NCBI GenBank assembly: GCA_020137815.1 | Contig: CM035356.1 | Span: 1,674,001 to 1,738,000, forward strand | Source of the DNA: Hormiphora californensis | Taxonomy: Eukaryota; Animalia; Ctenophora | DNA length: 64,000 nt | Direction: 5' to 3' | In this document: positions 1-64,000 of the stretch, piece after piece | How the letters are laid out: each line of letters begins with the position of its first letter | Position numbering within the stretch: position 1 is the stretch's first letter | The notes under the pieces: model-generated | What the model was told of the DNA's origin: nothing | Databases searched by the model: none | Seen by the model: only the letters and a program-made list of their open reading frames with translations | Made by a program: the position numbers and the translations under genes

Positions 1-973
1 CTGTACAGAGTTTTTTTTGTGAAAGCCGTCATTTCAGAAATAAATAAATTCCCAGTATCTCAAAAACGGCTGATCGTAGAGACCTGAGACTATGCTTAAA
101 CGATTCAGAAGGTCCGATTTTGGGGGGGTCTTCTGAGAGACATTTTGCTCCTACTTCAACCGTTTTTGCTGTAATTGCGAAAAACAAATTCTATGAAAAG
201 GGCAAAAGCTAAACTCCAATATCCTGTAATTAGGGAATTTTAGCTAAGAAAGGACCGAAACTATGGAAAAGTGTGTAACAAGCTAATTCGTTCACTATTT
301 GGTCCATATGGGTCCCTATAATCACCAAAAACAAAATCACAAAAAATCCACGATGGCGAAGATGGGTTTTTGTTTTTCGCAATTACAGCAAAAACGGTTG
401 AAGTAGGAGCAAAATGTCTCTCAGAAGACCCCCCCAAAATCGGACCTTCTGAATCGTTTAAGCATAGTCTCAGGTCTCTACGATCAGCCGTTTTTGAGAT
501 ACAGGGAATTTATTTATTTCTGAAATGACGGCTTTCACAAAAAAAACTCTGTACAGCTTATCTCAAATAAGGACACGCCCAAAATTTATGGCCAGATAGA
601 GAATCGTTAGACGCAACTTTTGACCAATTTACAGCTTTCACATGTTTTCGGAACTTTGCCAAATAGGGCGTTAAAGTGGAAAAAAAGAAATCCATCTCAG
701 GACCGGAAATCAGCTCGGATTGCAAAAAAATTTTTTGTGGTTATTCAACTCTTTGTCCTCTTCAAATCCACAAATTTTTATGATCCTATCTTTACAAATG
801 TATTTTTAAGATGCCAAAAACTTATTTTCAGTTCATTTTTCAAGCAGCTGTAGCAAAAATATGAATTCGACTTGAGAGCTCAAATTGCATATTTGAGGTC
901 TCCTTGGCATGGCCTACAACCCTACGGTGAGAGATTTCCCTGCACTCGAAAAAAAATTTTGGTTAGCGTACCC
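1..973. mobile_element. Large foldback DNA element (left end outside window), possibly Kolobok-like
   Basis: 1-188 is the reverse complement of ~369-556; sequence ends ...GCGTACCC followed by TTAA (974-977), the YY|TTAA pattern of Kolobok-type ends; left end not visible. Confidence 0.6.
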
Positions 974-1332
974 TTAAGGAAGACTACTTTGCTGCTTTTA
1001 AACCCTGGGTTTGTTTCAGTTTGAAGAATAATCGAGGCTGGAGAAAGAGATGGTTTGTCTTTGCGGATGGGAAATTCGCATACTACACATCGAATAAGCC
1101 GGTACGTGACACCAATCTATGTACTGAGTACCTATACCTGCTTATATATGCTAATATGTACAAGACACCGAGATAATTCAACAGCATAAACAGTACAATA
1201 GCTGATCCAAGCCAATATATGTATATGTGACAACGATCAAAAAACGAAACCGCGTTACATCAAGTTTGTTATTACTCTGGTTTATTCCATTTATTCATTT
1301 TAACTACTCAAACACCCCTCTGTGTATTTCAG

Positions 1333-15948
<14,616 letters not shown>

Positions 15949-16759
15949 CCTCAAGACGTTATGTGACTGTGACAGAGACAGTTCTTTATTGTTGGGGTTA
16001 TTCGATATATTCAGTGTTGCAGTGGTGGTATTTTGGACGGTGTTAAGAGCAAACCTGTCTGGCGGTGCTGACCCGAACTGAGAAATAAACGTAGACGGCG
16101 CCGCCAGACAGGAACTAAGAAGGGTTGGGCCTTAATTTAGGAACTTGTTGTTGAGCCCAATGTGGCGTGTATTGATCCGTTGAAAGTTGATGATTGATAC
16201 AGTCGAACATCATACTCTGAGAAGTTGACTGAGAGTTGTGAAACCTCTCATTTTGGACTGATAATGTTTTAAAATTATATACAGTGTTGTGATTTTGTAC
16301 CCTTTTTATGAATATAAATTGTTTTTAGTTTCGTGATTCACTTTCATGAGAAAATATATACGCTTGTTTTATTTATCACAACCGGGCCCCATTGCCCCAA
16401 TTCACCGGCATTCGATTTACCTGTTGGCCGCCTGCTGGCGTCAGACCCCATTTTTATTATCAAATCGGGTCGATTCCTAGCTGCCAGACACTGACAAAAC
16501 TTCACCTGTAATGCTACTTGGCCACATTGATGCCTGAGTGAGATCGAGGTCGCGCAGCGACCGAGATCGATCTCACATCTAGGCCTCCGGCGCGTTATTG
16601 ATTTTAGAGCAAACTTTTTCAAAGACCTGGCTGCAAGGAACTACCGAACCGATTTGCATCTCGTTTGTTGCTCCTGGCAGATAATTGTCTCTAGTATTAC
16701 GGAAAATACCCGCGACTATCAGCATTTGAGGAATAGTGGGTCAAAATTGACGCTAAACA

Positions 16760-17712
16760 GGGGGGGGTGACACGTAACACTTTGTAACACTTTGTAACAT
16801 GTGCAGAAAACTTTTTGTGCACGTTACATGTTACAAAGTGTTACAAAGTGTTACATAGTGTTACAAAGTGTTACATAGTGTTACAAAGTGTTACATAGTG
16901 TTACAAAGTGTTACATAGTGTTACAAAGTGTTACATAGTGTTACAAAGTGTTACATAGTGTTACAAAGTGTTACATAGTGTTACAAAGTGTTACAAATTG
17001 TTACATAGTGTTACAAAGTGTCACAAAGTGTTACATAGTGTCACAAAGTGTTACAAATTGTTACAAAGTGTTACAAATTGTTACAAAAACACAAGGATTT
17101 GTAGCGAAGCACATTTTCAATCGTTGACCAAAAAATTGATTTTGGAAAAATTTTATTTCTTTTTCCAACAGAAACGTCGTATATCATCTTATTAAGTACA
17201 AAGAATCGATTACCAATGAAAAAAAGTCAATTGGGTCACAACTCACAGGTGACTCAGCACATTGGGGGCCTCTGAGAGGCACAATACTTCTAATATCACT
17301 CTAAAAACTTTACCGCTGTCTAAAGTTCATATTTTTCTTTACCAAATGGACTATTTCAGCCCTGATTTCCACAGTCGATGACATCGGAGGCTCAAAACAT
17401 CCGCAAATTAGTAAAAAAGTGTATGTTTTAACCCTAGAAATGATTTAAAACTTTTAGATGTGTTCTAGAAAGACACCAAAGTCGTTCAAATTACTTATTC
17501 ACCAACCGTTGAAAATTTGCTTCGCTACAAATCCTTGTGTTTTGTAACAATTTGTAACACTTTGTAACAATTTGTAACAATTTGTAACACTTTGTAACAA
17601 TTTGTAACACTTTGTGACACTTTGTAACACTATGTAACACTATGTAACACTTTGTAACACTATGTAACACTTTGTAACACTATGTAACACTTTGTAACAC
17701 TATGTAACACTT
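16760..17712. mobile_element. G-run-ended element with inverted 10-bp tandem arrays
   Basis: Starts G8-TGACACG; (GTGTTACAWA)n at ~16830-17085 and its reverse complement at ~17540-17712; right terminus missing. Confidence 0.75.
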
Positions 17713-17992
17713 TGAGTAGTGCTAGGTCAGCTAAAAAGGTCTCCAAAAACGGTCTATCACGCGCGATCTGCTGAAAACGTGCTTTAATATCGCGCGCACG
17801 TGAGTTCTTGCTCTCAACGGACCGGGATCCTATTATTCGCGGAGCGAGAATAGGATGCGATGGATCCAATAATGCTACCGCGGTCTAATGAGTTTGACGT
17901 ATACTCCATTTTTTTTCAACTGTTCACCCCCCAAAGTCGTGCGCGGAATTGTTTTGCGCGTTTATCACATGTTAACGTATAGCGCGCGCCAT

Positions 17993-18048
17993 CTGTCTGG
18001 CGGCGCCAGACCCCATTTGATTCTCAGATGGGTCGCGGCGCCAGACAG
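17993..18048 (+). mobile_element. Micro-MITE family C (CTGTCTGGCG...CGCCAGACAG)
   Basis: 56 bp, 10-bp TIR, perfect 8-bp TSD CGCGCCAT. Confidence 0.85.
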
Positions 18049-19037
18049 CGCGCCATCCAAATTCTAATTTTTATTAAATTTCAGTTTTTGGGTGAACAGT
18101 TGAAAAAAAATGGACTTTAAGACGCGAAATTCACTAACCCCAACACCGATTGGCATTTGGATCCATCGCATCCTATTCTCGCTCCGCGAATAATAGGATC
18201 CCGGTCCGTTGAGAGCAAGAACTCTCGTGCGCGCGAAATAAAGCACGTTTTCAACAAATCGCGCGTGATAGACCGTTTTTGGAGACCTTTTTAGCTGACC
18301 TAGCACTACTCAAAGGTCAATTGTGGCCTCATTTCGCATCGTGATGAATCGGCGGGTATTTTCCCATACTCACAAGGCCATGACGATTCCCCCAGTACCC
18401 GCAGATTGTCCCAGGACCGAGTAGGAGCTTGCAGCCAGGTCTTTAAAGAATTGCTCATCTTTAGTGTCAATTTTGACCCACTATTCCTCAAATGCTGATA
18501 TTCGCGGGTATTTTCCGTAAAACTAGAGACAATTATCTGCCAGGAGCAACAAACGAGATGCAAATCGGTTCAGTAGTTCCTTGCAGCCAGGTCTTTAAAA
18601 AAGTTTGCTCTAAAATCAATAACGCGCCGGAGGCCTAGATGTGAGATCGATCTCGGTCGCTGCGCGACCTCGATCTCACTCAGGCATCAATGTGGCCAAG
18701 ATTGGCATCACTTTCCAGCAGCCAAAGAGAAGCTGCCGAAGAGAGAAAGGGGGTAACCGTATGAAGAGTTAATCGCGGTGAGTCTCATTCACATTGGGTT
18801 CGATCATTTGCCCCCGGTGTTGGGGTTAGTAATAAATAAATCTTAAAATCACTCACTCAAATAAACAATAAATATTACAAATAAAAAGTCAGTCATTAAA
18901 ATCACACATTGCAATGGGAAGTGGAGTCGTGAACTTCTTCCTCGTGCCCCTCAGTGAGACCAAGGTACTTCTGAGGAGACAGAACCGTATCCGCGTTCTC
19001 AAGAAATTAATCACGCGAAAGATTTATCTAAACGCTA

Positions 19038-19259
19038 AAGTCGGATTTTTTGAAACTGTCACCCCCCTGGGTATTTTCAAATTTCGTAAATGACCATAAA
19101 TCCGGTTCCTGACGAGATAGAGACTTGAAATTTGGAGGTTACGAAGATCTTGCTAAGTTCTTCCGAACCTCTAAATTTCAAGTCTCTATCTCATCAGGAA
19201 CCGGAGATATGGCAAATTTTGTTATTTCAGGGGGGTGACAGTTTCAAAAAATCCGACTT
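19038..19259. mobile_element. Palindromic MITE with TA TSD
   Basis: TIR AAGTCGGATTTTTTGAAACTGTCACCCCCC; related copy at 39619-39769. Confidence 0.85.
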
Positions 19260-20091
19260 TACTTGTATTCAAATGCGCGGCGCGCATTGAAAACTCGGAT
19301 CGCGCGCGTACCGTGAGAGAAATGAAAAAGTTGACCCACTTTTTTTTTGAAAAGCGCTGCCTTATCCCGCGCTGCGCGTGGCGCAGAACAGAACGGGGGC
19401 CAGCAACGTTTGCCAAACACTTTTTTAAAAAAAGACACGCGTGTTTTTTAGAAGTCGGATTTTCTTTTTTATCCTTTCCCTGGCCAGTGGTCGGGTGGCG
19501 GGTGCTTTGCAAAAACTAAAAAGGCATAGCAGCCATCATACTATTGAGGACATAATTTTATTTTCAAGAACCTGGACCCTGAAGTCTGAACCGACATATC
19601 CAAACATGCAGATTGCAGCGACCTGCCGCCTGCGACTGGTGACATTAGCCTTTTTGACTCCTAATAAAGTTGTGACTTGTCACTGTAGTCTTGCGGAATA
19701 GTTTAAGTGAATTGTCGCCGTGTTGAGTGTGTACTAAAGTCTAAAACACACATGGTCTCCTCGCGGCACGGCCTAAACATGTGCTTCCTGGGGGTCCGCG
19801 GCCCAGCCTCACAACGCTTTTCAATGTGCGACTGTGACTTGTCACCGCATGGTTGAGGCCACACCGCCTCGGGAACCATGTGCCCAATTTGTCAAGTGCT
19901 GATGATAAAACAATGAAGACAATTTGTGAAAACTTGATCGCGTATTTATCGATCGTGTAGCTATCGACTGTCCAAAATGCAGTTGTGTTATTTCGTTGTG
20001 ACTCTACTGTTATGTTATGTATTGCTTCATCTCAGGGATGTCGATTTTAATAACCTCGAATCGTATAACGCTTTGAATCAAAGTGATAACA

Positions 20092-21206
20092 ATGGTTAAA
20101 GAAGGGATCAAGATCTTCCTTAGGGCGAAGCCCACAAAGGCCAGAACAGGGGTAAGGAAACATCAGAGCACTGCATAGAACATTCCAAAGATTTTTCAAC
20201 TTGTTATTAGTTCTCATCACTTGCTCATAGTACAGGAGTATAGGAGCACCTTTAGAGTTCAGTTACAAAGCTTATAATTTATAAATGATAAAATGATCTT
20301 CCACATTCAGTATGTGGACTTGGAGGAAGATTCTGTTGCATTTCACGTTCCTAAGGAGGATAGTGAAGGATATATCAACAACAAAAAAGACTTGTACAAG
20401 TTTAAATTCGACCACGTATTCCGAGGTGATACCCAACAGGATTGCATTTTCGGTAAGGTAAGTCGCTGGTTGAAATATTTGATGTGCTATATCATCACCC
20501 TGGTAAACATAAGAGGTTTGTATACATATATGGTTATGGTTACATAAGACCAGTAGACCTATAAATACGAATTACTAAACTTGGTGACATTGTGGCGTAT
20601 GGAATATGGATAAGCTTAATTACTGGATTAATTAAAAGTTCTAACACATTATGTGGCAATTATTACTACAATATTTTCGTACAGGTTTGCGAAACAGCTG
20701 CAGAAAGTGCAACAAAGGGTTACAATGCAACGATCTTTGCATACGGGCAGACCGGGTCAGGAAAGACCTTCACTATTACGGGCGGGGCGGAGAGGTACCG
20801 GGATAGGGGTATGATACCTCGTTCCATCAGCTATGTGTTCCAGACTTTTGAAAAAGTAAGTATGATAGTGAGAAATGAGAAAGTATATTATGTTCATGAG
20901 ATAAACATACCGCAGTCCGCGTTGCCCAAAAAAGAGAGGGTATGTTGGCCTTCCTTACTAGATCAAGCCAAGAGTTTTAGAAAACTCAAAACTAAATTAT
21001 TGTATTCTCTTCAGAATCCCAGCTGTATGTATACTATGCACATATCATATCTGGAAATTTATAACGAAAACGGCTATGACTTACTTGATCCCGCCAAGGA
21101 AGTTACCTAGACTGAAGGAGAGAATGCGAGGGAGTTCAAGGTGGGGGGAGAGAGACGAGAGAGAGAGAGAGAGGGGGAGAGAGAGAGAGAGAGAGAGAGG
21201 AGAGAG

Positions 21207-21241
<35 letters not shown>

Positions 21242-21396
21242 GACGTAGAGAGAGAGAGAGAGGAGAGAGAGAGAGAAAGTGAGAGAGAGCAGAGCGAGAG
21301 AGAGGAAAGCCTGAGAGAGAGAGCGACGAGAGCCGGCGAGAGATGAGAGAGAAGAGAGGAGAGAGAGAGAGAGAGAGGAGAGAGAGCGCGAGAGAT

Positions 21397-21429
<33 letters not shown>

Positions 21430-21585
21430 CAGAGAGAGAGGGAGAAGAGAGAGAGAGAGCAGCAGAGAGAGAGGAGAGATGACGAGTAGCGATAGAGGAG
21501 AGAGAGAGAGTAGAGAGATGGCAGAGAAGAGAGCGAGAGAGGAGACGCTCTCTCTTAGTCTTGTGTCATCGACGAAGTATCGATT

Positions 21586-21634
<49 letters not shown>

Positions 21635-24600
21635 CCTCTCCCTCTCTCTCTCTCCCTCTCTAACAGATTTGCCACGGGTTTATCTTCAAGAAGACTCAGA
21701 AGGAAACTTTCACACTCGCAACTTGACTGTGCACCAGGCTAACACCGAGGAGGACGGTATGTATTTCTTTTTTACTTAGGTGACTTAGGTGCTACTGCAT
21801 CAGTGAGCTTGTGTTCCATTTCATGTAAGACAAAGTCGATCCTTGGGGAGGGGTTGTTCCTACCACCGGTTGTCTGACTGAACCCGCCTGCGTAGAGTCA
21901 GCCATGTCGGCTCTTTGTGGGTAGTTCCTGACCTCCCTTTGTCGGACAGTATATCAGTCTACCCTGGCTACATAATATAAAGGCGGGTTTATTGATTATG
22001 ATATGTGCTGACACGGCCTGATGCATTGTATAAATACATCATGTAATATATTAGTCATTTCCTGTACTGAGTTCATGCGGGCTGACACATCTGTACACAC
22101 TGGCCCCTCACTGCTGTACAAGTAACTAGCACCGAATATATATGTTCACTACCTACAATACATACTGTATCGATATAATGATTAATGGACGTGAAATTTA
22201 GTCTTTAGAGGGTCACGTCACCGTCACCCTTGCACCTCCGAAGATCTCCCAGAGACGTCCCAGTGCAACTGGGGATTATAGTTGATGCACCGCCCGGGAA
22301 GTCATTCACCGCCAAAAAAGTGTGTTAGAATTATCATTGAGTCACTTTACTGGCAGTAAATTTCGTCCCTGGTGGTTTTTCTATTATAATCCCCCAGCTG
22401 GGACATCTATGTGAGATCTCCCAGGGAAGTCTCCCAGAGACGAAAAACTACTGCCAGAAAAGTGACTCAATGACAATTCTGCCACACTTTTTTGGCGGTG
22501 CATGACTTCCCGGGCGGTTCATCAATTATAATCCCCCGGCTGCACTGGGACGTCTCTGGGGGACGTCTCCGGGAGATCTCCAGAGGTGCAAGGGAAGCAA
22601 AAATGCTTCATCCCGATATACAAAATAGATTCCCCCGTGGATCCCAGTAAATCGGGGTCCGACTGCAACTAGCACAGAGTTTGGCAACCGAATCAGCTTG
22701 GTATTACATTAGCATACAAGTAGACAATTAGCACATGTTCTTTTCAGCGCTAAACCTATTGTTCATGGGGGATACCAACAGAATGACAGCGGAGACACCT
22801 ATGAACATGGCATCAACACGATCCCATTGTATATTCACCATTTACATCAGCTGCAAGAGCCAGGAAAGTCCTACTATCCGACGAGGGAAAATCCATCTGG
22901 TCGATCTTGCAGGGTAAATTATATTGTGCTATAGATCGCGTATTATCATTATGATCTGATGAATGAGGGTTTAAACCGGTTTACTGCATATTCTATGTCC
23001 GACAGGTCAGAGCGAGTTGGCAAAACAGGAGTATCAGGAACGATCCTAAACGAAGCAAAGTATATCAACCTGTCTCTCCATTATCTAGAACAGGTAAGTC
23101 GGTTACTCGGTTTTGAATATTTTGTGTGCTTTGCAAGGGTGGGTGGACAGTTTCAAAAAAGGCGACTTTATCTTTTAGGCTTCATTAGGGGAACTCTAGA
23201 TCAATGGACGCACAGTAGAGAAGGTCCTTAATTGCCAAAACTCTACTTTGCTGAACGCTTATAGTCGAATTTTTTATTTAAGCGACGGGCCGCCGCGCAT
23301 TCAAAGAGGTCGCGCGGCGTTATATTTGCGCGTGATAATCGAGATCGAGTTCCTGGCAATCTTAAGACTTGAACCCGGAAGCGTTGGAAAGATAATTTCA
23401 AGACCTTTCCAACGCAATCAAAATCAATTCTTTATCTAATCAGGAACCGGAGATATGAGCGAAAAGGTTTCTCGAATTGTCACACGCAAATACAACGCCG
23501 CGCGACTTCTTTGAATGCGCGGCGGCCTGTCGCTTAAATTAAAAATTCAACTTTATCAGCGAAAACACGCGACCATATCTGTGTGTCTATGACTGCGTGC
23601 TACGAAAAAGCCTATTTTACGAGCGGAATGGGGCGCGTTCTCGCTGATAAAAGTTCAGCAGAGTAGAGTTTTGGCAATTATAGACCTTCACTACTGCACT
23701 GTGCATCAATTGACCTAGAGTTGTCCCTGAACCCACTGGTAGACTTGGTTACAAAGTCACCCCTATTATTTCGCGGAGGGGTAATTTCATTACCAACTAA
23801 CTGGTAGACGCTGGAAATGTGGTTATAAGGGGTGGAATTGCCTGAATTCGGCTAATTGTACCGGGTTGGATTTTGCTGGCTCGTGAAGCGCACTACCAGG
23901 GGTGGGCCACCCCGGGTGGCGGAATGATTTTTCTCCAGGGGGAGGGGGCTGACCAAAAGTTTTGATGACCTTTTTTGTATGCAAAATTTACTCGATTTTC
24001 CATAGAAAATTCCATACTTAGGGCCATACTTAGGGCGGTGTGCCGAGTGCCCCTGTACACATTTCAAGTGGAGGGGGCGTCCACCGTGCGCCCCCCCCTT
24101 GTGCACAACACACTCGAAATCACCCATCTGACTCCGACTTGGCTGGGTATTATAGATTACGTTGCGGTGTATAGGGGGTGTAAAGATGACTGTAGGACGC
24201 ATTATGTACACGTTACATATTCCTATTTTAGCACACTCATGAAATATTCCTGAACTATGACCTACATGTACGATTAGTGGTGTTGTTGGCGGCATGGCGA
24301 TTTATTGTGATAAAAGTGAGGAGTTGTCAGCAGTCCTCTATAATAGGATACACCAGGAAGGAAAGGGCCGCATCTTTCCTCCAATGGGGCTAGTCGTGAT
24401 GGAGAGAGACAGAGAAAAGACAAGGGAAGAAAGAGAGAATCAGTGAATTAAATAGATAAAACACCGGGAGAGATACATATAGTGAGACAGGGGGAGGGAA
24501 AGAGAGAACGAATAAGCCCGTGGGATTGCTTGTTTTGAAAAGTCTTTCTTGATATAATGTCCTTGTATAGTGTTTGGGTTGTTTTGTAAGATATACAAAA

Positions 24601-27600
24601 GTAGATCCTGCGATTTTGTGTATACATTGTACATCTTATATGGGGACGAAACACAGGTATGTCAAGTGGTAGTTAAATCTCGCAGGCTCGTGCACTAAAG
24701 TACAAGAATGTACCACGATCTGCGGTCTCGGACCATTATTGTTGCAGTTATATCACTCGATCGACCTTCGGTCTCGGGGTCTCCACCACTATTAGAACAC
24801 GAATCTTATCGATTTATCGGACTTTAGGGGGAAGGTTTTTGTTTGGTATGTGGTGTGGTCGGGTGTGCTCAGATCTTCTTAAACTCTCTTAATGACCCCT
24901 AACGTTAAGAATCAAAAGTTAAATAAATTTTGATATCCAAATTTTGAGGTCGGAGACTGGGAGGTAAGATATGCATATGAGGCATAAACTCTGGCCACTG
25001 GCACGTTATTTCAGATACCTTTCTCCCAGCGCGCCGCTGGGAGAAGGTAGCTGTAGTTTATCCGCCAGTGGCGGATAAACTGGTTTAAATCACGACGACG
25101 ATCCTGAGGCGTAGCCGAGGGAGAGGCGGAGGGGTTTAAACCAATAACGTGCCATTGGTCAGAGTTTATGGGTTATATACCCTGCTTTAGTTGTTTGTTT
25201 CAAGTATTACACACTAACAAGAGAGAGAACACTAATCAAAACACACAAAGAGAACTGAGAAACAGTCAAAAACATCTCTCAATTGAGTGTATATTGTTTG
25301 GTAACAGTTACTAAGGAGAGAGAGAAAGAAATAACAAGATATGGGGCATGCCAGACATAACACAGAGGAATTGAGATAGTGAAACAAAAGGGGAGATAAA
25401 GAGAGAGAAATTGACGGAATGTGTTGTTTCTTTCTCTCCAATGCAGTGTGTAACTCTTGCAAACAGTGTTCCCTCTGTATTTCAGTAAGAACTGATCATT
25501 TACACACACTTTGAATGTAACATAGGAGTTAATAATAAACAGCCAGCCAGTGGGAAATAATCTGCCGCTGGACTGGCTGTATATTGAGAGCGCGCCAGTG
25601 GGACTTCTCGCCGCTGGCGGGTTATTTAAGTTAGCAGGGTATATAATGCAATAAAATCACCGTGTTTCACTTTGGTAGCCAAATTAAGGCCTAGCCGGTT
25701 TTTGATATGAAGCCGTAAAAACTCGAAGTTTCGGACAAGATTGTTTGTTTGTTTTAGGAACATCTTGGTCTATTCTGACAAGGGTTTATTTCAGGTGATT
25801 ATAGCACTCTCTGAGAAGTCCAGGACCCACATTCCCTACCGTAACTCTATGATGACAAGTATGTTACGGGACAGTCTTGGAGGAAACTGTATTACCAGTA
25901 TGGTAGCAACTGTGTCTATGGAGAAACGGAATATAGACGTAAGGGATATAATTAACATATACAGTTGTATGATGCCATGTTTCACTATAAAACTACTAAA
26001 ACTTGCCTTGCTCGAACCTCTTCCCTGTAAAGGAGGGTTAGAACATAACGAGCTAAAACACATCACTCCACCCAGGAATCTATTTCAACATGTCGGTTTG
26101 CACAGCGAGTTGCCCTTATTAAGAATGACGCAGTGTGTAATGAGGAAGTAGACCCAAAATTGGTGATATCCCGTTTAAAGAGGGAAATACAGACACTCAA
26201 AGACGGCATGGAGCTGAACGGTAGCCCTGTTACTGCGGACCCACTGTCAGATGAGGAATTATTGCAGTAAGTATTAAACAGTTGTAGAGTACTCAAACTT
26301 CATACTAACTTGACATGATCTCACTCGCTGTTATAAGTCTGTGAGGGACAATGTTCTTGCTTAGGGGTCGGAACTCGTGCCCGGTGCCATTTTGGCTTAA
26401 AACTGATAAACAAGTATTGCTAGCTTCTGGCACGCGTGGCTGGGGGAGGTTAGAGGTCAGTGACCGCTGGTCACCCTCCCATCGTAAGAGCAGTGATTGA
26501 ATGTAATCGTGATCAGAACATTGGCCTGACAAAATGGGACAGACTTGTCCTACAAATTTGACCTGCGACCTGCGGTGATTCCGCCGCGCGCCGATTTGTT
26601 GTCGAAAGTACACTTTTCAGCAGTGCGAGTCAATCCACATGCTTGTAAAGCGTCCTGACATGAATTTTCTGTTTTCATCACTGTTTTGATTACGTGACTG
26701 TAACCGGCACGGTTTGGAGACTAGAGAGGGTAGCGTGGCTCTCTATTATCCTTGTGGCTTGAGATCATCCCAATAGTCTATTCATCCACCTCTAATTTAG
26801 GTGGTCCTATTTTAAATAAAATTCTTACACAGGTGTCGAGAGAAAGTCAACAAGTACATAGAAGCATTGGACCCAGAAGAGAGGTTAAATGTGGACGCAG
26901 ATTTTCGGAAAATTCACTTCTGTTTTCAATATTTCAAACACCTGCTAAAACAGAATAGTGGTCCTAGGAGTATTAACCCGAGTGAGGCGGGAAGTGAGCC
27001 AGTGTCGACCCAACTTTGTGTAAGTACAATAACAAGACTTGCAAATCTTTAACTAAACATGCTAATGTTTGGATTGTTCGACAGTCGTGTTCTCAATACA
27101 CGTACTATAATAGTAGTCATAGTGGCTGTGAGTCTGGTGTGTTTCGAACCCATAACATACCATTATACCCTTTAGACGGAGAAGGAGACCCAGCGACTGA
27201 AAGACCTTGTCACACAGCGAGACACAGAGATTAACATCCTTGTTAATTTGTTGAAAAAGGAAAGGCAGAACACGGAAGGAGAAAGGGCGGTGTCTACTGA
27301 AGGTGCAGGTGTGGAATTGTTGCCTAAACCAGCCAACCAAGGCCGACAAGTTAAACACCTTTCCAAGGTACAACATGTTTTACAGTGGGACCCCGATGTA
27401 TCGGGATGCCCGGGGGAAAGGGGTTTGGCGTGCAATCAAATATATTCGCTGTGGCATTTTTTTATCATTCAAAACACCATCATATACTGTTATAGCCTTG
27501 TTATAACCAGTATCATCCGTGTGATCAGGGTCGCCAAGAGGCATTCGATATATTCCGGAGGGACTACGCACATAACACAGCAATTGAACAAAACAAAGCT

Positions 27601-29076
27601 GAGTTGAAGGCCAGAATGAAGGAGGCCAAACATATCGGAGGACTGGTCAACAAATCTCGCGAAAAAATCAGTAAGTAAAATTGAGCAAATATTATTGCCA
27701 AAATGTGCTCAAAACCCAACATCTTTCTGGACCTTCACCTCTTTTAATTTTTTTATTAACATGTTTCTATCACGCAGATTCGCTAAAGAGCTCTATTGAG
27801 CAAAGAAGGATTGCAATGGCGGTCCAGGGACTTACAGATAGTGACGCAGTACCCCAAGCAGCTGCGGATCCAAAAGAAAGTGAACTGAAGCACCACATCG
27901 AGGGCGAGAAAGAAACGTAAGTTTTTGAAGCTAGGGTAGTCTAGCGCCGCGGGTGGGGGTGGGGGGTGTGTCACTTTTTTTTGTGTCCCACGCGGGGAGG
28001 ACACAAAAAAGGGCTAGGGTAATGCCGCAGTACTAAATCTTTATCATGTCTCAGTATTTTCATAACAGGTCAGATAACATGTTTCGTTTCTAACAATACT
28101 CTCACTTTCAGCTACAAGCAGAGGTTTGCAAGGTTGCGAGAGCTAAAGACGGAGATCGAGCATCTCCAGCACCTGCTAGAACAGCAGCGGGTACGCCTTC
28201 AAAGAGACTTTGAAATCTGGTACGCAGAGCAAGCATCGATTGCTGGGACTGGCGCAAAGGATGCATGGCAAACTCCTTCTCCTCGGGGTTAGTAGACAAA
28301 ATGCCAGGAATCGACCGACACAAGGAAACAACCAATCAGAACTCGTTATTTAGGTCACGTGACTGGTTATCAGCCAATCAGGGACCAGTATTTCCTGGTT
28401 CGGTCGGTTCCTGAAAAACGTATTGTATTTTTTACTTCTCTTGTTCGGGTCCGGTAGCTTAGGTTGGTACTGTACATGCAAGTGGGTTCAGCTTGTTATG
28501 TTCTAACCCTCCTTTACATTTGTAAATGGAAAGAGGGTCGAGCTAGGCAAGGTTCAGCGGGGTGAGGGTAGTACTAGTGCTATCGAGTGAACGGGTGCTC
28601 TACTTCAACGGGTTATTTTAAAATAACCGATATTTTCTATTTCAGCAGACCAGAGAGTTTCTAATCGATCTATGCAAGTTTCTTCGCCCTTAAATAATGA
28701 TAACAATTATCGACGGGACAGTAGTGGGCACTCAACACCCTTTAAGCCTTCAGTTATTCCAGCTATCCAAGGCGCAGCAACAACAGATCAGAAATGTAAG
28801 GAATGTCAAGGTTTGAAACTTTGCGATTGGGGTCTACTGAACCCTCACAAACATCAAAAATGGCAATGTCCCAAAACTAAATGATCAAAAAACTTTTTTG
28901 AGTGCCCAAGGTTTACTGATTTACTGAATCAATTCATTTCAGCCTGGCCTGTTCCAGATCAGAAGCGAGCTGTATCCCAGAGTGACTTGAAGACGACAGG
29001 TGACTCAAATGTGGACACGGATATTCTAGCGTTTATGAGGGCACGCGAGGCTATTTTGAAGCGTAGTGTACACTGA
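20092..29076 (+). CDS. KIF6: Kinesin-9 family motor KIF6
   Basis: [14 protein letters not shown]; [14 protein letters not shown]; P-loop [24 protein letters not shown]; [12 protein letters not shown]; LVDLAGSER; [21 protein letters not shown]; KIF6-like C-terminus [21 protein letters not shown]; TGA 29074-29076. Confidence 0.93.
21140..21660. repeat. (GA)n then (CT)n tracts in KIF6 intron
   Basis: Degenerate GA run followed by CT run ending at acceptor 21667. Confidence 0.9.
22227..22594. mobile_element. Foldback MITE in KIF6 intron
   Basis: CCCTTGCACCTC...GAGGTGCAAGGG ends with ~130-bp imperfect inverted arms. Confidence 0.8.
23187..23728. mobile_element. Foldback MITE in KIF6 intron
   Basis: Inverted arms AATTGCCAAAACTCTACT/AGTAGAGTTTTGGCAATT plus inner inverted GCCGCGCATTCAAAGA block. 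Confidence 0.75.
28305..28413. mobile_element. Short MITE CAGGAA(T/C)CGACCGA...TCGGTCGGTTCCTG
   Basis: 14-bp TIR; resembles an abundant Pleurobrachia repeat (recalled, not searched). Confidence 0.8.
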
Positions 29077-29381
29077 CAAGAAGGATTCAAACATAACCTT
29101 GAAAAATGGGAGGATCACATCACCGATATATTTATCGATAGTTTCCATAAACAATTGTTTGCCATGAACTGAGTCGGCGTAATTCAGCTATTTTACTGGT
29201 AGACCAGTTGAAAAAGACTTTTTGAGACGATAAATACCGGGTTTATAGTTATGTAGCAGTTCACCTGCCATGAGAGTGGTTCACTATAACACTTCATGTG
29301 TACTGTATATTATATACTGCCCCCCTTCAGTAGTATCAGCGTACCAAAGTAAGTCTGCTTTGGCCCCTAAAGTTTATAACT

Positions 29382-29429
29382 ACAGTCGGACCCCGATTTA
29401 ACGGACAAGCCCTTTCCCCGGGTCCGACT
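29382..29429. mobile_element. Internally deleted pogo-like MITE family A
   Basis: TA-CAGTCGGACCC...GGGTCCGACTG-TA; fuller copy at 34577-34748. Confidence 0.8.
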
Positions 29430-29747
29430 GTAAATGTAATACATCCCGTTGTTCATATGACGCCGTTTTTCCCTGCCAAGTACACTGTGCGGATGCATAT
29501 ACACTTCTTACACACTATAATACACAGTTACACTATTTAGCATTAGTTCTCGGTGTGTGTTATAAAATTTATTTTACCCGTGTTCTAGTGCCAACCCTGC
29601 TATTATATGCATCTTTTCCAAAGCAAATCAGCATCCGGGCGAATGCCTCTTAATTTAATTTGGAATTCACCTGGACACTTGTTTTGCTACCCAGTACCCA
29701 ATTTAAATATGTTTTAGCAGTGTAGCGCTCATGTACTATATCATGTA

Positions 29748-30931
29748 CAGGGTGTCCCACTGTCTTTGCATCACCTGTGATTTTGGGTCATGACCGGGCT
29801 CCATTAAACTAACCAAAACTCATCGAAAAATTGGTCAAAATGGTTCTAACAAAAACAGTGTTCTAGAGAATTGTCTGACGAACATTTTGGTGGCAAGATT
29901 GACGTTCCAAGTGTTACCAATCGTCAGATATATCGTCGTAAAGTCAAAAGTACGTGTTCATGCAATCCGACCGGGGTTCACGTTTTGAAAAATTCACAAA
30001 TGCAAAGTTGCTCGGATCACATTGCATCCCTCATACGAGTTGTAGGAAATTGTCTGGCGGTCATTTTGGTACTCAGGTTTTTGTCCTAGCTTAATGTTTA
30101 GAGTGTCTTATGACTGTCTAAAGACGAAATTCAACCAGCATTTTTTTAGGGGATCACGTGTCATCAACAAATGCAAATGGGTAAAATGATTTGAAATTTA
30201 TAAGAGCTTCATTGGAATCGTCTAAGGTTCATTTTGATACCATGATTTTTTCCTTAGCTCTACGTTTTAGTTGCGTTATGATTGTAGGAACATGAAAATT
30301 ATTCTATGCTGAGTCTTAGTTGGTATCGGCTCACAACCGCTAATTAGGTGGCTCGGTATCGTGTGTAATCCCATGATAATCAGCACATATCGTCTCAATT
30401 TCATCCAGACACTTGACAGGGTTGTTATGACGATTTGACAAGGCCCCTGTTAATGTGTAGGATACACAAGTGGTCTATCTCACCAACATGTTATTCAAGC
30501 AGCAATGAGCTTCATAACAGGGCAAAATGCAATGCGATACCTGAGACCACTTTTGGAAAAATTCCAGTTCTGACAGTCATAAGACACTCTAAACATTGAG
30601 TTAGGACAAAAACCCGGGTACCAAAATTACCGCCAGACAATTTCCTACAACTCTTATGAGGGATGCAATGTGATCCGAGCAACTTTGCATTTGTGAATTT
30701 TTCAAAACGTGAACCCCGGTCGGATTTCATGAACATGTATTTTTGACTTTACGACGATATATCTGACGATTGGTAAGACTTGGAACGTCAATTTTGCAAC
30801 CAAAATGTTCGCCAGACAATTCTCTAGAACACTGGTTTTTGTTAGAACCATTTTGACCAATTTTTCGATGAGTTTTGGAGCCCGGTCATGACCCAAAATC
30901 ACAGGTGATGCAAAGACAGTGGGACACCCTG
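29748..30931. mobile_element. Tc1/mariner-type foldback with ~370-bp arms
   Basis: TA-CAGGGTGTCCCACTGTCTTTGCATCACC... and its reverse complement ending at 30931 followed by TA. Confidence 0.92.
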
Positions 30932-31785
30932 TACTAGTACTTGATGTAGTTGTATACTAACAACGTCACCTGTGTTATCGTATCGATTTTGTTGTGACAA
31001 CGTGTAATAACTGAGTTGTTAGTGTTACAGTGTTACTAAGCTATACATTTTGTAACAGTAACACAGGCAGCTAACGTCTGGGCTAAAAGATGTCCCCCTA
31101 GACCCCCCGATATCATAGAGCGCTAAAATATCGCAGTGTTGCTTCGTCATATTGGTCGCCCAAAGTGTTTTCTACGACGCCAAAGACGCACTCGCAGTCT
31201 GCTGACATTTGATGCTTTTTCATGGCGCTTCTTAGACGTCGTGAACAACGCTGTGGGCGGCGTTGTGCGGGCGGCCATTGTATTTGTGGCAGACCACCAC
31301 TGACATTTACTCAATGGGAATGGGATAAATAAATAGGTTGGCCAAAATTCCAGACTGAAAGTTCATTTTTATGACTGTACCAGTATGGAATGAAGTTTGT
31401 CTTATCCCTCAAATGGGGGCTCTAATCATTACAAAAGTGATCCAAATGGAGGACTTGTCCCAGACGTTAGTTGCCTTGTTCGACTCTGTCTCACTGTGCC
31501 CCGGTTTGTACAAAACATGGCAGCTAGTAAATATTAAGTTGTACATATATCACATATTTGTTGAATGTCGAGTAAGGGTTGAGAGAGTGCTACGTACCGT
31601 ATCATTTGTCCCCCGAAGGACTGTTGTGTATTTTTCATTGCCTTGCTTTATGATTATCTGAGAGTTTATCTTGTACATGAACCATGGTGGTTTAGAAAGT
31701 TGGGTTAGGAAGTTAATTTAACTGTTGTTATATCAGACTGCTGTCAGGTGGGTGCCTTGTCAAGCGGTAGAGAATGGGTCAGGAC

Positions 31786-31877
31786 CTGTCAGGCCAATGC
31801 TCTGACCACAGTTCTCGCGCGCTCTGCAGAACTTATTTGAAAGAAATGAGAATAGGGTCAGGCCAATGCTCTGACAG
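31786..31877 (-). mobile_element. Micro-MITE family B inserted into another family-B copy
   Basis: Perfect 8-bp TSD GTCAGGAC; the reconstructed empty site is itself a family-B motif. Confidence 0.8.
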
Positions 31878-31919
31878 GTCAGGACAATGCTCTGACAGGC
31901 GGTAGGCGGTAAATGTTAA

Positions 31920-32253
31920 CCAGATCTGTGAGAATTTCGCACGTTTTTGCCCATAACTCAGCCATTTCTTGACCAATTTGCAAAATCTTTGGCTCATTTG
32001 AAAGAGGACATTGAGATCTCTCAAATGAGCTCAAGAAAATGAAAATTGGCGCAAATTGCGCGGCGTGGTGGCGAAAACGTGCATCTTGCGCCATGACGCC
32101 ACGCATTTTGGGCCAATTTTAATTCTATTGGGCTCATTTGAAAGAGCTCAATGTCCTCTTTCCAACGCGCCCAAGATTTTTCAAATTGGTCAAGAAATGA
32201 CTGAGTTATGGACAAAAACGTGGTTTTGCACGTACGTATTCTCTCAGATCTGG
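31920..32253. mobile_element. piggyBac-like MITE
   Basis: TTAA-CCAGATCTG...CAGATCTGG-TTAA with long internal inverted arms. Confidence 0.7.
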
Positions 32254-32261
32254 TTAATTAA

Positions 32262-32870
32262 AGTGAGAGTGGACCGAATCAGAATTGGGCAAGTTTGTTG
32301 TAGGTGGTAGAGATTAGCTTTCTGAGCATTTTCCGCTTTTGCCGCTCAAAATCGACCCACCCATCACTGATATATTTTTATTATGTTGGGAGAATTCCTG
32401 CTTGATCAGTATTTATCAAACAGGATAGAAACAATCCTTGTGTTTTACTAACACATTCTTTAAATTTTCAATATGCTATCTTGCATTGTTCTGCTTCTGT
32501 GCATGGACATGTCAATCTCACTGCATATATTCAGAATGTGTACTCTGTAGTCCAATAGCTACAGAACGCTGCGATGTTTTTGTTCAGACTAAACTAGATT
32601 TAAATTTTCAATATGCTATCTTGCATTGTTCTGCTTCTGTGCATGGACATGTCAACCTCACTGCATATATTCAGAATGTGTTAGTAAAACACGATTATTG
32701 TTTCTATTCTGTTTTTTACATACTGATTAAACGAGAGTTCTCCCAACATAACAAAAATATCTCAGTGATGGGTGGGTCGATTTTGAGCGGCAAAAACGCA
32801 AAATGCTCAGAGAGCTAATCTCTACTACCTACAACAAACTTGTCCAATTCTGATTCGGTCCACTCTCACT
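32262..32870. mobile_element. Kolobok-like MITE
   Basis: TTAA-AGTGAGAGTGGACCGAATC...GATTCGGTCCACTCTCACT-TTAA, ~190-bp arms, internal direct duplication. Confidence 0.85.
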
Positions 32871-32964
32871 TTAACATTTACCGCCTACCTTGTCAAGCCA
32901 ATGCTCTGACTCACGGTTCTTGCGCTCCGCTGTCAGAGCATTGGCCGCACCGTACCGGTTCATC

Positions 32965-34830
32965 GGGGGGGTCGTCATGTTAATTTTGTTAATGTTTTGT
33001 TAATTAACAAACGACCCTTGGTGAAACATTAACAAAATTAACAAAATTAACAAAATTAACAAAAATCGCGTTTTAGATGTTTTCAGTCGGTTTATAGTTG
33101 TTTTATGTGTTTTTAGGTGTGTTTAGGTGTTTCTATCATCTCCCATGGCAGATATTTCATAGCTAGGATAATTGTTTGGATTTCATCAAAGGTTTTGAGG
33201 TAAGAAAAGGGTCATTATAACAAAGGAGGGGTATACGAGTAAAGAACACCAGTTTAATGTATAAATAGTGCGGTAATATGACGAAAATTTTTCGGCATTT
33301 ATCGTTCTAAAGCTAATTCCACTTCTAGGATACTCTATAGGGTCCCTAGAAACAACCCCTGAAGTTATCGCAAGATCGGCGATAAAGAAATTGCATTAAT
33401 TGTGCCTAATTGGTTACAGGGTGCTTTCAGCCTGAAGCCAAAACCATAAATACCCTTAAAATAGGAGTATAGACAAAAACCGAGGGCACTAAAGTGATCA
33501 GCGTCCTCGCATTAGTGGGGTAGGTGCTGGAATTAAGTCTATATCTCATCTGGTTAATTAGATAATTGGATAATCAGCTCTGCGCATAGCCGTTTTTGGC
33601 CTTATGGCTATTATATATAGCTATGTTAGGAAAGGAGTAGAGACAAAACCGAGGGCACTAAAGTGATCAGCGTCCTCGCATTAGTGGGGGTAGGTGCTGG
33701 AATTAAGTCTCTATCTCATTTGGTTAATTAGTTAATTGGATAATTAGATCTGCACATAGCCGTTTTCGGCCATATGGCTGTAGCCACTTAGGAATGGTTT
33801 AGAGACATTTCACTGGTGCCATCTTGTAGACAATGGCCAAGTTATGGGGGGGTCGACGTCGGACTTTTAAGCTCTATGTCCAACCGTTTAGCCGTTACTT
33901 GGCTTTAAAGGTGCTCAAAACGAGCAAAAACGGTAAAAAGCCCGATTTTGAGCACCAAATAACGGCTAAACGGTTGGAGATAGAGCATAAAAGTCCGACG
34001 TATACCACCCACAACATATAATATCTAATTATCCAATTAATTAATTAACCAGATGAGATAGAGACTTAATTCCAGCACCTACCCCCACTAATGCGAGGAC
34101 GCTGATCACTTTAGTGCCCTCGGTTTTGTCTATACTCCTATTTTAAGGGTACTTATGGTTTTGGCTTCAGGCTGAAAGCACCCTGTAACCAATTAGGCCG
34201 AATTAAGGCAAGTTCTTCATCGCCGATCTTGCGACAACTTCAGGGGTTGATTCTAGGGACCCTATAGAGTACCCTAGAAGTGGAATTAGCTTTAGAACGA
34301 TTAAGCCGAAAAATTTTCGTCATATTACCGCACTAGTGGCGGGTCAACAAAATTCACAAAAAAATTCAAAAAAATTTTTGGGGAAAAAATCCTGCCACTA
34401 AATCGGGGTGCCACTAAATCGGGGGCCATTAAATCGGGGTCCGACTGTATATCAGTGTTGATTGGATGGGTAGTACGTATAATATTGTCAAAAATAACGC
34501 AAATGATCTATTAAAGCGGGATTAAAAGCTTCAAAAAGACTTAAAAAAGCTTCTTTTTTTGTTAATAATGTTAATACAGTCGGACCCCGATTTAGGGGAC
34601 CCCGATTTAGTGGCACCCCGATTTAGGGACAGGATTTTTTTCCCCCGATATATGAAATTAACCTTATTTGACCCCGATTTAGTGGACACCCCGATTTAGT
34701 GGACAAGAGCCTTTCCCCCGAGGGTGTCCCAAAATCGGGGTCCGACTGTAATGTTAATAATGTTAATAATGTTAATGTTAACATTTTAAAAATTTTCATG
34801 AAACATTAACATTAACATGACGACCCCCCC
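32965..34830. mobile_element. G7-ended TIR element with 8-bp TSD and nested foldbacks
   Basis: G7-TCGTCATGTTAAT / ATTAACATGACGA-C7; TSD GGTTCATC on both sides; subterminal GTTAAT repeats; inner foldback ~33265-34335. Confidence 0.85.
34577..34748. mobile_element. pogo-like MITE family A
   Basis: TA-CAGTCGGACCCCGATTT...AAATCGGGGTCCGACTG-TA inserted in the host's subterminal repeats. Confidence 0.9.
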
Positions 34831-36019
34831 GGTTCATCACGGCATTGCATTGTGGGCCGAGCCTGACACAATTCTCATTTCTTTTGCATGAAAACCGTGG
34901 TCAGAGCATTGGACTGTCACTTGTCAGGCACTGTATCTACTGAAACTTAATTCAGTGAAAGTAAGACCTAAAATCGTCCTCGCTTACACCGTACAAGAAT
35001 AAACTGTTATGTCCTAACCCTCCGGCATATGTCTGGCACCGCTGACCCGATCTGAGCGCACTGAGAATCAAATTGGGGTATGGGCGTGGCGCCGCTATAC
35101 AGTCCGGCATCCTTTTCGTAGTACGAATCGTACACCATAAAAGAATGAATTTCATGTTGTAACCCACTACCCAGTAACCCTCCTGGACAAAGAATAAAGT
35201 GTTCTCTAGAGCTGAGAGTGAGTGCCTCTGAGTGACTCCACTTTTGGGTACATGACATTGTTTCGGTATTCATTTGAACGTTGAAAATCAAAATCAACTG
35301 CGTGCTGTGGTGCCAATTGAAGTTGATCTTCTCAAGAACGGAGTTGGTAATCCGTTCTGTGCTCGTAGAAGTCTCAGGGTGAGGTTGTTGAGCTCAATTG
35401 AGTAACTAGGGGTGAGGAGTTGCCGGCTGGGGGGGGGGGGGGGTAGCTGTAGACCTCTGGCTCTGTCAGGCCAAAGCTCAGGCCAGGCATCATGTGTAGG
35501 CCCTACAACCAATCAAATTTAGATCCAAGTGACACGTTTGACCGCCATGTCTCACGATCCTTTACAAAATTAACCCCAACTTTCTAAACCACCTTGTGGC
35601 TTTTCGTCAACTCACACTCACAATAAAGGGTTGAACTTGGACGTGACGAAACTCCAAGTTCAACCCTCTATTGTGACTCAACTAAATCAATTACTTTTCT
35701 AGTTTTCCATTATCATGGACCGTATTCTCTACAACAGATGGTTTTATTTGAATTACTAATACAATCATAGCAACAAAACGTGATTAATTGATTATCATGT
35801 TTTTCTCTCGCTCCTTCCCCTTCTCTCGATATCGATAACGGTGGTACCAGGGGAGATCGAAAGGGAATGAGGTAGCTAGCGAGAGCGATATGAGCGAGCT
35901 AGCGAGCCTAGAGACGAGCCTATATGAGATAGATAGCGATAGAGACGCGTAGATCTCCCCTATCTATCTACTTCTCTGCTAGCTCTCTCTATACTGCTAT
36001 CTCTCTCTCTCTTTCTAGC

Positions 36020-36081
<62 letters not shown>

Positions 36082-36415
36082 CTCTCTCACACACTCTCTC
36101 TGCCGGTATGCAAACAAACGGCCTCCTCGGCCTCCCAGGTGGCGAATCTCATTTTTAACCGAATTCAACACGGCAGGTTCCAGTTTATAGCTGATTTTAT
36201 CGAGCTCTCGTGAGCTTTGTTTTGTTAGGCCATATCTTTGTTTTCTGTATATAATTAGAGAAGTCATCTCTATATCGAGTGTGTGTGTGTGTAGGTAACA
36301 CCAACGTCCAACAATAAACAGTAAAATTCATCCCATTGCTACATCAATATGTACTGTTGACTGTTCCATTCTCCGTGTTTGTTTTTCGGATTATTACTAC
36401 CCACAGGGTATTGGG

Positions 36416-36513
36416 CTGTCAGAGCATTGGCCTGACCCATTCTCGCTTCTCTCAAATAACTAGTTCTGCACGCGGAGCGCACGAGAACTGAGGTCAGAGC
36501 ATTGGCCTGACAG
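36416..36513 (+). mobile_element. Micro-MITE family B
   Basis: Perfect 8-bp TSD GTATTGGG. Confidence 0.85.
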
Positions 36514-36651
36514 GTATTGGGTAATACCCAGCGACATTTTGAGAAGCATGTTATATTGTTATTTGTACTTTTAGTTTTCTATAGGAACTATAGCTGTCTG
36601 GTGCCCCTCTCCCCTCTCTTACATATTTGTCTAGATTCGGGAGGCATTGGA

Positions 36652-39600
36652 ATGGTATTGGTCAGAAGAAATTGGGTAATAGTAGCTTGCTGCGCTCTCG
36701 GTGGACATGCTGTTAACTTAATTCCATTTTCCTATGGAATGTTCTTGGTAAGTTTGAGTAAAAGGTTTTACTTATCTTATAAAGATATTTTGAGAGCAAG
36801 ATAAGATTTGTTGAGTAAGGAGTAAGGGGTGGGAGAGACTCACTTAATAACACGATACTCATAAGATAGCTCTGCTAATTTAGCATGGATGTAGCTTAAT
36901 TTAAATGTCCATCACCCCCAGCCGTATGTTTACTCATATCTCCACGAGAGGAATCCGAATATACAATCCTCCCTGATGCACATTCACGCCCCTCTCTGTT
37001 TGACTGTAGCTACAGGGACTGCCTGGACTTTCGGGGTTTTCCAGGTTGGTGTTTACAAAATAATGGACGTCCCCTTTTTTTAGTTTTAGTGCGTTGTTTA
37101 CAGATTTCTACGATAAATCTTTCTCCCACTCCCAGAAATATGTTGGACAATTACAACTTCATCTGCTGAATGGGCTAGGTCTCGTTTTCTGGATGATAAT
37201 TCTTTATCTATTGGGGCACAACTTTATTGCCATAACTCTAGTAATAGGTAACCGATTATTAATCACTGTGTCTGTAGTCATATAGCTGCAGAACGCTGCA
37301 ATGTTTTTGTTCAGACTAATTCTAAACTAGATTCAAATCTAACTACTTAGATCAAAATTGTGTCAGATTTGTAAACCCGATCAGTATCATCTCCCATTTT
37401 AGCGGCAGTCGGTTTTCATGCTGGTCAATTACACGTATTCTTTTCACAACGTGTTACTGAAGAAGGACGGGAATATTCTGCCACAGCCAACGGAGTCTAT
37501 GGGTTCTTATTTGGGTTAGCTGGTCTATGGGGCAACATAATGAGTAGCGCCTATATAAATCCTTGGGGAATAGAGCCAACTAAACATATGCTACCGAACT
37601 CCAGCCAAATAACGTTAGTAGAATTATCGCGGTAAACAGATGACCATTTTATCCGGGATCGTCGGAGGTGCAGAGGTCTCTTCCCACCTCAAATTACCGT
37701 CAAATGACCGTCTCAAATAATCACATTATTTTTCAGCACAATATTCGATGATGATAGGATATTGGCACGTGTCCAGAATAACTGGTTAATATTAGCAGCC
37801 ATAATGTTTGTCCTTCTGCTACCGGGCTACTTTTGCATAGGTACCATGGGGATAGTCCGTAGGAAAAACACCAAACCCAAGTGAGGGCTATTTTGTTCTT
37901 TTGACTCATGAATCTTGTAATTTTAATTTTCTCAGCAAAAAGCAAAAAAGAAGAGCAAGCAGAGACTTCAGCTGAGAGTGAGAGAAAACCTATTCTATTT
38001 GAAAAAGATAAGGACATTGTAAAAGGTATCCCAGAAACTTTTGTGGAGGAGAAGATTGCCTCGCCTATTGGATTTACACTCTTTCTCACAACAGTAAGGA
38101 TTTGGATTTTGGATGTCCCTCTCTGGCGTCGCCGACACCATCTGAGCGCACTGTCGAGAATCAAATCAGGGTCGATCTGGTGCCATGCCGCCAGACAGAG
38201 ATGTCCTGAGACTAGCGGGTGGCCAAATTTGAGCCGGTTTCGGGTCGGATGACGTAAAATAATTTCTAAAATCGTTCTCTTCTACAGATAGGAATTGGTG
38301 TGAGCAGTATGTGTGCGTTTGATCTGTTCAAGGATTTTGGACTTAAGAAGATCAGAGATGATGCATTCCTTAACAATATTGGTAATCCATCTTTAAAGTG
38401 AGAGTGACCAGAAACAAAATTGGACAAGATTGTTGTCTCTACCACCGACAAAAATATTTTAAAGTTCTGTTTTTTGAAACTTCCCCTGAGTCAGGGCCTG
38501 ACTATTGAAACTTAATAAATCCAGGTATTGTTATACCGATAGTTGGAGCGGTGGGACGCATAGCATGGGGAACACTTGGTGATTTCATGAGCCTTCGGAC
38601 ACTCTTTCTCGTTGGAAACATAATGAGCTTTTCTTTACAGGTGAGGACAATTTATACAAATTACATAATAACCCAACCGATGAAGCCACTATAATTCTGG
38701 GAATCGGTCCGACTCTTGTGAGAGAGGGTCGAGCAATACAATCACATATTAGGTTACTCAGAGTCAGATTCAATCTGAGTCTGACTCTGAATCAGAGTCT
38801 GAGTAACCTAAGATGATCTTAACTTTCCTGGCCTATGAAAAAACAACGCTCATTTATTACCCAACTTTGGTCACATTGTCCCTTGCTGATGAGACTGTTA
38901 TGTGCTAAATCTGCGAGGAACAGTGTGCTGTGGTGCCTGGTGGCCGGGCCACCACAGCACACTGTTCCTCCGTGGCCCGTGGCCTATCAAGTAGGAACTA
39001 CAACCAATGTAGAAGTGCTGCAGATGCATCTCGAGAAGAATATTCCCACGCCGCGCAGCAACTGCTGAAATACTGTACTTATCCTCAAAAGTTTACCCGC
39101 CGCCGCGCTCAAATGAACTTTTGACTGTGAGGTGTAACATGCGTGTACATGATGTACCCCACAGTGCTGTGTGTCCCACCATTTCACATCACACCATTTC
39201 ACAATTCACATTACCAAATACCAGGTGTTGATGCACCCGAGCCGGGGGAACAAGTATGGGTATGTGTTTATAACTGCCGTCCTGTCCATTATGCCTGGGA
39301 TGATGACCCTCCTGCCGCCCTCTGTGAAACGGTTCATGGGGACACGAAACATAGCCTTGAAGTACGGGATCATTCTGACTGGCGAGGTGAGAGAGACTGC
39401 TGCACTACTGTACAAGAAACTAGTGATCTAACACACTACAAAGACAGACCTGAACACATTATTGAGCTTTGTTCAAGACAATGACGCCGACGACAGACGT
39501 ATACAACAGTACCACTTGGGCCATGCGAGTTCGGGGCGCAGTGCGAGGTACAGTCGAACCAAACCAAACCAAATACGAAACTAATATCACCTATATAGTA

Positions 39601-40023
39601 GGAGACACTAGCGTGGTAAAGTCGGATTTTTTGAAGTTGTCACCCCAAAATGACCGCGCATGTGAAATTTATCAATTTTGACGCGCACACCACACGTTAA
39701 CATGTGATGTGATGCGCAAAAACATTCCGCGCACGAGAAGGGGGGTGACAACTTCAAAAAATTCGACTTTATGCACAAAAAAATGCGCGCCACATACCTA
39801 AGTCCTAAAATAACAGGTGTGTGGCGCACATTTTTTTGCGCGTACCACGCTAGTGTCTCCTACTAATAATACATTACAGGTGTTTGGGTGTATGTACTAT
39901 ATTCTGGTAACGTCTGTACTACAAGTATACATCAGTGACATGGCATTAGTGTTACTACTCGGTGTCCCTTCCCTCCTTGCTACCCTTCCAACAGCCATCT
40001 TTATCAAAAACGTTCCAAAGTGA
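36652..40023 (+). CDS. MFS transporter, oxalate:formate antiporter/MCT-like
   Basis: Hydrophobic spliced exons: GMFL|PYVYSYL, ANGVYGFLFGLAGLWGNIMSSAYINP, LPPSVKRFMGTRNIALKYG; stop at 40023; start codon uncertain. Confidence 0.72.
39596..39865. mobile_element. MITE carrying a nested second MITE (39619-39769)
   Basis: Outer TIR TAGTAGGAGACACTAGCGTGG; inner AAGTCGG...CGACTT with duplicated TA. Confidence 0.8.
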
Positions 40024-40149
40024 TATTGGGTACAAATTGTTAAACAATCTTTTTCATAATCGTGGTAACTTGATAATTGAATATATAATTTAACTTCTGC
40101 TACTTATCCAAGTGTCATTAAAACTTAAAAAGTACCACCTTGTACAAAC

Positions 40150-40974
40150 TTAAAGTTCATTTTTAGCGTTCTTTATCTCGAGAAGTTCCACCTCAAAAAC
40201 GAGTGTTGCTCCACCTGTAAAAAAGGGAAATGAATAAACACCTTGTAAATAATACAAATACAAGCATATAAGCAAGGATAGAGAAAATCTTTTTTGGGTG
40301 GCTAGTTCAGATTATACAGCATCATGATTATGTGAGGAACTTACCAGGAATTGCACCTCCAGCACCCCTGTCACCAGTAACCCAAATGAGGTGGAATTGT
40401 TAGTTTCCTTTTGTCACCAGGACACATGCTGAAAAATACAGGATTTAATATTTCATTAAACCAGCAAATCGAAATAACACTGATTTGTAAGGTGAACTCC
40501 CCCGACCCCCAATGGTTTTACTTACTTCATAAGACCCTGGTCCCAGCCTTTAATAACTTGTCCTGCACCAAGAGTAAACTCAAATGGAGTCCCTCTGTCC
40601 AAAGAACTATCAAACTTAGCTCCAGTATCTTTTAGTGTCCCCTGAAAAATATCAATAATTTATATTTATTGAGGGTATAGTGAATAGTATAGTGAATAGT
40701 GGGCGGATCTGAAATTGACCAGATGTCAACTACATAGAACAATAGGGGATTCTCCGGTGCTTTAAATATACCGGGTACCAGTTAGTCAGGGTTGTTCAAA
40801 TACAGTGTAATTAGTCAGTTAGTTACTTACCGTATAGTGCATGGCTAGTTTGTCACCCTTCTTAGTTTTCCTGGTACATTCGGTCCTCTTTTTGACACCA
40901 ATACGGAGTTGTTCCTGTTCTGCTGCTACCGCAACAATCACAACCAAAACCACAAGGGTGACACACCGAAACAT
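40150..40974 (-). CDS. FKBP2: ER-luminal FK506-binding PPIase
   Basis: Signal peptide [35 protein letters not shown]|[32 protein letters not shown]-terminal KNEL*; one extra base near 40376. Confidence 0.93.
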
Positions 40975-41272
40975 GGCTAGTAATATTAAGGGTGTTACAG
41001 ATAGGTAGTGCAAACTGGGATAACACGTCAGGGTCTGTCGAATTAAATAGCGCAGAGACAACTTATAAAGAAATTTACAAACTGGGATGAGAATACATAG
41101 TCGGATTAAAATTCCCTCAGATAAACAATAACTTTTGAATGAATGCACTAACAAGCGGTAAAGGTGGCCATTCAATAACCTTCCACACACGAAATTTGGC
41201 CGAGAATTATTACAAGAAAGTCGTTTTATTCTCCCTACTATAATACAGAATTCTAGAAAGGTACTAAATAAT

Positions 41273-42671
41273 TCACGGTTTCCTGGCGGGATCATACTGA
41301 TCAAACAAATCAGAGTATGAGGGAGGCTGGTGAACACCACTGCTGCTCTCTCCACTTTCTAAAGCGTTAGGATTGTGAAGACCCTCTTTCCTTGGTGGAG
41401 ATTGCTCCGATACCACGGCACTGCTTGGAACGGGCACTAACGGGTTCGGTAGGACGTGATGGGGTGATAACTCCTGTCGTGGGGCCGGGGGAGGCTTGAG
41501 ACGGTCCAATTCTTGACGACTATTAGGATATATGGCAATCATCCAGGACGCCATCTCATCCTGAAATGATGATTAAAATGAAAGTTTTTGTGAAAGTGTA
41601 GGACTGCTATATGACTAACAAGTGCCTTGTTATGATCTAACCCTCCTTTTCATATAATGTAAAAGAGTGGGGACTGGGGGTCTGGGGGGGGGGGGGGGGG
41701 TGTAAGGTTTTCCCGTGTGGGGAATGGGAACAGGGTCGAGCAAGGCAACAAATGCCCACATAACTACATACGCACCCATGATTTAGCACGGAGATACCAG
41801 GTAGTGCCATTGCGACAAATCACATCAAACACATAGGGGCCAGCAGCTCCTTTGAAGGATTGGTTTACAAAACATCTCACCACCTCACCTCGCACTATCG
41901 AACCACTAGGGTTAGGTGCCTGCGGGGTAAATCAGAGTTAGCTATCATCGGGTACAAGTTCATGATTTACCAATATATGTGATGAATCGGACTTTTTTGA
42001 ATTATCGATTTACCGGGAGGATTAACTTTCCCGATATATTAAATTAACAGTATTTCACCCCGATATACATGTATGTATTGCTTTTCTTACATCTCGGGCC
42101 TCGAAGTTGTGTAGGTAGCTCCGATCCATTTTGATATACCGTGTTCCCCAGCCAAGAAGAAAGTTCTTGTACTTGTCCAAATACCCATCTTTCTGAAATA
42201 ACAATATTATTTTTTTTTTTGAATTTTTCAAAACCTTTTTTAATAAAAAAAATATCGGCCTTAAAATAAAATATATAATAAATTATACAGTAGAAATCAA
42301 TGGAATCAATAAATTATTGTGGAATTAGTCCATACGATATAAATATTCATCAGCGTCACTTGCAGCCGCCTTGCCCCTGCCCCGATATCCCCTAATCGAC
42401 ACAGTTATTGAGCGAACCATCGCAAATGATAAGCGCAGTCTAAGATACCGAATACAGTCCTGGCGCTCATATCCAGTTTTGGAAGATTATTCAACAATAT
42501 ATTGACCCATTTGCTGTAATGTTGCAAATGGGTCAATTAGTTTGATTGTTTATCTAGCTCTCTCCCTTTCTCTCTCCCACTGTTCTGGTTATTCGTTACA
42601 TATTTACACACACACAAACATGTCACACTTACCGCCTGACATGCAAATCCTTTACTGTTTGTGTTGTTCAT
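41273..42671 (-). CDS. Small (~190 aa) PH-domain protein with Pro-rich tail and PPSY motif
   Basis: Four phase-0 GT-AG exons 42671-42633, 42192-42091, 41919-41776, 41560-41273 give KDGYLDKYKNFSSWLGTRYIKM...YVFDVICRNGTTWYLRAKSWDEMASWMIAI. Confidence 0.85.
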
Positions 42672-43221
42672 ACCGTGACGTAGTGTTCACATATCTAAGA
42701 ATAAGAGGGGTGTAAGATTTAAGAGGCGAGTAAGATAACGACATGCCTAACCTAATGTTTGCGAATTTATTTCGACTAAAGTCAAAGTATCGATTTATTT
42801 TTTCTATCAAAATAAGGATCATTGAAAAGAAATCGGGGATATCCTATTCGTGGGAGTTTGCATCCCTTGACTAATAAATAAACCAACACAGATCAAAAAA
42901 AGCACAGCATTATTTGAAAAACTGATACATAATTGAATAGCTTGTGAAAAAATCTCTCCAACCCTCCAACCATAACATCCTAGTGGCGACAATATCAGAC
43001 TAGATGCACGTTCCTTGAAAAAATTCCTGATTTTCCCAGTCATTTCTCACCGCCCCTTTCTCACACAGTTTTTTATATATAACTCTCACACAAATAGAAA
43101 ATCAAGTTTGTTCTCTAATAGTTCATCTCATAAAAATCAATTTACAGACACAGAAATTTTCCACACAAGAAGCCTACAGACCAATCCTCACTCTCATTTA
43201 GTAATCGACACACCTGATCTG

Positions 43222-45738
43222 TCACTTGTTCCTGGATCTGAAAAGACCATTAAACAGGCCACTACTGGTAGTCTCCTGACAGGGAACAGGATGTAGAACA
43301 AGCTTACTGTCTCGAATCTGACACGCTAGCTGGAGCAACTGGTAGATATCGGTCTCTATCGGATATCGCTGCAAAACCTAAGAAATCGTTATAAAAGCAT
43401 TGAAGGTTGACAAGATACCTTATCTTATTTCGATTTTTCTAGGGGGGTGTTAGGCGACTCAAGACTATCTTACCTTCATATTGTCAATGAAATCTCCATT
43501 TATCAGACGAGTTCTTTGAGCCACTAGCATAGCACAACAAAAGTGAAGTAAAAACTGAAACCTGAGGATAATATCAATTGATATTCGGGGTCTGGAATGA
43601 ATATGATTTTAATTTTCAATTGAACTTTACCTAGTTTGGTCAGCAAAAAATGAATCCCACAGTCTTTGTATCTCCGGGTATAAAAAGTCTTGAGAAAGGA
43701 GTAGGGTGATCCAACGGAATGAAAAAAACTGAAATGATATGTGTAATATGTTGTGTACAGCAACCTGGTCCGGATATGCAAACCCGTTGTTTGAGCTGTC
43801 ACTGAACAGTGAACACACACGCGGTGCTGATATCAGTTTTAATGACGTTTCAGCCACGGTCCTTTCGGTAGAGATTTCATGACCGGGCGAAAACGCAAAA
43901 AGGGGGTCGAGCTAGGCAACGCTAACCCATGGCAACAACAACATACCTGTGGCTTAATACTCCGTTTATCTAAGGCTTCGTATAGCTGTGGATCACACTG
44001 TCGTAGTAAACACATCAACTGATCCATATTGTGGGATATACCACATTGGGAGAAATCAAGTATTTTAATGAAGTTGTCTTTAATCTCCGACATAAGACCT
44101 GAGAGAATGTTAACGTTACAATAATAACTTTTTCTAATGCAGCAAAACCACTTAACTGTCAAATATCCAACTGTACATTCGTATGTCGTAATGTACAGTG
44201 AACATTATTAACGAAAGCACGACAGTTTTATAGCGAATCCGGGACTAGTCACCCTTTGAAATAGTGTATTTTTGTGTGTGATTATACAATATGTGTTACC
44301 TGTAAAACAGAAGAAGGCATCAGCCTCTGCAAACTCCTCGTTATCCCTATTATCTGTTACAAAGGTGTAATAGATGGGGCCCAGTATCTCATTCATTCCT
44401 TGGACATAGGATATTCCAGGGTTGAGGCGGGCAAAGATAAACAGGATCCGTTCACAAACCTCCCAGTGTGCCTCCTGAGAGAAGGTCTGGGTTATTATCT
44501 TGCTATGTAAAGCGAAAAGGGACACAAAATAACCAGTACGATCACTCGATATTACTAAACAACTCTCCTGCCCCCTTCCTCTCCCCCATTTAGCTATCTC
44601 GCTTGGAGTATATAATTCAATATATAAACTCTGTCTCCCATCCTCCATCTTGTTTTGAAACAACTTTACCTGCCCCTCGGGTAAGATCTGATAAGCATCA
44701 TCATCATTATATTTTTTCTTCGGCTTCTTCAACTCTGATCTGCCACTCTTAGAGCTCGTCACACTCATGGACTGCAGGTTCGCCTGCTCAACCCTCGTTC
44801 GTAGGCTCTGGCTACAGAACGTCGCAGGAAACTTAGTTGGTTGTTGAAAGAAGCTTAAATCCGGACAAAGCCTCCGCACATCCTTATCGATTTGTGAGAG
44901 AACCTCATTTTCTTTGAAGAATCCTGTCCATATGGATGTAGGTGAAGAAGATAGTGGGTGATCATGACCATCGCCTGCGTTGTTGGGATCCACTATCATT
45001 GTCTTGATGAACTGTGTGTATGCATTCCGTTGTTTGTGCAAAACATCGTCCCAGTCGGTTTTCTCATAAGGTAAATAGTTCAGCAGAACCTTCCAGCACG
45101 TACTACGGATTCCACATCCGTCGGGAATACCTGGAAGGTTAACAAATTCGAGAGTCTAACAATAGACAGTGAATATTGTGAGCTGAATCAATAAGTTGAC
45201 CAATCGGCTGTTTTTGAGTCGCATAGTTTTGATACAATGAAATAGTGTTTATTTAGGACTGTAGACGACTCGGAGATTTATTTCAGGAAAGATAATACGG
45301 GACAGTTTCGACGTTTAACGTCATCATCAGCTCAAATTAATTTGTTTAAAGTAGTGTTGAAAAGTTTGAAACTCAGTTTCAATGATGATGATGACGTTAA
45401 ACATCGAAACCGTCCCGTATTATCTTTCCTGAAATAAATCTCCGAGTCGTCTACAGTCCTAAATAAACACTATTTCATTGTAATATTGTGAGCCCCTCTA
45501 ACATTTCTGATATAGTATGAGCAATTTGACACAAAAGTAATAGAAATGCTGATGCAACCAGGCCGTGTTACAATCAAATTGTAACACGGCCAGCCGTTGT
45601 TTATTGATATAAGTCTGATAAGACAAATTTGTATGTATTATTGTGGAGATTACCTTGAAAACAAGCATTTTCGAACTCATCTCTGTTTATTATATCCTGG
45701 GAAAGCAGATCAAGTAGGTGCTCCTTTTTAGTAGACAT
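43222..45738 (-). CDS. TBC1D13: Rab-GAP TBC1 domain family member 13
   Basis: QIDKDVRRLCPDLSFFQ, EAHWEVCERILFIFARLNPGISYVQGMNEILGPIYY, AEADAFFCF, FFSFRWITLLLSQDF, VLQRYP; stop 43222-43224. Confidence 0.93.
45235..45480. mobile_element. Foldback element with hammerhead-like cores in both arms and SL exon in the loop
   Basis: ~95-bp near-perfect inverted arms flanked by TA; minus strand reads CTGATGA-T-GACGTTAAACGTC-GAAAC-T-GTC. Confidence 0.8.
45331..45374 (-). ncRNA. Ctenophore spliced-leader exon copy lacking donor site (not an SL RNA gene)
   Basis: GAGTTTCAAACTTTTCAACACTACTTTAAACAAATTAATTTGAG matches the ctenophore SL as I recall it; followed by CT rather than GT. Confidence 0.8.
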
Positions 45739-47513
45739 TTCATTTCTTTTGTAGACTGTAGATTTTCACATCTCATATAATACTAAAGTAGTTGGCATTT
45801 ATTATTAAGGGGGGATGTCATCCGCCAAGTGTCTGACATCCATGATGGTTAGGATGGGTTGGTCCCGAAGGGCAAACGTTAGAATATAGGCTAGATTATC
45901 TAGCACCCACTGCTTTTTAGGGTTATGGCTAAAGTAGGGATAAGGTTAGGGCGGAGTTTGGGTCAAAGTTAGGGCTCGGGATTTCGGAAATCGATTTCCT
46001 ATCAGACAAACTTTTATTTAGCCAAAACGGCTGAATCGTTTGGTGGTTAGAGATGTTTACAAGTTTATAAATAAAGTTACGGCGATACACAACAGATCTT
46101 CCCTTTATGGGTCCACCTAAATAAAAATGATGCAGGATGCTAGATTTAACGGCACACTTAAACACCCAAATCGTAACGGCGGTCGGCGCCATGTGCCATG
46201 TGGCATACTGATTTTTGAAGGACGCCGTTACGATCCGGGCGTTTAAAGGCCTGTTTACAGGTGCATGCTGCCAAAAGAGTACCCTGCTTTAAAATGACCA
46301 CCTAACCACTCAACTGTTTTGGCTAATTCAAATTTGGAAATTTGGAATTCAAATTTTATCTGACAGGAAAGCCCTAACCCTAAAGAAACGTGAGTGCTGA
46401 CACTCAAAACAGTCAGTTGGCATACGTTGCAGGCCCCTTATAATATAATATAAGGGGCCTGGAGGGAATACCGCGCTGGGGGGGAATACATAAACAATCA
46501 TATCTCCGGTTCCAGATAAGGTACAGAAATCGTTTTGGTAGCGTTGGAAAGAGGAAGATAACAGCTTTAAAATGCAACCGGTTTCAGGTCTCTATCTTAT
46601 CAGGAACAGGAGATATGAACCAAACTCCGCAAAATCGAGTGCGGTAAAATAAAAAATTCGAGATTTTAATTCAAATTTGAAACAAAGTGTCCCTGCAGGG
46701 ATCTGTGACGTCACTTTTTGAAAACAACCCATCTTTGAACGGTTATTGCTCAGCCTCCTGAAGTCCAATTTACTTCTTTTAAAAACAGCAAGGTAGATAA
46801 TTGTCAGATCTAACAGCTAGTGAAAGAATCAAGTTAAACGGACTTCAGGGGCCAAAGTTATAAGCACCGCCGTTTTTTCGCTCGCAAAGTTATCTTCGAC
46901 CCAGCCGGGCCCGTCCTGAGCTCAGGCCAAACGCGCGCGCGGCATTCCCTTCAGTCCCCTCGTTGCGGGGGTGCGCGCATGAGGGGGCTGCAGCGCATTC
47001 CAAAACAGTCAGATTTTAACGTTTCCGGTTTTTGAGCGCTTTTTGGCAAATTTGGACATTCATCCACTACAAAAATTGTGGATCCAGAGCTGCAAAAAAT
47101 GTAACGCGCTTAATATAATAATAATAAGCTCTGCCGCGGTTTTTTCCGAAGCGCGCGCCGCAAAAAAGTCGAAAATTAAAATATTAAATTTTCGACATTT
47201 TTTTAATTTCTCGTTTTCACTTTTCACTCGGGGTTTCAAATCCGCGTGCCTGGAGTGTCAGAACTTTTTAAGGGTTAGGGTTAAAGTAGAGTAAGGCTTA
47301 GGGCTGGGGTTAGAGCTTATTAGATAAACTTTGGATTGGCCAAAATGGTTGAGTGGTTTGGCAGTTAGAGCCGTTTTAGTGCAGGGTACTTTTTTGGCAG
47401 CACGCACCTTCTGCCAGGCCAATGCTCTGACCACAATTCTCGAGCGCTCCGAGAATATGGTCAGGTCAATGCCAATGCTCTGACAGCGCACCTGTGAACA
47501 GGCCTTCAAACAA

Positions 47514-47742
47514 GGAGCGCTTGGAACATGCACGGGCCTAAAGTCGCACGCTACCCGAAATTTGGGTTACTCCTTTGCGTTGCATCGAATCAAAAAATGA
47601 CCCTCAAATTTTCGAAAGATCTTGTCAAGATCTACAAAAAACTTGAGGGTCATTTTTTGATTCGATGCAAAGCAAAGGAGTGACAGTAGCCTAAATCTCG
47701 GGTGGTGCATGACTTTTCCACGTGCATGTTCTAAGCGCTCCT
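47514..47742. mobile_element. Palindromic MITE upstream of RPL22
   Basis: AGGAGCGCTTGGAACATGCACG / CGTGCATGTTCTAAGCGCTCCT plus inner TTGCATCGAATCAAAAAATGACCCTCAA arms. Confidence 0.8.
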
Positions 47743-47972
47743 ACTATATCGTACCGGCGCCCTTCTAGTTTCCTCTTCAGAGATTTTTCCCAAACATTTT
47801 ATCGCTGAAACGAAAGAGGCCTAAAGGGTGTGTTGGTTTTGGCAAGTGTTAAAATCTGGGTGTCTCATTGTTTTTAACAAGTTTTAATAAGTTAAGCCAA
47901 TCTTCATCTAAGAAATTAACGCTTCACTATCGTTCCACTAATAACTGAACGTTCCAATTTAGGTGCAATACC

Positions 47973-48332
47973 ATGGCCCCTGTCGGACGAGGAAAGAAAG
48001 CGAAGAAGACGGTCACCAAGTACGTCTTGGACTGCACGCATCCTGCTGAAGACAGTATCTTAGACCCTGCTGATTTTGTAACATTCCTGAACTCACGGGT
48101 CAAGGTGGCTGGTAAGACGAACAATCTCGGTAGCAGCATCATGATAACTAAAGAGAAGAACTGTGTGAACCTGAGTGCTGACATTCCACTGTCAAAGAGG
48201 TACCTGAAATACCTGACGAAGAAGTACCTGAAGAAGCAGAACCTGAGGGACTGGTTGAGAGTGGTGTCTAATAGCAAGAATTCCTTTGAGCTCCGATATT
48301 TCCAAGTTGACAACGAGGAAACTGAGGAATAG
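47973..48332 (+). CDS. RPL22: 60S ribosomal protein L22 (eL22), intronless CDS
   Basis: [57 protein letters not shown]. Confidence 0.97.
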
Positions 48333-49424
48333 AGTGCAATTGGTTTTTTGTTTTATTCAATTTGAGAAAGGATCGTGTTTTAGTTCTTTGTCCCGCCTCC
48401 TCACTGTTCCCATTCACTAAATATCATTACTGAAAAAGTGTGTAACAGCAGGGAAGCAATATAGGTCTAAACAGAACAATGCAAGCCTACAGAGATAGTA
48501 ACACTCTACTTGGAACCTCCATAACATGATGGGTAAGTGAAACAAGTCATTTCTATCGTTACTCAAAAGCAGAAGTTACATCCTTTTTCCAAAATCTAAG
48601 GAAACAGTGAGTTTTAGTCAGTGAGATTTAGTGGGGATAAACCAGAGTTTAATGTACACTCTCGAGATTATGCTCTGAGGGCCTAAATTTATCGACGTGG
48701 CGGATGGAAAAATTATTTGAGATGTGAGGTCTCATCCTTGATGTAATGAGTAGAAAATAATCCGTGTGTTTTCCCTGTTTATTTTCTAAACTCATCACAT
48801 CAAAGATGAGACCTTACATTTCACTTTAGACCCAGACCCTGTGTAATATAATGTATTTTCACTTTCAGGAATGTAACGCAATAAGCCTAAAGAAAACATG
48901 CGAAGTTGTGAATTAAAGATGACAATACTGTGGCAATACAATGGTAAGAGAAATTTAGCTTCTAGATAGATATTCAGAATTTCTCCTCAATAAGCACTCA
49001 TAAATTATGAGTAAGGGGGAAGAGCCAAAAAACTTGTCTCCGAATTCATCCAGAATACGCCAGTAGTTTGTTTTCACAAAACCATCACAGTTTTTGAGCA
49101 ACAGCCCCGCAACAGCTCGCTAACCGTTACTTCTTACTAAGCAAGGCTGCTTGTAGCAAGAATACTGTTTTCGACAAAATATCTATTATCCCATTTATTT
49201 GCAGGATTCTAAAGAGGCTACATCGGATGGTAACTCTCATTTGGAAGATGCTGGTAACCCGTGACGTTTTCTTCCTAGTTATTGGTATGAAAATTATTAA
49301 TATATGAATAATATTAATTATGCCAAAAACTAACAGAAATTAGTTGGCTGGAAAGTTGAGCACTTGCGTTTTCTAAGTGGTAGCTTTGCCCTCTCCTTAC
49401 CCTTTCATCATTATCTTCTTTCTT

Positions 49425-49494
<70 letters not shown>

Positions 49495-49660
49495 TGCTGG
49501 CAAGCACAAAGTTGGCAATCTTCTCTCCAAACCATACATGTCATAATTCAGTAACAAGTTTTTTTAAATTGTCGGGACAAAGCTTAGCGCTCAATACACT
49601 CAATACACTGTCTAATGGGTCTGAAATTCGGTAAACAGTGCCACATAGTCTAGATCTATA

Positions 49661-51225
49661 CAAGGTGGGCCACGGATTGTTGGTCATGGTTAGCGAGGTG
49701 GTGCAACAAAACGGTGATAGTTGTGAGAATAAAAATTATGGGAGCACTCTGGATCAATTCCTTGGTAACTTTTTCCATATTTTTTTGTCAAGAATTCGAA
49801 AATTCATTTTCCATTCCTTCATTCATTTCTCGTTCATTCATGATGTGAGCATCCTAATTTTCCATCATTATGCTATTTTTCTTTGGCTTGAATTTATCTT
49901 TCCAATGAGCACCATAAAAATGAAATTGAAGCACCAGGTCACGCAGCAGCTGAGAAAATGTTCATGCATGATTTTGGCTCTTTTTGCGACTTTCAAACAG
50001 CTGTATCACGGCTACCTTTCGTTCAATCTTCTTAAAACTTTGGGAAAACATTGGATAAGCAAAGATCTTTGCTCACAAGAAAAATCAAGGTCAAAGGTCA
50101 AGGTTCATTTTTCATTTTTGTTAGTTCATTCCGTTCATTCAGGAACCAACATCCCTAAAGTGATGAAAAGGTTTGGGTTTTGTTTGGCCCATGTCTTGCA
50201 ATGAGAGAGAGGTGTAATAGCGTGTTTCCGGGCTAGTTTGTGGGTGTCCATGTGATCATGATGATATCTGACACCTTTTCTGAGCCATAATTAAGGGATT
50301 TTCTCAAATTCAAGCATGTAACTTGGTTTTTCTGCGACTAGTACCGTGCAACAATGTTATGAGATCTCATAACACCTCAAAAATGATGATTAGCTCAATG
50401 AAATGAGTTGATTTATGATCAAAATTGTTCGTTTTGTTCAATTTGACATCGATTTTAATCCTTTCAATCATAAATCAACTCATTTCATTGAGCCAATCAT
50501 CATTTTTGATGTTTTATGAGATCTCATAACATTGTCGCACAGTACTAATCGCAGAAAAACCAAGTTGCATGCTTAAATTTGAGAAATTCCCTTAATTATG
50601 GCTCAGAAAAGGTGTCAGATATCATCATGATCACATGGACACCTACAAACTAGCCCGGAAACATGCTATTAGACCTCTCTGTCATTGCAGGATATGGGCC
50701 AAACAAAACCCAAACCTTTTCATCACTTTAGGGATGTTGGTTCCTGAATGAACGGAATGAACTAACAAAAATGAAAAATGAACCTTGACCTTTGACCTTG
50801 ATTTTTCTTGTGAGCAAAGATCTTTGCTTATCCAATGTTTTCCCAACGTTTTAAGAAGATTGAACGAAAGGTAGCCGTGATACAGCTGTTTGAAAGTCGC
50901 AAAAAGAGCCAAAATAATGCATGAACATTTTCTCAACTGCTGCGTGACCTGGTGCTTCAATTTCATTTTTATGGTGCTCATTGGAAAGATAAATTCAAGC
51001 CAAAGAAAAATAGCATAATGATGGAAAATTAGGATGCTCACATCATGAATGAACGAGAAATGAATGAAGGAATGAAAAATGAATTTTCGAATTTTTGACA
51101 AAAAATTATGGAAAAAGTTACCAAGGAATTGATCCAGAGTGCTCCCATAATTTTTATTCGCACAACTATCACCGTTTTGCCGCACCACCTCGCTAACCAT
51201 GACCAACAATCCGTGGCCCACCTTG
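49661..51225. mobile_element. Giant Tc1/mariner-type foldback with ~760-bp arms
   Basis: TA-CAAGGTGGGCCACGG...CCGTGGCCCACCTTG-TA; mirror ORFs 49638-50204(+) and 50682-51221(-); short loop near 50420-50466. Confidence 0.92.
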
Positions 51226-52367
51226 TAATTACACAGGGTGTTCCACGATATTCATGTGTGACCTTCAATTTTGTGTTGTCAATTGGCTCTCTGATATTTG
51301 CCAAGGTTAAAAACCAAACCCGTCCTGAAATCAAGGATTGATCTGGCTTTTTTGGCTTTTTTTATCTGGCTTTTTTGATCTAGTTTTTTGATCTGTATCT
51401 GTTGATCTAGCTTTTTTGGCTTTTTTACCTAAAAATGTAGGGCCAAAAAAGCCTAAAATAGCCAAACCCGCCCTGAAAGCCGTGATTGATCTGGCCCCAA
51501 AGGTTCAAACAAAACTGGGGTTTTAAAAAGTTCAAGGTCATTCATCAACGTGAAACTATATATTGATGAACTTATTATTTTGAGGGGGAATAAGCCGTTT
51601 TCACGAAATTCCTTATGTGGTCACAATGCCGCCACGGCCCAAAAGCTGACGTTTTTTTCCTTGTTAATATGAAAGTGATTAAAAAAAACTTAACCCGACA
51701 TTTTATCAAATTTTAGGCCACTTCATCTTCGAAAATAATGTCATACTTTCGGGGCTACTAGTCACTAGAGCCAGGCAATAACTGAAAGTAGTGCGATTAG
51801 TGTGCAAAACGGAAAACTTTTTGTGGATTCACACAGTTCCAGTGTAATTCGCTTTTCATATTTGGTATCTGAAAATATGGTTATGGGATATGGTTTGAAC
51901 TACTTTTGGAACCTTCACATTATAATTTTAATTATCTTTCAGGTTGTACGGTACGAATAAAGTGGTCAAGGTTATCTGACATCAAAGACATTCTTTTGAA
52001 ACCTTCATGGAACTGTATTTTGGGTCATTTTGACCGGGAAACTTATCGTGCTATACTAAAAAAATCCCTTCATCAAAATGTCTGTTTCCTACATAACGCC
52101 ACAGAAACTTTATCTGTGTGCGAGATGATGAAGTAATCAGCTTGATGAGTTTAATTTCTCATTCGTCATATTACAGGCTAGATCTGCTTTTTTTAGTGAT
52201 GAGAAAAAGGAAATATATTTATCTAAGTCTTTTGTTAATGTACAAATTTCTAAACATTCTGCCTTGTTAATATTATCTGCAATTTGTGGTCACACCTCCC
52301 CCACAAAACAGCCCCTACCCCCCTCTCAGCACCCCCTGCCCCCCTCTCAGCACCCCCGTATCATGGC

Positions 52368-55300
52368 ATGAGCTCCGGCCCCTCCAACATTAAGATAACG
52401 CGCTTCTATCAAGAGAAGATGAAGCAGGCCGAGCTAGATGTAAAGAGAGACTACATAGCTAGTTTGAGTGACCTGAAGAGTACAAGCAAACCACTCATAA
52501 CCACTCTGAGTATTGTGGCGGGGGAGTATAGGAAATATGGAAGAACCATCACAGATGTGATAGAGAATCATCTTATGAAGGTTCGGGACCTCTGAGATTC
52601 ATTATACTTGCGAACCGATCGCAAATCTAGAGAAAACTTCATTTCCTATCCCCAAAATCTTGGTGTCTCATTTCGTGTCTCGTGTTTCAGGCTGTCTCAT
52701 CCCATAAACTGCCCTGTCTTTATCTGGTAGATTCTATCATCAAGAACATTGGTGCGCCGTACATCGACCTCCTCTCCCGGTGTATCGTGAAAATGTTTGT
52801 CTCTGCCTTCACAGTGGTGAGTGTGTAACGCGCGGTCTCTCTTTTCTTATGGAGAGTCCACTACTGCGCGCATCTGGGCAGTAAGCCGCCAGATCACAAA
52901 CTGCAGTTCCCTCTTCTTCATCAGTGTCACCCCCTTGGTTACGAAATAACCCCCTGTCACCCCCTTGGTTACGAAATAACCCCCTGTCACCCCCTTGGTT
53001 ACGAAATAACCCCTTGTCACCTTGGTTACGAAATAACCCCCTGTCACCCCCTTGGTTACGAAATAACCCCTTGTCGCCAGGGTGATGAGTCCGGCAGAAA
53101 GCTCCTTTTCAAACTTCGTTGTACGTGGAAAGACATATTTTCGTCTGAAAAGTTGCGGGAATTGGATAGCTGTGTCCGGGAGATCGACCCTAATTGGCCG
53201 AAATTCGAGGCAGAGACTGGGTCTACAGTTCACTTCAATCCGACATTTCTGAAGGTGCACTAACTGATACATGTTATAATAAGTAGATGAGTATTGTATC
53301 TCTTGGGTGGCACGTCCCATTTTCACTGTGTTGTCGTTGGTAGAGTTGTTGCGTGTGTATGATAGAGAGAAAATGGAAACAATATTGAAACACCGTCCTT
53401 GCAGTCTAAATCGGAGTCGAAAACGTCGAAAAGCCAAGTCGATCTAGCAGATGAAGTGCAGAGGGAGGCAAAAAGGATCGAAGAGGTACTAATATATTAG
53501 CCCATTTGGTTGAACGTTATACTATTCCGTATTTCAACACATTCTCCTCCAGAAAAAGGCGGCTCTCGAGAAGGCTCAAAAGGATTTTGAAATGGAGAAG
53601 AAGCGATTTGAGCTGCAAATGCAGCTTAGGGAGCAGAAGCAGCGCATGCAGGAGGAAAATAAGGTAGTTATAGTGGTGTTCCCCCTCATTACAGGCTAGT
53701 GTAGAATATATTCCCACCCTGTCTGGTGGCGCCAGACTCCAATTCGATTCTCCAACAAGACGCTCAGATTGGGTCTGCGGCGCCAGACAGTTCCCACCCC
53801 TCATAGTATGAGTCATTACTTGTTACTTACTCAACAAGTCATTACGTCATGGTGTAGAATCTGTTCCATGCCCATCCCCGGCTCGGAAGGGTACCACCTG
53901 GTGGGGGATCATACACACCCCCCTCACACTGTTAATAACATACAAATTTGACCATTGCAGGCTACATCAGCATCGCCAGGAATAGTTAAAGGGACTCCTA
54001 CAAGTACACCCACTGTATCACCTCTCAAACATAACAAGGACAAGAGGAAGCTTGAAAAGGCCCCAAAACACTTGGAACAGGTACAAACAATGTCTCCACC
54101 CCTTACTCAACCATGTTTTGTGATACTAGGGGTATGTGTTACACTTTTTTCTATGTGTTGAGAAAGCCACGGCCCAGCCTTTCTGTCTCCCATGATATGT
54201 AACCCTATTTCATTCCATTTAGTTGTTGGGATATTTATTCATTACCCTTTTCCACAGGAGGCTCCGAAAGGTACCAAAATGACAGCCAGGAAGTCTATAG
54301 CTACTGCACCATCAACCATGCCCCAAAAGTTGGCTAAGGGAACTAAAATACCAAAACTATCTGGTAAGTAGGGGGGTATATTCATAATTGGAATTGCCCG
54401 CCACTTTTTGTGTATTTTTTGCTAGAAATCAAAACTACACAAACTATTTTTCATGTCAGTAGTAAATTCTTTTGTTTATCCCAGGAACTATTATCTATAT
54501 TATAAAGTACAAATGCGTGGCGTGATGATGGTGACCTATCCACACGTGCAAATGGTGGGGGTTGCCAAGGAGGTGCCATAGCCCAGCTACTCAGCGGGTG
54601 ATTGAAGGCTGCACGTGCGGGTTGGTGCAGTGGGTGAGAGGGGTGCTCCTGGGTGAGGGAGAGTGTATGGATTCGGGTCAACGGGTGCTCTACTTCAACG
54701 GGTTTTCTAGTCTATATTATAAAGCAGAGAACAGTGCAAGACAAAATTTGGGGGAGGGGGTTTTAGGGATTGCACGTGGAAAATTGACGTGTTGTTAGGG
54801 GTGTTTGGTGGGGGGTTTGGGGAGTGCACGTGCGTGTGTAAAGGTTTTATAAATTTGGGGGATAATAGCTCTTTAGAAAGAGCTTGAGATTATCTTTCTA
54901 ATGAGCCTTGGTATTTTGAAATTGGCTGAGAATTGACTGAGTAATGGGGGAAATGGTGAAAAATGAGGGTAAATGTGGGGTTCTGAACTGCTTCAGATCA
55001 CAGATTGAGAGAGGGTGAGATGGAGTGAATAGGGGACGATATGATTCAATAGGGGCCGAGGGGAGTCAATAGGGATAAGAGTGGTGAGGACTGAGGGGAG
55101 TCAACAGGGGGAAGGGGGCGTGGAGTATGATCTCGCGACCGGAGGTGCCGCGAAGCGGCGCCGTAGGGAGCAAAGTAGGTATGAGCCTGGGATCGGGTGT
55201 GATAGTTTTTTGTTCTTTTGCCTGGGCTCTCTAGTCTATATTATAAAGCAGAGAACAGTGCAAGACAAAATTTGGGGGAGGGGGTTTTAGGGATTGCACG

Positions 55301-58300
55301 TGGAAAATTGACGTGTTGTTAGGGGTGTTTGGTGGGGGGTTTGGGGAGTGCACGTGCGTGTGTAAAGGTTTTATAAATTTGGGGGATAATAGCTCTTTAG
55401 AAAGAGCTTGAGATTATCTTTCTAATGAGCCTTGGTATTTTGAAATTGGCTGAGAATTGACTGAGTAATGGGGGAAATGGTGAAAAATGAGGGTAAATGT
55501 GGGGTTCTGAACTGCTTCAGATCACAGATTGAGAGAGGGTGAGATGGAGTGAATAGGGGACGATATGATTCAATAGGGGCCGAGGGGAGTCAATAGGGAT
55601 AAGAGTGGTGAGGACTGAGGGGAGTCAACAGGGGGAAGGGGGCGTGGAGTATGATCTCGCGACCGGAGGTGCCGCGAAGCGGCGCCGTAGGGAGCAAAGT
55701 AGGTATGAGCCTGGGATCGGGTGTGATAGTTTTTTGTTCTTTTGCCTGGGCTCTCTAGTGTACTATAAGACAATCCACACTCGGGAACTAAAGGCATCTT
55801 CTTTTTCAGCTACTGATAGAACAAGAAAGGAGGGATCAGGCGGGAAGCGGCCAAGAGAGAGCGATGGTGATAGTAGCTCAGAAAGGAATACTTCCAAGCG
55901 ATCCTTACCCTCTGCAACATCTAACGCACCTCATAGGGTATGTGCCCCTTTTATTAAGATAAGATCAGATTGGCCAAGTATTAGAAAGCTAGTGGTATAC
56001 CGGCCACCTCGTATATAGTTCAGTTTTGTATGGAAATTATTCATTTCAGAGAGATAGTGGCAGTGATATGAGTGTTGATAGTGGTGACGAGGGTCAGATA
56101 CCACTGAGACCACCGCCGCCTCCTCGACCCACCCATTTCAGATCCAACCCGGCGCCCCGAATACCGGTATGTTTGAGACACGTGACATATCTCTTCTTAG
56201 AAAAGCGGTAGATCATTCAAAGTTTTTGAAATAGTTACTATTTTCCAACACTAGAATTAACATCAACTCTCTTCGCAGGAAGTAGTTGTGGCGCCCTCAC
56301 CGGAGAAACACTTTGTGCGTCCCCCACCTCCATCCGTTATAGTAGCACCAATACCTCCTCGCCCCAAGGCCCCGACTGCAGATCTTCCTCCCAGACCGCC
56401 ACCTCCCATCCCCGTTAGACCTCCTGCTCCTGGAGAGGTCTATCAGGATTATAATACCCCTCCTGCCACAAGCCAGGGTGGTTCTCCTCAGTCAAAAGAC
56501 AGGAACAAGATAACAATAATTGCTCCCACCAAATTACCCGGCGGTAAGTATCATCTTATAACACTCGGAACAAGATTTTTAATATCTTCTCTGGCTGCTA
56601 ATCTCACTTTCTCTCTCACACATACACGCCCTACTGTACAACAGTGAAGGGGAAACATACAGCGGGCAGATCACGGTTGTGGAAGAATGGATTGGTTAAA
56701 TATCAATGATGAGATCTTGTTCAGGATTAAATAGGGAGGAAAAACCCAGAGGTTGTCGGTTCGAGCCCGGCCCTCGCCAGATATTTTTCTAATTTTCCTC
56801 CCTATTTAATCCTGAACAAGATCTCATCATTGATATCTTATAACACTGTAACACTTTTGGGTGACAAGTCCTAATTTCCCAAAAACAGTGTTTTCACTAT
56901 TATAGCTGGTAACAACCTTTTACGTTGTTTAGTATTACTCTGTTGTAAATGTCTTTTTCTCTGATAGCATCCTCTCATTCAACCATTTAATGGTTTATCC
57001 TCTTCCCAACAGCAGATGAAGAGTTGAGACACGCCTTTGACGAGGAGCAGCCCCGAGACCCCCGCGGGGCAGCAGGGCCACCAGAGGACCCTAGAGCTCG
57101 TGATTACAAGCAGGCCCCTGACTACAGAGAGCCTGAACAATGGCCGAGAGATCCGAGGGGTGCAAGATCAGAAAGGGGCCGACCAAATGTGGAGAGGGGC
57201 CGATCTAGTGTAGAGAGGAATGTCGGGGGCCGATCTAGTGTGGAGAGGAACAGCCGGGATTCAGACGATGGGGCTCCCGTTGGAAATATGAAGTGGAGAG
57301 ACAGGGGACCGATACGGGGTGGCAGTAAAGGGAGGAGAGGAGGGGGCCGTGGTCGTTCACCACCCGCTGAAAACAGGAAGTACTATGGGGCTAATGTGAA
57401 GGATTTGAAGGCTAATGCAGTCCCCCAGAAGGACCTTCCTGAGATCCTGATGTTTGATAAAGATCCTCCACCAGTTGAAAAGAACTTTACAATTGATAGG
57501 TAGGTCCACACACTGCACCCCTCCCCAGTCCCCGTACACAATGTTCTCACACGAGACAATACGGGCGACAATACAAGAGTCTTGAATTTTCTCGTTGATA
57601 AACTGTCACATTCGATTCCTCTCTACTTCACAGGAGTGTATTAGACTCACTCCTCTACTTCACAGGAGACCAAAAGAGCGGAATGCAGCTGATGATGACC
57701 CTACCTTCCTTGGTTTTAATGACAAGAACAACCCTGGTCACTGGTCTAACAGACCTGCCCCTGCACCCTCAGTGAGAGGGATACCACCCCGACCTGCTGA
57801 CCTGCCTCACCGCTACCTGGTGAAACAAGAGTACAATCTGGCTCAAGTGAACCGGCTCTTTAGAGTGGTATGTGACACACCTCTTACTAGTACATCTCCA
57901 TCTCTTACTAGTAGTATGTAGTGTCACACTAACAATATTCCTCATACATCAGGCAGAACAAGATTTCAATGATAATGTTATTGATGCTTCTGAATTCAAG
58001 GCTCTACGAGATGACATCACCTATAATTTCCCCGGATTCCGATTCCCACGGCCCAATAGGACCCCCTCGGCCGGGGTGGTAGTGGCGAGACCCCGGCCTG
58101 CCCCTCGTCCCGGACCTCGGTTTACCACACCTACTGTCCGTATTGAAGCACCTGCTAAGAGGGCAGTGGCTCCCCCACCTCCCAAACATATCGATGCAGC
58201 CTCCATATTTGAACAGTTGATACAATCTGGGCTTGTGAAGAAACCTCCTCCTTTCAAACTAACCTTCAAACACATTATGAAGTAAGTGGGGTCGTTATGA

Positions 58301-58491
58301 TTTCAATGCCCAACTAACAGACTTTTTAATGTCCCCATCTGTGACTGTGTCATGTCGCTTGTCGCTTGTTATTTAACAAGGCAAATTTCTTGAATGGATT
58401 CTGGAATGTCTGCTTGTACATGTGACACAGTTGCGAGCGTGTGTTTCTGTGTGGTTCAGACAATACGTCGTATCTATTATTTCTCTCTCCA

Positions 58492-58528
<37 letters not shown>

Positions 58529-60635
58529 CTCTTTTTTCACTTGTTTCTCTCTCCAATTTAGTGTTAGTGTGAAGCAATTATTGCCATTACAACAGTGTGT
58601 CTGCATCGGCAGCTGAGATATAACGTCAAGTCTCAAGATATTGCATGTGAACATGTCGTCATTCTCTTTTGAACATTGTATTATACCCTGTAGCTGAACA
58701 CACGCACTCTCGCTTGAATTATAATGACTCCCTCCTCGACTGTCGAAAACCGCCGAAAGAGATTTCGAAAGAAAACGTCTTCACAGCTGTTGTCTGTTTT
58801 TAAGTCTTTCCCCGAGAACTTTGAATCAAAGTATGTTCAATATTTGGTTTATATATTCCCACACGTATTATATATCAGTATGCTAATGCTCCCCTCCCTC
58901 AGTTTGAATAAAGACACTCTTGTGGACCAGATCTATTCTGGGACACCCTGTACCAACTGTGGTAAGAGGTTTGACGAGGATGAAGTGAGGAACTTTAATG
59001 TTCACTTAGACTGGCACTTCCGTATGAACAAGAAGACTAAAGATGGTGGATTACCTCGTCAATGGTAATATATACCACATGTAACCACTCCTTATAACCA
59101 CACACCATAACCACATATCCAAAAACCCGGTTTAAAGTTTTACTCGCATCAATTCTCGCAACTCACAGATCACTTTTCTAGGTTTACTGATCGGGAGACG
59201 TGGATAATTACTGGACCTAAATACGAGGACATTACACCGGCGGTTGGTCCTCTACCTGGGGCGCCTCCTCCTGAGGGTGGAGAGGGTGGGGAAGAGGGGG
59301 AAACTTGGAGCGGTGCAGTGGACGAGGAAGAGGTATACAATCTCTATAACACTGCTGAACCGTCTACAGTTCTTGGGTCTAAACACCCCTAACACCCATG
59401 TGTTCCCAGTTCTCGGGTTTAAAGCGTTGTGTGATGAAGCCAGGAGATGAGGATTTCTGTGCTGTATGTAGCGACAGGCTGCAACAAGAGTTCAATCAGC
59501 GAGAAGACGACTGGTACTTCCTAAACGCTGTACGGCGCTCTGACGATAGGGTAAGATATAATCCCCCCCTGGTAATGAAATTATCCCTCCTCGCAAGCTC
59601 GCAGAGGCAATATCAGGGGTGACTTCGTAACCAAAGACCACCCCCCCCCCCTTACTCAGCAACTCAAAATAGGATTCCAGTATTTTAGTTTTAGCCGATT
59701 TGTAATGTGTTGTTCATATATTGTTGGTGTAGTAACACAAGATTTGTAATGCCCCTCTCCATCAGGTTTGCCATGCTCACTGTGTCCAGGAGGGACCTGA
59801 GGATGGGGACGTGACGGTGGCACTGGAAGCTACCATGAATGAAAGTGTGATGGACAGTGTGGATGGATCTGATAGGTCAAGGTAAAATATTGTAAAATAA
59901 ACATGGCCGGAGATGACACCAAAAATGGCCACCGGCCGGGCGATCTATAGTCTAAACACTATTTAGTAACAGTAAATAAAGTTGTGACCCACTCCTACTA
60001 AATAACACATGTATCTATATCCCCTTAGAACGGTGTCCCAAGATTTGGGTAGCGGCTTCACAACGTCCCCCACTACTCCATCTGTACCAGACAATAAACT
60101 GGATCTGTTAGAGACTCTTGAGAAAGTGAAAACTGTCCTGGCCAACCCGCCAACTACATCAAGTTAGTAAATGATAAACTTCTCAAACTTATCAATTCAA
60201 TTTAGAACACATGGTGTTATATAAGAAGCAAATAACGTGTTGCCCCCCTCAGCTCCCCAAGAGCCCACTCAGTCGGCTGTCCAGGAGGTTAAACAGGAAG
60301 CAGCTGTAAAAGCAGAACCTGTAGAACAAGATATACCACCTATTGATCAAATCTCAATAAGTCCAGAACAGGTGAGAAATGCTGGAAGATTTTTATTAAA
60401 TCACCCATCGCATTTTCTTTTGATTGAAGCTGGAACAATTATCCGATATTTATTCTGTCTCAATGCACAATATTACCCCTTTCCCATTCCCCAGGAGCAG
60501 GTTAAGGTCGAGGAGCCCGATATCAAGAAGGAGGAGGAGGTTGAACAGGATGCAATGAGTGAAGTAACGGGAGATCACCAGGATACATTGAATATAGCCA
60601 AGGAGGTAGAGGAAGCAATAAAAGCACTGAAATGA
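52368..60635 (+). CDS. PCF11: Cleavage/polyadenylation factor PCF11
   Basis: CID domain (DYIASLSDLKSTSKPLITTLS, KLPCLYLVDSIIKNIG, RKLLFKLRCTW, IDPNWP); zinc knuckles CTNCGKRF..HLDWHFRMN and CAVC..DDWYFLNAV..HAHC; stop 60633-60635. Confidence 0.92.
52925..53075. repeat. 30-bp intronic minisatellite
   Basis: About 5 copies of GTCACCCCCTTGGTTACGAAATAACCCCCT ending at the acceptor near 53080. Confidence 0.9.
53719..53790 (+). mobile_element. Micro-MITE family C
   Basis: CTGTCTGG...CCAGACAG with perfect 8-bp TSD TTCCCACC. Confidence 0.85.
54494..55758 (+). mobile_element. Tandem array of three non-autonomous Helitrons
   Basis: Units 54494-54710, 54711-55234 and 55235-55758 each start TCTATATTATAAAG and end CTAG; array sits between A and T with no TSD. 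Confidence 0.88.
56700..56836 (+). mobile_element. Hairpin element enclosing a tRNA-like 3' half
   Basis: 44-bp perfect inverted arms; loop contains GTCGG-TTCGAGC-CCGGC-CCTCGCCA. Confidence 0.65.
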
Positions 60636-62421
60636 AACTGTTTTGTTAATTAATTGCAGTTGTGAATTGTGATACAGGGTATACTAATAAGATTGTGCTG
60701 TCAGTTTAAAAGTGTCAGTTATTGCAGTAAATACTAATTGATTTTTGAAATGTTTTTATGAGATAGTCGTGTGGCATGGTCAGTTGTGCAGTAGAGAACA
60801 AACAACGTGGAAGATGCTATCACTGATAGTATCATGTCAGTATGGTTCAGGGATAGGGGTTGATAGATATGCTGTCCCTAGCATCAGTGGTAGCCTACCA
60901 AGGGGGAGAACACACACTGAAGAGGGGAGGGGGTGGCACTGACTCATGCCACACGATTATTTGTTTTGGTAAATTTTCGGACGCGCAAAATATAAGCCGC
61001 GCGGTACTTGCTATAAAATCGCGCGCAAAGTAAAAAACTGCAAGATGCCATGCAGCTCGTCCGCCCAAAAAACGAGTGGATTTTCGCACTTTGTCGAACA
61101 AAGTGTTGAAAAGCGCTGCCTAAAGAGAGCATCAATTGTCAGTGGAGGCTGGAGTCCGTTTTTGACGTCGTGGACTGTGCGCTGTGGGTAACGCTTCATG
61201 CAACCAATATGACGAAGCACCACTGTAAGCAATTTTCTGCCGGTCAACGATCTGGGTAGTGGGTGGAGACTGGAGGGTGCATTGGCGTGTGCCAAACTAA
61301 ATAGGTCCTCACATCGCCCATCGGTTCACCTTTAGTTAACGGTAAAGTCACACAATTTAGCAAGTTACATTTCAGAATCTGCTACTAATTTAAGAGCAGA
61401 ACACTAAACGCATTTCTAATAAGTTTGAATATTTGCTACACAGTGAGTTACCGGTGAAGGATCCTGTAGAGCACGGCGTTGTTTTTATTGAGCCACTCTA
61501 TGTCAGCGATACCAGCAGGGAACTAGCTCTAACAAACACTTATGGAGAACTTCCAAGTTCCCAGTTATTATTGTGCTCCCTCAAATGTCGCTGTAGGCAT
61601 CTGGTCGAGGCTCTGGGACTATCATGTGGCCATACAGCTACCCATTTTACTTGCTACTTGCAGCTACTGAGACGGTGTTTACAGAGGATTCTTGGTGCCA
61701 GGAAGTTGAATGAGTTGCCCTGATAATTCAGGAAGTTACATCTTCAATAGACAAGGAAAACACGAAATATGTTGGTAGTAGTTACTAGTTACATCTTTAG
61801 TAAAGGAGTTGTTACATCAATCAGCCACTGAGTCTCCCTATCAGTACAAAATATGAACATTTTAGCCCCAAGCATCATCCATCGAAATTGCCCTTACGGA
61901 AATGTGGAGGGACTTTGTTTAGACAGTGTGTTGATTGCTCTCGAACAACATTCACCGGTTAGGTTTAGAACAATATAATATGTCAGTGTTTACCTTTCTT
62001 ATTAAACATAATCAGTGCACCCATGCTGCACATCAAATTAGCCATTAGGGCTTTTGATAACAAATCCGGCCTCGCTATTACTCTGCCATTTTCAACCAAT
62101 GTTGTTGAACATTTTCTCAAACATTCGACAAAATAAATCGCTGAGTCTTTACTTTACTACTTGTCCCTATTCGACACGTCTTACTTCATATCATAACCAT
62201 TTGATTGTACGATTTTAACATACTTGAATGATTGGTAACGTACAATGATTGATAACATACAATGATTGATAACATACAATAACTACCGCTTTAGAAAGTG
62301 GTAAATGGTATAACGTTTATCCGTTAACCCCGGTAGTGAACCATTTATTTTTAACACTATTAAGCGGTATATTAAATGTATTGATTATTATTATTACTCA
62401 TCTAGCTGATTTTCCGATGCC

Positions 62422-63850
62422 ATGGCACGGCGATCTATCGGGAGGTACGAACAACACGTGAAGCGAATACGAACCTACGAAACGCCCGTTTCAGACTCAA
62501 TAGTCCTATCAGCAGATGTCCCGACTCTACAGGAACTGTGTACCCACAAGATAGCCCGTGATGATGGGTACAGGGCCATTCTGGAAGGACTGCCACGCTT
62601 TGGGAGTGTCAGCAACCCTATAGCACAGCTTCTACTAAAATATCTAGAGGAAGATCAACTGAGGGATCTAATAGCTGACGATAAATCATTCCTCAACCAG
62701 CCCTCAATGTGCCAGATAAATGAGTTTTCCCTGAAGTTTTATCTCAACTTCACTGATCGCTTCGTCTCTTTTCTAACTCGACACAACCTAAAATCGTTGT
62801 CTCTCTGCAACTCCTTCATCGACTACACTTCTCTCGACCAGCTCGCTCGACATCTACCGCATCTCGAGTACTTGGACATATCGTACTGTTTGCAGATCGA
62901 GAGGTTTGATCCGGTCTTTAAGTTTGGAAATTTAACCTTCCTGAACCTGGAGAAAACGCATTTCAAATTGACTGCGATAACTGCACATGGATTTGTGTGG
63001 TAAGTGTGTCTCTCGGTTGATATTTGATGACAAATCATAATTACCAGATGGCAATTACGTATCTAAATCTTGACTAGGTCATACTAATTTTGTTTCAGGC
63101 TTAAAAATTTGCTTTGGCTTGGTTTATCGAAGTTAGGGAACCATAGCAACGACAGTTCACCACTTTCACTTCAGGTCAGTGTCATATGTACTAGTATTAT
63201 ATAAACCCTATATATGAACATTGGGTATGATATCCCCTCTTTCCTCTCCCTCCTGTGCTCATAGTGCTGTCCTCTTTCACGATATCGCACGCGCTACGTT
63301 TAGTTAGGGATAGGGGCGAGTTACTCATTCCCTCCTACAGCTCACTTCCCAAAAAGAGAGGGGACATTGTACCCAAATATGAACACTTTACAGATTTGAA
63401 ATTATCGACCTGTTTTCAGCTTCTCTCGTGTGTGAATCCTGGTTTACTTGGCCTGGATCTTAGTGAAACGTTTTGGGATCTTTCTCAACATTCTAAGCTA
63501 CTACAGTAAGCAACATTTTGTATATATACACGACGTGAATATATATTTACACACAATAGCACACTCACATTAAATCATATTACACACCTACTGCAGCACA
63601 CGACAGAGTTAAAAACTGGTGCACAATATGTGCAATAGGGTAAAATACCAAATAAACTGAGAACCTTACTTCATCGATTAAAACACTGTTTACTCTCAGG
63701 TTTAAGTCTCTAGAAATGCTGGATGTGTCGCAGTTCCCAAGATCAAGCAGTTCGGAGAGCCATGTCGTATTTGATGATGTGTTACAGTTGACAGTCAGCA
63801 AGATGACATCCCTTCGTTCTTTGGATATCAGCAAGTGTCTCACTCAGCGG
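62422..63850 (+). CDS. BC-box/LRR protein, ZYG11/ZER1-like (continues beyond window)
   Basis: BC-box-like VPTLQELCTHKI; LRRs LKSLSLCN, LEYLDISYC, LTFLNLEKT, LRSLDISKC; GT-AG introns. Confidence 0.7.
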
Positions 63851-64000
63851 GTTAGTTATAACTTGTTAGAAATACAGAGGGAGGAAGGTAGAGGGAGGAA
63901 GGTAGAGGGAGGAAGGGAGGGAGGTAGAGGGAGGCCGGAGGGATGTGGCGAACTATGGTCTCTCCTCCCCTTTAGTACGAAGCAGTAACGAGCCTATCCA

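Follow-up and report, generated by a model that had tools for sequence, protein, structure and literature searches.

Here we show that a hairpin-forming sequence in a putative intron of a TBC gene of the ctenophore Hormiphora californensis is a single 299-bp insertion (45184-45482) with a 12-bp target-site duplication (TSD), and that its arms are the pseudo-LTR, or leader, of a Penelope-like element (PLE) of the endonuclease-positive kind, a segment that normally follows the frame for reverse transcriptase (RT) and GIY-YIG endonuclease (EN). The feature as a whole is very probably a dead insertion of this 5' leader, made head to head from an RNA that bore the spliced leader (SL). The inverted arms reflect the head-to-head insertion structure usual for PLEs rather than a working foldback. 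The SL is in this case a natural tag for the 5' end of RNAs copied by the PLE reverse transcriptase; with it, the template RNAs are shown to have been sense-strand and processed by the spliceosome, and head-to-head PLE palindromes to join at the true RNA 5' end. All positions refer to the window, the 64,000-nt stretch of contig CM035356.1 that was analysed.

Structure of the insertion

The original prediction described a foldback at 45235-45480. Its inverted arms are real (97 nt each, 45233-45329 against 45386-45482, 98% complementary, with a spacing of 56 nt), but the true element is larger and TSD-flanked, and is composed as follows.

45131-45653, minus strand: probable host intron 1 of a RabGAP-TBC gene, placed by its GT (45653-45652), its AG (45132-45131) and frame continuity
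45172-45183: left copy of the TSD, AATATTGTGAGC
45184-45232, minus strand: 49-nt PLE tail, ending ..CTTATTGATTCA at 45184
45224-45222, minus strand: ATG that starts the ORF in the tail, 13 codons, MRLKNSRLVNLLI, matching the N-termini of full-length homologues
45233-45329, minus strand: arm 1, PLE leader/pseudo-LTR segment, ending ..CATTGTA at 45233, with two AATAAA motifs
45299-45330, minus strand: hammerhead-like core as read from sequence, C3 at 45330 and C17 at 45301
45331-45374, minus strand: complete, DNA-encoded 44-nt SL exon, identical to the published leader
45375-45385, plus strand: head-to-head junction centre, consisting of nt 2-9 of the second copy's SL (45375-45382) and then TGA
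45386-45482, plus strand: arm 2, the tail-less inverted copy of the leader, whose end ..CATTGTA falls at 45482 and whose core is degenerate
45482-45493: right copy of the TSD, an identical 12-mer, on whose first A arm 2 ends

On the minus strand, the last G of the SL (45331) is followed directly by C 45330, which falls outside the inverted repeat, then by TGATGA-T-GACGT-TAA-ACGTC-GAAAC-T-GTC and the two AATAAA motifs. Arm 2 had been described as repeating the core without the SL, and neither part of that description survived: its core is not intact, reading A-TGATGA with C3 lost and a C.A mismatch in helix II, and its side of the junction retains SL nt 2-9. The two differences between the arms are a G>A in helix II and a C for T in GAAAC-N-GTC, and nt 10-44 of the second SL copy plus its C3 are absent from the junction centre. 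In other copies the junction centres are variable and often lie on the near-palindrome GTTT(C/G)AAAC of the SL.

The host gene carries a RabGAP-TBC domain, and the placement of its first intron follows from GT..AG and the reading frame, with an exon 1 ATG at 45738 leading into the TBC frame. This putative intron would have its 3' splice site about 50 nt downstream from the tail end of the insertion. The window copy itself has no ORF.

A dispersed family of leader copies

The repeat family comprises 92 matches at no fewer than 35 loci, and the locus set studied is a sample of the genome. Most copies are leader-only, about 150-340 bp long. The head-to-head structure was seen in the window copy, in L002-L018, L035, L036 and L045, and in the ORF-bearing L031; one of these copies, L014, is derived from the unspliced form. 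In all 13 head-to-head copies that could be cleanly resolved, exactly one end carries the 49-nt tail and the other lacks it. TSDs in 13 family members measure 10-13 bp and are 77% A+T by hand count, and the insertion ends adjoin them directly, with no A-run and no poly(A). Single-arm copies are common, and several of them begin with GTTTGAAAC, the complementary variant of the near-palindrome.

Wherever copies bear an SL, it stands at their 5' end, and the sequence upstream of it is not conserved. Such copies have two fixed 3' ends, either ..CATTGTA or, 49 nt further on and 41 nt into the ORF, ..GATTCA; source DNA and RNA contigs extend beyond both. Tandem arrays of the element were not seen among the sampled copies, and no genomic copies begin at the predicted hammerhead cut site.

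The arms derive from a Penelope-like element

A link to PLEs had been proposed and is borne out by L031, where an 816-aa frame for RT and GIY-YIG is contiguous with the arm. This open frame (456-2903 of the locus) stops 45 nt before a TATA-like box, which is followed by an intron and then by the arm 1 sequence, and an RT-EN frame adjoins the arm in L032 and L054 as well. Domain scores of the L031 frame itself are below the curated Pfam cut-offs (RVT_1, E=2.6e-4; GIY-YIG, 17 bits). Another PLE frame of the genome, whose GIY-YIG domain is above the Pfam cut-off, shares 43% identity with the L031 frame over 613 aa (E=1e-170), and homologues carry RVT_1 together with a GIY-YIG at the C terminus, both above cut-off. 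A comparison with solved structures gave no match to the ORF, and PLE membership rests on domain order, structure and homologues. The peptide encoded in the tail matches the conserved N-terminus of the clade (MRLINN.., and MRVKNSQLVSYLKQ.. in P0011).

L031 is 5'-truncated, with an N-terminal part that is single-copy in the assembly, and is adjoined by its own inverted, 5'-truncated copy; no intact full-length copy of the family was seen among the sampled loci. The family combines the marks of endonuclease-positive PLEs: linked RT and GIY-YIG, a tail at one end, an inverted truncated copy, and AT-rich TSDs of variable length without poly(A). In the source, the leader is ordered as a TATA-like box, a short exon 1, an intron of about 105 nt ending in TTTATAG, the minimal hammerhead core, about 70 nt, and the ORF start.

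The spliced leader marks a probably trans-spliced template

The identification of the 44-mer as the ctenophore SL proved exact: minus strand 45374-45331 equals, letter for letter, the leader given in the H. californensis genome paper. This sequence reaches very high depth in RNA runs and is joined there to many different sequences. As had been noted, the locus is not an SL RNA gene, the SL being followed by CTGATG with no GT donor.

Junction counts point to the way in which the SL was acquired. The SL|core junction (..TTTGAG|CTGATGA) is multi-copy, as predicted, with about 50 copies, and SL-less parent copies with an AG acceptor directly before CTGATGA, which had been postulated, do exist: eight copies carry the intron-AG|core junction TTTATAG|CTGATGA. 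In genomic copies the SL sits exactly at the position of the intron AG acceptor, as in an SL-tagged retrocopy, while no copies with exon 1 cis-spliced to the core were found among the family copies searched. Other PLE families of the genome share an SL|core or an intron-AG|core junction, the SL|core junctions coming from a search that included a 35-place degenerate pattern.

At the RNA level, contigs containing arm plus tail were present in four runs, and one contig spans the intron and the arm. The suggested RNA-seq search for the SL-core junction returned a single 50-nt contig, which reaches 22 nt to one side of the junction and 25 nt to the other, but read-through of a genomic copy could explain it. 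From these data we infer SL trans-splicing of the element transcript at the AG acceptor. The SL tag identifies the template as a processed sense RNA with its 5' end beside the hammerhead-like motif.

Origin of the inverted arms

In the mechanism that we propose, the element transcript would be SL trans-spliced at the acceptor to give a capped mRNA made up of the SL, a 106-nt leader and the ORF. The PLE reverse transcriptase would start internally, at two start sites near the ORF start, and copy the leader only, as far as the RNA 5' end. At a staggered cut (12 bp here), each of the two strands would serve as a primer, one per start site, and the two cDNAs would be joined head to head at or near the near-palindromic 5' end of the SL. 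The centre of the window copy would later have lost about 36 nt of one SL.

The same PLE could instead have formed the arms by snap-back, with a single cDNA folding on GTTT(C/G)AAAC at the SL 5' end and priming itself, a route that we consider possible but somewhat doubtful. Many junction centres lie exactly on the near-palindrome and several single-arm copies begin with GTTTGAAAC, both of which speak for it, and self-priming has been proposed for the palindromes of rotifer PLEs (PMC3846280). A snap-back copy should, however, reach the start of the first cDNA, so that the tail is expected at both ends, whereas one tail end and one short end were observed in 13 of 13 cases; moreover, in vitro a PLE protein not only cleaves but also extends both strands (PMC11167929). 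We infer a two-primer origin of the inverted arms.

The hammerhead-like motif

The description of the core as hammerhead-like holds, arm 1 having every conserved base (C3 U4 G5 A6 N7 G8 A9, G12 A13 A14 A15.1, U16.1 H17). It reads CUGAUGA, a bulged U, helix II (GACGU/ACGUC, with loop UAA) and GAAAC-U-GUC, with G10.1-C11.1 as the closing pair of helix II and an unpaired base after A9. A minimal-hammerhead descriptor (CUGANGA, an optional bulge, a G-C-closed helix II with 4 bp or more, and GAAA) has one match in the 64-kb window (45330, minus strand) and none in 50 shuffles. At the same place, other families of the genome carry a helix II of GGGG/CCCC, GGUGC/GCGCC, GAGG/CCUC or GGCG/CGCC. Judged by its sequence, the motif fits the "minimal" hammerhead of PLEs in core, bulge and helix II; the predicted cut would fall between 45301 and 45300 on the minus strand.

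A helix I and a palindromic helix III are lacking. The normal type-I stem I is missing, as had been noted: neither with the SL nor with the intron end does a helix I rise above shuffles, the best duplex being -0.8 kcal/mol for the SL form and +0.8 kcal/mol for the unspliced form, values equalled or bettered by 88% and 72% of shuffles, respectively. Contrary to what had been suggested, the SL does not replace stem I: pairing between its 3' end and the strand that follows the cut does not exceed that of shuffles, and the SL-less parents likewise lack an intact stem I. Positions 15.2-16.2, a palindrome of which would permit a dimeric helix III, read ACCGU in the family and ACUGU here, odd in length with a central mismatch, and helix III did not form when two copies were cofolded; family B (ACGU) does have the palindrome. 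None of the Rfam hammerhead models (types I, II, III, HH9 and HH10) matched at E<=10, whether 5 kb, 331 nt or the unspliced source copy was scanned, and the imperfect type-III fold that had been envisaged found no type-III (or type-I) model match on the 331 nt even at that threshold. The Rfam hammerhead models require helices that are absent from minimal PLE motifs. The core in the window copy is probably inert as a ribozyme.

These results also bear on the reading first put forward, in which an autonomous, retrozyme-like small RNA would be trans-spliced at the core, the SL capping it and replacing stem I, and its cDNAs would be scattered in the genome. All core nucleotides and helix II are indeed present, about 50 copies share a conserved SL|core junction, and one adapter-flanked RNA contig has its RNA-sense 5' end 1-2 nt from the predicted cut site. 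The sequence is, however, the 5' leader of the mRNA of a protein-coding PLE, with the ORF start in its 49-nt tail, rather than a cDNA made from a small, free ribozyme RNA. Together with the lack of helix I pairing with the SL beyond the level of shuffles, the non-palindromic helix III, the lack of Rfam hammerhead matches, of the tandem arrays typical of animal retrozymes and of genomic copies starting from the cut site, this makes such an RNA improbable.

Two further readings of the core were rejected. A C/D-box snoRNA (UGAUGA...CUGA) had Rfam matches at chance level (E>3), and the PLE context explains the sequence; a short mRNA or ORF beginning ATG ATG ACG.. ends after 14 codons.

Returning to the PLE leader, acceptor and core lie side by side across families, which suggests that splicing is linked to ribozyme activity. 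A speculative extension, which we think rather unlikely, is that SL trans-splicing is part of the life cycle of ctenophore PLEs and takes over, or gates, the role proposed for the hammerhead in defining the 5' end. In many unrelated PLE families the acceptor would then be maintained 0-6 nt away from C3, read-through or tandem transcripts would become capped unit-length mRNA and template, and helix I would lose its 5' strand to splicing, so that the mature RNA would contain an inactivated ribozyme.

The two weakest readings can be dealt with briefly. To account for a complete SL exon in DNA, one could invoke a gene or pseudogene for SL RNA, or a SINE derived from the SL and mobilized by a LINE, and the genome paper counted such loci as leader sequences, but the absence of a GT donor after the SL and of poly(A), the PLE leader that follows the SL, and two fixed internal 3' ends beyond which source DNA and RNA contigs continue make this reading very hard to credit; the TSD and the fixed internal ends, together with the absence of both poly(A) and terminal inverted repeats, led to the rejection of SL RNA gene, LINE-type retrocopy and DNA foldback transposon alike. 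A functional hairpin in the host intron, either a small-RNA precursor or a regulatory stem, is equally remote: Rfam miRNA-precursor models score up to 83 bits, all below their gathering scores, but any long perfect hairpin yields such matches, the TSD and family structure account for the arms, and the hairpin is not conserved, single-arm copies being common.

Comparison with known systems

Traits of PLEs include a pseudo-LTR, an optional tail of 30-40 bp that only one end carries, and a neighbouring copy that is inverted and 5'-truncated (Craig et al. 2021, PMC8557442). The Hormiphora family shares with endonuclease-positive PLEs an RT with C-terminal GIY-YIG next to the repeat, head-to-head copies, a one-end tail, two 3' ends that bracket the ORF start, AT-rich TSDs without poly(A), an intron kept in some copies and a hammerhead motif in the leader. 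It differs in that its copies carry the host SL at the 5' end and at the palindrome centre, that the tail is 49 nt long rather than the usual 30-40, and that most copies are leader-only. In vitro, the RT of an anole PLE starts at two internal sites that bound the tail, and both strands undergo cleavage and extension (Frangieh et al. 2024, PMC11167929); the pattern of one tail end and one short end is an in vivo match to these two start sites and to double-strand priming. Whether the palindromes of rotifer PLEs need an antisense template is a question raised by Arkhipova et al. (2013, PMC3846280), on which the SL tag bears.

As in the minimal hammerheads reported from the pseudo-LTRs of PLEs (Cervera and De la Pena 2014, PMC4209133), helix II varies between Hormiphora families yet stays paired. 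In the present family, by contrast, positions 15.2-16.2 enclose one extra base, which would give a central mismatch in the dimeric helix III, helix I is not detectable, and the acceptor would serve SL trans-splicing. Animal non-LTR retrozymes are likewise short and non-coding and are related to PLE leaders; they have type-I hammerheads and form tandem arrays from which circular RNAs arise (Cervera and De la Pena 2020, PMC7229834; 2026 preprint 10.64898/2026.07.22.740005); the Hormiphora family, in contrast, is dispersed as single or inverted copies with TSDs, with no tandem units seen. A literature search combining SL with Penelope or hammerhead returned nothing relevant, and no paper describing the feature was found.

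DNA-encoded SL relicts mark retrocopies in dinoflagellates (PMC6050394, PMC5585692), and in both systems a genomic SL marks passage through mature trans-spliced RNA. In Hormiphora, by contrast, it is a retroelement's own leader that is tagged and is copied by a PLE, without poly(A) and head to head, in an animal host.

Spliced leader loci in the Hormiphora genome

The H. californensis genome paper reported roughly 700 leader loci, counting such DNA-encoded SL copies as leader sequences. Genomic SL copies number about 660-718. Nothing points to a targeting of SL genes by the element, which one version of the original prediction envisaged. In a sample of 100 genomic SL 3' ends, 26 run into a CUGANGA core within 0-6 nt, in several families, and most of the sampled loci in which the SL is followed by GT look like mRNA retrocopies. 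With about a quarter of the sample preceding PLE-type cores and most sampled SL+GT loci being retrocopy-like, the roughly 700 reported loci are therefore largely retro-inserted copies rather than leader sources, and the reading of shared first exons in the H. californensis annotation changes accordingly.

A mobile foldback carrying the spliced leader

The foldback under study lies in a host gene in which a RabGAP-TBC domain was found, within a first intron predicted from splice signals and reading frame at 45131-45653. Its parts are as follows.

45184-45482: element, with AATATTGTGAGC flanking both sides
45233-45329 and 45386-45482: inverted arms, 97 nt each, 98% complementary, 56 nt between them (repeat search)
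45374-45331, minus strand: 44-nt spliced leader (SL)
45330, minus strand: C at the start of the hammerhead-like core

The original prediction of ~95-bp inverted arms around a ctenophore SL was borne out by the repeat search and by string equality, every letter of the 44-mer agreeing with the H. californensis leader printed in PMC8527503. On the minus strand, C 45330 is followed by TGATGA-T-GACGT-TAA-ACGTC-GAAAC-T-GTC, and this core is the sole match to a minimal-hammerhead descriptor in the 64-kb window (0 in 50 shuffles). The arms differ at two positions. The second, previously described as repeating the core without the SL, is in fact degenerate, with A-TGATGA in place of CTGATGA and a helix II mismatch, and the core is therefore intact in one arm only. 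The same intron contains, at 45561-45591, a 14-nt inverted repeat without mismatches around a 3-nt spacer. A near-perfect ~125-nt hairpin at 47563-47687, with Rfam miRNA-precursor matches all under cut-off, probably represents a further foldback or MITE-like insertion, and a ribosomal protein L22e frame without introns occupies 47973-48332 (+) (Pfam E=1.4e-44).

A search of the 110.7-Mb, 45-contig assembly with the 250-bp foldback gave 92 matches at no fewer than 35 loci; the foldback is a mobile-element insertion. Its copies share a common plan, consisting of an inverted copy beginning TACAATG.., a variable centre of partial or complete SL copies face to face, and SL plus arm in forward orientation, one side only having 49 nt more, ending ..CTTATTGATTCA. 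All 13 head-to-head copies resolved by script combine this tail at one end with a short other end, between target-site duplications of 10-13 bp that are 77% A+T (hand count). Single-arm copies, 5'-truncated within the SL and terminating with or without the 49-nt tail, are also present (L037, L039-L041, L043, L044), and no poly(A) run was seen in any of those read. One locus, L003, is a complex nest with tails on both arms and tail-to-tail junctions via a 15-nt palindrome (ACTAATAGTATTAGT), which the simple head-to-head model does not explain.

The arm as leader of a Penelope-like element

In copies without the SL (L029-L034), a TATA-like box and short exon are followed by a ~105-nt intron that starts GTGTGAGT and ends in a T-rich tract closing with TTTATAG, ahead of CTGATGATG; these copies are SL-less parents with an AG acceptor before CTGATGA, as had been anticipated. 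Three of them (L029, L030, L034) adjoin a 63-nt tandem array of ~12 units within histone H2A/H2B gene clusters, and the 1.4-1.8 kb block including this array is itself repeated. At L031, the leader block (TATA-like box, exon, intron, arm) directly follows, on the 3' side, an 816-aa open frame with matches to RVT_1 (E=2.6e-4) and, C-terminally, GIY-YIG (17 bits), both under Pfam cut-offs. This frame shares 43% identity over 613 aa (E=1e-170) with another of the same genome whose GIY-YIG match is above cut-off. The 5' end of L031 is an inverted truncated copy typical of Penelope-like elements (PLEs; 87-524 is the inverse of 1691-2128), and the junction of ORF end and leader recurs in L032 and the diverged L054. 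The expected linkage to a PLE reverse transcriptase/GIY-YIG frame was thus found and, judged by these sequences, the arm belongs to a PLE as its leader.

The 49-nt tail comprises ATG and 13 codons (MRLKNSRLVNLLI); the peptide matches the N-termini of full-length homologues (MRLINN.., MRLLNN.. or MRVKNSQLVSYLKQ..), and the tail is therefore the ORF start. Copies have two 3' ends, 8 nt ahead of the ATG and 41 nt inside the ORF. Published PLEs have a tail at one end beside an inverted truncated copy (PMC8557442), a pseudo-LTR taking in the first codons (PMC3846280), and two internal reverse-transcription start sites flanking the tail, cleavage and extension taking place on both strands of the DNA (PMC11167929). 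The window family resembles them in its one-end tail, inverted truncated copy, first codons within the repeat and two internal ends. The genome contains 66 GIY-YIG matches, many as inverted pairs; two lie ~11-15 kb past the window end (G000:C7:1748849-1752917, same contig), the first within a 953-aa open frame, marking a long PLE copy close to the foldback's locus.

Origin of the inverted arms and of their SL

We favour an origin of the arms from two cDNAs, one per start site, which would meet at the 5' ends of the RNA: copies strictly pair a tailed end with a short one, the cut is staggered by 12 bp, and priming from both DNA strands has been published. Many copy centres fall on the SL near-palindrome GTTT(C/G)AAAC, which could either anneal two cDNA ends or let a single cDNA snap back; we consider snap-back the less likely source. 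In the window copy, SL nt 10-44 and C3 would later have been deleted from one of the two sides.

Across the whole genome, the SL|CTGATGA junction occurs in 42 exact and ~8 near matches and intron-AG|CTGATGA in 8, while exon 1|CTGATGA occurs in none. The SL is always at the 5' end or the palindrome centre, with no conserved sequence upstream of it in any copy read, and in L014, a head-to-head copy of the unspliced form, the centre falls within the intron. The simplest reading is that the leader RNA receives the SL by trans-splicing at the intron acceptor and, once spliced, usually serves as the template. A one-time capture of the SL at DNA level is unlikely because other families repeat the pattern: a second, also often head to head, reads SL|CUGAAGA-A-GGGG..CCCC-GAAACGUU, and a third, ORF-linked and with 3' ends of the short as well as the tailed kind, reads intron-AG|C-CUGAAGA-U-GGUGC..GCGCC-GAAA. 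Among the first 100 genomic sites of the SL's last 11 nt, 26 have a CUGANGA box 0-6 nt further on (chance ~0.2%), altered by one base in 4 of them, and these 26 comprise at least 9 different sequences (hand count).

The hammerhead-like motif

Like the PLE minimal hammerhead (PMC4209133), the motif has every core base, an unpaired base after A9 and G10.1-C11.1, and is without a real helix III, with the splice acceptor at its 5' edge; helix II varies in sequence among families of the genome, its pairing kept. Unlike that hammerhead, it has one extra base between positions 15.2-16.2, so that a dimeric helix III would have a central mismatch, and none formed in cofolding. The proposal that the SL replaces stem I fared poorly, since pairing of the SL, or of the intron end, with the strand beyond the cut site was no better than that of shuffled sequence. 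Rfam hammerhead models gave no match to the motif, as expected of such models with minimal motifs. We class it as PLE-type hammerhead-like, a candidate ribozyme only.

RNA evidence

Four public RNA runs were examined as contigs, which show neither ends nor levels. SL coverage is enormous, joined to many different sequences; arm and tail have low coverage in all four, and one contig in X2 passes from intron to arm. The SL|core junction appears in a single 50-nt contig of X1, an oligo-dT library, with 22 and 25 nt either side, but read-through of genomic copies could yield it, and RNA support is accordingly weak. Contigs in X3 and X13 extend beyond the tail end, as source copies do, which fits an internal start of reverse transcription. 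A 168-nt X3 contig over 45191-45301 (depth ~20, adapters at both ends) has its RNA-sense 5' end at 45299-45301, 1-2 nt from the predicted hammerhead cut 45301|45300, and its other end ~33 nt beyond the tail; it could be a distinct RNA produced by cleavage, or chance. In X13, from organism B, contigs 92-96% identical to tail and arm follow a different pyrimidine-rich tract ending AG, and that organism seems to have a relative of the family whose acceptor sits at the same position.

Leader copies across the genome

PLE structure and PLE hammerheads are already known, as are SL relicts as retrocopy tags in dinoflagellates (PMC6050394, PMC5585692); we found no paper joining SL, PLE and hammerhead. 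The last 20 nt of the SL are found at 662 dispersed places in the genome. In most of those sampled, the SL is joined to recurring or coding-like sequence and often lacks its first 2-11 bases; the ~700 loci that the genome paper (PMC8527503) counts as leaders are therefore mostly retro-inserted copies. All ten SL+GT loci read resemble retrocopies of mRNAs that happen to begin GT. The sole tandem cluster seen, seven SL+GT copies at ~750 bp spacing on another contig (G000:C13:3189668-3195354), is a candidate for a true SL RNA gene array.
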